A stretch of DNA of 64,000 nucleotides from Octopus vulgaris (taxonomy: Eukaryota), in the NCBI GenBank assembly GCA_951406725.2, contig OX597814.1:125612001-125676000 (forward strand), written 5' to 3'. The notes below the pieces were generated by a model. The model saw only the letters and a list, made by a program, of their open reading frames with translations, did not search any database and had not been told where the DNA came from. Below are positions 1 to 64,000 of this stretch, piece after piece. The number at the start of each line of letters is the position of its first letter. The stretch's first letter is position 1. Made by a program: the position numbers and the translations under genes.

Positions 1-444
1 AAATTGGCAACTAAAACCTTCACTGGTAATAGCCGGCTGTAGTTGTAACTGGGCTTCATGTACCTTTGCATGTCGTTTAAGTCCTCCTGCCGAATTACAC
101 TCTCTTCCACATGCCCGACAGATACATACATACATGCATACATACATCCTCTTTTTGATTGTTGTCGTAGTGTTTTATTAACAACCATGTCCTTGGTAGC
201 GAAGGTGTAAAGAATAGATATATATTATCACCGATTGGTCTCTTTTTTTTTGGGTGGGGGGCTATTTCTTTGTTTTGTTTATTTATATCCTTTTTGCTCA
301 CATATGTAATGATCATCTGTAACAGTCAGCACCGACGAACGAATGTTTAAGAAGTTTATTCTACATTCATAAGGTTTCCATATCCGGTCTCTATGCGAGG
401 TACCACAGAATATTTAGTGACTCATTGATTCAACCTGAGAAATA

Positions 445-1729
445 TTGGGTTGTCCGGAAATTTCGTGCTGATTTTTAAAGGAAAGAAAAAGGTCAATAAA
501 TACTTGCCATTACATTTTTAATCAACCAAATATGAACCATTTTGTTGCACAATGTGTCTCCATCTTTCCTTTAACTTGAAAATACCCTCTTCCCAGAATC
601 GAGGTAGGTTCACGGCAAAGAATTCATCAAAGTATCTTTTTACGTCATCCAAGAAATTGAAATTGTTACCATTAGGACTATTCTGCAGAGACCTGAATAA
701 GTGGAAATCCAAAGGAGCAATATCTGGTGAATACGGAGGGTGGGGTAACACATCCCAGTCGAGCTGCAGCAATTTTTGTCTTGTTCCCTAAGAAACGTGC
801 GGTCTTACATTATGATGTTGGAAAACAACACCCTTCCTGTTGGCCAGTTCTGGACGTTTCTCTTGAATTGCTGCTTTTAACTCGTCCAGTTGTGTGCAGT
901 ATTTCTCAGAATTAATTGTCTGGTTACTTGGGAGAAGCTCATAGTACAGAATTCCTTTCCAGTCGCACCAGACACAAAGCAAGACTTTTTAAGGGTGAAG
1001 ACCCGCTTTTGGGGTGGCTAAGGGTGGCTCATGTCGCTTACTCCAGGTTTGCTTTCTCTGAACATTTCGGTAGATAATCCATTTCTCATCACCTGTCACA
1101 ATTTGCTTTAAAAAAAGGCGTGTTTTCATTCCGTTTATAAAGCGAATCACAAATGGAAATGCGATCCAAAAGGTTCTTCTCATTCAACTCATGTGGTATC
1201 CAAACATCGTTGCGATTTGTGCACCCAAGCTTTACCAAGTGCTCGTGAACGACGGATTTTGATAGGTTGAGGCTTTCTGCCAATTCTCGGGTTATGCGAT
1301 GTGGGTTATTCTCAATTAATGACTTGATTTGGTCATCATCTGTAGTGGATGGTCTGCCTGATCGCTCTTTATCAATAAGGCTACAATCTCCAGCTCGGAA
1401 CCTTGAGAACGACATCTGTACAGTTCTTTCGGATAAAAAAACATCACCGTAAACTGCGCATATTTCTTTGGTTGCTTGTGAGGCATTTTTCCCTTTACGG
1501 AAAAAGAAAAGCATCAAGTGCCGAAAATGAACTTTCTTATCTTCCAGTTTAAAGAGTTACAGAATTAACACAGGTTATAGGAACATAAACCTTCTTCCAC
1601 GAAAAGATAGCTTAAACTGTGCTCTAAATGGAGGTGTAGTCAAATCCTATTTTATGGACTCAACCATGTTCTAAAATAAGTCGAAAGGTAAGCTATTATA
1701 AATCGACACGAACTTTCCAGACAACCCAA
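445..1729 (-). mobile_element. Full-length mariner transposon (mellifera-like), inactive
   Basis: Imperfect ~28-bp TIRs TTGGGTTGTCCGGAAATTTCGTGCTGATT / AATCGACACGAACTTTCCAGACAACCCAA; TA duplications at 443-444 and 1730-1731; ~1.29 kb length. Confidence 0.95.
518..1547 (-). pseudogene. mariner DD34D transposase pseudogene
   Basis: Split over 4 ORFs (1089-1517, 989-1183, 788-982, 518-772): (L)EDKKVHFRHLMLFFFRKGKNASQA, WIPHEL, TGDEKW, HHNVRPH (second Asp lost), YSPDIAPLDFHLF. Start codon reads CTG; about 3 frameshifts. Confidence 0.95.
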
Positions 1730-2104
1730 TACATTAAGGTTACACGTTTCCATTGGTGTAACTAGAGTGTGTGCAACCCTAGGCTGCCCTTGAGTTTGCT
1801 GCCACCCTCGAATCCCCAGACCAATACAGACTTATACAGCGACCCAAAAGTGCCGCCGCCATAAAAATGTCACTCGGAACCCATCACATACTTATCTCTT
1901 CTTCACTTCCAGCTCTCTTAATTTACTGAGTGGATAGTTCCTTTGATGGAACAACGGATTGGTCATAATCCTAATAGACGGAAGATCAATGAAGAATTAT
2001 GGAGTTGTGTCAGTTTCTGAAACAAATCGTGTTCAGTCATATTTTGATTTAAGTCAAGGTGTTACCCATCCCGCTACTCTAAAATATCCCATCTGAAATA
2101 ATCT

Positions 2105-2492
2105 TTTACTTGCGGCAGTCATTAGACTGCGGCCAAGCTGGAGCAGCGCCTTTAAGAGTTCAGTCGAACAAATCAACTCCAACACTTATTTTAAAGTTTA
2201 GTCCTTATTCTATTCTTTTTCCTGAATCGCTAAGTTACGGAGTCGCAAAAAAATAGAGGAACACCGATTGTCAAGCAATGGGTAAGACAAAAGACATAAA
2301 TACCATACACACACACACACACACACACACACATACGACGAGCTTCCGCACAGTTTTCCGTCTACCAAATCCACTCACCGGGCATTAGCTGATTCGGAGC
2401 TATAGAAGACTCTTGCTTAATGTGCCCTGCAATGGGACTGAAATCGAAACCACGTGGTTGTAAATCGAGCTTCTCAACCACACAGCCACGCC
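2105..2492 (-). mobile_element. SINE family A (tRNA-like head, internal microsatellite), diverged copy
   Basis: Matches head (GGCGTGGCTGTGTGGT...) and tail (CCAGCnTGGCCGCAGTC..TGACTG) of about 15 other copies in the window. Confidence 0.85.
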
Positions 2493-2550
2493 CGAATATA
2501 ATCTGATAAATATATTTGGGGTACACACTGTGTTTGTGAACTCCTTAAAG

Positions 2551-2843
2551 GAAAGGTAAAGTCGACCTCGGCGGAATTTGAACTCAGAACGTAGCGGCAG
2601 ACGAAATACCTTTTTTTTTTTACTACCCACAAGGGGCTAAACACAGAGAGGACAAACAAGGACAGACAAACGGATTAAGTCAATTATATCGACCCCAGTG
2701 CGTAACTGGTACTTAATTAATCGACCCCGAAAGGATGAAAGGCAAAGTCGACCTCGGCGGAATTTGAACTCAGAACTTAAAAACAGACGATATACCACTA
2801 AGTATTTCTCCCGGCGTGCTAACGATTCTGCTAGCTCGCCGCC
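2551..2843 (-). mobile_element. SINE family B, full copy (2622-2843) followed by partial copy (2551-2610)
   Basis: Head GGCGGCGAGCTAGCAGAATCGTTAGC, B-box-like GAGTTCAAATTCC, central GTCGACTTTGCCTTTCATCCTTTCGGGGTCGAT; near-identical to 42130-42362. Confidence 0.88.
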
Positions 2844-3796
2844 CTGATTTGCCGGAACATATCAACAATGAATACGTACGCAATGGTTTTGATGTTCGCT
2901 ATTCTTCATGCACGTGACTATTCTATTTTTGGATTCTACCAATTTTGTTTTGTTAACTCGACTACATTTTGTTCCTCTTTATTGTCTATTGTTGTTGTTG
3001 TTGTTATCTTTTTGTTCCTTATTTTATTCTTGATTGTTCTGGTTACCAAAACATAGTTCACGGGGAGATGGTACCTCGAGGACATTCTTTCACAGTTAGC
3101 AATGATGTATCTAATGTTTTCCGATTCGGTTTTGTGTACTACATTTGTTGTTAGCTGATGCTTCTTGTCTTTTTGTTGGTTACTTGATAGGGATTTCATA
3201 CTCCAGAGTTACACACGTAAAATATGCATGCTACTACATATGTGAATGTGTACGAATGTATCTATACATGTGTATATATGCGTGCATGTTTGTATGTAAG
3301 AATGTATGCATGTTTTTGTCGAGTGCATGTACGTACGTATGTATTATGTATACATTTTTGTAAGTGTATGTGATATGTGGTATGTGTATGTATGTATACA
3401 GACACGCACACACAAACACACACTCAAAACACACTCTGTCATGTTGCGTATGGTACACTTGTATTTACATATTTTCTAATATACGTATGCATATGTAGTA
3501 TATATTCATGTCTCTTTTTTAATTTCTACTTATAAAGAAGGAGTGGTTTACTAAGAAACAAAGCTCCGTCGTTGAAATTTAGAAAGCAATAAACGGTCTT
3601 GTATCTCTCTTATTAGTTTTGAAGGAAGCGTTCACTCCTGCAGGACATCTGAACTCCACAACAGTGCATAATCTGTTTTCTGTCCTTTACCGCTATATTG
3701 ACCACTAATATTCTATATATCGGAACGAAGGAATACATTCAACATGAAGTGCATTTATTAAATCTGTCCCAAAACAGTCTTTACAACAGATGATAT

Positions 3797-4193
3797 TTTA
3801 CTTTTACTTTTACTTTTACTCGTTTCAGTCATTTGACTGCGGCCATGCTGGAGCACCGCCTTTAGTCGAGCGAATCGACCCCGGGACTTATTCTTTGTAA
3901 GCCCAGTACTTACTCTATCGGTCTCTTTTTGCCGAACCGCTAAGTTACGGGGGCGTAAACACACCAGCATCGGTTGTCAAGCAAACACAGTCACACAAAC
4001 ACATACACACACACATATATACATATATACGACAGGCTTCTTTCAGTTTCCGTCTACCAAATCGACTCACAAGGCTTTGGTCGGCGCGGGGCTATAGTAG
4101 AAGACACTTGCCCAAGATGCCACGCAGAAGGGCTGAACCCGGAACCATGTGGCTGGTTAGCAAGCTACTTACCACACAGCCACTCCTGCGCCT
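3797..4193 (-). mobile_element. SINE family A
   Basis: Head GGCGCAGGAGTGGCTGTGTGGTAAG...GGTTCAGCCC; tail GGCGGTGCTCCAGCATGGCCGCAGTCAAATGACTGAAAC then (GTAAAA)n. Confidence 0.92.
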
Positions 4194-4920
4194 ATATATA
4201 TTGTATATTATTTTAGCAAAAACCTCACCCTACAGAGGAAAGTAATATCTTGTTGACATTTTTGGACAGCTGCTGATCATATGCGTAAAGTTTTCCACAA
4301 TTAGTTCATATAAATCAGAATTTTCGGAAGCATCTTGATGGTTTAAGAACTTCGCAGTGTTTTTTGTTCGTGATACTTAGCAGCCATCATCTGCTTTTGG
4401 ATTACGAAAGTATAACCTTTGAACTGTGACACCATGTAACGGCCACGACTCCAAGAGAGGCTACACTTCCTGTCGACTGGCATATGGGAACACTATTAGT
4501 ACAATGTTTCGCTTCCAGGATTTTTTATAAGAGGAGAAAGGATATCGCTTATGACCCTTTTAGGGGTTTCATAACTGGTGGAAGGAAAGGAGGAAGTTAT
4601 CTTCAGATTAGAAATCTGACTCGAAATGTCTACCACTGAACAATAGGAAAGGGTCATTTGACGGGCTTCCACGGAGTTTCTCTCAATTTAATTTCACTGA
4701 TAAGGCTTTGGTCAACGCAAAGCTATAGTTCAAGACATTTTCTTATAGTAGAGCCTTGTGGGATTGAACCTGCAAATTAAACTTCTTAACTGCACAGCCA
4801 TGCTTGTACCCGTGATGTTTGTTCGTTCAGTAGTTTTGGTGGCACATGAAACATCTGCTTTTTCAAGAGTTCTCTCCTATTTCTTTAGATATGTATGTAC
4901 GAATATTTAGCATGTATGTA

Positions 4921-4969
<49 letters not shown>

Positions 4970-5145
4970 CCATAAGCATGTGTACTTGTGTTTGCGCTTA
5001 GATATATAGGTATAATAGTATATATCGTATACATAACGAGAGAAAACTATCCCATAAAAAGACACCTACACAGACGCACGCACACACGTATATGACGAAA
5101 GAAAAATCACCCAATATATATATATATATGCGTGAGTATGTGGAC

Positions 5146-5177
<32 letters not shown>

Positions 5178-5581
5178 GTGTGTGTGTTCGGTGTGTGTGT
5201 GTGTGTGTATGTGTATGCGTGGGTGTCTGTGCGTGTGTATGATGTGTTATTGATCTCCGATTGTGGAGAAAATTATTTGGCATATTTTGTTATATTGTGA
5301 GTTCAAATTCTACTGATGTCAACTTTGCTTTTCATTTCTTTTCTTTCAGGGGTCAATAAAATAATTACCAATAAAATATTTAAGACACAACATGTCTCCT
5401 CTGAAAATAAATGGCTTTGTGCCAGTCTAAGAAGCCATTATGTTATTGATCTCAGGTCTCCTTAAATTCTTTGATCTTTTTATTTTTGTCATCGATTATA
5501 AAATGGATGGCAGACAAATGTGAAATTTTCGGTCATAGTGAAGATGTGTGAAGTTTGATGGTAGGAAAAAATAATGAAGTA

Positions 5582-5781
5582 CCGTATTTGATGGCTTAAA
5601 AGATGCACGGGCGTATCAGGCGTATCCATATTTCAGCAATGCAAACTCAGGAAAAAAGAAAAACGTTTTGGCGCATTAATACAAATAATATAGGCCCAAT
5701 ATCTTATATAAGACCCCAGGTGAGATTTTTGAGAATTATTTTTTAGGACAAAAAGTAAGCTTTATATGCTATCAAATATGG
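5582..5781. mobile_element. Tc1/mariner-superfamily (pogo/Tc2-like) MITE
   Basis: Imperfect TIRs CCGTATTTGATGGC / GCTATCAAATATGG, with TA on both sides. Confidence 0.7.
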
Positions 5782-5941
5782 TAGACAGACAGCGACCGCG
5801 GGATGTCATGTGTCTACAGAGTGTATAAATCTTACCAAACTGAGAGGGTAAAAAATATGGACTCTGCTCTATCCTCTCTGACTACGATATAACAAAAAAA
5901 AAAAAGAACTGATGGATTGACAGGATGTCTAATCTGAAACC

Positions 5942-6690
5942 CAGTGGCGTAACTAGATTTAGTGCCGCCCGGGACAGCCTTTGAGCTAGCCCCACTCCCA
6001 CCTCAAGACTATACAGGCTTATGCAGCGGACCCTAAAGTGCCGTCTTCCTCAAAGCATCACCCTCCTCCTCTTCTTCGTGTCCGCTCCTCCTGAAATCTT
6101 ATGTCACCTGATTAATATCACTTTATTGTGTTATGTTCGGGTAAATTCACTTTCATGTGACATTAAAGTTGGTTGCAAAGCTGTTTAAGAGGGTTACTCG
6201 AGTAGCAGACTCGTTAGAGAATCAATAAAATATTTGGGGGTACATTTAGTTACGGCCCTTTATGTTCTGAGTTCAAATCTTGCTGATGTCGGTTTCTTTT
6301 GCTTGTTCTTCTTTTCGGGTCGATAAAGTATGTGCTAGAAGCCGTTGCGTAGCTGGTGGAAGGTGTTCATTGAAGCAGTCCACCCAGGTGACACTTTTAG
6401 GAGTGGGGGATACGTTTAGATCTGTTGTCGGGACCGTCTTAAGACATGGGCACACCGGGAAGTTGCCCGGTGGTGGGGTGAGTACAGGGTCTATACGGGT
6501 ACTCAAGCACAATTCTGACCTGTGTATGTTTTGGCTTGATAAATAAATGCAATAGGGCCCAGTGCACTGAATTGCCCAGGGACTCACAATGCTGCTAGTG
6601 CGACTCCGTTTGTATAAGGAGGCAGAGATGGGCGTTGGGCGGTAAATTCAAGGGCTGTCTCGGGCACCACGCATCCTAGCTACACCACCG
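5942..6690. mobile_element. hAT-like termini (CAGTGGCGTAACTAG) in inverted orientation, with a second hAT-like MITE at ~6427-6609 between them
   Basis: 5942-6050 resembles the reverse complement of ~6610-6690 and a third copy at ~1751-1860. Inner element GGGACCGTCTTAAGACATGGGCAC...TTGCCCAGGG. No 8-bp TSD seen. Confidence 0.5.
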
Positions 6691-7964
6691 ATTAGTAAAG
6701 TTCTGAATTTTATTTAGTCAACTGCAAATCACCTGCAGGTGTTGGCCCTGCCGGTTGTTCAATGATGGGCATTAGAGGAACGGTGTAAATCTGCGGAATC
6801 TGGGTTTATGTTGTCCAAAAGTCTCGTTGTGGCGATTTTTGGAAAATAGTTAAGTTTTAGGTTTGTGCAGTTTACGGTCGGGTTTCAGTTTCTTTTCGGA
6901 GCTGCTTCGTTTCATGGGTATTCTTCTGGAGAGGGAATGTGACGAACGGTTGAGCTTTTAATTTTTGACATATCACGGTAAAGCGGTAATAAAACATTTC
7001 TGCATAAGACAGACTGCAGTCCATGTTAATGAAAAGATGTTTTACTCTCGATATGTGTCCATAAATCCAACATTTGAAATATGCGAGATGTGAAATATTA
7101 TAAATACCCCGCCGAGTCTCTAATTCAAATTTTTATCGCTATTGATGGAATCAAAGGAGAACATTTTGTCTGAATCGATCAAATAGAAATTATATAAATG
7201 CTATTCCAGTTACATGTGAAGATTTCTCACAATACAACTATTCTGAATTAAAACTGTTGCTAAAATTATACATTACATGTCGAATAATGTGCGTTATGAG
7301 TTTCTGCGGTAGCAATGTATCTGTGTGTCTGTGCGCGCGCATTTGTGTATACGTGTGTACATGTTTTTGTGAATACGCATGTGCATAGGAGAGAAAGAGA
7401 GAAAGAGAGAGAGTTTACATTTGTATGGAGAGGTTGGAGGTGTGTGTGCATGTAGAAAGAAATATGCATATATATTCACATATATTATATCTATATTATT
7501 TTCACATAATACATATTTCCATCTGTGTATATGTGTGTGTGTGTGTGTATAGACATATGCATGTATGTATGCATTATGTACATAATATACGAGAGAGGTG
7601 TGGAAGACAAAGAGATAGAGAGGGAAAGAATCTTTTGTTTATAGTAGATGTAAAAAAAAAAATGTCTGCAAAATTACAGAAGACTAAGTTACCTCTTCCC
7701 AACTAGCGATATACTTCAGTTTTGATCAATTGTTGAATTTCAGCAAAATATAAACGTTATGGTGTTGCCTGTATTGTTACACAGACAAACGTCTTAGACC
7801 CACATCACAGTTTTGCTCACATGGATATAGGGAGAGTGGAGCTGCTGCTACAGACACACACGCAAATCCTATATTTGAAATTTGAATTTTAGTACTGCGC
7901 ATATATATACATACATACATACATACATGCATACATACATACATACATACATATATATTTTTTT

Positions 7965-8167
7965 TCTCTTTTTACTTGTTTCAGTCATCTGCCTGCGGCC
8001 ATGCTGGAGCACCGCCTTTAGTCGAGCAAATCGACCCCGGGACTTATTCTTTGTAAGCCCAGTACTTATTCTATCGGTTTCTTTTGCCGAACCGCTAAGT
8101 GACGGGGACGTAAACACACCAGCATCGGTTGTCAAGCAATGCTAGGGGGACAAACACAGACACACAA

Positions 8168-8208
<41 letters not shown>

Positions 8209-8375
8209 TACGACAGGCTTCTTTCAGTTTCAGTCTACCAAATCCACTCACAAGGCATTGGTCGGCCCGGGGCTATAGCAGAAGACACTTGCCCAAGATG
8301 CCACGCAGTGGGACTAAACCCCCGGAACCATGTGGTTAGTTAGCAAGCTACTTACCACACAGCCACTCCTGCGCC
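7965..8375 (-). mobile_element. SINE family A
   Basis: Full head and tail with internal (CA)/(TA) tract. Confidence 0.92.
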
Positions 8376-8410
8376 TATATATATATATATATATATATAG
8401 ATATATATAG

Positions 8411-8559
8411 ATCAATAAATGGTGGGGTTGTGTTGACTGCACGTGGAGAAATGATAAGCAAGGAAAAATTGTAAAAATGCAGAATGCTAAATTGAAAGAA
8501 AATTTTAATGAAAATTTTCTTTCAATTTAGCATTCTGCATTTTTACAATTTTTCCTTGC
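8411..8559. repeat. Short fold-back insertion in (TA)n: 49-bp perfect inverted repeat plus unpaired tail
   Basis: Arms 8458-8506 and 8511-8559 are exact reverse complements around loop AATG; unique tail 8411-8457; (TA)n on both flanks. Confidence 0.9.
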
Positions 8560-8747
8560 CTATATATATATATACATATATATATATGAGAAAGTTGGTG
8601 TGTGAAAGCACGTGGTTGAATATATAGAAAATAGTAAAAAATGAAAAAACTACAGAAGGCTTGTTTTAAAAGGTAAAAAAATATATATTTGAGTCATTAT
8701 GTCTGAAGAATGTTATAATTTTTTTTCATACAATGACATAGTTTTTG

Positions 8748-8787
8748 AAGAAATGACCGGTTTCGCGTTCAGCTTTTCAAATTTCTT
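8748..8787 (-). ncRNA. Minimal type I hammerhead ribozyme, U3:A8 core variant
   Basis: Minus strand: AAGAAAU UUGAAAA GC-UGAAC-GC GAAA CCG GUC AUUUCUU; 7-bp helix I, palindromic helix III ACCGGU. Confidence 0.7.
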
Positions 8788-9144
8788 ACATCGTTATGTT
8801 TACGTTGAGAAGTGTGAAGAAAGAGTTCCAGATAAGGGGAGGTAATAAGTGATTTCTTCCGGTGTAAGGGAGATAATCGCTTAATACTTTTTGCCTTTTT
8901 TTTTGGAGTGAGTTTCTCTGTATAAGAATGTTGGAATGGTTCAGTTTGGGCTTGTATTTTTCAATGAAGAATGTTTTCTTGTTTAGTCTAATTTGTGTTG
9001 GTGTTCCGATAGCACATTGGTAAAATGGAAAGATTAAAAATTGTGGTAGTAGTTGCTTTGCGCATTTCTCAATGTGCTCACTAAAGGGTATCATTCTGTA
9101 TTCAACTCTTTCTTCACACTTCTCAACGTAAACATAACGATGTA

Positions 9145-9182
9145 AGAAATTTGAAAAGCTAAACGCGAAACCGGTCATTTCT
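9145..9182 (+). ncRNA. Minimal type I hammerhead ribozyme, U3:A8 core variant (inverted copy)
   Basis: AGAAAT TTGAAAA GC-TAAAC-GC GAAA CCG GTC ATTTCT. Confidence 0.7.
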
Positions 9183-9330
9183 CCAAAAATTATGTCATTG
9201 TATGAAAAAAATTTATAACATTCTTCAGACATAATGACTCAAATATATATTTTTTAACCTTTTAAAACAAGCCTTCTGTAGTTTTTTCACCTTTTACTAT
9301 TTTCTATATATATATATATATATATATACT

Positions 9331-9760
9331 TGCAGGCGTGGCTGTGTGGTAAGAAGTTTACTTCCTAGCCACATGGTTCCGGGTTCAGTCCCACTGCGTG
9401 GCACTTTGGGCAAGTATCCTCTACTATAACCTCGGGTCAACCAAAGCCTTGTGAGTAGATTTGACAGAGAGAAACTGGTAGAAGACTATCGTATGTGTGT
9501 GTGTGTGTTGTGTGTGCGTGCGCGCGCGTGTGTAGTTGTGTCTGTGTTTCTCGCCCACCATCGCATGACAACCGTGTTGGTGCGTTTGCGTCCCCGTAAT
9601 TTAGCGGTTCAGCAAAAGAGAACGATAGTATAATTACCAGGCTTTAAAAAATAAGTACTGGGATCGATTCGTTAAACCCAAATTCTTCAAGGGGTATCCC
9701 AGCACGGCTGCAATCTCAAGGGGTATCGCAGCACGGCTGCAATCAAATGACTAAACCAGA
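9331..9760 (+). mobile_element. SINE family A variant
   Basis: Head GCAGGCGTGGCTGTGTGGTAAG...GGTTCAGTCCC; tail has a local ~28-bp tandem duplication. Confidence 0.85.
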
Positions 9761-9762
9761 TA

Positions 9763-9870
<108 letters not shown>

Positions 9871-9884
9871 TTATATATATAATC

Positions 9885-10074
9885 TTTTATTTTGTTTTAG
9901 TCATTGATATGCAGCCATGTCGGGACGCCGCCTGGAAGTGTTTAGTCGAAGAAATTGACCAAGAACATGTTATCTTAAATTCTCATGCTCAATTCTATCG
10001 CCCGCTTTTGCTGAAACCGCTAAGTTACGGGTACGTGCAAAAAAATTAATCAGACGATGATAGGGGTTTATGTA

Positions 10075-10125
<51 letters not shown>

Positions 10126-10375
10126 TCATGCACACACTCATGCACACACACATGCATACATACATAGATACATATATATATATATAGATGTATACATATA
10201 CACATATATATATACATATAAAAGCGACGGGCTACCGTAGTTTCCACCTGCCAAATTCACTCACAAGGTCATCGGTCGGCTCATGGCTACAGTAGAAGAC
10301 ACTCGCTTAAGGTACATTATAGTATCACTTAAACCGAAAGCAAGTGATTGCATAACGAGCTCCTTAACCCAATAT
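9885..10375 (-). mobile_element. SINE family A, diverged
   Basis: Tail and head motifs with expanded internal (CA)n/(TA)n. Confidence 0.7.
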
Positions 10376-10418
10376 ATGGGGACAATGCTACAACTACACA
10401 CACACATACACACACATA

Positions 10419-10459
<41 letters not shown>

Positions 10460-10719
10460 GCACACACAGACCCTCACAAGAAAACTGTTCACATTTATTG
10501 CTCAATACTGTTTGTGTGAGCACATAAACTTACTAGGCCTACATTAAGGTAGTGTTCACATGTGAGGGACAGGGTTGTTTCGTTAAAAAGTATTCTAAAC
10601 CCACACAAGAACACTGCTCATTTGTGGTACTGTTACACACATGTGCTGCCATGAGACACACAAACATCCCAGACCCACATTACAGCGCTGCTTATATCCA
10701 AAGGAAGGCCATTTGACTA

Positions 10720-10918
10720 ATTGGTTTCCAATTTTGGCTCAAAGCCAGCAATTACGGGGATGGAGTAAGTCGATTACATCAACCCCAGCTCTCAACGGGT
10801 ACTTATTTTATCACCCACGAAAGGACGGAAGGCAATGTCGACCTCAGCAGAATTTGAACTCACAACATAAGACTGACGAAATGCCCGGCGTGCTAACTAT
10901 TCTGACGGATCGCCGCCT
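10720..10918 (-). mobile_element. SINE family B variant
   Basis: GTCGATTACATCAACCCCAG...GTCGACCTCAGCAGAATTTGAACTC...CCCGGCGTGCTAAC. Confidence 0.75.
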
Positions 10919-11325
10919 TAGACAACTCGACTCACTCAACAACTCATTCCGATCACAAATTCACAGAACTGTTGTGTTACTTTCTCATTGTTCCTTCGAC
11001 CACTACTATAACCACATCTTCTCTGGGGCTAACATAAACTTTACATCTTCACTATCCTGGACTATCTCGTTCATTCTCCTCCAATCCTTTCGTGTATTCT
11101 GCTGTGTACTATCTCCCATAATCCGGACTGAACACCAACACAAGCCTTCCTCCTTGGAGTTGCAGCCCTTTGAAACTCCCACCTCATCTGCGGAACGTTT
11201 CATTCCCAGGTCAACCCTGAGAGGGTATGCTTAGGATAAAACGGTTCAAAATATGACCATCGTATCCTTTTTCTTCATATGTGTGTGCGTATGTGTATGT
11301 ATGTATGTATATAAATATATGCGTG

Positions 11326-11391
<66 letters not shown>

Positions 11392-11397
<6 letters not shown>

Positions 11398-12534
11398 AAG
11401 TTTGAATTGTTTCCAAAGGAATTTTTGTCCATTCTTCAGCTAAAACAGCCTCCAGCTCTTGTAGTGATGATGGTGGAGGATATCGACTCCTTACTTGTGT
11501 TTCTAAAATGCACCATAAATGTTCAATAATATTGAGATTTGGGGACTGTGAAGGCCAGATAAGATGTTCAACTTCACTAGAGTGTTCTTCGTGCCGTTCA
11601 GTGACAACTTTAGCTGTGTGAATTGGTGCATTATCATCCTGAAAGATTGCGTTTCCTTCCGGAAACAGTTCCGCAACTGTAGGATGAATTTGATCTGATG
11701 AAATGCTTAGTCTTAACTATTAATTCTTCCATGAAGGGGCCGGCGGATTTCAAAAATATAGCCCCCCAGATCATCACAGATCCTCCTCCATGTTTAACAG
11801 TTGAAAGAAGACAGTCTGGGTCAAATGCTTCTTTTGGCTGTCTCCTGACGTATGCTTGGCCGTTGGTTGGAAATAAGGTAAAGGATGACTCATTCGAGAA
11901 AATAACATTCTTCCACTGCTCTAGGGACCAATTCTGTAGGTTTTTACTCCACTCTAAAAGCTTTGCAACGTTTGTTTTTGAAAGTAGTGATTTTCTGACT
12001 ACAGCCCTCCTGTAAAATCCGGCTCTGTGCAGCTCCCGGCGAACATTTTTTTGTGGAAACTGGGTTCTCGAGGTGGTCATTAAGCTCTACAGTAATTTTG
12101 GGAGTACTTTTGTGATCCTTTCTATCAATTCGTGTAAGAGTCCGACGGTCCCTTTCAGAAAGATTTGGTTTTCTTCCGGAGTTTTATTTCGGCGAGGAGG
12201 TTTTTCCCTCTTTCTCAAAGGTTGTCATTACTTTCGTGACAGTACTTTCTGATACACCAAACATTCCGGCTGTTTTCGTAACGCTAGCGCCTGCCATACG
12301 AGCACCGACAATTTGACCTCTTTGTAAGTCCGATAGATCTGTCATTTTAATGAATTTTTATTACCTTTTTCTGATGATATCTGAAAAGAAACAGCAATTG
12401 TTGCAAAAGATATTAAGCAACACTAATAATAAATAAAAAAAACATAAAATAAACAAGCTTTTGACGGTTTTATAGATATTTCAAAATTTTGATGCTATGA
12501 TGCTGGGTGTTTCCATTATTTTGTCCAACCCCTG
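11392..12534 (-). mobile_element. Tc1-like (DD34E) transposon, 3'-truncated, transposase pseudogene
   Basis: 5' TIR CAGGGGTTGGACAAAATAATGGAAACACC next to TA. ATG at 12345: MTDLSDLQRGQIVGARMAG; FSNES, KHGGGSVMIWG, QDDNAPIH, SPNLNIIE; stops and frameshifts. Confidence 0.92.
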
Positions 12535-13297
12535 TATATAACAAAACAGGAAAATGGAAAGTTTTTGGTATAATTTATTCTTCATTAAACGTGTTTCATA
12601 TGATAATATAAATTACAAAGATTTACATGTTAGATAGACATGTAAGGAATTTCTAAGAAATTTGTCAGACAGAGAAAAGAAGGCTACCACTGGTTTCATG
12701 CTCAACAGTTGTCAAGTGCATCACATGAAATATTGGTACTCGTCTCCATTCAGTCAGTTTCTGGCTACCAATTTCACTCACAAGGCATTCGTCGGTCCGA
12801 AGTAATAGTAGAAGACACTTATCCAAGGTGAGCAAGTGTTCAGTGGGACTGAACTCGAACCAGCAGGTTCCAAAGCTAGTTTCTCAACTCCACAACCTTG
12901 CATGTGCCTACACAGCCATGTCTGTGCCTACACAGCTATGCCTGCATCAATAGGCTGTAGTTTCTCTTCAGCTGAACAACCAAACAGAAATTTCGTCCTT
13001 GTCTCGCCCACTGATGTCAACGCTCTGCAAAAATAAATGCCAAGGGCATTGCCCCGCCACGTCTGACTAGTTATGGAAAAAAATAATAGATAAAAGAGTA
13101 ATGAGTGATATTTTTTTCTTTGTCATCTGAAATTCTTCTCATTTGAACCATAGCAGCGTCTCTTCTCTATTACAACATGGCTGTGTCACTGCAAAAATTG
13201 TGGTTATTTCTCTTCGTTCCACTATCTTTGTAGAGGAATGTACTCTGAATCGACAAAGGGCCTGTTGAAGGTCACTTAGTATAAACATAGTCATATG

Positions 13298-13500
13298 ACA
13301 GAGGATGAGGAAGAGAGAGGGTAAGAGGGAGGGTAAGAGAGAGAGAAAGAGAGAGAGAGAGAGCGAGAGAGAGAGAGGGAGAAAGAGAAACGAGTGCGGG
13401 AAGAGGAGAAGAGAAGAGAAGAGAGAGAGGGAGAAATAAAGAGGAAGGCAGATTGTGTGAAACAGGTAGAAACAGGTAGACAGAGACAGAGAGCGAAGGA

Positions 13501-13539
<39 letters not shown>

Positions 13540-13790
13540 GAAGAGAAAGGTTAGGTAAAGAGAACAGAGAGAGAGAGAAGGGAAAGAGGGAGAGAGGGAG
13601 GAAAGGAGAGAGAGAGAGAGAAGGAGAGACTGACAGGCAAACAGAGCAGGAAGGAGAGAGACAATTAAAGGAAAATAAAAATGAAAGTAGCAGACTATCA
13701 GAGAGAGAGAGAGAGAGAGAGAGAAAAAAATAGACAGACAGATGACAGTCACAGACAGAGACAGACTGACGGACAGACAGACACACAGAC
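13298..13790. repeat. Degenerate (AG)n/purine-rich low-complexity tract
   Basis: Direct inspection. Confidence 0.9.
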
Positions 13791-14424
13791 AGAAGACCAC
13801 TGACTCACAGAAAGCGTGACAATTGGATTAGGGTGGAGCGGGGAGAAAGAGGAAGAAAACGAAAAGATCAAATGATTTGATTAATGAAAGTCTACGTATG
13901 GGAAGGCAGTCATTTCATACCTGAAAGAGAAGTAGAATAATTGTGAACATCATTATTGGCTTCGCTTAGCACTGATAAGGTGAGTGGCGGGGGTTGGGGT
14001 GGATTGGATGGGCTAGGCAGCCGGCGGCGGTGGTGGTGGATGACAGCAGAGCCTTGGTATAGTCTAGTGGTTCATTCCTTTCTGAGTTCAAATCACGCTT
14101 GCGGCATCACTTTTAATTTTCATGTCATCGATGTAATTCTTCCTTTACTCGTTTCATGACTGCGGTCATGCTGGGGTATCCGCCTTGCAGGGATTTTAAT
14201 CGAACTAATTGACCCCAGTATTTATGTCGTTTTTCTTTTGCTTTTTGGGGTTTTTTTTAAAGTCTAGTACTTATTCTCTTGCTCTCTTTTGCCGAACCGC
14301 TAGTTATGGGGCGTAAATGTCTCGGGCCCAGGTCCTTATAACAAAACAAACAGATTGCGTATTTTATTTTACGGTCTTTGTGTTGCAGTACTTCTCCCCT
14401 GTTCATCGATTTTTGAGGTGGCTG

Positions 14425-14900
14425 AAATGAAGGAACCGCGGGCTTTCGTGAAATTCTGTTTTCTGCTGGAGAAAACGGCGATCGAAACAGTTGTCACGCT
14501 ACAAACAGTTTACAAGGAGCTGCCATGAGTAAAACACAAGTTTACGAGTGGTTTTTACGCTTTAGGAATGGTCACTTGTCGCTTGAAGACCAGCCTCGTT
14601 CAGGACGACCATCGACGTCCCGAACGAATGAAAACATCACCGAACAAGTAACGAACTTGTTGATATGACCGGTGTATCTTGGAGCTCCGACCAACGAAAT
14701 CTGAGCACCAAGACAACGCGCTAGTCCACAATTTCATTCTGGTAACCAACTACTTGACAGAGATGATCATCAAAACTGTCCCTCACGCTCCCCACCAACC
14801 AGACCTTGCTCCCTGTGACTGTTGGTTGTTTTCCAAGCTAAAGAAGGTGAAAGAGGCTGTGACAAGGGTCCTGGATATCTTAACTTTGGAGGGCTCCCAT
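14425..14900 (+). pseudogene. Internally deleted mariner transposase fragments
   Basis: KFCFLLEKTA..MSKTQVYEWF..LEDQPRSGRPST joined to HQDNALVH..PHQPDLAPCDCWLF. Confidence 0.85.
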
Positions 14901-15879
14901 GCATACTTAAGTTAGACGATCCTAGTTTGAAGATTAGAATTTTGTACTTCTTTGAAATTAATAAATGTCTCTCCTGAAAAAGTTTCAAAACTTCTGGAAT
15001 GCAGATTGTACTGCTAGCTAGTAGAATCATTATTACGCCGAATAAAATGATTAGTAGCATTTTTTCCGGTTCTCTATATTCTGAGTGCAAACACCACAGA
15101 GATCGACTTTGCATTTCATCTTTTTGGAGTACCAGTTGAGCACTGGGGACGATGTAATCGACTAACCGCTTCCCTTCAAAATTGCTGGCGTTATTCCAGT
15201 ACTAGAAAGAATTATGATCACATACGCCAAGGAAGAGATCAGTGCTTCCCAGAACGGTAAGGTGGAAACAATCAACTTAAATACCTCTAGATTCATTTCT
15301 GGGAGAGGCTTCAGGAGGATTTAGGGCTTTTCTACCAACATTTTGGAGCGTCATCTGTTTTTACATTTATTGTCTCTTTTATCCACTCCCAGAGCTTAAC
15401 AAATCCCATTCCAAACCCTCTTTTCCCCACATATCTAATCTCACCAGCACGTATACACTATTGGCACGTGTGGGCAAAACTTCGTTCTCTCCAAGCAAGG
15501 TAACTGGTTTCGGCGATATCTTTTCCATCATCTTCAAACACAGTTCCTAAGGTAGCTCTTATCATCGCCAACCACTTCAACAACTCTCCTTCTCTATCCT
15601 TTTTTCTCTGTCTTTCACGGGCATGCCGATGAATCAGTCCAACATCAGTTTCAGAGGATTTCGGTCACTCAAATTGTATGAAGAGAGAATTCGATACAAT
15701 CCTACAGTCCTGTGTCGCTAGACGAAGAAGTTAACTCCCCTGGGTTTACAAGCCTGGTATGCAATATCTCCCATCGGTATCATAGGACTACATTACTGTG
15801 ATGCTAATGCAAACTTGTAAAGTTATCTAGATCCTTCACCGAAATGGGGGTTTTTTTGTGTCCCTGAATCATGTTGTTA

Positions 15880-16070
15880 TTTTCAGCAAAACGGCGCTCC
15901 AACATTTTATGACCGCTTCGTACGAGACTGAAATAGCAATGATTAGGAAGCTCGCTGGACATTGTGGAGCAATGAAATGGACAATGAGAACAACTGACTT
16001 AAGTCCAACAGATCTCTTTCGGTGAGAATTTCTAAAGAACGTAGCGTATGTTACAAGAACTGAAAGCCAG
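15880..16070 (+). pseudogene. Decayed Tc1/mariner-superfamily transposase fragment
   Basis: FQQNGAP...W..RTTDLSPTDLF..FLKNVAY resembles FQQDGAP...WP.RSPDL.PLDFFLWG.LK..VY; TIR-like TTTGGGACACCATG near 16908-16921. Confidence 0.6.
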
Positions 16071-16110
16071 AATACAAGCGTCTTTTACATTACAGAAGAA
16101 TGATTCCTAT

Positions 16111-16526
16111 ATAAAGCAGTTGTATACTGTCAACTTAACGTGACAGTCCCATAAAGGGAACCACACCACCGCTATTTATCCCTAGGAAACATCAACGCTT
16201 CCTGTCTGCCTTGACACATTTCCTGTGTCCTTATGTTTACAAAGGGGAGACAAGCACCCCCATCCAACTAAGTCTGCATCCAGAGACATGTTTCTGAGTC
16301 TTGCTCGTCATCAGTCTGGAGTAGTATGGCTTGCTAGCTGGCTGCAGATACCCGTCTGCAGCCAGCTAGCTGGATGGGGGTGCTTGTCTCCCCTTTGTAA
16401 ACATAAGGACACAGGAAATGTGTCAAGGCCGACAGAAAGCGTTGATGCTTCCTAGGGCTAAATAGCGGGGGTGTGATTCACTTTATGGGACTGTCACGTT
16501 AAGTTGACAGTATACAACTGCTTTAT
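16111..16526. mobile_element. Fold-back element (PLE pLTR-like) with hammerhead in the spacer
   Basis: ~155-bp inverted arms 16111-16270 / ~16368-16526; inner 16-bp hairpin 16333-16370. Confidence 0.85.
16279..16320 (-). ncRNA. Minimal type I hammerhead ribozyme
   Basis: Minus strand: UCCAGA CUGAUGA c-GAG-caaga-CUC-a GAAA CAU GUC UCUGGA; canonical core, 6-bp helix I, palindromic helix III ACAUGU. Confidence 0.85.
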
Positions 16527-17326
16527 CGTCCCACCACTGCTAATATCTCTCTGAGATATTTAAAAATTTAATATTTCGATTCTTATATAGTTCTTATCGT
16601 AACGAGAAACGTATTTATCCATTGATTTCCATGTTTGTTGACTGCTCTCAAACACGTACCTGTATGGGGGTTCGCGTTATGGAAAAACTATGTTATTGTT
16701 TGTAATGTTTGTATAATATCAATACTTCCGTAACGCAAATGAATTTGTAGAAAAAGGTTTCCACCATCGCCTGAGTGTGCACATCTCAGTAACTTACCAT
16801 CTGAATAAATAAAGTAAAATGGATGATAGTCATATTGAATTTTATATATAACGCATCGATAGTTCGTGAATTGCATCAATAAAATTGTTTTAAAATTTGG
16901 CGTTACGTTTGGGACACCATGTGTTTATGTGTGTGTGTGTGTGTGTTTGTGTGCGTGTGTGTGCGAGCGGGAATGTGTGAACATGTGTTCACATAAATTT
17001 TTTTTTAAAAACTCAATATTTCAAGAAATAGACATTCGTATAATAAACAAATCCAAAACGTTGTTATAACACTTCTCCCCTTTACGAAACATCCCAGTGG
17101 AACGAAATCTTCGTTCCGTCAAATGATTATTAAATATAACCTATCCTAACTACTTTTTTCAAAACACCTCCATATAAGTAGATCATTCTGATTCCTCATT
17201 GGTGATATAAAGAGCTCAGGCAGGAGACACAGATCGTACATGAAAACCAAATGTACATAAAATATATATATTGTGCATCCGAAATATAGCACTAAATTCT
17301 TTAATCTAGTGTAACGTTACGCTTTA

Positions 17327-17339
17327 ATAATGATGATGG

Positions 17340-17395
<56 letters not shown>

Positions 17396-17519
17396 AGGAG
17401 GAGGTGGAGGAGGAGGAGGAGAAGAAGAAGAAGAAGAAGAAGAAGAAGAAGAAGAAGAAGAAGAAGAAGAAGAAGAAGAAGAAGAAGAAGAAGAAGAAGA
17501 AGAAGAAGAAGAAGAAGAA
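17327..17519. repeat. Compound trinucleotide microsatellite (TGA)n(GGA)n(GAA)n
   Basis: Direct inspection. Confidence 0.95.
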
Positions 17520-17663
17520 AACAGATCTTGTTATAAATTTTATAGATTCATATATAAATATACAGAAACATAATTATGAAGTTTAGATGGCCAACTAGCT
17601 AGATACATACATACATACATACATACATACATACATACATACATACATACATACATACATACA

Positions 17664-17699
<36 letters not shown>

Positions 17700-18058
17700 A
17701 GTATATTTGCCACCTATATATATATACGACAGTTTCCGCCTACCAAATCCACTCACAAGGCTTTTGTCGGCTCGAGGCTATAGTTGAAGACACTCGCCCG
17801 AAGTTCCACGCAGTGGCAGTGGGACTGAACCCGGAACCATGTGGTTGGTAAGCAAGCTTCTTACCACACACCCACTCCTGTGTATGTATGTATGTATGTA
17901 TGTATGTATTTATATTATTGAAGCCGAAAAAGTTCACAAACCGTTATTCTGAGTTTCACGCAACCATTCATTACTGAGCACTGATAATTCAGACTAATAC
18001 ATATGCGCCTGCGCCTGCGCGTGTATGTGTGTATGTGTGTGTATGTGTGTATGTGTGT

Positions 18059-18095
<37 letters not shown>

Positions 18096-18208
18096 TGCGT
18101 GAGTGTTTGCCTGTGTGCGCTTGTCTATATATGTCTGTCTGTGTATATATGTCTATGTATATATATATATTTAAAGAGAGAGAGAGAGAGAGAGACAGAG
18201 AGACAGAG

Positions 18209-18496
<288 letters not shown>

Positions 18497-19262
18497 TACA
18501 AATCTGTGTATCTCTATAAACATATTCACAGTTATGTACGGTCTAAGTCTATGCTGTGCTTGAACATGTACGCTCAGTAAATGAACACAAAAAAACTATG
18601 CACATTTCTTCTTGTCTTTTGTTCTCGTCATTTTCTTGGACAGTTCAGTTCCGCCTGGGAAAAACCATTTCTTTGATTCTACACAACTGTACATGGAGAC
18701 CAACAGATTTCCTAGGATCTGTAAGATAACGCCACAGTTCACCTTATCTGTAGGTCGACGTATGTCACTACATGCGTCTTCCGCCATATTGCTTAAATCT
18801 CCGATACATATAACTTTTCTCTATCATTGATTAACCACTTATACAACAATCGCTTTCGGCCTATATTTGTTTTATTTTTATCGAACGTACGATTTTTTTT
18901 TCTCTTTTGCTGGTTCTTTCCGTTTTTATTTATTGTTTTTACACTTCAACATGTTTTCCGATTTCATGATATTTTAGTTAAGAAGAAAAAATAAGAAGGG
19001 GGGAAAAAACATAGAAAATATCCCACTTTTCATCAGATTACCAAAAACTGAAGCACTGTAAGACGTGGATAGTATTGATTTCTGGAATAGGCACCAGGTA
19101 CGTTTGCATGTGTGTGTGCGTGTTTGTGTGTGTGTGCGCGCGCGCGTATGTATGTGCGAGCGTGTGTATGGATATGCATATATATATATATATAGATTCA
19201 CACGCACATATATAGGTGTGCGCGTGTGCATATGTATATATACTTTATATATATAAATAAAG

Positions 19263-19333
<71 letters not shown>

Positions 19334-19560
19334 ATATGCATTATGTATAGAGACTAGTAAATATGTAAGTATATATATGTATATATAGGCGTTATGTCTG
19401 TATAGCCATAGATATGCGCACACACACACATACACACACAAACATATATGTATGCACACATATATATATACACATATATATATATATGCATATATATATA
19501 TATATACACATATATATACATATACACATATATATGTATATACGTGTGTATATATGTATG

Positions 19561-19641
<81 letters not shown>

Positions 19642-20305
19642 GTATATATATGTGTGTGTGTGTTTGTGTGTACATATGCACTTTTCAACGCCCTCGCCGC
19701 AATGTACTTGAATCACTCCAATTAAGATTATAAAATATTAATAAATAATTAGTCAGCACTTCGATTTGATCGAACAGTGAGTGCCATAGATGGAGTGGAT
19801 ATATTGTTCTTCACCATTCCCCATTTACCATTCTATGGAAGGCCGTACGCTACATATTTTCTGAAACTCATATACAGAAACTTTATCCTGTATTACGGAC
19901 AAAATAATGAACTCAAATTACACAACTCACTCCCACATACTTTCTCATGTCTAATAAATCTTTGACAGGAACCTGATCATTTATTAATAAGTACAACACT
20001 CCCATCGTAAAATAAATTTCTAACAGAAGTTCAAAGTTAATGCGGCGGCTTGGCAAAATCGTTAGAGAGCCAGCGAAAAAGATAATGCTTTGCGGTACTT
20101 GTTTCAGGTAGATTTTTACGTGCTGAGTTCAAATCCCGCTGAGGCTAAGTTTGCCTTTCATTCCTTCGGAGTTGATAAAATAAAGTAGAAGTCAAATACA
20201 GGGATTGATGTTATCGACTTTCCATTTCCCTTATGATTGGTTGTCCCCAATCCTGCAATAGACCGGCGTCCTTTTCAGAGGGAATGTTATTATCTGGATC
20301 ACCTA

Positions 20306-20823
20306 CCGTAAATCTTCGAATATAATCCGCATTCTTTCGCAAAATTTAAAGGTCAAAATCCCTAGTGCGTACTATATACGAGATTAAAAATGAAAAATAT
20401 TTTCTAAGCAATGTCTGAGTCTCTATTTGCTGTCTGGCAATGTTTATTCAGGCGCATTTTGTGATGTCGGGTGCGAAAATACCTTAAGCTAAGCCTGAAA
20501 GCAATGAAGTCATAAAAGAATCATCCATAACTTGCAGTAAGCAACATTTATTAAAATAAAAGTATTCAGAACACAGAATAACATGTAACAAAAACAATTT
20601 GCAAACATATTTACATTCCCATATAACAGTTAAGAACATCACCATTATTGTATTACGCATGCGCGGAAGTGTTTGTTCGACTAGGTGCCGCTGGCTTAAT
20701 TACGCCCGACTCAAGTTAGAAAAGTGCGTATTATACACAAGGTTTAGGTTTTTCAGAGGTGCAGCCCCCTAAAAATCAATTGCGTATTAAACTCAAGGGC
20801 GGACTATACTCGAAGATTTACGG
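20306..20823. mobile_element. Non-autonomous pogo/Tc2-like DNA transposon
   Basis: TIRs CCGTAAATCTTCGAATATAATCCGC / GCGGACTATACTCGAAGATTTACGG; TA at 20304-5 and 20824-5; interrupts a family D SINE fragment. Confidence 0.85.
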
Positions 20824-21524
20824 TATACGCCATGGAAACCGGCTCAATAAAAGATATATATAGTAAATATTGTGTGTACCTTTCTCATGAATTTAGAGTT
20901 GATGTAGATTATCATCATATTATCACCCACTCTGCTACAGTATAATGGTGTGGTTACAACTGTACTTAGTAGCAGTTATAATACACAGGGCAAATGTAAG
21001 AGAAATTATGTTTAACACAAATTTATATCATTTGTTCATTGCATATCTTCCTCCATTGTGGCTATTTGTAACCTTTGCATTGGATGCTCTAAGAGCGATT
21101 AAATGCTCAACTGCAACGGATCATTAAAGGAATACTTTATTGTATTATGCTTCAGAGATCAATTGAACCTTTACGCGCCTGGTTTGTTTTGCTGAACATG
21201 GTTTACAAGTCTCCCTCAAGTCACATACTATGGTCTTTAAGAACACATAGGACTTTGTAGTGTACATACAAAAAGACACGAAGGAAGTTCACTATTGGAA
21301 TGTCTTTGATCAAGGTCAACTTAGTCGTAGCTCAACTGTCATCTGGTCTTAACTTTTCTATCGTCGACTAGTCACAAGTTATGTCAAGTTATTAATATAG
21401 CAAATTGTCAGTTGAGACTCTGTGACATAAAGAGTACGTTTGCGCTAGATCTTACCGCTAGATAGAATAAAATATGTACTAAACGGGTTTCAAATATACA
21501 ACGATAAAGGGATCGTATTAGATA

Positions 21525-22047
21525 CTAGCAGTATCGCCCGGCGTTGCTCGGGTTTGTAAGGGAAATAACTATATAAGCATTTTTAGAGAGTTACTTCCCT
21601 TATAGATGCCAATTCGGGCTTTCTTAGCCATTTCTGTTTTGGTGTCTTCAAGCCATGAAGTCGTTGTTCTAAAAGAACGCTGGTCTCCTTGACAACGCTT
21701 TACGACGTTGATTTCCTTACACTCCCTTCCCCACAGATTCACGAGGGAGAGAAGAAGGGAGAGAAGCAAACAGGTGCAGGTGTGACCATGGACGCCAACT
21801 CCGCCGCCATCGACACACGAAAACTTATGGAATAAATGGAATAAAAATGGAATAAAAAATGATGTTAAATTATTTTTAAAATCGTAGACTCATCGTTGAC
21901 GCGCGCTAATACTCAGACGGGCTCGATATGAATCACGACTATAAGATACCCGAATTTGGTTAAACTGCACCGCAAAATGTGGGAGTAGTTAGGAATCTAA
22001 ATCGAAGGGGACAGACACTCACACAACTACAGTTTTATATATATAGA
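21525..22047 (-). mobile_element. Non-autonomous Helitron
   Basis: Minus strand starts TCTATATATAT and ends CCCGAGCAACGCCGGG(hairpin)...CTAG; inserted between A and T with no TSD. Confidence 0.8.
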
Positions 22048-22567
22048 TAACTCATAATAACATTACTGGCAGATTAAGCTATCATCCATTGTAACATACA
22101 TACTCCTGGATATTCAGAACATTCAAACCTAGTGATTAAAAAATGGAGTCCTTTTAAATTGGTACACTATTGAATAGTGCTACCGATTATGTCCAGACAA
22201 CTCTCGATACAGTATTGACCTAATCATTCAACGTGCAAGGAATAAAAGTTCTGTCCTCAAAGAAACTGAACTTTTAAGACAGAGCGCAACATATTCAAAC
22301 CTAAAGTAGTGTGAATGGCTGCCTTTAACTTTCACATTACTCCTCATCAATTAATGATTGATTTCCACAAGCTAGAGTGAACTTGTGTTAAGTGTACTTG
22401 GCGATTTATCGCAAGTTGGCAATGAAAGATTACTGCTATCTGTTTTTGTAAATTGAATAGTGCGATCAAGACTTGTTTTCTTAGCAGTGGCTGTAGCCGA
22501 CGAATAACTAGCAGCACTAATAATAATAGTCGCCATGGTAAAGTTGCTCCCCCTCAACAAATCTTTT

Positions 22568-22622
<55 letters not shown>

Positions 22623-22834
22623 GACGTGCTTCTTTCAGTTTCCGCCCACCAAATCTCCTCACAAGACTTTGATCGGCTCGAGGCTATAGTAGAAGACACT
22701 TGCCCAAGGTGCCGCACAGTGGGACTGAACCCGAAACCACGTGGTTGGTAAGCAAGCTACTTACTACACAACCGCTCCTGCACCATGATGTATATTGCAG
22801 TTATGGTTAGTCCATATTACTCGGTAAGAAGCAT

Positions 22835-23040
22835 AGGGCCGGTTTCCGGGTTTCCCTGGCCTACATAAACTCTTCCCTGGACCGGACGTCGCAGGATTAC
22901 TCATTTTTACCGACTGAGTGGATTAGAGCAACGTGAAATGAAGTGTTTTGTTCAAAAACACAACGCATTGCCCGGTCCAGGAACTGAAATCACAATCTTA
23001 CGATCACGAGTCCAACACACTAATCACTAAGCCATGCGCC
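22835..23040 (-). mobile_element. SINE family D (tRNA head, V-domain-like body)
   Basis: Head GGCGCATGGCTTAGTGATTAG; body AATCCTGCGAC...GTCCAGGG; related copy at ~44148-44400 (+). Confidence 0.7.
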
Positions 23041-23152
23041 TATATGTACGTATATTACTGGGTGTAATTGCATTATGGTTATGTGCTGATGAGTGCATGT
23101 CTATGCGAATTCGCAGGAACAATTCGTTTTGTGGTTTAAACAAGAAATCATA

Positions 23153-23318
23153 GACGTAGGAGTGGCTGTGTGATAAGTAGCTTGATTACCAACCACATGA
23201 TTTCGGGTTCAGTCCCACTGCGTGGCACCTTGGGCAAGTGTTTTCTACTGTAGCCTCAGGCCAACCAAAGCCCTTGTGAGTGGATTTGGTAGACGGAAAC
23301 TGAAAGAAGCCCGTCGTA

Positions 23319-23362
<44 letters not shown>

Positions 23363-23605
23363 TGTGTGTGTGTGTGTGTTTGTGTGTCTATGTTTGTCCC
23401 CCCAACATCGCTTGACAACCGATGCTGATGTGTTTACGTTCCCGTAACTTAGCGTTTCGGCAAAACAAGACCGATAGAATAAGTACTAAGCTTACAAAGA
23501 ATAAGTCCTGTGGTCGATTTGCTCGACTAAAGGTGGTGCTCCAGCATGGCCACAGTCAAATGACTGAAACAAGTAAAAGAGTAAAAGAGTAAAGAGTGAA
23601 AGAGT
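23153..23605 (+). mobile_element. SINE family A
   Basis: Full head, internal (TA)/(TG), tail and (GTAAAAGA)n. Confidence 0.92.
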
Positions 23606-24372
23606 AAGTACACGTTAGGATATATGCTTATATGTGACTAGAATGGTGAACAACAAGAAGGTAAAGGCAAATTCTGGATATTGCTGTCTCGAGTTCTAAA
23701 ACGTATAGAACCCGCTCCCAAAGAATATAAGTAACTGAGATCACCACCCGGTGAGGTAATCGAAACCACTGTCCTGAATACAACATTCTTAGACCAGCAC
23801 CTTCACTAGAGTAACAAGAATGCGTTAATAATACTCTATCAATCCCATAAATAATGTGTATTAATTATCTCACCTCTGTATTTTTTTTTACGTTCCAAAT
23901 GGTCAAAGAGTTAAGTCTAACAATATCCACGAAAGAAACAAAATACAATAATATATTTAAATATTTATCTCATCCTCGCCTTAACGTTAGAACAGTATAA
24001 AGACTGAACCGACATAAAGACTGAACCAACAGAATAACGTTCACTTAAATTACCTATGGAATATATAAACTTGACATGATCGTAAAATAGAAAATTAAGT
24101 ACGTCGATAAAATTATTACTAGTAATAAGCACGGAAAAGTAAGTCCTTATGGCATTCGATCACATAAAAGAACTTTATCGTACTAAACACAACGCATTAA
24201 CCACCAGTGTTCGCTTAAAATAACGTTCTTTTTCATTTACTTGATTGATATCATAAAATGGTTAGATATAGAATTACCCTCAATTGTAATTATAGAACGA
24301 AATATTACATAGGGTTGTCATTAAAATTAAGCAAACCCCAGGATCAAATAAGATAGGTGTGTGTGTGTGTGC

Positions 24373-24413
<41 letters not shown>

Positions 24414-25041
24414 CGTGCTTTTCTCTCATAACGTACTTAACTATCTGTACAATAGAACAACCCAAAATAGAATCAACAACTAACAATGAAAAATAATTAA
24501 AATAAATAGACTAATTTTATAAATTTTATAAATTCCAACGCTCCTACTGTGTTATTTCTTAGGTGGACCAGAGTTCAAACGCTTATAAACTGTAACTATT
24601 TTAAAATTTAATAAAATATTTGATCTCTTTCAAAAAACACTTACGTTATACATTCTTAAAATTCTTCACTGCAAACACAATTACCCTAATATTACCAAGC
24701 GAATTCGATGAGTTGTTATAACATTCCAGTCCATTCCTAAACAATCAATCGAAACTTTCGTTCGTTCAAATAATTATTAAACTACACCCACATCTTTAAC
24801 TCTTTCGAAATACAGTAATCCCCTCGACTATCGCGGGTGTGACGTTCCAAAACACACCGTGATAGGTGAAAATCCGTGAAGTAGAAACAATACTGTACTG
24901 TTAGCTTGCTTACCAACCACATAGTTCCAGGTTCAGTCCCACTGCGTAGCACCTTGGGCAAGTGTCTTCTATTATAGCCTCGGGCCGACCAAAGCCTTGT
25001 GAGTGGATTTAGTAGACGGAAACTGAAAGAAGCCCGTTGTA

Positions 25042-25087
<46 letters not shown>

Positions 25088-25169
25088 TCCCGGGTTGATT
25101 CGGGGTTAACCACAGTAAGTAAGGTACTCAATACATAGCAGAGTAAAATTAATTTATTATATAGAAGGA

Positions 25170-25218
25170 GCTTCTACAGGACTAGTACTGTTTCATTCAA
25201 GAGAAATCTTCAGGAAGC
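25170..25218 (-). ncRNA. Type I hammerhead ribozyme
   Basis: Minus strand: GCUUC CUGAAGA uUUC-ucuu-GAAu GAAA CAG-uacuaguc-CU GUA GAAGC. Confidence 0.85.
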
Positions 25219-25253
25219 AGGACTAGTACTGTTTCATTCAAGAGAAATCTTCA

Positions 25254-25307
25254 GGAGCTTCCTGAAGATTTCTCTTGAATGAAACAGTACTAGTCCTGTA
25301 GAACTCC
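25254..25307 (+). ncRNA. Type I hammerhead ribozyme (inverted copy, 1-nt deletion in helix I)
   Basis: GGAGCTTC CTGAAGA TTTCTCTTGAAT GAAA CAGTACTAGTCCT GTA GAACTCC. Confidence 0.8.
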
Positions 25308-25316
25308 TTCTATATA

Positions 25317-25361
<45 letters not shown>

Positions 25362-26686
25362 TGTATGTATGTATGTATGTATGTATGTATGTATGTATGT
25401 ATGTATGTATGTATGTGTGTATGTTTGTGTGTCTGTGTTTGTTCCCCCAGCATCGCTTGACAACCGATGCTGGTGTATTTACGTCCCCGTAACTTAGCGG
25501 TTCGGCAAAAGAGACCGAGAGAATAAGTACTAGGCTTACAAAGAATAAGTCCTGGGGTCGATTTGCTCGACTAAAGGCGGTGCTCCTGCATGGCCGCAGT
25601 CAAATGACTGAAACAAGTAAAAGAGTAAAGAATTATTTTATTATAAAAGCAAAACAACACCAGAGAGGAATCGACGTAAGTTTAAATAATAAACCGCGAT
25701 AGGTGAACCGCGATATGGCGAGTGATTACTGTCGAGCTATACAGTATCGTTACCATGCAATATATTGCACCCTATATTGAGTCAACAGACTCTGATTTGG
25801 AAATTAGTTCACGGTGTGTTAAAAGCAGTTTTGGTCTTTTTCTTTTTAAGTGGATTAATAAAGATTAGATATACTCTGCTTTGGAATTGTATTAATTTGT
25901 ACCTGCTTCTGTCAAATAAACCATGATCTTTACCTTTCCTCATTTAATTTTTATCTTATAAGTATTATACTGAACACATGGTACATTATGATATATTTTA
26001 AGAATGCTAACTGGATTAATAAATATCAAACAACCCAAGCTTTAAAAGTGTATTAATTCCAATCCGTTAAATACGATTTCACTCTTTACTGTTCATAGTT
26101 TATTGTATACTTTAAGTATACATTTAGACTGTGTCCACAAAAAGCGGAAAATCCAAAAATCTGAGATACCCGGTCCCAAGTTTGGCAGATGATTTTGTCC
26201 GGTCTTGTATAAGTAAATCATTCTGATTCCCATTATTGTGACCTTGAAGAGTTCGTAAGAGCTGAATAATCGTACATTTATAGCAGTCAACACTATATTA
26301 TTTATCCTTCGTTCGCTTAACGCCTGTTTTTCGAAGCTGGATAAGGAGTGACTTTGAAGCTGGATTTTACGAGCAGATTCTCTACCTGTCGACAACCATC
26401 ACTTGTTATGTTTTTCAAGTGAAGGATTTATATATTCTACAGGTCTTCGAAAGAACAGAGTGACTGGTTGCAATGTTAATAAGGAATGTAACCATCACTG
26501 CTGTTTCACTCAAACGGTGATAAATGGAACATGAGCATACACTTGTATTCGTATGCACCGCCCTACACACAAACATACGTATATAAATACATACATACAT
26601 ATCTTACATCTATTTTCTTTCCTCCATTTCACTCTCTATTTGTATCACATCGAAACTAACTATGACTTATTTTTTCCTCTCACACC

Positions 26687-26738
26687 GTCTCCGATCAAGG
26701 GATATTATTAATTAATATCCTAGAAACAAATGTAAGAC
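26687..26738 (+). ncRNA. Degenerate hammerhead ribozyme (PLE pLTR relic)
   Basis: GTCT CCGATCA a-g-GGATATTA-ttaat-TAATATCC-ta GAAA CAAAT GTA AGAC; core has 2 substitutions; downstream sequence matches the 34.1-kb fold-back family. Confidence 0.6.
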
Positions 26739-27039
26739 CTTCTATCTATAAATGCTCTAATATTTATACAGCCTTGGTTTTTTTTATCTCATTACGCAAA
26801 AATGCATAAACATATATGACTACACATACACAAAATACACACACACAAATACACACACACACCAGCGAGTTTTCTACACTTTTCGTCAATCGAATTACTC
26901 GCAAGGTATAGGTCGGCCCGGGGCTATGGTAGAAGATACTTGCACAAGATGTCGAAATCACATGGTTGCGCAGCGAATTTCGCAACCGTACTGCTATGCT
27001 TGCGCCTATACATGCATATGTACATACACGCACACACAC

Positions 27040-27075
<36 letters not shown>

Positions 27076-27076
27076 A

Positions 27077-27116
<40 letters not shown>

Positions 27117-27913
27117 AATAGAGAGAGAGAGACGACAGACACACAGACAGACAAACAGACAGGGAGGCAAGCAGATAGACAGATAGAAGCACAATTACTA
27201 GCACAGATACTCACGCACATCCATACACATACACATGCATATAAACACACACAAGAAGCTAGTCTGTCAGACTGACAGACAGATAGATAATGTATATACA
27301 CACACATGTACACACGCGCAGACACACAAATACATGCGTGTGGGCATGCAGACATCTAAGGGGGAACTATAGATAGAGGGAGAAGAGATAGTATACAATA
27401 TAAAACGCAAATATATAGAGTATATTCAATACAGAATCCAATAGTATAACTCTACATAAAATATCCAATGTAGAGTTAGATAACGTATTTTATTGGAAGC
27501 TAAAACTTCACAAACCGTTTGTCCAAGATCTCCGTTTCCGATCTTCGAACGATTATGAAAGCATAAAAGGTGGGATCGTAACGAGGCTATTAATAAGATA
27601 TAAAGAGATTTTAATATCCAAACAAGCTTTGATTGGATAAAGTTAAAACAAATGTATTTTATGGCCTGACAACCGATATATGAACAATAAATGAGATAGC
27701 GGGAGATTTGCCAGTTAGAGAAGAATAGAAAAGAAACGACGAAATTATGTACAAGAAAAAGTAAAAGATATTGTTAATAATCATATATAAAGAATTATGA
27801 TGGGAAAGGGAAATAAATCGACCGTTTTAAAATGAAAACTCTTTAAAAGAAGGCAAGAATGCAATGAAAAAGTAGCAGTGAAAGAACCAAGTGTTCTCAA
27901 ATTTACAGATTTA

Positions 27914-29083
27914 CACAGGTCGTTTTTTTCTCTGTTGTCAAAACATTTAGATCCGGACTAGGTGTTTGTTGACACACAGAATCCGAAAATGACATTCATT
28001 TAGTACCAACACGTCAAGATTTTAAGATTCTGGATCCATAGAATTTCATTATTTTTATTTTTGTTTTGTTCTGTATTTTGTTGGGGTTTTTTTTTCAATA
28101 AAACTTGAGGAACAAGGCATAACATATAAACAAACATAGAAATTGGTATTTCTTCAAAACCAGAGTGTTTTCTTGAAATCCTACTAAAAAAAATAAAAAT
28201 AAAATTTTTAAAAAACTAAGAAAAATCTAAAAAACTTCTGCAGGAAAATTACATCATTGTTTATGCCTAATTTCCCATGCAATAGGAAATTTGCGTTTGG
28301 ATGATTTTCTTGGGTGCTGAACCTCAGGAAGATCACAAGCCAAGCTCCAGTAATAGTCCGCCATCATGTGCAAGTCCCATCTGCATTGATACCTTTGTTC
28401 CATTGATTTTATTTCCTGATCGAAACATTCTCCCTTCTCGTCACTTGTCCCACCAAAATTTTCAGGGAATTCATCAAGGTGATTGTGAAGATAGTGCATC
28501 TTTATATTCATATTTGCTCCCATCGTTTGAAAGTTCTCTAGCATGTTGTCAACTAATTCGTCATAGTTGGCTGCTTTCTTGTTGCTCTTAAAGTCATTTG
28601 CAGCTATTTCAAATGTTGCTGGTTCGATGCAGTTCACTGAATTTACAAAGTTTCCATCTTTCATCAATTTCCTGATTTGAGGCTCATCAAATACTCCAGA
28701 TTTTATCTTTTCAGTGCTCAGACTGGAAAATGTGTTGCAGATATAGTGTAATCATGGTCCATTTTTATCCAGAGCTTCAACAAACTGCTTCATATTGCCA
28801 AGTTTGATATGGAATGGAGGTAAGATGAATTTTCCCGGATAAACTAAAAGCTTTTCAGCCACATTGAAAGAACCTAGAACTTTGATCACTCAATGTTTGT
28901 CCTTGGCTTTGATGTCCCACATACATAAAATATATGGATATTTAGTGTATCATTTTGTTGCCCCGGAAGAAAATCGACCAGCTTAAAGTCCAAACGGATG
29001 TGATCGTAAAAAATATTTCATTTTTTTGGATCAGCACATCAAAACAAATCTTCAAACCAGGTCCTGACAACAAAATACCTGTT
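27914..29083 (-). mobile_element. Chapaev3-like (CMC superfamily) DNA transposon, deleted
   Basis: ORF 28254-28667 has IKMHYLHNHLDEFPENFGGTSDEKGECFDQEI..MEQRYQ.RW..MMADYYW; upstream fragments LPPFHIKLGNMKQFVEAL and KIKSGVF; imperfect TIR CACAGG..TGTTGTCA. Superfamily label is from recollection. Confidence 0.7.
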
Positions 29084-29198
29084 GGGATGTGCCATTTATT
29101 GATGGGATATAACTATAAGTTAAATGTTTGGAGCTATGACGAAAAAACCGCTTCAATTTAGACCTTTCATTCAATCTAAGCAAGTATTGATGTTACTG

Positions 29199-29258
<60 letters not shown>

Positions 29259-29533
29259 ACACTCTCGCCTCTTATTACTATATTTTCTTTTGCCTCATAT
29301 TTTTCAAATTTTCTCTTTCCTCCTCTTCTCCTCCTCCTCTTCTTCGTACTACTTTCGTTGTTGATCGTATCCTACCACATCTACACGCTCCGGTCCTTGT
29401 TATATCCGCCACATCTCTAACACGAAAAGTTGAGTTTGATCGTTAATCCGAAGTTATTCTATCTGTCAGCTTGATATGTCGCTGTAAACAGCTTTTACTC
29501 TTGTCAGACGCTACTTCAATGTTATAAACAGAC

Positions 29534-29568
<35 letters not shown>

Positions 29569-29776
29569 TCTGTCTATCTATCTCTATCTCTATCTCTTTC
29601 TCTTCCTCCCTCTCACCCCCCTCTCTCATGTGTATATATATATATATATATGTATACACACACATACACACACGCACACATATTTATCTCTGTGCGCATG
29701 CACCTGTGTGTTTATAAATTTATGCATTTGCACTAACACACATAGCTATATATGTGTGTGTGTGTGCATGTGTGTC

Positions 29777-29807
<31 letters not shown>

Positions 29808-29888
29808 GCATATCTTTATACTTATATGTTATATGTATATATATATATTATATATATATATATATATACATATCTGTATACGTATATG

Positions 29889-29947
<59 letters not shown>

Positions 29948-29950
29948 GTG

Positions 29951-29986
<36 letters not shown>

Positions 29987-30056
29987 TATATACCTTCACA
30001 CAAGTCTATAAATATATGCATGGAGCATGTTTTGCAAAATAGATTATGTGTGTGTA

Positions 30057-30089
<33 letters not shown>

Positions 30090-30871
30090 GTAAGTGTGTG
30101 TGTATGGGTGTGTGTGGTGTATGTTGTGTGTGTTGCTTCAAGAATCGAAAATACAAAGGATGGGTACGGCGAAAGAGGATGGAAAAGTATGAACGGAACT
30201 TGGAGAGATAAAATGTGACATTAACAAGTCATCATACTCTTATAAAAGAGAAACCGAAAGACAGGTAGAGAGAGATGAAGAAAAGCTAGAGAAGAATAAG
30301 AGAGAGAGAAAGACTGAGCAGACGACATAGTTTATTGTGTGACCAACAGACAAAATAAAACAATGTTATAGTGTTAGACTGTTATTGATGTTTTTATCGA
30401 TAGTTTTATAATTCTATTTTAATGTCATCAATAAATTTAAGAATCTGTTGGGAATATAATGTTCGGTGACCGCATAATGAACCCATAAACCTAGTGCTTA
30501 TGTATGTATGTATGTCAAAATATCGAGCTTACAATGCATAACAATATTGTGTCACTTGTTTTTACCTCAACTGGGCCTGCCATATTCAACATTATTCCGT
30601 CAGAAATCAAAGAAGAAATAATCCAGTAATATTCAAACATTATTTTAGACAAATTCCTCCAAGAAATATCAAACAAACCACCGGATAAATTTCGCTAAAC
30701 ACCCGAAACCTGGATATATTTCAAAAAACAAATTTCTACTCGAATATGCTATGGTTTCCTAAAATAATGATCGTTACAGGCAGTGCTATTAAATCAGACA
30801 TAGTCTGGACCAATAATGGCCAAAACATATCTAAGTAATCGATTACACACGCGCGCATGATCATACGCATG

Positions 30872-31720
30872 TGTTGTTACCAAAAGTAATGCACAAGTTG
30901 GCATAACTTTTTAGTTGACATACAGATTGCTCGAGTAGCATATATTGGTAGAGTTGGAGTTGCTCTTCCTCTATATCTAGATACAACTACTTAACATTGA
31001 CTCTATCAGAAGTTAGGCATTTGTGTCTTCATTGAACTCAACTCTCAAATCCTATTTAAAGATATTTAGGCATGTGCTGCTATAATTTCTTCTTCACAGC
31101 CACTTACACTTTGAATATGTCATAAAATCGTTGTCCCCGAAAATTGTTGCCCTGAACATGTAGAAGTCGATGGGTACCAGATTTGGGCTATGCAGTGGAT
31201 GGGCAAATTCCATATTGACCAGCCCAGATTACCTATTGGCTGATCTGTTGCCAAAGACGTGTGCGGTCAGGCAAAGTTATGATAAATGTAGATAGTTTTC
31301 AAATTATTTTTCTGTCTCTTCCTCCTAATGGCTTGTTTCAGGCCTTGATGATTACATGTGACGCTATTCCATGGATTGAACTTTCGTTTCCGGATCATAA
31401 AATTATGCTCGCGTTTTTATCTCCTGTCTTCATTAGCTTCAAACGTTTCCAGCAGACTCCTCACGTTCTCTCCTTCGAATCGGGTGTCAATTCGAGGTAC
31501 TTGCTTTGCACACACTTTTGTCTGCTCAAAGTCTTCTACCATCTTTTCTGATGCATTATGACCACATTCCAGTTCTGCCACCTGCTCACAGATCGTGATT
31601 CGTCTGTCTATGCGAATCAAATCGGTCACTCCTTGGCGATTTGTATCAGTGATCGCAGTTGATGGTTTCCCAAACTTTTTCATCCACTTGTGCACACTGC
31701 ACAATTAATAAAGAGGTTAT
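30872..31720 (-). pseudogene. Decayed mariner transposase remnant
   Basis: LIRIDRRITI...KVCAKQVPR and HPLHSPNLVPIDFYMF motifs. Confidence 0.75.
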
Positions 31721-32611
31721 GTCCACAAACAGTAAAAAAAAAATTAATTCCATCGAAATTGAATCGCCTACAGTCAAAAATATTGATTTGATGTTGCGAT
31801 AAAATGATCGCCATCAAAAATGAGTATTCTAAAGATATACACTATATAAATGTATCACGATGCTATGTACCAGGCTTCTTTAGGATAAAATGACTGTAAT
31901 TTAACTCAAATATTAGAGACCAAGTCGAACAAACTTGAAAGAAAAATTATTTAAGGTATAAATTAAACTTAATTTTAGGCTATAAACCGGTGTAAGATGA
32001 AAAAAAACATTATTTAAAGTAAACACGGCAGAAACGAACAAGTGACAAGCTTCTACGTAAATGAAAGTCGAAAATATGTAAAATTATATAACAGAATATA
32101 ATTATAGGCAGCAATATTCATATCGTTGAGAAGACTAGTAATAACGATGAAATTACATAGAAAATATACAAATACAAATAAAGCAAAAATCATATACACT
32201 CCTACCTACAAGCATTTATAACTAATAGAGCTTGACTCGTTAATAAGCATTGGTATGAATTGTTTACAACTGAGAAATATAAAACCAGGGTAATAAATAA
32301 ATATATAAACAAAGAAATGCATTTAAAAAATCCGGATGCATATAAATATGATAATAATAAACAAATCCGAAACATACAAATATGATACTAAATATTTAGT
32401 AGAGGTCCGGGTACAAAAATGTAAACAATTTGTTAGTTATTTTGTCCATAACTAGATCGTAGGGCGAGGGTAGGAAATTCACTCAATACTGCAACAGAGT
32501 GACTGCAGCCATCTTTCTCACGAGATTTCATGCGGAGAAAATAAACAGAATGACGAATATATATTTTAAAGGGCTTCTAATAAAAAAGAAATAGGCCATA
32601 TATATTTTTTT

Positions 32612-33655
<1,044 letters not shown>

Positions 33656-33658
33656 TGT

Positions 33659-33887
33659 GGAGGCGCAATGGCCTAGTGGTTAGGGCAGCGGACTTGCGGT
33701 CGGAGGATCGCGGTTTCGATTCCCAGACCGGGCGTTGTGTGTGTTTATTGAGCGAAAAAAACACCTAAAAGCTCCACGAGGCTCCGGCAGGAGGTGGTGA
33801 TCCCTGCTGTACTCTTTCACCACTCTAAAGGCGGTGCTCCAGCATGGCCGCAGTCAAATGACTGAAACAAGTACAAAAAAAAAAAAA
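33659..33887 (+). mobile_element. Chimeric SINE: family C head plus family A tail
   Basis: GGAGGCGCAATGGCCTAGTGGTTAGGGCAGCGGAC...TTTCACCAC joined to CTAAAGGCGGTGCTCCAGCATGGCCGCAGTCAAATGACTGAAAC. Confidence 0.85.
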
Positions 33888-33906
33888 TACATACATACAC
33901 ACACAT

Positions 33907-33948
<42 letters not shown>

Positions 33949-34219
33949 GTAGGTTATGAGAGGTTATGGTGTCAAAAAGACCCAAAGGTGTCAGGTAATG
34001 CTGAGTAAGTGCTATGGACAGACTACAGTTAAGCTCCAGGTTCGGTGATTATGTGAATGAGGTGTCCAACGTAGAAAAAGTTAACAGAATGAGATAAAAA
34101 ATCCAAGGCTGTGAAAGATTTCAGAACATTTATAAAGAGAAGGTCTTACAGCTGTTTCCAGGATCTTTTATATATCCCGGAAACAGCTGTAAGACCTTCT
34201 CTTTATAAATGTTCTGGAA
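33949..34219. mobile_element. Fold-back PLE pLTR remnant with half-hammerheads
   Basis: Begins after (TA)n; arms ~34119-34164 / 34174-34219, each with GAAACAGCTGTAAGAC; CUGANGA lost at the fold. Confidence 0.75.
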
Positions 34220-34249
34220 AAAGTGAACAAAACTGAAACAACGAAGAAA

Positions 34250-35580
34250 GTACCGTCATGAGTTCTGAAGACAGAGAAAAAGAAAGCTGATTTACGGAAG
34301 ACCATCAGCCATGTGATGATGCTTATTGTGTGCAAACAAGTAGATCACTATACATTGAGATAGCCAAAGGAGGATACTCACTCGCAAATTGATGACTGTA
34401 ATCCAGAAACTTCAAGATTAAAAACTACTTGGAAGAGACTTGATTGTTTGATACTGATACAAGAAGCTAACCTTCTACCGGCCATATCTCGTCAACCTGT
34501 ATTAGCAAGCTCTCAATGGGAATAGTAGCATACCAGATTGGTTGGCCCTGACAGAGGCAAAACTGATCCCCAAACTCAGAACCACCCACATGGCAATTGC
34601 ATGCCAGAACTTAACGTATAAAATATATACCACATGTTTAAATCTCTCCCTCCAAGACCATTGTGAAGGTAATAGCATCATCATAGCAAAACAAGCAGCT
34701 GGGAAGAAGGGAGTCTGGGGAGGTGCCGAGCAACTAACCCTTAATAAACAAACCTGTAAGGTCAGAGGTGCGAAAGCATAGGAGTAACCTCAATTCAATG
34801 TGACTGGACTACGAGAAAGCCTTTGACTCTGTCCCCCACTTATAGATACTAGAAGTCCTTAGACTTGCTAAAATTTCAGTGAGCTAAGTCACAGCCATAG
34901 CTGACCTGACTTCATCGTGGGCCACCATCTTGAAATTAAATACAAGGAGTGATTGTATTATCACTGATAGAATATAGTATCGCAGAGGCATATTCCAGTG
35001 GGACACCTCTATGATGTTGTTTATACTTTTTGTAAACCCCTTGTCTGAAGGATATCTCACTGGTTCACAAGGAAACTGAAATACCAAAATAACACTTTGT
35101 TTCTTTGTGGATGACTTGAAACTATATGCAATGAATATGCAAGAGATAAAACAGAGGCATGACTTGGTTACAACATTCTCAAAGGATATAGGGCTAGAGT
35201 TTGGTCAGGATAAACGTTGCTATATGGTTGTGAAAAGAGGGAAAACTTTAAAACAGACTAATAATATCTCCATCAGTGACTTAACTGTTTCCCCTTGTAT
35301 CTGACAAGGAATGTTACAGGTACATTGGGAGTGAATGAAAACATCTTATGATGGCAACTGTAACAAGACGTGTGTCACTAAAGAATATTACAGCTGAATA
35401 GAGAAAATATGAACCTCGGAACTCTCTTCATTTGATAAAACACTGGTCCACAATGTATTTCCAGTGCCAGTACTCAACCCAACGTTTGTGCTATTTGATT
35501 GGACGCTTGATGAGATACGAGCCATCGATGTGAAAACCTAAAAGATACTAACCAGCACGCATAATTTCCACGTCAACTAG
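34250..35580 (+). pseudogene. R4/Dong-clade non-LTR reverse transcriptase remnant
   Basis: YKIYTTCL..QAAGKKGVWGGAEQL, LDYEKAFDSVPH, RGIFQWD, FVDDLKLYA, FSKDIGLEFGQDK, IRAIDVKT; many stops. Confidence 0.85.
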
Positions 35581-35998
35581 TTTTTCTTAAAACTTCCATA
35601 TATTTTCTTGGTTCACTATAAATATCTATTTGTTTATCTTGTTATCTATCTGTTTCTACGTGTGTGTGCAAGTAGAGTTGTGGATTGTTACGGCTGGAGT
35701 AAGAGATACAACGGAAGAAGTGCTCTGAACCTGGCAAAAAGTCAATTAACTGTACTTCATCCTACCTCACTCCCTCATCGTTTCATTTTTTCCTTTCCAT
35801 TCTTGATTCAATAGGAATAAGTCAACAAGTTTCTTTCTCTCACAAAACATTTCTTTTCTGGTGATATATATAGTCACAATGAGGATATTTAAACCTCTTA
35901 CAGGGATGTTTTTTTATCCAAAATACACTGGTTTGATATATTTTGAAGAGATATTTCTTCAATGAATATATTATATAAAATATCTTAAAATATCAAGA

Positions 35999-36410
35999 AT
36001 TATTATCAAGTAAGAAAACAGAGAGATCTAATGGGTACAAATTAATTTAATTAATTAACACATTCATCTACAATTCTTTCATTTGACAAACAAAATTAAA
36101 ATTACGAAACATATAAATCTATAATTTTGCATTCATTTTAAATGACTTGTATGGAAACTCATCAGGGTATAAATAAACATGACTATATATTCTGAATATT
36201 CCAAACGGATTATAATGTAATCTTTGTATTGTCCTTTGTACACCCGAATGATTTTCCATACAAGTTATTTGAAATGCAAAATCATATATTTATATGTTTT
36301 GTAGTTTCAATTTTGTTTGTGAAATGAAAGAATTGTAGGTGAATATGTTGATTAATTAATTAATTAATTTGTATCCATTAGATCTCTCTGTTTTCTAACT
36401 CGATAATAAT
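35999..36410. mobile_element. Older fold-back element with degenerate long-helix-II hammerheads
   Basis: ~175-bp imperfect inverted arms. Minus 36065-36170: ACC CTGATGA...GAAA GAATT GTA GATG. Plus 36241-36341: CACC CGAATGA...GAAA GAATT GTA GGTG. Confidence 0.75.
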
Positions 36411-36412
36411 AT

Positions 36413-36470
<58 letters not shown>

Positions 36471-36629
36471 TGTGTATCGAAATTGCAAAGATAGTCTGGA
36501 ACTCGACTGAGGAAAGAAAACTCCGAATGACCCGTCCTTGTTTTCTTTGTATCGTCTATCTGGATGTTTTGTTGTCCCTTTCTTGTATCACCTAACTGTC
36601 AAGATGTTTTGCGTTCTTGTCCCATTTCG

Positions 36630-36674
<45 letters not shown>

Positions 36675-36771
36675 ATGTGTGTGTGTGTGTGTGTACATAT
36701 ATACATATATGCCATACATAAATACACGCGCATACACGTACAAACATACATACATGCACTCACACACACGA

Positions 36772-37800
36772 AAATGAGTGGTGAAACTACCAGTGCTGAT
36801 ACAATGGCACTACTACTAATTGTTCTGAGCAGCGGGGTAAAAATCGGTTACTGAAGAGGCCACATACCAGAGTAAGTATACAAAATGGATGAAACTGTAC
36901 AATTCTAGAAGCTCAGGACTGCTAGAACTATTTCTCTAGACTAAAAATCAACACCAGGATTTAAAGCATCCAAAAATCGTCTGGTGCTTCTGGAAGGAAA
37001 TGACGCTGCTGCATTGAAATTAAAGCCCCTAAATGTGTATCACTCCAAAAATACAAAAGCTTTCCAAGGTAGCGCAATATTTAATTTTCCTCTGATTTGC
37101 TATTCAAATAAGAAGGCAGGAGTGACAAAAAAAACTATTTTGAAAAGTGGTTTACAAACATTTTTTGTTCAGATATTCCACCAAGCCACCGTGGAAACTT
37201 AATGAACTTTCTGATAATGTGAGAGTAGAATATATTCCAAACAGCACAACCAGTGGATCAAGGCGTGATTGCTAATTACTGAGAAGAAATTTCAAACAAC
37301 TTATGAAAGCAATTGACAAAGAGGATAAATTTACAGTTAGAGACTTTTGAAAGATGTCATGAGATGAAGAGAAACCCTCAACTTTGAATGGTGCTTGGAA
37401 AATATATGGCCAGACTATATCCGTAACTTTTCAAGATTTTGTACAATCAGAAGGTCTACATCAAATTTGGAAAGACATTGTGTCACTTGCAAATCGAATA
37501 GGGTTTCAAGTTGATGATGTAGCTGAGTTGCGAGTGTCTCATACAGAATGTACAAGTACATCTAACGAGGAGCTGATGTTGTTAGAAGAGCAAGCTGAGA
37601 ATATAGATGAAATCATGGAAATTAACCAGCGCCACTTAATTTGACTGCAAAGACTATTACTGAAGGATTTTATTTATAAGAAAGGTCTGCAAGTTTTTGC
37701 CGCTAACAACCCTAATCAGGAATGTAACCTGAAAATTAGAAGAGGGGGTTAAATAAACTCAGTTCGTACACAAAGCAGTACAAAGAGTTGGCTTTGTCTT
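36772..37800 (+). pseudogene. Tigger/pogo transposase remnant
   Basis: SGETTSAD, VYKMDET, PGFKASKNRL, KLKPL.VYHSKN..AF, SNKKA, DQGVIA, SNEELMLLE. Confidence 0.85.
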
Positions 37801-38849
37801 TCAAGTAGATGCTGATGATGATGCATGTCACTCATCCTCCTAGTAACTCTGATTCTATCGCCATCAACCTTCATTTGGTAGTAAACATCTTTTGTGGTAA
37901 TAATGTACCCTACTACAATGTTACGATTTTTATTTATTTCTTAACGTATTTCTCTTCAAATATTTTATATGCATATACATATTATATTGCGTATGTTTAG
38001 AAATTGTTATATAAAAATGATCATGTAGCTTGTATTTAGTTCTTGTGCTTTTCAAGAAAAAAATCTGTCAGAATACACTTTTACTTTGGAACATAAAAAT
38101 CAATAGGAAAATTAATTTTATGTTACAGCATTTCATATTACAGTTTTCGAGGAACTCACTAAACCCGCAACATGACGATTCCGTTTTTTGTCTTAAGAAT
38201 ATAGAAAGGGTTGAGAATATTAAGCATGCCAAGGGAAGTAAACAATGCTATTCTTGAAGTAAGCAGGAAATTAATTGTTGCAAAACAACATAGACTGCCA
38301 AAGAAGTCGAAAGAGAAATTCAAGCAATTAATAAAACACAGCCAATATACCTATATAGATCTCCTCACAAATATCACATAAGAGTATCAACAACAGATAA
38401 TTAATGAAAATACATAAAAAAAGATTATAGAAGCAGTAAATATTTGATATGAAAATGAAAAATTTAAAATAAAAAATAATTTATAATTGAATAATTCAGA
38501 GAAAATTAGGCATACAAGAAATGAATATGAAATAAAGCAGACAAGCTGCAGACATAAATAAGATAATATCAAAATACAATACAAAGCGTAATAGTAGATA
38601 ATACAACACATACTCAATAGTCAATAGTCAGGCAGAGTAGTACAGAAGAAATATTGATTGTGAGCAGAAAAATAGATCACTGTATATATATAAAGTGATA
38701 TATAAAGAATACAGAGATATACAATATATTCACTCTATTAATAAATAATGCCACAAGAGAGTGTTTAAAGTCAATAGTAATGCCTGATCTGAAAAGATCC
38801 AAAGAATTAAAAATAAATACAGAAACTAATAATGATAGGGGAGAAAACA

Positions 38850-39560
38850 TGGATCTAACCATAAAGAGGAAAGTGGCAGATTGTCAGTCAGGATAGTCAA
38901 ATGGTTGGTAATGCAAACAATTATTTCTAAGATTCTTGTGATTGCATAAAATGATTCTTGCAGATTTGTTTAGTAAAGGAAACTTGAATATAATTTCAAA
39001 TACTCCGGCTGTATCCAGTTTTCTATTTCCAGCATATTTCCGGACAAGGAAATTGTATTCATTCTTTCAGGTTACTGAAAAGTGTATGTATAGAAATAAG
39101 AACGGGTTTTAAATTGTTGACAGTTAGTCCGGTATGAGCCTTTTTTCTAATTCAAGGCGTTTTGGCTGCGCTTATATATTCTAATTCCTTGGCTAGATCA
39201 TTGGAAAGTAAAAGACATTCACTAGAATTAGCACAATAGCAATTTGTAATATTATTATTATTATTTAGGTTTAATTTAGCCGTGTTAGAAGAAGATATAT
39301 TTTGGGCTAGATTAAGTTTGGTAGGATAAGAGAGTTTCACAATGTTTTTGTTAAAACACGGTAGTATCTATATCTGAAGTACAAGTTTTCCTGACAATTC
39401 AGAATCAACTTCAAAATTTTACGAAGGATTATACGAACAAATATGTTTTTTTCCCTGTTTCCGTTGTTTCTGATAATATCTTGTCAGTATACCTACATCT
39501 AGTTACGATCGCATTATAATACATATAATACAGAGAATGTTCATAAAGATTTGTTCATGA
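38850..39560 (-). pseudogene. Decayed Penelope-clade RT linker/GIY-YIG fragment
   Basis: KLSYPTKLNLAQNISSSN...NCYCANSSECLLLSNDLAKELEY resembles PLE KLSYS..N...ISSHN...CNC....CPL...CL...VY. Confidence 0.6.
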
Positions 39561-40303
39561 ACAGAAATATTAGATAACTTAAGTGAAATACGTCTTCTTA
39601 TACGCTAGGTTTGAAGGAAGGAGTAGTATCCATGGTCTTTACAGGTCCTCAAAGACTGAGGTTAATGCAATCAGTGTTCCTCTTCAACTGAAAACGAGCA
39701 TCTACGGGTAAAGAAATACTCGGGGAGGAAATTCCAGAAGACAAAACATTTGCAGAAGGACTGGGCATAGTGGTTAGTGCAAGCCCTGGGGTTAGACTAA
39801 ACAAGGATCATAAGAATTATCAGTCAGTCATTCTTTTCTGGATGGTGTCTTGGCTATATTTTCGGAGTGATGCACATGTATGGGGCTGCTTTAATTAGGT
39901 ATACAAGAAATGAATATGAAATAAAGCACACAAGCTGCAGACATAAATAAGATAATATTAAAATGTGTTCAGCAACAGCAACGCCTCAGATGTCGGAGCA
40001 ATACTCCACTGACAGCTCCATTTGAGCTTTGTAGAATGTCAATAATTGTTTGAGGACGAAATAGTCCTTGTAGGTTGGAAGCAACTGGAGGCATTTTAAC
40101 ATTTCGTGTATGTGTATTCAAGATGGTGGACCGAGAAGGAAGGAAGTGGTTGATTACACGCTAAGTACTTAATTATACTTTGAGAAATGCTGAATTAAGA
40201 ATATCATTAGAGTTATTATAAGGTTAGTCATGGCCATTCGAGAGCTTGAGAATAGGAGATAATTTAAACCCCTTAAAAAACGAACAGAGATTTTGTGGGT
40301 TTT

Positions 40304-40336
<33 letters not shown>

Positions 40337-40495
40337 TGTGTGTGTGTGTGAGAGAGAGAGAGTGTGTGAGAGAGAGAGAGAGTGTGTGTGAGAGAGAGCG
40401 AGAGAGAGAGAGAGAGAGAGAGAGTCGCCATGATAGATCATTAGATCGTTAGCCACTACAACATTTTTTTTTCTCTCCTTGTTTTTTCTGTGTCC

Positions 40496-40531
40496 CTTTC
40501 TGTAGTAGAGCGTAGGCTAGAAACGTAAAAG
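40496..40531 (+). ncRNA. Degenerate minimal hammerhead ribozyme
   Basis: CTTT CTGTAGT ag-AGC-gtag-GCT-a GAAA C GTA AAAG; helix I CTTT/AAAG, helix III ACGT; core mutated. Confidence 0.5.
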
Positions 40532-40552
40532 ACGTTTTCTATTCCTGAGCGA

Positions 40553-40815
40553 TCTTTCAGGATAATAATGCGCCAATTCACATAGCTAAAGTTGTTACTG
40601 AATAGCACGAGGAACATTCTAGTGAAGTTGAACATTTTATCTGGCCACCACAGTCCCCAGATCTCAATATTATTGAACAATAATGTTACATTTTAGAAAA
40701 ACAAGTAAGGAGCTGATATACTCCACCATCATCACTACAAGAACTGGAGATTGTTTTAGCTGAAGACTGGACAAAATGTATTTTGGAAACAATTCAAACT
40801 TTTTCCACGAGTCCA
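40553..40815 (+). pseudogene. Tc1 transposase fragment (same family as 11392-12534)
   Basis: FQDNNAPIH..WPPQSPDLNIIE; aligns to reverse complement of ~11395-11650. Confidence 0.85.
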
Positions 40816-42129
40816 TACCTTGTTCCTTTCGAAGACGCAAACCTGGATACGATTTTGTTTTGAAAACCATTAGTTTTCTGCGCATGCATATCTCCTTTCT
40901 CCTTGCCACCAATGTTGTCCAAGGGTTAAGGTAAAGCCAGTCAATTTCGCTCTAGTAACATCACAGGCGTTGCCATCACAACACAATGAACCGGAAGACA
41001 AACACTGTAAGGAATGCCGCCAACTCTCCACTGTCCTGAACGGGTATTTTATATCATCGACCCCGCAAGGATGCCGGAAAAGGTTAACCTCAGAGGAATT
41101 CGAATTCACAGTGTGCAGAGAGTTAAAACAAATATTTACAGCAGAGTCTTCTCTCCGGCTATCTCAGAGCTCTGCCAATTTGACATCTTGATCTATTTGT
41201 CACACCTTCTTCATGTGCGTTTCACAGCAACATCTGGATATTCAATATATAATGTGATGACTGTAAGACATTTTTATTATGTTTATTTATTCATTATATA
41301 TATGTAGATAGGTACATAAACATACGGAGACACACACACACACACAAACACACACACACGCACACATATGAAATGCATGTTGTGTGTGTGTGTGTGCGTT
41401 TATCTCGGAAGAGATATAGATAAACATCGTGTAAAATTTCTTCAGTCTTCCCATCAGATGTATAGAAAAATAAGAGATGTAGAAGTTTTGAATGTGTGAC
41501 ATGAAAAAAAAAATGTGACAGATGTGAGTGACAGATGTAGAGAATGAGAGGAAGTGAGAAGCAAACAGATAGGGCTAGGCAGAGGGGCAGAGAGAGTGAC
41601 TAAAGAGTATTATTAGTTCACCAACTCTGGTTAGAGTTAGCCCAAAGTCAGCTATTGTCATGCAGACATATGAACAAAGAGACGTTCTTGCTGTTGTCAT
41701 CCTGTAAGTTTGATACATATGTGAATGGTTAAATATGTCCTTTTGCTCCTAGTTTGGCTGATATTTCTAGCATGTCCATCGACCATGAAGATGTTCTCTC
41801 GCTGTCTCATCAACTCTGTTTTTGTCAAGTCAGATACTAAGAAATTGTCTTGATGTATTCTGGCCTATCTGGAACATGTTTGGGTTGGGTATGTTTGTGT
41901 GAGTGCTAGTGTATCTATGCATGTTGAAGTGTGTCCATGCATGTTCCTGTATATTTCTGCGGGTCTGTTAAACTGTTTTTGTATATATCTGCTTGGGTGT
42001 ATTCTTGTCTATGTATGCGTCGACCAGTGAATATGTATCCGCCATTGCGTGTCCGTGTCTAAGTCTCTATGTGAGACCCCCGACAATACGTCACAGGGTA
42101 TGTATCTGTTTGACTGATTGTATATATAT

Positions 42130-42362
42130 CTATTTCTTTACTACCCACAAGGGGCTAAACATAGAGGGGACAAACAAGGACAGACAAACGAATTAAGTCG
42201 ATTACATCGACCCCAGTGTGTAACTGGTACTTAATTTATCGACCCCGAAAGGATGAACGGCAAAGTCGACCTCGGCGGAATTTGAACTCAGAACGTAACG
42301 GCAGACGAAATACGACTACCTATTTCGCCCGGCGTGCTAACGTTTCTGCCAGCTCGCCGCCT
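42130..42362 (-). mobile_element. SINE family B
   Basis: Full-length copy. Confidence 0.9.
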
Positions 42363-42589
42363 TTATTTTTATAGATTGTATATATATCTGTTTGGATGTA
42401 TTCTTGTCTATGTGTGTGTCGACAAGTAAATATGTATCTGCCTTTACGTATCTTATCTAGATTTATGCGTGTTCGTATGCCCGTGAGTGCTTTTTCACAT
42501 ATGCGTGCTTTTGCGTCTGAAGAAATACGTACCCCCCCCCCCCATACACACATGCCTGTACGCTAAACTCTACACTTATCGATTATTCT

Positions 42590-43760
42590 TCTCCCCCTCT
42601 CATCCTACAAACTGTTGTCATATTGCATTCATTTCTAATATCTTAAAGATATTGCAAACAGCCATTACCAACGAAATTTCCATCGTCTGTAATCTCTCTT
42701 TAATGATCACCAGCAGATCTAGCTTTTGCAAAACTGAATCTACCGAAAGCCTACTCTGTCATATCATTCACCAGTTGACTCTCGTCTTTGGAGGAAGTGG
42801 TAGTTTTATATTTGACTCAACAAAGAGCTTTCTACTGGGTCTAGCACGCGAATCTTTTGTCAAAACTTCACTTCCGTGGACTTCATCCGTCCTTTATCTC
42901 TTGTACTCGCTAAGTTCATGATAGGTTGCACAATCGTGACCTAAGCTGATGGAGTTCTTTTTGACCCGTACTCTATCAACTCTTGTATTCCTCAAGGCTA
43001 GGGGTTCTATATCCACACTCTCCCTTCTATGCATCAATGACTTTGCTTTAACCCCCGAAAACACCTACCCACATGTAGATAAAACAAAATCCTTAATTTT
43101 TCTTTAACCTTTCATCCAAACGCGCCCTAGACACCTTAAACCACCAAGTATGCACTGGTTCCATGAACAAAGTCCTTTTGTGCCTTCAACAATAGAAAAC
43201 ACACAGTTCATATAAAAAAAAATATCATTGTACCTCACAACTCAAACATTGAAAGTATTCAGAGCCCCCACAATGGCTCCTAATGTTTATTCTTAACATT
43301 CTTAATATAAGTAAGACTGAACTTTCTCTTCAGAGTCAGAAAATACTTTAGCCGTCAACAATTACTGAAAATCTACAAAGATCTGAATTTTTCTCCGTTT
43401 TGCTTTGACTAGGTTCATGCTACCTTCATTTATGCACTCTCAATTCAGTCCTCTCTCTCTCTCTTTGCTCCCCCTCTCTCTCTCTTTGCTCCCCTCTCTC
43501 TCTCTCTCTCCTCATTACCTTTGCTGTGTTCAGCAATCAGACGCTATAAAAACTACTATACCAGTTCTTCGATATGGACCTCTGGAATTCCCACTCAACA
43601 CGTGTCACCCCAATATTTCAAGCGGTGTTTCAATATCATCCTCATCAAGAATTGGTCAATAAATAAATACCTACTAAGTGCAAAACATTTAAGATTGCTC
43701 CAAACATTAAAAGATTTCAAGCCCTGATAACGTCCATTCCATTACTCTCAAAGCTAGTCC
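42590..43760 (+). pseudogene. Heavily decayed LINE RT (Jockey/CR1-group)
   Basis: PTNCCHIAFISNILKILQT resembles PSNYRPIAL.S.ISK..ET; IPQG..SI..TL.LLCIND. Confidence 0.55.
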
Positions 43761-46700
43761 ATATGCTCGCCAAACTTTCAATCTTCTACAAGAATTTATC
43801 TCTATAAGGGTCTGTCATGATTTTTGGAAACATTTCACAGTGTATACCCCCTCAAAGAAAGAAACCTGCAATCACTGCGTCCCAAAGACTACATCTTGCC
43901 TTGTGACAGAAAATATTTCTACCCCAACAATTGCCGGCTCTCTACATAGAAAGTTCAAATTATAGCTACAATAAAGTACAGCTTCTACACCTCGGATGGT
44001 TCCGCTGCTCTAAACATCATACACTGCATCCTAAAAAGAAGGCATCCAACTAATTATCAAAGACTCACTCACTAACATATTTCAACACCGATGCGCTGTG
44101 TGCTCTCACCCGGCTTCTTTTATAATTACCATAACAGCTTTGAGAAGATGCATAGTCTAGGAGTTAGGGTGCTGCACTCACGGTTCTAAGATTACAGTTT
44201 CCGTTTTAGGACAAGATACCGCTTTGTGTTCTTGAGCAAAACACTTCACCTCATATTGCTCCAGTCTACTCAGCTTAGGAGGTAACCCTGCGACAGACCG
44301 GCGCCCCGTTCATTGAGTGTGTGGGTGATGGAGGTTGGGTAATCTCAGTCACTTATACATCAAGGAACCTGGGTCAGGTTCCAGCCCTGTGAGTTCTATG
44401 CTTATGGCAGATCTAATTCTAAAAGTGATTGCAGCTTATAACAACCTGTTCACTTAGCTAACTGGCTGCATGCCACCACTTCTTTGCCTCTGACACACGT
44501 TTCTACTCCAATCCGTGATAATGTCTCAGCTTCCAAGATCAACAGCATCTATTTCATCTAATCATTCAATTCCAGTTCAGTTTTATCCCGAAGAAATAAA
44601 CTTAGAGCTGATTGGTCAGACCAGTTTGAGATGACATGCGAATGTTATAAGCACTGACGCTGTCCCTTATCTAAAATATTAAAACTTCATCCTATTATAT
44701 TACTGGCAATTGTTCTATCAACTTCAGAGAGATGAAAAGTAGTCAGCAACGACAGGATTTGAACACAGGCTTATAAAGTGGCAGGTAATAACTTTCAAAG
44801 CAAAGCTTTTCTATTTACCCAACTCAATCGTCTTTACCCGTCTCTTCTGAATCACTTGGTTAACCTTTAAGAGCTGGTGTGGATTTGAGCATGAAACCAA
44901 TATAATTTCCAAGCGGATTATCAAAGTAGATATTGCTGGATGTCACATGACAGATAAATGTGAGAAATTGGTATATAAGAACAGATTAGGATGGAGTTAG
45001 GATTGAAATGATGTGTCACTATAATAACATGTAGGCAGATCTCTTGTCATATTAGTGGCATTTGTAAGAAGCTGCTCGTTGACTTACGCAACTAAGTAAA
45101 TGTTGCGTTGATCGTCCGTGCTTAAATTAATACCACGTGAGAAAGAAAACATCGTTTAACTAGAATGGTTTCAGTGGATAATACACAACTGTGAACAATG
45201 CCAATAGTGATTCTTGACATAAATGTGATTAAATATATTTGACCAATAATGACCTAATGTACATCGCGATGCCATTTACACCAAACTGCAAATACTTCTT
45301 CATTTTACCCAAGTATTGACAATGATTGAGAGATCTTTTATCATTGATTCTAGACATTTTCCCAAGTGAATTAGCAATGATAAATATAATTCATAGACGA
45401 TTAAACAACTAGAAATAACAATAGCCATTAGAACTAAGTTTTAAAGTGAACATTTTATCAGAAATTGTTTCTGGGCTTGAGAGAACATTAATCGAATTTT
45501 AGTATTTAACTCTCTTGTTTCGGCGATTCCTCTTCAGCCATGCTGGATCACTGTGAAGATGTTTCTAGTTTTTGAAAAACATAATTTCTTTAACTAGCTA
45601 CAACATCAATAATTTACAGGAGCAGAGTTGATTGGATCAACGCTAACACTTTACTCTAAAAGAGAAAAGATGACCGTCGACCCTAAAAACTTGAGAATCA
45701 AACCGAGAGGCTTGAAACGAAATACTTAAATGCATTTAGTCCGGCTACCTTTTGCGGTCATATTTTTAAAGCTAGATTGGATGGAAAACTGCCGTAACGA
45801 AGTCTATGCTTTGCTGAGATAGTCTGACACCACAAAGTATCAGCAGTTATTTCCCGTGCTGGCCAAAAGGATTAAAATAATATTAGCCAACGAGCAAATA
45901 TTTTTAATTAGATGTTTTATGCCCACAACATTAAATGCGTTAACATTAACTTACTACTTTCATGCGAATGGCGTCAATAAGTAATTAACCTCGATTATTT
46001 ATTATCTATTTTTAAATATGTCATTAATATTTCTTGGAGAACCATGATCACTATCCTTTAAATCCTGAAAACTGTATTCATCCAAGAAGAAATTCCTGAT
46101 AGATAAAAATACACATAAACAGAAATATATAAGATTTTTTTTGAATTTATGTTTGAAATTCTATGAAATGTGACAGAGAGTTAGGAATGGTTTACACGCT
46201 GACATTTCACATATTATATAAATTTAAGCAACAGAAAACTCTACAAAGGAACTAGGGTAAAAACTGTTTAATAGAAATATGATATTCTTCGGATGTTCTT
46301 CCTCGTTTTCAGTGAATTAAGTATTGAAAATGACAGCAATACAAAATGCAATCAGCAAGTTAATAGCTGATCTCAATCAAATATGTCTGACAAGAGACAT
46401 AGCAACAGTGACAAAGTAAATTTTCTTTTACCAAACCGGCTGATTAAAGATCAGATACATCACGTTAGGATACATCAATAGTTAGAGAGTTCAAACACAT
46501 TAACAGAACACTTCTTGTTCCAAGATAACCATAAGGTCTTCATCAGATAAGCTACCTTGCTTTTGAACTTTACGGCTTTATAAACATAGTTCTGTTTACA
46601 TTTCTTTCTCTACCCGGTTGGTATAAAGATACGAAGACAATATCAATCCGTTATAGACACTATTTCCACGAAACTGTAAACTTTGTTCAAAATGAAAGAG

Positions 46701-47376
46701 TAAAAGATTTCTTAATTACGTATGAAACCATAAGAAACATATAAGAGTAATCTGCTTCGGCAAAGTATAGCTCTACTTAAAAGCTCCATAATAACTTAAG
46801 AAAACAGAAAGTAATAAACTACAAATCTGTCTAAATGCTGTAGGATATTTTATAAAGATGTAAACAGTCTGCATATGACAGGATAAATTTTATTGGATTC
46901 TTCCTTGACCATTTCTTTAAACATATCTATTAACGCTAACAAAATGGATGTGGTTACAATTGTGATTATTCAAAAATCGATAACAAAATTTCACGAAAAA
47001 TGTTCAAGTAAACATTACAAAACTCGTGTGCCTTTGTTACCACCGCTGCAGTTGTTATTGTTGTTGTTGCCGTCGTTGCTGCTGTTTCCGACTAAACAAA
47101 GAGAAAAACACCGGAGAATAAGACAATTTATCATTGCTGAATATCGATGTGGTGGGTAGTAATGAGGCAAACTTCTATACTACAGAACAGAGACATTGTC
47201 ACATTACAGACGTAGTTAGTAGTATGACGTAGATCAGCATTGATGGAGCAGACTTATGCAATAGAATCGTTCCAACCGTGACAATGTCATAGAAATAATG
47301 TAGGACTACATTATTCAGTGTGTCGTTTACTTATCAAAGACGGCAAGATGTGATTTTATAGAAATATGGGTGGTAT

Positions 47377-47800
47377 AGGCGCAGGAGTGGCTGTATGGTA
47401 AGTAGCTTGCTTACCAATCACATGGTTCCGGGTTCAGTCCCACTGCGTGGCAACTTGGGCAAGTGTCTTCTACTATAGCCTCTAGCCGAGCAAAGCCTTG
47501 TGAGTGGATTTGGTAGACGGAAACTGAAAGAAGCCCGTCGTATATCTGTATAGGTATAGATATATATAAATATGTATGTGTGTGTGTGTGTATGTTTGTG
47601 TGTCTGTGTTTGTACCCCCAACATCGCTTGACAACCGATGCTGGTGTATTTACGTCCCCGTAACTTAGCGGTTCGGCAAAAGATACCGATAGAATAAGTA
47701 CTAGGCTTACAAAGAATAAGTCCTGGGGTCGATTTGCTCGACTAAAAGGCCACAATCAAATGACTGAAACAAGTAAAAGAGTAAAAGAGTAAAAGAGTTA
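47377..47800 (+). mobile_element. SINE family A
   Basis: Full head; small deletion in tail. Confidence 0.92.
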
Positions 47801-48207
47801 TTTCTAACCGGTTGAGCGACCACATACGGCTTCTGTCGTTAGCTTGAGACGTAATTAAAGGGTAATGCGTTGAGTGCCGCACGAAGATATTCCTAATTTA
47901 AATGTTCCATGTAGTTGATGAACAGAAACAAAAGGCTAACAGCCACTATTAGCAACTCTCAAAGAAAAGGGAAGATAATTCCTTGAAATTAAAACTTATT
48001 CCATCAAAGTTGATTTATATGCTTTTGAGGAAGTTTCATCTTTGCAGGTTAAAGAGAACGATGGACATGTTTTTGTCTATTAAACCTTATCAGGAAAGTA
48101 TATCCAATCAGCTGAAGTATACCTAATCAGATGGCAAGAATTTTTACATACAGGAAAAGAGTCAAGAATAATTTTTAGATATTATGACTTACATAATTTT
48201 ATATATA

Positions 48208-49138
48208 TTGGGTCATCCCATAAATAATACGGTTTCTAAATACTTCTTTTATGTTTCAAAATTAAGATAAATAATGTTCTTTTTAAATCTAAAATATACT
48301 CGCATTCATTATCTACAATGCTCTTCCATCTATCTGGTAGACTTGCAAGGCCCCTCTTCCAAAATTCACTTATTCGTGACGAAAAATACTCCTCCACTAA
48401 TGTTCTGACCGCGTCTACGGAATTCATACTTTTTCCGTCCACATGATTTTGAAGACTGGAATAAATGATAAGCCGATGAGGCAATGTCCGGCGAATATTG
48501 TGGATGGAGGATCGTTTCCCATTCAAACTGCTCTGGCTTTTGGAATGTCATCCACGCTGCTGTATGTGGCTGAGCATTATCCCGATAGAACACCTTTCGT
48601 CTTGAAACCAAAGATGGTCGTTTTTCTTCTAGCGCTGACTTGAATGACTGGTTGAATGAGCAAATTCAAGCTTCTCTGCTAGTTCCTCAACAGTAATGAT
48701 GGGATTTCGTTCCACCAGGGTTTGCAGGACGTCTTCGTCGAGCTCTACAGATCTTTCGGGATGAGGCTCGTCTTCTAGGTTGTAGTTTCCAGCTCAGAAT
48801 TTCTGAAATCACAGTTGAGACTGGCTTACGCTCATCCTCCGATCCCCATATACTGCATTAATATTTTTACACTTTCCGTTGTCTTTATTGAACTCATAAA
48901 ACAAAATATGCCGAATATGCTCCTTTGTCACTTCCATTATAGCTTTGGTACTTCCATTATAACTTTGAAAAAATAATTGTTGAAGTCGAACTGCACTCTT
49001 CAAAACTTGCACTAAGAATAAGGAAAAGATAAAATTACTACATGCTTTTATAGCAAGTTGATGCAGGTAGTTTATTCCACCCCGCTCCGACTTTTTAGCA
49101 ATTGAAAATAAAACCGCATCATTTATGGGGTGACTCAA
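48208..49138 (-). mobile_element. Internally deleted mariner transposon
   Basis: TIRs TTGGGTCATCCCATAAAT / ATTTATGGGGTGACTCAA with TA on both sides; MEVTKEHIRHILFYEF, RDNAQPH, YSPDIA; 931 bp. Confidence 0.92.
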
Positions 49139-49151
49139 TATAATTCGCCAT

Positions 49152-49364
49152 TCTCTTTACTCTCTTTTACTTGTTTCAGTCATTTTGACTGTGGTCATGC
49201 TGGAGCACCGCATTTAGTCGAGCAAATCGACCCCGGGACTTATTCTTTGTAAGCCTAGTACTTATTCTATCATTGTCTTTTGCCGAACCGCTAAGTTACG
49301 GGGACGTAAACACACCAGCATCGGTTGTCAAACGATGTTGGGGGGGACAAACACAGACACACAA

Positions 49365-49407
<43 letters not shown>

Positions 49408-49577
49408 CATACATATATACGACGGGCTTCTTTCAGTTTCCGTCTACCAAATCCACTCACAAGGCTTTGGTCGGCCGAGGCTATAGTAGAAGACACTTGC
49501 CCAAGGTGCCACGTAGTGGGACTGATCCCAGAGCTATGTGTTTGGTAAGCATGCTACTTACCACACAGCCACTCCTA
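49152..49577 (-). mobile_element. SINE family A
   Basis: Head and tail motifs. Confidence 0.9.
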
Positions 49578-50471
49578 CGGAGAAATAATTTTAATTAGTC
49601 AATGGCATGACTTAATGTATGCAAGAAAGTTTGTTGTTTGAGAAGAAATGTGTTTCCGTTTTTCCTTCCTGTCTTCTAGTATAATTTTCATATCTCGGGG
49701 GCTTTCAGGGATATTAGACCGAACCCTATTTGCCAGGTATTTTATATTATGGATCCTGAAAGATGAAAAACAAAGGCGACCTCGGCGGTAATTGAACTCA
49801 GAACCGAATGAGTTGTAAAGAAATACTACAGGCAATGTTTTAGCTTCAATACTGATAAAATATTTGGTAACATTTAACCTTAGTCTCATACTCAATTGTT
49901 TATCCCATTAACGTAGCTGTTATTTCTAATACATCAAACAAGAAGACAGCAGATACATTCCTTCAGATAACACTATCGTAATGATTCTCAATCTTTTTGA
50001 CTTCGAAATGCACCGGAGATAAAAGTAACAAAAAAAAAAAAAAAAGTACTAGTGTACGTCACATCGGAAGCTTTTTTTTTTTTTCTTTTTCTTTTTTCAG
50101 TTAATTTAGAAAAATATTTTTTTTAAAAGTAGCATTTATCTCGTTTTCTGAAACATACTTGTAGTTAACACAATTATAAACAACATTTTTCAAGACACTT
50201 CTAGCATTAATATAGGTTTCTCGAACATTTTCAATTGTGTTTTTTTTTTTAAATTCGTAGCACGCCTCCGTTTCCGATGTTGCTTAATGATGCGCCGATG
50301 AGCGCGGTTTGAGAACACTTGCTATACGCTCTTAAAAAAAGGGGGATACGAATTGAACAATGTTGTTTTAAATAAACAAAAAAAAAAAAAAAATAGATGT
50401 GACAGTCACTGTTGTAACACATTTGATTATGCAACTGTTCAGTCAGGGGTGGCCTGGAACAACAACTCTAG

Positions 50472-50665
50472 TGGAAGCGCAATGGGTCAGTGGTTAGGGC
50501 AGTGGACTCGCAGTCGTAAGAACGCGGTTTCTATTCTCAGACTGGGCATTGTGCGTGTTTATTTAGCAAAAACACCTAAGCTCCACGAAGCTCCGGCGGG
50601 TGGGGTCGGGGTGAACCCATCTGTACTCTTTCACCATAACTTTCTCTCGCTCTTTCTTCCTACTT
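50472..50665 (+). mobile_element. SINE family C head
   Basis: Matches the heads at 33659 and 55021. Confidence 0.8.
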
Positions 50666-52242
50666 CTGCCACAAAGCAGAGAAACCATGGTGTAACCCAC
50701 TATGGTGTGATAAACTTTCAGACCCTAGTCTAGATTGCGAATCCTCTGTACCCCAGGATGGTTCAGCTTTCCACCCGTTAAAAGCCACCATTTACGGAAT
50801 GAGGATAACAACGTAGCTTCCGCGCCCGTGCAACCGCCAATTTATCGCATGTGGTGGGTGGATCTTCAAGTTGCCGCACGCATTCTTAGTAGCTTAGAGT
50901 AGGCTCGAATTAGAGATTATTCTTTGTGGCTAATGGCGTGAATTCTGATTGGAAGAAGAAGAACAACAACAACTCTATACTTATTTTATTACTTGGTATT
51001 ACTTTTATATTTAAAAAAAAACGGGGTCTGTGAATTGGTAGAACTGTTAAAACGCCGGGCAAAATATCTTGCATTTAGTTGTAGCCCTTTACTTTCTGTA
51101 TTCAAATCCTAACGAAGTAACTTTGCTTTGGATCCTTCCAACGTTGATAAAATAAAATGCTAAACAATACTGGGTTGATTTAATCATCCACTAAATTTGT
51201 GGTCTTATTCTTATATTAGATTAATTCATAGATTTATGAAAAATTATTGCTACAAGAAAAGAAGGATGACTATGAGATTAAGAGAAAAGATTCACTTGTC
51301 AAATGGAGAAAGTCAAGAAAACAAAGAGAGGAAAGATGTAAGGGTGAATGAAGCAAACTCACGAAGCCCAATGAAAAACATTACCTCTAGACACAAATTC
51401 GTATACAACACTCAGGAATAGCATTAGCCTTGACAAATATAAAACATACATACACACATAAACATCTGTAAGATCAATCAAGCGTTATGCTGGTTTTCAT
51501 AGCTACTAATATAATAATTGCTGAAGAGTATCAATTTCCAATTGTTTCGACCTCGTCCGCTTCGACTGTGACCACCAGTACGATCTACAGGCCGGCTGAA
51601 ATAGACTGGACAGTGGAGAGAGTGTAACATAACATGACTGTTACACTATACTCCATATTAATCATCGGTGAAAGGAAATAAAATGAAATATCAGGAAGGA
51701 AAAAATAACTCATATAAAGTAAAATAGACATTACGATTTTTGCTGGGAAAATAAGTCAATGGAAAAAGAACACACTTCATTTAAATACCATAAATAATAC
51801 GTAAAAGAATTAAGCAATTAATATTTGTACACTACGACAACTCAGTTTAAATAATGTCATTTCTGTTTTTGAGTTCTAGGACTGATAAGGCCAGTTACCC
51901 GGTTTCCATGGCGTATATGTAACCGAAATCACATCATTCTTCCTGAACGGGTGCCGCTCCGTTGCAGGGTTCAGGACAAGCAATTTTAGGTGAGTGGGGC
52001 AAGTGGATTACATCAACCCCAGTACTTAACTGATACTTTAATTTAAGCTCTCCGACCCCAAAGGTAAAGTTGACATCGCAGAGATTTGAACTCAGAACTT
52101 GAAGAGCTGAGAGAAATGCCGCTAAGAATTTTGTCCGTTTTGCTAACGATTCCGCCAGTTCTCCACCTTAGACGTAAATAAATACGTTTCATTCAGTACC
52201 TTAAACAATGAAGCAGAAAAGTATTAAAGGAGTTACTTACTT

Positions 52243-52314
<72 letters not shown>

Positions 52315-52344
52315 TCTCTCTCTTTCTCTCGCTCTCTCTCTCTC

Positions 52345-52765
52345 TCTTACTCTCTCTTTTACTCTCTTAATTGTTTCAGTCATTTGAAATGGCCATGCTG
52401 GAGCACCGCTAAGTTACGGGGACGTAAACACACCAGCATCAGCTGTCAAGCGATGTTGGGGGGACAAACACAGACACACAAACATACACACACACACACA
52501 AACACACATATACATACATACATACATACATACATACATACATACATACATACATACATACATACATACATACATACATACATGCATACATACATACATA
52601 TATATACGACGGGCTTCTTTCAGTTTCCGTCTACCAAATCCACTCACAAAGCTTTGGTCGGCCCGAGGCTATAGTGGAAGATGCTTGCCCAAGGCGCCAC
52701 ACAGTGGGACTGAACCCGGAACCATGTGGCTGGTAAGCAAGCTACTTACCTGACAGCCATTCCTG
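52345..52765 (-). mobile_element. SINE family A with internal deletion
   Basis: GCACCGC joined directly to TAAGTTAC (ACCGC microhomology). Confidence 0.85.
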
Positions 52766-53599
52766 AAGTTTTTCTGTAACTTTTTCTTGTGAATTTTTTT
52801 TTCTGGATTCGATTCATCACTATATGTTCGGAGTATACATCTTGGTCGTTCCTTCAGCAGAAAAAAAACCCACCTAGATCTATACGTCACATCTGGTTAT
52901 TTGACCAATTACTAGTCTGTTATAAGTTTGGTCAATCAGAGTCACTCAATAAAAGTAACCCATATTCAAACGAAAGCATGCATATGCAGTTAAGTGTGAC
53001 TCTGTGAACATTGTCTCGGAAAGTGGAAGAGAAATATGAAACATCTTGAACACTTTCATCTTTCAAAATATCCATTGTAATCAAGATTGAGTAATATATG
53101 ATGATGTATAAACTGCAGTCTGCGTCAACGGGGCATTTCAGCGAAAATGTAACAGGAGAAAAAGAAGTAAACGAGCAAGAATGTATTCTATATATTTCTT
53201 AAAGTTATACACTGTAGGAAGAAATGGAGAATGTGTTTGCCATCTCAAGCAGTGGTCCTTTGACAGGAAAAGTGAGAGGAACAGAGGAAAAAAATGAGGA
53301 AGGAACAAAATGTATGTAATTTCATGTCTCGTATAGAGAAAATGTAGATGGAAGAGAAAGAGGTATATTAAGCAATAGTGTGTTACTAGAGAGATGAGTG
53401 AAATGTAAATAATCAGAAATATTGTGCGATGTATGAAGGTTAGAGATAGCTACATATATGTGTACGGAACCTGTGCATATTATATAGTTCCATGATTTCT
53501 CTTTGAGTAATATGTATAGTAATACTTTCTGTATGGGTATGTGAACGTATGTTGTTAGAAGGCAAGTCAGTTGCTCAAATCGAGTGGTTGTGTTGTGCC

Positions 53600-54960
53600 A
53601 AGGCGTATGATTAGGTGTTGTTCGCATAAAAACCGAAATAGGAGAGAACAGTAGTGTATGACAATGCTGTAAATGGAGACATGAAAAAAAGCGTCTGATT
53701 AAATGAGTTGTAGTGGCGAGCTACATATTATCGGGCGTTGTTTCGTCTAACATCTGGAAGACGTTCCTTTAACCGATATGTTAGTTAGTCTCTTCTACAC
53801 ACAGACGACTGCACCTGATGGTGCAAGTGAACCGGTTAATGATGTATAGGGTGTTGTTAGTTGCTGTTAGGGAAAAAGTGCTGAGAAAGAAGGGGCAGAT
53901 GTAGCAAAAAGTAAAAGCAGTAAACAAGGGATCGTGGTTTATTGTGTAAAAAGAGGAAGAATTACGGACTAGCACGCTGTGTAGATTGCCGGTACGTCTG
54001 AAGGAGAGGAGGGAATATTTGGGGAAAAAGGTAGGAAGTAGCATCAAAATATTGAAGAAAACTAAAGCACTGTTAGGTAATGCACTGAAGTAACGCTATA
54101 GGGTAATGGATAAGGAGAAAAGGAAGGTGGTTTGTGACAGAAGATCGACATCATGGGCACGGAAGCAAGCAGTATCGACTACTTCTTGAAGATAGCTGCG
54201 TCGTGCAAAGTGGCGAAACATAAACTGAGATTTGGTCTCAAAGTCGGGATCGTGACTACAGAGGCACAGAAGGGATGGAAATGGGAGGAGAGGATAGCAT
54301 ATTTGGCATGAGTGGGGTAACTTAAGATAAAATTGAGGTTACAGTGGGAGTTTCTAGGTTTGTACAACTGTTAAAGGTGGAGATGGTGAGGTTTAGGATG
54401 GCCTATGGAACCGAAGATGTCCAGAAAGTTGTCAAATGTGGTGGAAATGATGGATATGAATTCTAGAACAGGAAAAAAGAGATGATGAAAGTGACGAAAG
54501 TATTGAGCTGTCCGCTGGCGAGAGTCAGGCGACGATACATGAATATGATAAATCTAGAACCCTATAGTGAGTCCAATGAATTGTGTAAGGATCTGAGCTT
54601 CAAAAAATAATTTAGTTAGTTGGGGCTCATCTCAGCAAATAATTAGTTGGGGCGCATTTCAACAAATAAGTGTAGTTGGCGGTGGGGACGAGGGCTGCAC
54701 CAACAAATAATTTAGTGTAGTTGGGTGGTCCATCCCAGTTCTCATGGCCACCGGAGTGACATACAGACAGACACCCAACCCTAGTGGAAAAAAAGACACA
54801 GTTAAGGTTAAGGACGAATTCAACCAGACGGGGAGAGGATAGTAGAGCTGTTGGGATCAACAATAGTGCCATTGTCGAGAAATATCTGAGGGTCAAGACA
54901 CCATCGATATATCGATATGCGGGTGAGAGTGTATAGGGATTAACTACAAAACAATGAGAC
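53600..54960 (-). pseudogene. Decayed Penelope-like element RT plus GIY-YIG
   Basis: PRLVEFVLNLNC, PNYTKLFVG, FLDI, YKPRNSH..LNF..SYPTHAKYAI, SFRRTGNLHSVLVR, C..C, FTC..IRCSR, VARHYNS. Confidence 0.8.
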
Positions 54961-55020
54961 ACATTTTGCTGCACAAAATACCAGTTTTATTTGATTGTTG
55001 CCGCTTATTTGTTCTTTAGT

Positions 55021-55522
55021 GGATGCGCAATAGCCCAGTGGTTAGGGCAGTGGAATCGCGGTCGTAGGATCGCGGTTTCGATTCCCAGACCGGGCATTTT
55101 GAGTGTTTATTGAGCGAAAACACCTAAAGCTCCACGAGGCTCCGGCAGTGGGTGGTGGTGAACCCTGCTGTACTCTTTCACCACAACTTTCTCTCACTCT
55201 TTCTTCCTGTACCTGTTGTACCTGTATTTCAAAGGGCCAGCCTTGTCACACTCTGTGTCATGCTGAATCTCCCCGAGAACTATGTTAAGGGTACGTGTCT
55301 GTGGAGTGCTCAGCCATCTGCACGTTAATAAATGAGCTGCGACGTCACTGGTACCAAGCTGTATCGGCCTTTGCCTTTCCCTTGGATAACATCGGTGGCG
55401 TGGAGAGGGGAGGCTGGTATGCGTGGGCGACTGCTGGTCTTCCATAAACAATCTTGCCCAGACTTGTGCCTCGGAAGGTAACTTTCTGGGTGCAATCCCA
55501 TGGTCATTCACGACCAAAGGGT
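55021..55522 (+). mobile_element. SINE family C head/body apparently joined to another repeat 3' part
   Basis: tRNA-like head GGATGCGCAATAGCCCAGTGGTTAGGGCAG; possible junction near 55330. Confidence 0.7.
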
Positions 55523-56039
55523 CACAACAATTTGGTCTTTACCAAATATACCCTGCTGGCTGTGGTTGATGTACTGCTCAGTGTGCTCTATCCAACTTTT
55601 CCTTAATCAGGTTGTGATTTCATGAAGATTTGGTTGCTATTTCTAGCAGTTCGGGTAGTCACACAGAGACTTTTGTTAGAAAGAATTGATAAACCGGCTT
55701 CTATTTACATGGTTTCATATCATGAAACCTTGAATTTAATTAGCCAAACTGTGTAAAGGATAACAAATTTAATGATCTCATCAACTGTACCCAACTGAGA
55801 CATCAAACTTGACGAAGCTATGTGCCACGCGTAAAGAGACAATGTCCGATGCTAGTTAGAAATCAAAGATACACAGAGAATTATCTAGAAATACACTTGA
55901 TTGCTAATTATTTAGAAACGGCTTTTTTCTTCTCCTCTGTGACATCCGACGTCACTTATGACAGTACATGCTCTTACACATGCTGCCCAGCACACACGGA
56001 TACCTACATACAGGCGTACGTACAAACATGCACATATCC

Positions 56040-56830
56040 ATTTTCTTCATCTCTTCGCTTTTCCTCACACCCTCCTCTCTTTCCCCCCTCTCTCTCTCTC
56101 TCCCTCCCACCTTCTCTCATTTAGATGAACATAAAGACACTCTTTCACACATTCTCACATGCAAACACATTCACAATTATACACACACACACACTAACAC
56201 GCACAGTATATTTGCTCTCTCGCCTGTACACTCCCCCCAAAAACATGAACACATTCTGTCTCTCTCTCTCTTTCTCTCTCTCACACACACTTTATTTCTC
56301 TTTCTTAACCCCCTCTCTCTCTCGTATGTCCCTTGCCGTCACACACAATCTCCCCTTTTTCATATGTAATTTTCTAATCTCTTGCTGACATTTTTTTATG
56401 AACACCTGATTTCTCATTTCCACTATTAACCCCCCCTCCCACCCTATCTCTCTCTCTCTCTCCCACTCTATCTCACTCTCTCTATCTATCTATCTCTATC
56501 TATCTATCTATCTATCTATCTCGCCCCTCTTTCTCTATATTTCTTTCACACAAACAAATTCCTTGCTTCCTTCTATCACACATACACACACATACTCATT
56601 CACTCATTTTCTCTTTTAGTATCTATTTTTCTCTTTCACACATACACACATACACACATATACACACACACACACATACACACACACTCACTCATTCATT
56701 ATCTCTTTCTCTGCTCTCTTTCCTTCACACACGCATTCTCTTTATTTCTTTCAATACGTCTTTCTCCTCTCTTCCTGCCCCCCTCTCAGTGTCATTCTAG
56801 TCTCTCATACACATAATTTCATTCACTCTC

Positions 56831-56875
<45 letters not shown>

Positions 56876-57047
56876 TACACATAATCACTCTTCCTCTCTC
56901 TTTCTCCAATCCAATATTACTGTCGTTTCATAGCTTTCTCATTTCCATTCCTTCCTCTCTTTCTCTCTTGATAATTCTCTTTCCTTCTTTCTCTTGATTT
57001 CTTTTTTTCAGTGTCTGTCTTTCTTTCTCCCATCTCGTTCAATATAT

Positions 57048-57118
<71 letters not shown>

Positions 57119-57211
57119 TTTGTATCTTTCCGTCTCTATCGCTCCCCTAATCTTTCCCGTGCAAAGACATACAAACACACAAAAACAGACACAAAACACG
57201 CGCAAACACAA

Positions 57212-57250
<39 letters not shown>

Positions 57251-57300
57251 CAAACAAACAGCCGAACATACACGCACAAACACACACAATTTTGCACGAC
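56040..57300. repeat. Low-complexity (CT)n/(CA)n/(TA)n region
   Basis: Direct inspection. Confidence 0.9.
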
Positions 57301-58199
57301 AGTGACTTAATGAATAGCATTTGATTGGGATATAAAAGCAAATCTATAATTATGTCATTGTTGGAACTATGAGAAGAGTAAATGAAGACGAGGTTGTGTT
57401 GCCACGTGATGTTTATCGTCATCATTAAAACACACGTTAGGTGTGACATAACAGCTTGCTATGATTCTATCAGATATCCTTTATCTGTGCAATAATATGT
57501 TAAGGATTTAGACAATATATAGCTGTAGTTGTATAAACTATTGCTGAAACTGTTAGTTAAGTGGGTACTGACATGTTTAATGAGCATACACACACACATA
57601 CACACATGCACACACACACGCACACACACGTCGCAGCAATTCACATCACATTACACAACAAACATATTAACTATATGTTATTCATGCAGAATGAATCCCC
57701 GAGAATTATTCCTATCTCATTATAGCAGAAAATGCGCAGCAGTAACAGCTGGTCTTGCTATTGTCTTTGTTTTTGTAGCTACTGTTGCAGTTGGTATTGT
57801 TGTTGTTGTTGCTGTTGAGGATGTTATTGTTATGGCTATTATTATTATTATTATTATTATTTCGTCATCAACGGCAATGGTGATGACGTCCATGTTGTTC
57901 TTTCTCCCCAGGGTACTCCAGATCCAATCCTGACCAAAGGTATTCCAACTGTAACCACATCTGGTCTTTGAAGTAGGAACGTTTAATACGTTGCCCAGTT
58001 AAACACCTTCTCATGTCCTGTTACGAGATAATATTTGTCAAATATTATCTCTGTTACGAGATAATATTTGACACGAACAGCAGAATGGCGGGACATGTTT
58101 TTTTCTTTCCTTCTTGTATAACGGTGACGTTTGTTTACAAGCAGCACCCAATGTCAAGAGAAAGAGACACGAACACACACAAACGTGTAGCTGTATATC

Positions 58200-58700
58200 A
58201 ATCATGCAGAAGCCACAAAGAGTGGCAGCATAGGAGACTAGCAAAATCCTCTGAGATTTCCCAATCCGAACCGATCAGGTGCTAGAGTATAACGGGACCT
58301 GGTGGTGGTCGACAAGATGCACTACATGTGCTATATAGTTGATGTTGCATGCTCCTTTGACCTACGAACAGTCAAGAAGGAAAACCAAACGATAGATAAA
58401 TACAACACTCTTAAGTACGAAATAGCCCGACTATAGAAAGAAAAGAAGGTGAAGATAGTGCCAATTATTGTTTGGTCCTTGGGAACAGTATTAGAAGGCA
58501 TCAAGGGGAATATAAAGGAAATTGGAATGGAGTGCCCAGTAGAACTTTTACAAAAGGTCTGCCTCTTTAGCACGGCCAGAATAATCAGGTAAGTATTAGA
58601 TAGCTGAAAATAACGGATAGCATGGGCTGCAGGTAGCAAGCTCGCTGCGCATTCAAGATTCCAGGAGCTCCAACGAAACCTGTGATAAAAAGAAATAATA
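58200..58700 (+). pseudogene. R4/Dong-type restriction-like endonuclease 3' end
   Basis: IVDVACSFD...KYNTLKYEIARL..KVKIVPIIV.SLGTV...ELLQKVCLFSTARIIR; ends in (TAA)n. Confidence 0.8.
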
Positions 58701-58963
58701 ATAATGTTAATAATGGTCGTTCCAGTCGATTTCGACATTTAAAGTTTTTAAAAAGAAAGTGCGAAAAAGAGAAAACAGCTTTTAAAAGGAAAAAAAGCAA
58801 AGAAGCTGCATGTATTTGCGATGGATGCGTAAATATAATTTGAGTCCATGTATGGATTTTGTTATGTAGTCACAATGGGGACATTGGTGATTTTAATTTT
58901 GACTAGGATTGAGCAAATGTGTCTGTTGATTGTAGGATATAATTCTTTTATTGTTGTTCTTCC

Positions 58964-59700
58964 TCAACACAAATTGTTGTTTGATGCATCGTGAGACATT
59001 TTACACAATGCAGATCGATCTAGGCAATGAATTTCCCAAGATGTCAAGTTAAGCTGTAGAAATTTTGGGGATTGCTTCAGCGTATCCTTAAACCTAAGGA
59101 TAGGTCTTCCTTTGCTGCGATATCCCTCCACTTGTTGGCCATACAAAAGAAGTTGGGGAATGCAGTCATTTTTCATTCGAGCAACATGTCCTACTCCTTC
59201 GCACTGAATTCTCAGCAGTATGCTTTGGATAACGAAGTTGTCACATTTTCCTAACATTTTGACATTTGACATCTTATCTTGCCATTTTATGTTGCAGATA
59301 TTGCGTAAACAGCACATGCGAAAGGATTCAAGTTTCTTTATATGTCTGTCGTAGGGAGTCCATGCTTCTGCCTCATACAAAGGTCTGCTCAAAATAAAGA
59401 TTTGTACACACTTATTTTAGATTTTCTGGTTTTCAGACTGACACTGTATTCATCCCACAAACGATGAGAAAGTTTTCCAAAAGCACTTGTAGCCTTATAT
59501 ATTCTAACATTGATTTTGTTACCAAGTTTACTATACTTCCAAAATATGTAAATGACTCGAACCATTTGAGTAGCCTGCTGTCTATCATCACGTCTGAATC
59601 TTGAGTATGTTCTGCCCCAGTTCTTGGCTGGAATAAAACTTCAGTCTTCATAATGCTAACAGTCCAAATGCAATGCTCTCAAGCTTTGAGAATTAGCAGC
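58964..59700 (-). pseudogene. RTE-clade LINE 3' remnant
   Basis: KTEVLFQP, FTYFGS, YEAEAWT..RHIKKLESF..CLRNI.NIKWQDK, GHVARM..IPQLLLYGQ, GRPILRFKDTLK. Confidence 0.88.
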
Positions 59701-60099
59701 CTGTTCCAATTCTTGGACATTTTTTGCCCACCAAGAATTTTTCATCTCACGCATTTTTTCTGTGTAGTTAAGGTATTTGTTAAACTATATGTAAAGAGAT
59801 CATTGATATCTAGTATATATCCGAGTATAATGTCTCTTCTTTAGAAAATCCAGAAACGACAAAACATTTTAAGTGCATTTAAACTTAGAGCTTGCGAAAA
59901 CAGAGGAAAGCAATGACCATGAAGTGACAGCATCAAATCATCTGCTGAAGAAACTCTATGATTCGTGAAACGCAAGCACTAAGATTGGTTTAATGAGAAT
60001 GATTCTCAAATTAAACCTCTCCTAGAAACTATGCACAAGAGTCACAAACTCACCAATACTCAGATCCCTATACAGCTTCTCTGGAAATAAGAATAAGCC

Positions 60100-60300
60100 A
60101 AAATATAGACAAATGGCTGAAGAAAATTGAAATAGAATGCCCGGTAGAACTGCAAGAGAAAGTTTGTCTCTTATGGACAGCAACGATTATCAGGAGGGTT
60201 CTAAGCACTTGAAAGATTGTTGGAAACTTGTGGATACCTAAGATTGCAGGTAGTAACCCGCTATCCACATAATTCCTCCCAGGAATAAGACAACCCGAAC
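60100..60300 (+). pseudogene. Second R4/Dong 3'-end fragment
   Basis: WLKKIEIECPVELQEKVCLLWTATIIRRVLST*, with a 3'UTR like that at ~58620, before (TAA)/(TGA)n. Confidence 0.75.
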
Positions 60301-60330
60301 CAAACCAAAATAAAAATGATAATAATAATA

Positions 60331-60374
<44 letters not shown>

Positions 60375-60599
60375 CCTTTCTACTAAAGGCACAAGGCCTG
60401 AAATTTGTGGGGAGGGGACCAGTCGATAACATCGACCCCAGTGTTTCATTGGTACTTAATTTATCGGTCCTGAAAGGATGAAAAGCAAAGTCGACCTCGA
60501 CAGAATATGATGTCAGAACGTAGTGGCAGACGAAAATACCGCTAAGCATTTCACCCGGCATGCTAACGATTCTGCCAATACTATTACTACTACTACTAC

Positions 60600-60668
<69 letters not shown>

Positions 60669-60885
60669 TGATGATGATGATGATGATGATGATAATAATA
60701 ATAATAATAAAAATAGTAATTCTTTGTGCTATAGACTCAACGCCTGGATTTTTGTGGGGAGGAGGACAATCGATCACATCGACTCCAATACTTGACTGGT
60801 ACATGATTTATCGATCCTGAAAGGATGAAAGGCAAAGTCGACCTCGGTGGAAATTGAACTCAGAACTTGGACACGGACGAAATGG
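60375..60885 (-). mobile_element. Two SINE family B variants separated by (TAA)n/(TGA)n
   Basis: Family B central motif at ~60420-60520 and ~60770-60865. Confidence 0.8.
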
Positions 60886-63359
60886 CCTGATGCAGTATCA
60901 GGCAGTGGCACTCGTGACTTTTGGTCTTAACTGATTGGAAGTGTTACCATGTACATTATTTTGTCTTGGTATAAAAGATGGGCTACAGCAAATATTCGGC
61001 TCAATACCACAGATTTGTTTTTCAGTTGCTTAGCCTTAACCACGTAAGCATGTCCCTTAGTCGCGGTTAATATGTCCAACTATGATCATGAGCAAGAGTA
61101 GTGGGGGAGTATCATAACCATGTGCTGAGAGGAATTCTTTGGGGTTTGGATAACTCACCTCTTGAAACATGGGCATTCTATACATCATCCTTAAACAAAC
61201 GTTTTTCATGGACCTTTTGAGCGGGATGAGTTAATCAACGAAAATTCTAAATGGGCCCCACCTGCAAGATCATGCGCTGTTTATCTTGATATAAGGTTAC
61301 CATGTCGCGCGCATATGGTTGAGATGCATGTACCTGGTGTTCCATTATCAGACGGGTAGTTATGATGGATATATTAGACTTCGTATATTTGTACCCCATT
61401 GTCACTTTGATGGCATGCATTGCTCTCTCACTCAATAACAATAGTAATGATGATGATGATGGTGATGATGATGATGATGATTCCTTTTTTTTTTACCACT
61501 AGAGTCCAAGACATTGAGGACAATATCAAAAGACGAAATACAACACACAAACGGAGTAGAGTCTCCATTGATCAAAGGGAGACACTACGACTACAATGAT
61601 ATAAAAATAGAATTTAGGAAAAAAATTAATGAATAGAATCCCCATAGGGGAGTACTCTCCCGACTGTAATTCGGGGAAAACCCCACCCAGAAAGTCCAGG
61701 ATTATTCTGCTATCTCCAAGGCATGGGAAATACCATCTTACCGTTTCTTTCGTCCGACTTAAAAAAGCTTGCAACAGAGTAGTTCCATTCATCCTCAAAA
61801 GTCCTGCCACTCTTTTATTTGGTCTTCAGTGTGACATAAAGTCAAGAAGAATGATCAGACCATTGTCATGAACAGACTAATATTTCAGGTGATACTGGTT
61901 AGATTTGAACTCGGATATGAGTTTTCCTAAACACTACCAACGAATGTAAGGGTTTTGGTTGCATGATCTCCGTATAGTAAACGATATTTCTTCGATATAT
62001 ACAGACTGTGTTTTTGTATTGTTGAAAGAATCGAAATTGCACTGTATGTACCTAGGTTGCAATATGAATGACATCTGTATACGGAAGATTCGGGAGGTGC
62101 GAAGATACGTCAGGCAATGGAGTCCCAGACATACAGATGTAGGAAGGGCATTCATGGTTGCAATGCCTTTGTTTTTTAGGTCTTACTGTATCAGAACCAA
62201 CTAGGGACTAAACAACAATAACCATACTCTCCTATAATCAGAATATTTATCTATGTCAGTTCTGTGCGGCGATAAAGAATATAAGAAGCTGCACTGGTAG
62301 ACTTTTACTAATATTGCGGAACAATAATTTCTTATATTTGCATAAATCTATAACAGAAAGACACAGTCGATAAAATCGATCTCTGTAAATAATTGGTACT
62401 TATCTTAATTAATAGGGAAGTTAGGTAAGTAAATTTGCCAGAGAGTGTAAAGTCTAACACTTCGGGCATTGCCTTTCCTATGAGAGTGAAGACAAGAGAG
62501 AGAAAAGTGTGATGTTTTCGCTTGTAATCGAGGCGGGTATCGATCGTGAAGGAATAGAAAACAAAGTTGGCAGCATATAAAGAGCCGTAGCAAAACACCG
62601 CAGCACACTTTGTTTGGCGTTCTACAGAGTCTGTCATCATCCACCTTTAGCGCTGTGCTTAATAATAGAATATTAATTGAAAGATATTTCTCATACACAA
62701 TGTAAGATTATGTAGTATTTTTACTTTGGAAATCTAGCACAAACTATAAGAGATTAAACTCCAGCATCTTGTTTTATCATAATAATATATATTACTAGTA
62801 CATTGATAATGGCTCTGTGAATGCTACAACACAATATGGAATATATCTATAGATTTTAGCCTACATGGTATGTAGTAGTCAGTTGTAAATATCATAGCTT
62901 AATATACAATATTTTTCACGGACAGGAAGCCATATGAAATTCCAGCAAAGGGTTGAAATTAGTCTGGCTGGTCCTTTTTTTTTCTGTGGAGATACTGTAA
63001 ACGAGTGACGGCAGGTATGTGTTAGCCACCTTCATGCATAACAGGTGTAAATATCTTTTTATCGACTCAAGGCAAGTCTTAAAGAATGAGAGCACATTAT
63101 TGATGAGGAGGTGAAAGCGACGAAAGGACTTTGATAAACAAACAACCGATTGATTTTTTTGACCAACACATTAAACAAACGATCGATTAATTAATTGGTT
63201 TCATATTTAACCAATTAACTAACAATGGAAAATTGATATTGAACCAGTGTATGTGTTTATTATCATTGGCGCGATGGCCCTCCCAAGACACACGATTCAT
63301 TTCAACTCACGAATTCTCATCAAGACTCTTGCAAACCAAATACAAAAGCATAGGGTGTG

Positions 63360-63425
<66 letters not shown>

Positions 63426-64000
63426 GGTTAAGTAATTGAGATTCAAGTGAATTCTAAAGAATTCACATGAATATGGTCCTTAACTAGGATGCACCGGAAA
63501 TCTATATGGTGTTAACCATACGACAAGTGGGGTGATTACAAATAGGAAAAAAGCAACAAGAATGGATTAAAATCTCGGTACGATCGTTTCGTACGAGGAC
63601 ATCTTTAATAAGCTACAAAAAATGCAGTGATATGATAGTCACTTTGCTTTTACTCAGACTTTCCTCTACATGATATGGCAGTCACTTTGCCTCTTACTCG
63701 GATTTTCAGAAATTTTGCATGACTGTATCCGAAAATTTCTTCACACAACTTGATTAAAAATTCAATATGAGCTATATGTAGACATGCACAAATTCTGTAA
63801 GTTTAAAACCTTTCATCGGATCTCCATGAATCGAACATTCTTCAATGCAGTTAATCTTACAACCTCTTTTGTATCTACCCCTTTTGATGTTTGGGAATTC
63901 TCTGATGTTTTTTCGGCTGACGAGTACGAGCCATCTGTATTCACTGCATTTGTAGCTTATTAAAGATGTCCTCGTACGAAACGATCGTACCGAGATTTTA
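63426..64000. mobile_element. Fold-back PLE-like element (runs to window edge)
   Basis: Starts after (TA)n; tail 63426-63567; arm 63568-63630 is the near-exact reverse complement of ~63941-64000. Confidence 0.8.
63912..63994 (+). ncRNA. Type I hammerhead ribozyme with extended helix II
   Basis: TTCGG CTGACGA GTACGAG-(40 nt incl. CATCT/AGATG)-CTCGTAC GAAA CGATC GTA CCGAG; canonical core, palindromic helix III ACGATCGT. Confidence 0.88.

Follow-up and report, generated by a model that had tools for sequence, protein, structure and literature searches.

A probable truncated Penelope-like insertion with hammerhead motifs inside the internal TA tract of an Octopus vulgaris SINE

The locus described here lies in a 64,000-nt stretch of Octopus vulgaris DNA (contig OX597814.1, positions 125,612,001 to 125,676,000 of the forward strand; hereafter the window, to which all positions refer) and is a real but ordinary three-level nest of repeats, the innermost part of which is most likely a truncated Penelope-like insertion. 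From outside to inside, the nest consists of a pair of inverted repeats (24813-24836 and 25708-25731), a SINE copy (24902-25631) and an insert of 240 bp (25083-25322), which splits the internal (TA)n of the SINE and is flanked by TA runs of 35 nt (25048-25082) and 38 nt (25321-25358). The nesting proposed in the initial annotation, a fold-back within a SINE within a pogo-like MITE, is therefore real at its two inner levels, while the MITE is the weakest level, the terminal inverted repeats (TIRs) giving it limited support. We consider it very probable that the insert represents a stub from the 3' terminus (pseudo-LTR) of a Penelope-like element (PLE) with an endonuclease, either autonomous or non-autonomous. 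As it stands, the locus is of little importance, nested repeats being routine and fold-backs that bear hammerhead ribozyme (HHR) motifs being a published signature of truncated PLE insertions. The features of the nest, and those of three further fold-backs found in the window, are collected in Table 1.

Table 1. Coordinates of the nested locus and of the other HHR fold-backs of the window.
Feature	Positions	Strand	Remarks
Left side of a putative pogo/Tigger-like MITE: TA dinucleotide, TIR (24813-24836) and body	24811-24901	+	TIR starts CAGTA; single copy in the window
SINE 5' half; initial ~25 nt, including the A-box-like motif, missing; B-box-like motif 24930-24940	24902-25047	+	From the family alignment and box consensus patterns
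Left part of the SINE-internal (TA)n target	25048-25082	.	
69-nt one-sided extension, putative 3' end of the inserted element; hairpin 25083-25113 with A/C-rich loop	25083-25151	-	
Left inverted arm with complete type I HHR 25170-25218; core starts at 25213; predicted cleavage after A 25175	25152-25218	-	
Partial tandem HHR copy: core starting at 25254, helix II and most of helix III	25218-25256	-	Stops 2-3 nt short of the predicted cleavage site
Inverted 5'-truncated copy: right arm 25257-25322, HHR 25254-25307, core 25262-25268, predicted cleavage after 25300	25254-25322	+	
Right part of the (TA)n target, then (TATG)n of the SINE	25321-25436	.	
SINE 3' half and A-rich repeat tail	25425-25631	+	
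Right side of the putative MITE: body and TIR (25708-25731)	25632-25731	+	TC, not TA, 3' of it
PLE remnant between two TA tracts, inverted arms of ~200 bp, HHR on both strands	8588-9304	-	Comparison locus
Fold-back bearing one HHR (H17 at 16285); arms of 160 bp with 8 mismatches	16111-16526	-	Outside TA tracts
Insert beside (TA)30, outside any copy of the focal SINE family; runs off the window	63425-64000	+	

The insert had been described as consisting largely of hammerhead copies, one complete and one partial on the minus strand and one on the plus strand, and this description was confirmed, two of the three copies being complete. The nucleotide H17 falls at 25175 in the complete minus-strand motif and at 25300 in the plus-strand motif, which lacks one G and has, in consequence, a bulge in helix I; in the partial copy the core and helix II are retained, and the sequence breaks off ahead of the cleavage triplet. 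The focal HHR has the CUGANGA and GAAA boxes and an NUH triplet around helices I-III, with a near-palindromic helix III, self-complementary at 14 of its 16 positions. A U.U replaces G10.1-C11.1, and helix II counts only 3 pairs; a few exceptions to the G10.1-C11.1 consensus are listed in the available part of the supplement of PMC4209133. The tandem duplication has a period of 41 nt and its copies are identical over 39 nt, and the inverted arms (25152-25218 and 25257-25322, 67 bp) agree in 66 of 67 columns, the remaining one being an indel. Read on the minus strand, the insert runs through the inverted copy, the partial copy and the complete copy, and then continues for 92 nt to the TA tract; of these 92 nt, counted from the HHR cleavage site, 69 are present on one side only. 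Two candidates were rejected: an alternative cleavage register at GUC would require, by inspection, a 5-nt bulge in helix I, and the partial copy, considered as an active ribozyme, is without a valid helix I or NUH triplet and was missed by both of the descriptors used.

The first of these HHR descriptors found 2 motifs in the window, 1 of them in the focal insert, compared with a mean of 0.13 in 30 shuffles. The second one, widened after the motifs had been seen, found 6 in the window, of which 2 lie in the focal insert, compared with a mean of 0.22 and a maximum of 2 in 50 dinucleotide shuffles. When the focal motifs were folded in isolation, helices I and III were present in the MFE fold, which was not more stable than those of the shuffles (z-scores of 0.12 and 0.26, not significant). 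Rfam gave no match over the window at gathering score and, over the focal locus at E up to 10, 47 matches that were miRNA-like hairpins or simple-repeat noise, with no hammerhead among them; the isolated focal minus-strand motif had no Rfam match, the model Hammerhead_1 (RF00163) included.

The assignment of the insert to the PLEs is based on architecture, because the insert holds no coding remnant, its six-frame translation being full of stops, and a tblastn search with the three homologous proteins described below for the 8.6-kb locus gave no match in it. The stub is so short that the absence of an ORF remnant is expected. A second copy of the insert was not found within the 64-kb window. 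In the available text of Craig et al. (PMC8557442), PLE insertions are partial tandems truncated at the 5' end, next to which lies an inverted copy that is likewise 5'-truncated; they show a bias towards microsatellites and have an HHR in the pLTR and a tail of 30-40 bp that is often present at one end only. With the 5'-truncated insertions of EN+ PLEs described in the text and the legend of Fig. 2 of that paper (Penelope/Poseidon, Neptune, Nematis, Hydra), as far as the available part goes, the focal insert shares the partial tandem joined to an inverted 5'-truncated copy, an extension at one end only, the HHR in the terminal repeat, the microsatellite target and the lack of a discernible target-site duplication. 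It differs from them in that no clade can be assigned without an ORF remnant, in the one-sided extension, which is 69 nt long compared with the published 30-40, and in the tandem piece of 41 nt. The one supplement file of PMC8557442 that was searched contained neither of two 13-nt segments taken from the focal HHR, nor a third taken from the extension.

The motifs themselves point in the same direction. For PLEs, the available sections of Cervera and De la Pena (PMC4209133) report hammerheads whose helix III is palindromic, a variant of the core with U3-A8 and HHRs that occur in pairs on opposite strands, 100-700 bp from each other, and the focal HHR is similar to the Saccoglossus (2) motif in the text of Fig. 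S3 of the same source. The features in common with the type I HHRs of PLEs described there (min-HHR and variants with a short palindromic helix III) are the CUGANGA and GAAA boxes, the NUH triplet, the near-palindromic helix III and the presence of copies on opposite strands, whereas the U.U in place of G10.1-C11.1, the helix II of 3 bp, the longer loop of helix III and the spacing of the copies (~45-90 nt) set the focal insert apart from them. Naiad PLEs, in the parts of PMC8557442 that could be consulted, share the tandem/inverted layout and a preference for (TA)n targets, listed in File S1 for two Octopus families; however, they are without canonical HHRs, while in the focal insert the core is complete and all three helices are present. 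Our literature searches, with most subscription papers outside their coverage, returned no paper on HHR or PLE inserts nested in SINE microsatellites.

A plausible course of the insertion could be the following. The GIY-YIG endonuclease of the element would have nicked the TA tract carried by the SINE family, reverse transcription would have begun inside the RNA, ~92 nt downstream of the site of HHR cleavage, and it would have halted on reaching the 5' boundary of the HHR. Another short piece would then have been joined in tandem and the other end would have been formed by an inverted 5'-truncated copy, the outcome being presumably a dead fragment. In the accessible part of Frangieh et al. (PMC11167929), a purified PLE protein nicks AT-rich DNA and primes internally in an AC-rich stem-loop which, by the numbers of that paper, lies 85-92 nt downstream of the HHR cut site. 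In the focal insert 92 nt lie between the cleavage site and the end, where a hairpin with a loop rich in A and C is located; the other three fold-backs have 154-174 nt, and the A/C-loop hairpin is found at the focal end only.

Since it carries a type I HHR and no coding sequence, the insert could also have come from a non-LTR retrozyme (a tandem repeat without coding sequence that bears a type I HHR), mobilised by a PLE in trans, instead of being a PLE end. These two properties and the link to PLEs are indeed shared with the metazoan non-LTR retrozymes (PMC7229834; bioRxiv 10.64898/2026.07.22.740005, both as far as available), and animal retrozymes are proposed, in the accessible text of the preprint, to derive from PLE pLTRs, the classes intergrading. 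However, retrozymes are head-to-tail units of ~170-400 nt with complete HHRs, according to the available text of PMC7229834, whereas the focal tandem unit is of 41 nt, the second focal HHR is not complete and an inversion dominates the structure, with no array of full 170-400 nt units. A retrozyme origin appears, thus, very improbable to us.

The near-identity of the arms and of the tandem copies raises a different question, namely whether an assembly or library artefact has produced the fold-back or the 41-nt duplication, the tandem and inverted structures of PLEs being known to trouble assemblies (PMC8557442, available text), or whether the duplication arose later by a DNA rearrangement at the centre of a perfect palindrome, where it ends. 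We judge both improbable. Two other fold-backs of the window have diverged arms, with 7 mismatches in 201 positions and 8 in 160, which argues that the class is real in this genome; moreover, the junction between partial and inverted copy would form an 8-nt perfect partner of the 3' strand of helix I, and a duplication at DNA level would presumably give this 8-nt junction only with an extra 1-nt deletion.

The junctions of the insert also offer a lead of their own. The start of each of the three focal copies falls no more than 8 nt upstream of the catalytic core, and the partial copy is cut off 2-3 nt short of the predicted cleavage site, so one may ask whether the junctions record a jump of the PLE reverse transcriptase onto hammerhead-cleaved RNA in vivo. 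The 41-nt piece would in that case be cDNA of the 5' cleavage product of the ribozyme, joined through microhomologies of 1 nt and 3 nt, and the locus would be genomic evidence of in vivo cleavage by a PLE hammerhead feeding the tandem/inverted structure; in vivo cleavage of PLE HHRs and its role are an open question in the available text of PMC8557442. We regard this lead as unlikely. It comes from a single post hoc case, for which chance amounts, as a rough estimate, to ~6% if the end is uniform over the copy; it is not repeated in the other three fold-backs, helix II is degenerate, and a DNA-level duplication at the palindrome centre also explains the end of the partial copy. In vitro, the accessible part of PMC11167929 reports no reads ending at the HHR cut site and no need of cleavage. 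Among the full-text matches listed for the Penelope/hammerhead literature, the term 'template jump' was found only in a paper on R2.

The reading of the focal insert as a truncated PLE insertion can be compared with the three other HHR fold-backs in the window, which are unrelated to each other and to the focal one and none of which lies in a SINE-internal tract; 3 of the 4 adjoin (TA)n. The fold-back at 8588-9304 is laid out like the focal insert; it has arms with 194 matches and 7 mismatches, seen as a repeat at 8682-8827 and 9104-9249, HHRs with the U3-A8 core variant on both strands and a 38-nt one-sided tail. It also contains the final 57 codons of a GIY-YIG endonuclease, and this fragment has identities of 89% and 70% with homologous proteins. 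Three homologues were examined (3 of 5 candidates); they match GIY-YIG with E-values from 1e-4 to 0.014, one of the three at the Pfam cut-off, the longest also matches RVT_1 (E 1e-7), and 2 of the 3 have the CX2-5CxxC linker of Neptune/Nematis PLEs. Pfam, run on the 149-aa frame of the locus, gave 0 families, and the GIY-YIG call is drawn from these homologues. At meaningful E-values, tblastn with the three homologues found in the window the 8.6-kb locus only. The U3-A8 hammerhead core of this fold-back is a rare variant, and its right TA tract abuts the 5' end of another SINE copy.

The fold-back at 16111-16526 shows a small second inversion at its centre, and its site is AT-rich but not a microsatellite. 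In the third one, which runs off the window, a complete HHR (63911-63995, plus strand) is accompanied by an inverted partial copy (63568-63630). This HHR, of type I and with a z-score of -3.27, has a long helix II domain (54 nt) and gave a weak match to Rfam Hammerhead_1, of 21.6 bits (E 0.0025) compared with a gathering score of 34. Four unrelated HHR fold-backs in 64 kb suggest a genome with very many short PLE stubs, which escape both protein-based annotation and the Rfam thresholds, as indicated by the 0 Rfam matches at gathering score. If the junctions of such stubs were mapped genome-wide relative to the predicted cleavage site, HHR cleavage during transposition could be tested.

As for the age of the insertion, which had been called young, the absence of substitutions in the arms (0 of 66; 95% upper bound 4.4%) lends this view weak support, because palindrome arms can be homogenised and the pairwise divergence of SINEs includes subfamily differences. 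At the smallest pairwise divergence of the SINE copies we calculated P = 0.018 and, with the indel counted, P = 0.087. The arms of the other fold-backs have 7/201 (8.6 kb), 8/160 (16 kb) and 0/60 (63 kb) mismatches, and the 8.6-kb and 16-kb fold-backs are probably older, judging from these counts.

The SINE that carries the insert belongs to a family with at least 10 further full or partial copies in the 64-kb window, which presumably resembles octopus SINE families. Both halves of the focal copy continue across the insert as in uninterrupted copies, and its divergence from the 5 other copies compared is 5.9-11.1%. The focal copy starts ~25 nt into the family alignment and the A-box segment of the other copies is missing, suggesting that it was either 5'-truncated on arrival or trimmed later; inspection of its flanks revealed no target-site duplication. 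Based on consensus patterns of the two boxes, its B-box-like motif matches at 9 of 10 positions and no A-box-like motif precedes it, while in 5 of 9 other copies an A-box-like motif (8 of 9 positions) is at the expected place. ARAGORN found 0 tRNA genes, and the head of one intact SINE copy, in which only box-like motifs were seen, had no tRNA match in Rfam. Following the SINE definition in the available text of PMC3531059, the family shares with tRNA-derived SINEs a length below 700 bp, an interspersed distribution (10 copies or more within the 64 kb), a head with motifs resembling the A and B boxes, and a tail of simple repeats; the focal copy differs by the missing A-box segment, and a tRNA origin is without ARAGORN or Rfam support. 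The Penelope and SINE content of coleoid genomes is treated in PMC8967140.

The internal TA tract is built into the family, the longest pure TA run being of at least 15 nt in 5 of the 10 copies checked. Three SINE copies start directly after TA repeats (4195-4208, 8376-8399 and 9305-9328), and from these the SINE itself may prefer (TA)n targets. Two more copies, at 17670-17880 and 22571-22790, break off at the internal microsatellite without an adjacent 3' half; beside the breaks of these 17.7-kb and 22.6-kb copies no HHR core was found. A second interspersed family is present at 33657-33889, 50466-50661 and 55014-55208, and its 33.7-kb copy shares the 3' tail with the focal SINE family.

According to the initial annotation, the microsatellite of the SINE acts as a mobile landing pad. 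This is acceptable in so far as the SINE carries and spreads TA targets, which are of the kind favoured by PLEs (PMC8557442, available text), and nothing beyond that was seen. In particular, an excess of inserts in SINE-internal TA tracts was not observed in the window, where 1 of 7 such tracts and 2 of 20 others are occupied (Fisher p = 1.0), a very small sample with too few tracts to exclude a modest excess. The tracts were counted from 29 merged TA tracts of at least 12 nt, two pairs of which are halves of one split target, giving 27; the SINE-internal ones hold 257 of the 1166 TA bases of the window.

The claim that a Pol III transcript of the SINE would carry a ribozyme found no support, since the A-box segment is missing and the sense HHR is predicted to be fully paired, although the B-box-like motif is intact and the sense strand has no T4 run. 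In RNA of the SINE sense strand the plus-strand HHR follows its own perfect complement, and it is likely to be locked in a duplex in the context of the locus, as predicted by folding: the probability of helix II is ~1e-15 for all five 3' ends tested, compared with 0.09 for the isolated plus-strand HHR, in which helices I and III reach 0.75. On the antisense strand, helix II of the complete copy has a probability of at most 1.6e-7 at equilibrium, a type of calculation that leaves room for a kinetic window on this strand. The missing G10.1-C11.1 pair, the failure of Rfam to detect the motif and an isolated fold no more stable than shuffles also speak against the claim, and the min-HHRs of PLEs cleave poorly in vitro, in the available text of PMC4209133. 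The full model, which combines a SINE serving as a dedicated mobile landing pad with Pol III transcription of the composite into a SINE RNA that bears a ribozyme, could appeal to the TA tract built into the family, to the B-box-like motif and to the sense strand free of T4 runs; the absent A-box segment, the helix II probabilities on both strands, the tract counts and the presence of an insert in 0 of the other SINE copies read make it extremely improbable.

The outer layer is probably an old MITE. Its TIRs match at 21 of 23 aligned positions in a local alignment with 2 gaps and 2 mismatches, a score equalled by 2 of 2000 shuffles and by 9 of 1144 random pairs from the window; among control pairs of SINE flanks, 1 of 6 scores one point below the focal pair. 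In the available parts of PMC3845634 (Table 1) the TIRs of pogo_NA MITEs begin with CAGTA, and the TIRs of some hAT MITEs likewise begin with CAGT, while PMC9219625, as far as accessible, gives for Tigger TIRs a length comparable to the 24 bp of the focal ones. The likeness to the pogo/Tigger-derived MITEs of these two sources consists in the ~24-bp TIRs starting with CAGTA, in the TA on one side, 5' of the left TIR, and in the noncoding body; the differences are the TC that flanks the right TIR, the mere 188 bp remaining and the single copy, a second one not having been found within the 64-kb window. The order of events was MITE, then SINE, then PLE, the first of these steps preceding the second probably.

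Some other repeats were noted in the window. Two palindromes, at 35999-36410 and 34119-34219, have no detected HHR, and the first looks like an AT-rich MITE. A fragment of a mariner transposase is located at 1089-1556 (Pfam HTH_48, E 1e-20). The frames at ~11.2-12.1, 28.3-28.8, 33.0-33.4, 48.2-48.7 and 59.0-59.4 kb are, as we assume, transposase-like and LINE-like; Pfam, run on three of them, gave no informative match. A dispersed repeat of 254 bp (11397-11650 and 40549-40802, 89% identity) overlaps the transposase-like frame at 11 kb.

Follow-up and report, generated by a model that had tools for sequence, protein, structure and literature searches.

A dimer-type hammerhead motif in a foldback that is very likely a relic, or a mobilised non-coding derivative, of a Penelope-like element

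Hammerhead ribozymes of Penelope-like elements (PLEs) are already well described, and the motif reported here is in itself ordinary. PLE hammerheads have a long helix II and a palindromic helix III, and show a low activity that requires dimers (PMC4209133; PMC6765202). In the metazoan pseudo-LTR motifs, helix II comprises 7–8 bp, helix III is palindromic, an unpaired base is typically present at the foot of helix II, and motifs lie on opposite strands at distances of 100–700 bp (Cervera and de la Pena, 2014; PMC4209133). PLEs typically leave a 5'-truncated copy with an inverted copy on its 5' side, at (TA)n targets (Craig et al., 2021; PMC8557442). Among the PLEs described in the same source, Hydra and Neptune elements (with a C-terminal GIY-YIG) carry a canonical hammerhead 100–200 nt from the 3' end, long loops II are given for two Selaginella PLE-X motifs that are marked as deviating, and Naiads are described as being without canonical hammerheads, having instead an 'HHR_half_core' with distant core halves (PMC8557442). 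One PLE hammerhead required the protein of its own element, and its cleavage was dispensable for insertion in vitro (PMC11167929). A further related system, the animal non-LTR retrozymes, consists of non-coding, high-copy units with a type I hammerhead and a weak helix III, arranged in head-to-tail arrays of ~300-bp monomers that yield circles (PMC7229834).

The locus analyzed here lies at the end of a 64-kb window (the whole stretch of DNA, 64,000 nt), which consists of microsatellite-rich animal DNA with a SINE content that looks octopus-like. Judged by its core and helices, the segment 63917–63989 on the plus strand is a genuine type I hammerhead with a complete core, for which self-cleavage is predicted. 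Its parts are as follows:

63911–63995, plus strand: type I hammerhead, from core and helix annotation, folding and shuffles; cleavage predicted after A63989
63911–63916 / 63990–63995, plus strand: helix I, 6 bp, one of them G-U
63917–63923, plus strand: core C3-U4-G5-A6-C7-G8-A9, CUGACGA
63924–63930 / 63971–63977, plus strand: helix II, seven Watson-Crick pairs
63932–63936 / 63964–63968, plus strand: helix II extension CAUCU/AGAUG, 5 bp beyond a 1x2 internal loop
63978–63981, plus strand: core GAAA
63981–63988, plus strand: 8-nt palindromic helix III, predicted dimerisation element, from self-duplex energy and a paired loop change
Within this palindrome, plus strand: helix III, 2 bp in total, in which the C15.2-G16.2 pair closes a GAUC loop
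63987–63989, plus strand: GUA triplet and cleavage site

The locus agrees throughout with the hammerhead core consensus (C3U4G5A6N7G8A9 / G12A13A14 / A15.1-U16.1 / H17), and a three-helix layout open at helix I can be drawn, with a helix III of merely 2 bp and with 54 nt separating the two core halves. The metazoan pseudo-LTR motifs share with it the type I topology, the 7-bp helix II, the G10.1-C11.1 pair, the short palindromic helix III, the occurrence as dispersed single copies from truncated elements, and the partner motif a few hundred bases off on the opposite strand; compared with the motifs described in that source, the locus has no unpaired base between A9 and G10.1, an extension brings its helix II to 12 bp, topped by an apical part of 27 nt (30 nt in the family majority), the core halves are separated by 54–57 nt in the family, and no ORF is linked to it (Cervera and de la Pena, 2014; PMC4209133). 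The Hydra and Neptune hammerheads likewise have a position 100–200 nt from the 3' end, a palindromic helix III, a (TA)n target and an inverted 5'-truncated copy, whereas the Hydra loops II, among those listed, are 3–10 nt and the 3' non-coding region of the present family is longer; identity with the Hydra-1_oBim hammerhead was rejected, as the sequence differs (Craig et al., 2021; PMC8557442). With the Naiad 'HHR_half_core' the locus shares the (TA)n target and distant core halves (35–50 nt in Naiad), and, as here, the 3' non-coding region of Naiad_Obim and Naiad_Ovul measures ~1 kb and contains internal repeats (judged by eye); unlike what is described for Naiads, however, the locus hammerhead is complete (PMC8557442). 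Two motif searches, each with 0 matches, and a reading by eye led us to reject identity with the ends of Naiad_Obim, _Ovul, _Omin, _Esco and _Adux (PMC8557442), and a 13-nt match to the Naiad_Omin end is within chance by a rough estimate. The published consensus 3' ends of Naiad_Obim and Naiad_Ovul themselves contain, by eye, a hammerhead-like stretch that is unlisted as a hammerhead in that source, with a helix II of ~6 bp and a long loop, GAAA, and an altered CUGUUGA core (PMC8557442).

The hammerhead is embedded in a foldback with the following features:

63365–63424, no strand: (TA)30 microsatellite, left flank and probable insertion target, from sequence reading
63425–63630, minus strand: inverted, 5'-truncated copy of the element 3' end, 206 nt, made up of the hammerhead 3' half and a 154-nt tail up to the TA run
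63590–63587 and 63579, minus strand: landmarks of the inverted arm, GAAA and site A, respectively
63629–63630, no strand: inversion junction, a 2-nt overlap of arm and sense copy (the arm alignment ends at 63630; contig matches start at 63629)
63628–63707, plus strand: diverged tandem duplication of period 43, intrinsic to the non-coding region of the family
63629–63910, plus strand: sense copy upstream of the ribozyme, non-coding and 5'-truncated, with stops in all three frames
63941–64000, plus strand: right arm within the window, predicted to extend ~143 nt further, to ~64143, and to end at a TA run

More than half of the words of the stretch are contained in 20 of 24 listed sequencing runs (10 studies, four organism codes), one of which may be the source, and family contigs from four runs were aligned to the stretch: X1 and X3 (guessed to be RNA), and X6 and X7 (guessed to be DNA). 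None of the listed runs containing the stretch is on record as RNA, which carries no information about expression. The family is dispersed and present in many copies; X6 contributed 538 aligned family contigs, the summed depth of which is no copy number. Family contigs in all four runs start matching at 63629. Six X1 contigs continue beyond 63630 into the 5' half of the hammerhead, and the truncation point is therefore particular to the locus copy; in other copies the left arm ends at 63485, 63590 and 63620, such that junctions vary. One X3 contig of 592 nt has 494 nt of additional sequence upstream, and another family copy adjoins a TA run (a loose end before 63546 in X1). No contig spans the locus junction at 63630 among the 32 pieces listed (891 more exist), and X7 has zero coverage at 63970–64000, attributed to contigs placed on the left arm. 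A 56-nt piece (63781–63836) has a second version further upstream in other copies, with a different continuation, and thus represents an internal repeat. X1 and X3, which have different organism codes, each include one divergent foldback contig over 63899–63993 with an arm ending at 63590; the variants of these two contigs are largely identical, and they possibly derive from one orthologous transcribed locus.

The inverted arm (63568–63630) aligns with 63941–64000 with 60 of 63 columns identical and one 3-nt gap, which bears out the claim of the sequence-only reading that this arm retains only the 3' half of the hammerhead; the inverted-arm element with a TA flank that it described is likewise recovered on the left side, as (TA)30 at 63365–63424. 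On the left arm the cleavage site is 154 nt from the TA run, placing the hammerhead near the 3' end. By projection from this arm, the right arm is predicted to continue ~143 nt to ~64143 and then to reach a TA run, and an end near 64143 is supported by one X3 contig that switches to arm sequence at 63951 and follows it for 78 nt, past the equivalent of the window edge. A 32-nt near-palindrome (63441–63472) near the 3' end of the element could form a tail hairpin. The same reading had reported a ~35-bp tandem duplication as the mark of the inversion junction. The duplication is present (30 of 37 columns identical, 81%, at period 43), but it does not mark the junction: its copies share 81% identity, against arms that differ by a single 3-nt gap, family contigs carry it at a depth of up to 3382 in X6, and other copies continue upstream into an additional piece of this repeat. 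Since additional sequence of the 43-bp repeat lies upstream of 63629 in other copies, the duplication predates the junction and is part of a long non-coding region.

Rfam identified no hammerhead at its gathering score in the whole window, and its six matches at E<=10 over 63400–64000 (E 0.95–9.5) included no ribozyme and are taken as chance; the miss would be explained by the 54-nt stretch between the core halves and the long helix II insertion. Pattern scans of metagenome contigs and viral contigs gave 0 matches. The lack of an Rfam match could indicate that the locus resembles the hammerhead consensus merely by chance, as could a loose descriptor that matched in 6 of 150 dinucleotide-shuffled windows; however, a motif with a helix I of at least 6 bp and a helix II of at least 7 bp, the lengths observed, occurred in 0/150 shuffled windows, a relaxed descriptor recovered four complete motifs in the 64-kb window, all within foldbacks, compared with 0.02 per shuffled window, and core changes in the DNA-like runs are limited to the free position N7 (among the 40 of 77 variant rows listed). 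A chance match is on this evidence scarcely credible. The isolated 96-nt fold has a z-score of -2.84, with 2/200 shuffles equally good.

A perfect 8-nt palindrome (63981–63988) contains the 2-bp stem of helix III and has a predicted energy of +2.4 kcal/mol as a hairpin versus -10.0 kcal/mol as a self-duplex. In the single-strand ensemble helix III has a pair probability of 0.0, and in the best fold of the monomer core bases pair with 63985–63988. Dimer cleavage of hammerheads is reportedly the subject of work by Lunse et al. in 2017. In one subfamily the loop GAUC is replaced by AAUU with preservation of the palindrome, and the loop bases equivalent to 63983 and 63986 co-vary at equal depth in the four runs (42/42, 30/30, 201/201 and 11490/11525); both palindrome-keeping changes are CpG-type transitions that mark a single subfamily, and hence they count as one event. 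The locus thus combines a short helix III, a palindromic loop and a palindrome kept under change, the features of a dimer-cleaving hammerhead, with one compensating event, and this two-base change would support the dimer model while falling short of proof. The 40 of 77 variant rows listed contain no compensating partner for the U-U mismatch that the AAUU subfamily has in helix I at 63994, or for a change at 63934 in the helix II extension. The 64-kb window contains no second complete sense copy of the family hammerhead.

With the inverted arm in the transcript, the probability of helices I–III drops to 0.0, and enforcing the ribozyme fold costs 54–68 kcal/mol, versus 4–6 kcal/mol without the arm; these energies are predicted at equilibrium, leaving tertiary contacts and Mg2+ out of account. 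For sense-only RNA with the predicted tail, helix I has a probability of 0.06–0.09. The arm lies upstream on the plus strand, so it would already have been made when the ribozyme emerges. Modelled in this way, the locus ribozyme, intact in sequence, is probably silent unless transcription begins between the arms. An efficient monomeric ribozyme, in which the long helix II compensates for the weak helix III and which would cut host transcripts running through the locus, is quite unlikely: in the isolated 96 nt, helices I and II do reach a pair probability near 1, and an axolotl motif whose helix III is likewise 2 bp long reaches 22% cleavage after 1 h in monomeric form (PMC7229834), but helix III has a probability of 0.0 here, the core pairs with 63985–63988, and the arm, being transcribed first, removes the fold at a cost of 54–68 kcal/mol. 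Of what the sequence-only reading had claimed for the ribozyme, the intact canonical CUGACGA/GAAA core, the 7-bp helix II (63924–63930/63971–63977) with its CATCT/AGATG extension (63932–63936/63964–63968) and the GUA triplet ending at 63989 (63987–63989) are all confirmed by the annotation of core and helices. Its description as the best-preserved ribozyme holds insofar as this is the sole one of the four motifs in the window with a C3-G8 core and a helix II foot without extra bases; the working fitness that the description implied does not hold, as helix III is dimer-dependent, the arm abolishes helices I–III, and alternative folds dominate in silico for read-through RNA at the locus.

We conclude that the locus is very likely a relic of a high-copy PLE, or of a non-coding derivative moved by PLE enzymes, whose 3' end bears a hammerhead of the dimer type, and that the foldback probably silences this ribozyme. 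The locus and other copies show 5' truncation with an adjacent inverted 3' copy, as in PLEs, and insertion at (TA)n, as in Neptune, Hydra and Naiad, is seen at the left flank and in one further copy. The putative membership of the family in the PLEs is based on three features of layout and on a neighbouring foldback of another family, and a non-autonomous derivative of a PLE may fit as well. The complete core recalls Hydra and Neptune, and the gap and the long repeated 3' region recall Naiad. The locus copy, which is truncated, has no RT or GIY-YIG coding part in 63425–64000: Pfam gave no match for two open stretches of the 63629–63910 region, and tblastn of 54 PLE-like proteins against 63400–64000 gave no match at E<10. 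Two coding readings were rejected, one across 63631–63960 (no Pfam match, no tblastn match) and one beginning at a start codon within the core, like that of anole Poseidon (PMC11167929), which would meet a stop within 13 codons. Among the joints listed, in a window that ends at 64000, there is no pseudo-LTR direct repeat or partial tandem. The family may already carry a name in Repbase or Dfam.

The non-coding nature, type I hammerhead and high copy number of the family could also describe a dispersed monomer of a non-LTR retrozyme, in which a tandem unit is cut, circularised and re-inserted by PLE enzymes. Retrozymes have been argued to derive from PLE pseudo-LTRs (preprint 10.64898/2026.07.22.740005), and one X3 joint leads from 63836 back to 63629 across unknown letters. 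We regard this origin as very unlikely, given that a joint from tail to unit start is present in 0/6 of those listed, that the layout is inverted, that head-to-tail hammerhead repeats are not present at the locus, and that the non-coding region, with the X3 contig included, spans at least ~1 kb, compared with ~300-bp retrozyme monomers in head-to-tail arrays (PMC7229834).

The PLE relic reading draws on a parallel in the window, the foldback at 8620–9311, which is a PLE relic by sequence, is flanked by TA and has 208-nt arms that are 97% alike. Each of its arms has a U3-A8 variant hammerhead with a 2-bp helix II (8780–8755, minus strand; 9151–9176, plus strand), and its spacer (~9103–8933, minus strand) retains the C-terminal part of a PLE GIY-YIG endonuclease resembling that of Neptune. 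The 64-residue reading of this spacer has 54 protein relatives, of which the six scanned all have GIY-YIG and two also have RVT_1; the relatives have the DKG motif and CX4CxxC linker known from Neptune/Nematis, and the best score of the peptide in the ESM Atlas, 0.79, was uninformative. As these 54 relatives give no match at E<10 in 63400–64000, the foldback at 8620–9311 belongs to another family. Foldbacks with traces of hammerheads number six in the 64 kb. The one at 16111–16526, of a third family, has 160-nt arms and a complete hammerhead in its spacer (16314–16285, minus strand), with an extra C and A at the helix II foot and a palindromic helix III. A short TA-flanked foldback at 25152–25322 has CUGAAGAU...UGAA cores like those in Hydra-element listings, and a ~41-bp tandem duplication in its left arm (both by eye). 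Hammerhead 3' halves with a palindromic helix III are present in both arms of a foldback at 34119–34219, and a decayed CUGAUGA core in a foldback at 35999–36410.

Inverted arms and TA flanks are also typical of Tc1/mariner-type MITEs, and the window does contain mariner/Tc1 remnants. The locus could accordingly be read as a MITE or foldback DNA transposon whose TIRs happen to contain part of a hammerhead, but this is highly improbable: the inner arm ends vary between copies in place of fixed, shared arms, full-length ribozymes extend beyond 63630 in other copies, and the sister foldback carries a PLE endonuclease end. The decayed DNA transposon frames lie at 1089–1556 and 11246–12086, with Mos1-type HTH_48 (E 9.7e-21) and DDE_3 (E 2.9e-11).

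Based on the PLE literature, we posit that the GIY-YIG endonuclease would have nicked the (TA)n tract, with reverse transcription beginning at the 3' end of the element. The anatomy of the locus shows that both products were copied short, giving a 5'-truncated sense copy head to head with a shorter inverted copy. Located ~150 nt before the 3' end of the parent element, the hammerhead would cut a tandem precursor RNA as a double hammerhead in which the palindromic helix III joins the two motifs, possibly assisted by protein. A read-through transcript of the locus is computed to form a long hairpin that would remove the hammerhead fold; the ribozyme would then be largely inactive, except where a transcript begins between the arms and encounters a partner RNA. 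At the family level, there are indications that such hairpins may be A-to-I edited, core adenosines included.

The indication comes from the variants in family contigs, where A>G or T>C changes constitute 70 of 108 variant places in the RNA-like runs (X1 and X3) versus 16 of 55 in the DNA-like runs (X7 and X6), or 27/49 and 43/59 versus 9/30 and 7/25 per run. Fisher's test gives a p of 2.6e-5 pooled and 0.05 to 0.0002 pairwise, values that are optimistic because variant places recur between runs and are non-independent. The number of C>T plus G>A changes is stable at 12–15 in all four runs. Of the 40 listed rows, 17 are exclusive or nearly so to the RNA-like runs, comprising 14 A>G or T>C changes and three of other kinds, the latter carried by one or two divergent contigs. 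At all 14 RNA-only A>G/T>C sites the base 5' of the edited A is U or A (background 0.58), and candidate sites occur on both strands, as expected from a hairpin. The loose ends of X1 and X3 contigs have further T>C runs. Candidate edited sites include core A15.1, the cleavage-site A17 and helix II A11.2; for A15.1, the variant depth is 50.9/111.8 in X1 and 13.7/67.5 in X3, versus 0/427.9 and 0/56042.6 in the DNA-like runs. Inosine at position 15.1 shifts triplet specificity.

The run types are guessed, the contigs are strandless, the RNA-like and DNA-like runs come from different animals and the signal is family-wide, not specific to this copy; the A>G/T>C excess is a lead for ADAR (A-to-I) editing of family transcripts. 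ADAR hyper-editing produces A>G clusters on inverted repeats with depletion of upstream G, octopus is the top hyper-editor, and Penelope is heavily edited in lizard (Porath et al., 2017; PMC5625713). The clusters on inverted repeats and the G-poor upstream context are the same here; ribozymes are no part of that account as far as it was available (PMC5625713), whereas the candidate sites in this family include hammerhead core bases. Inosine has been tested in a hammerhead at the middle base of the triplet, as opposed to 15.1 or 17, in work that demonstrates merely that editing is able to block a hammerhead (PMC3923133). A literature search, thin in subscription journals, found no paper on the editing of PLE hammerhead cores or on this family. 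The simplest reading is that the editing is a by-product, since editing of repeat hairpins is common. A more elaborate reading, which we hold only tentatively and consider unlikely, is that the inverted PLE copy acts as a built-in antisense switch, whereby dsRNA would trap the hammerhead and ADAR would rewrite core adenosines, silencing or retuning thousands of ribozymes. If this were true, a family with a helix II insertion long enough for Rfam and published descriptors to miss it would be a candidate for the 'missing' Naiad-type hammerheads.

That this family was missed by Rfam, probably owing to its long helix II, suggests that animal ribozyme counts are too low. The natural two-base change that preserves the helix III palindrome would back the dimer model from sequence variation. 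The apparent A-to-I editing at core positions bears on whether PLE hammerheads cut in vivo, and also on what keeps thousands of dispersed copies from cutting host transcripts.
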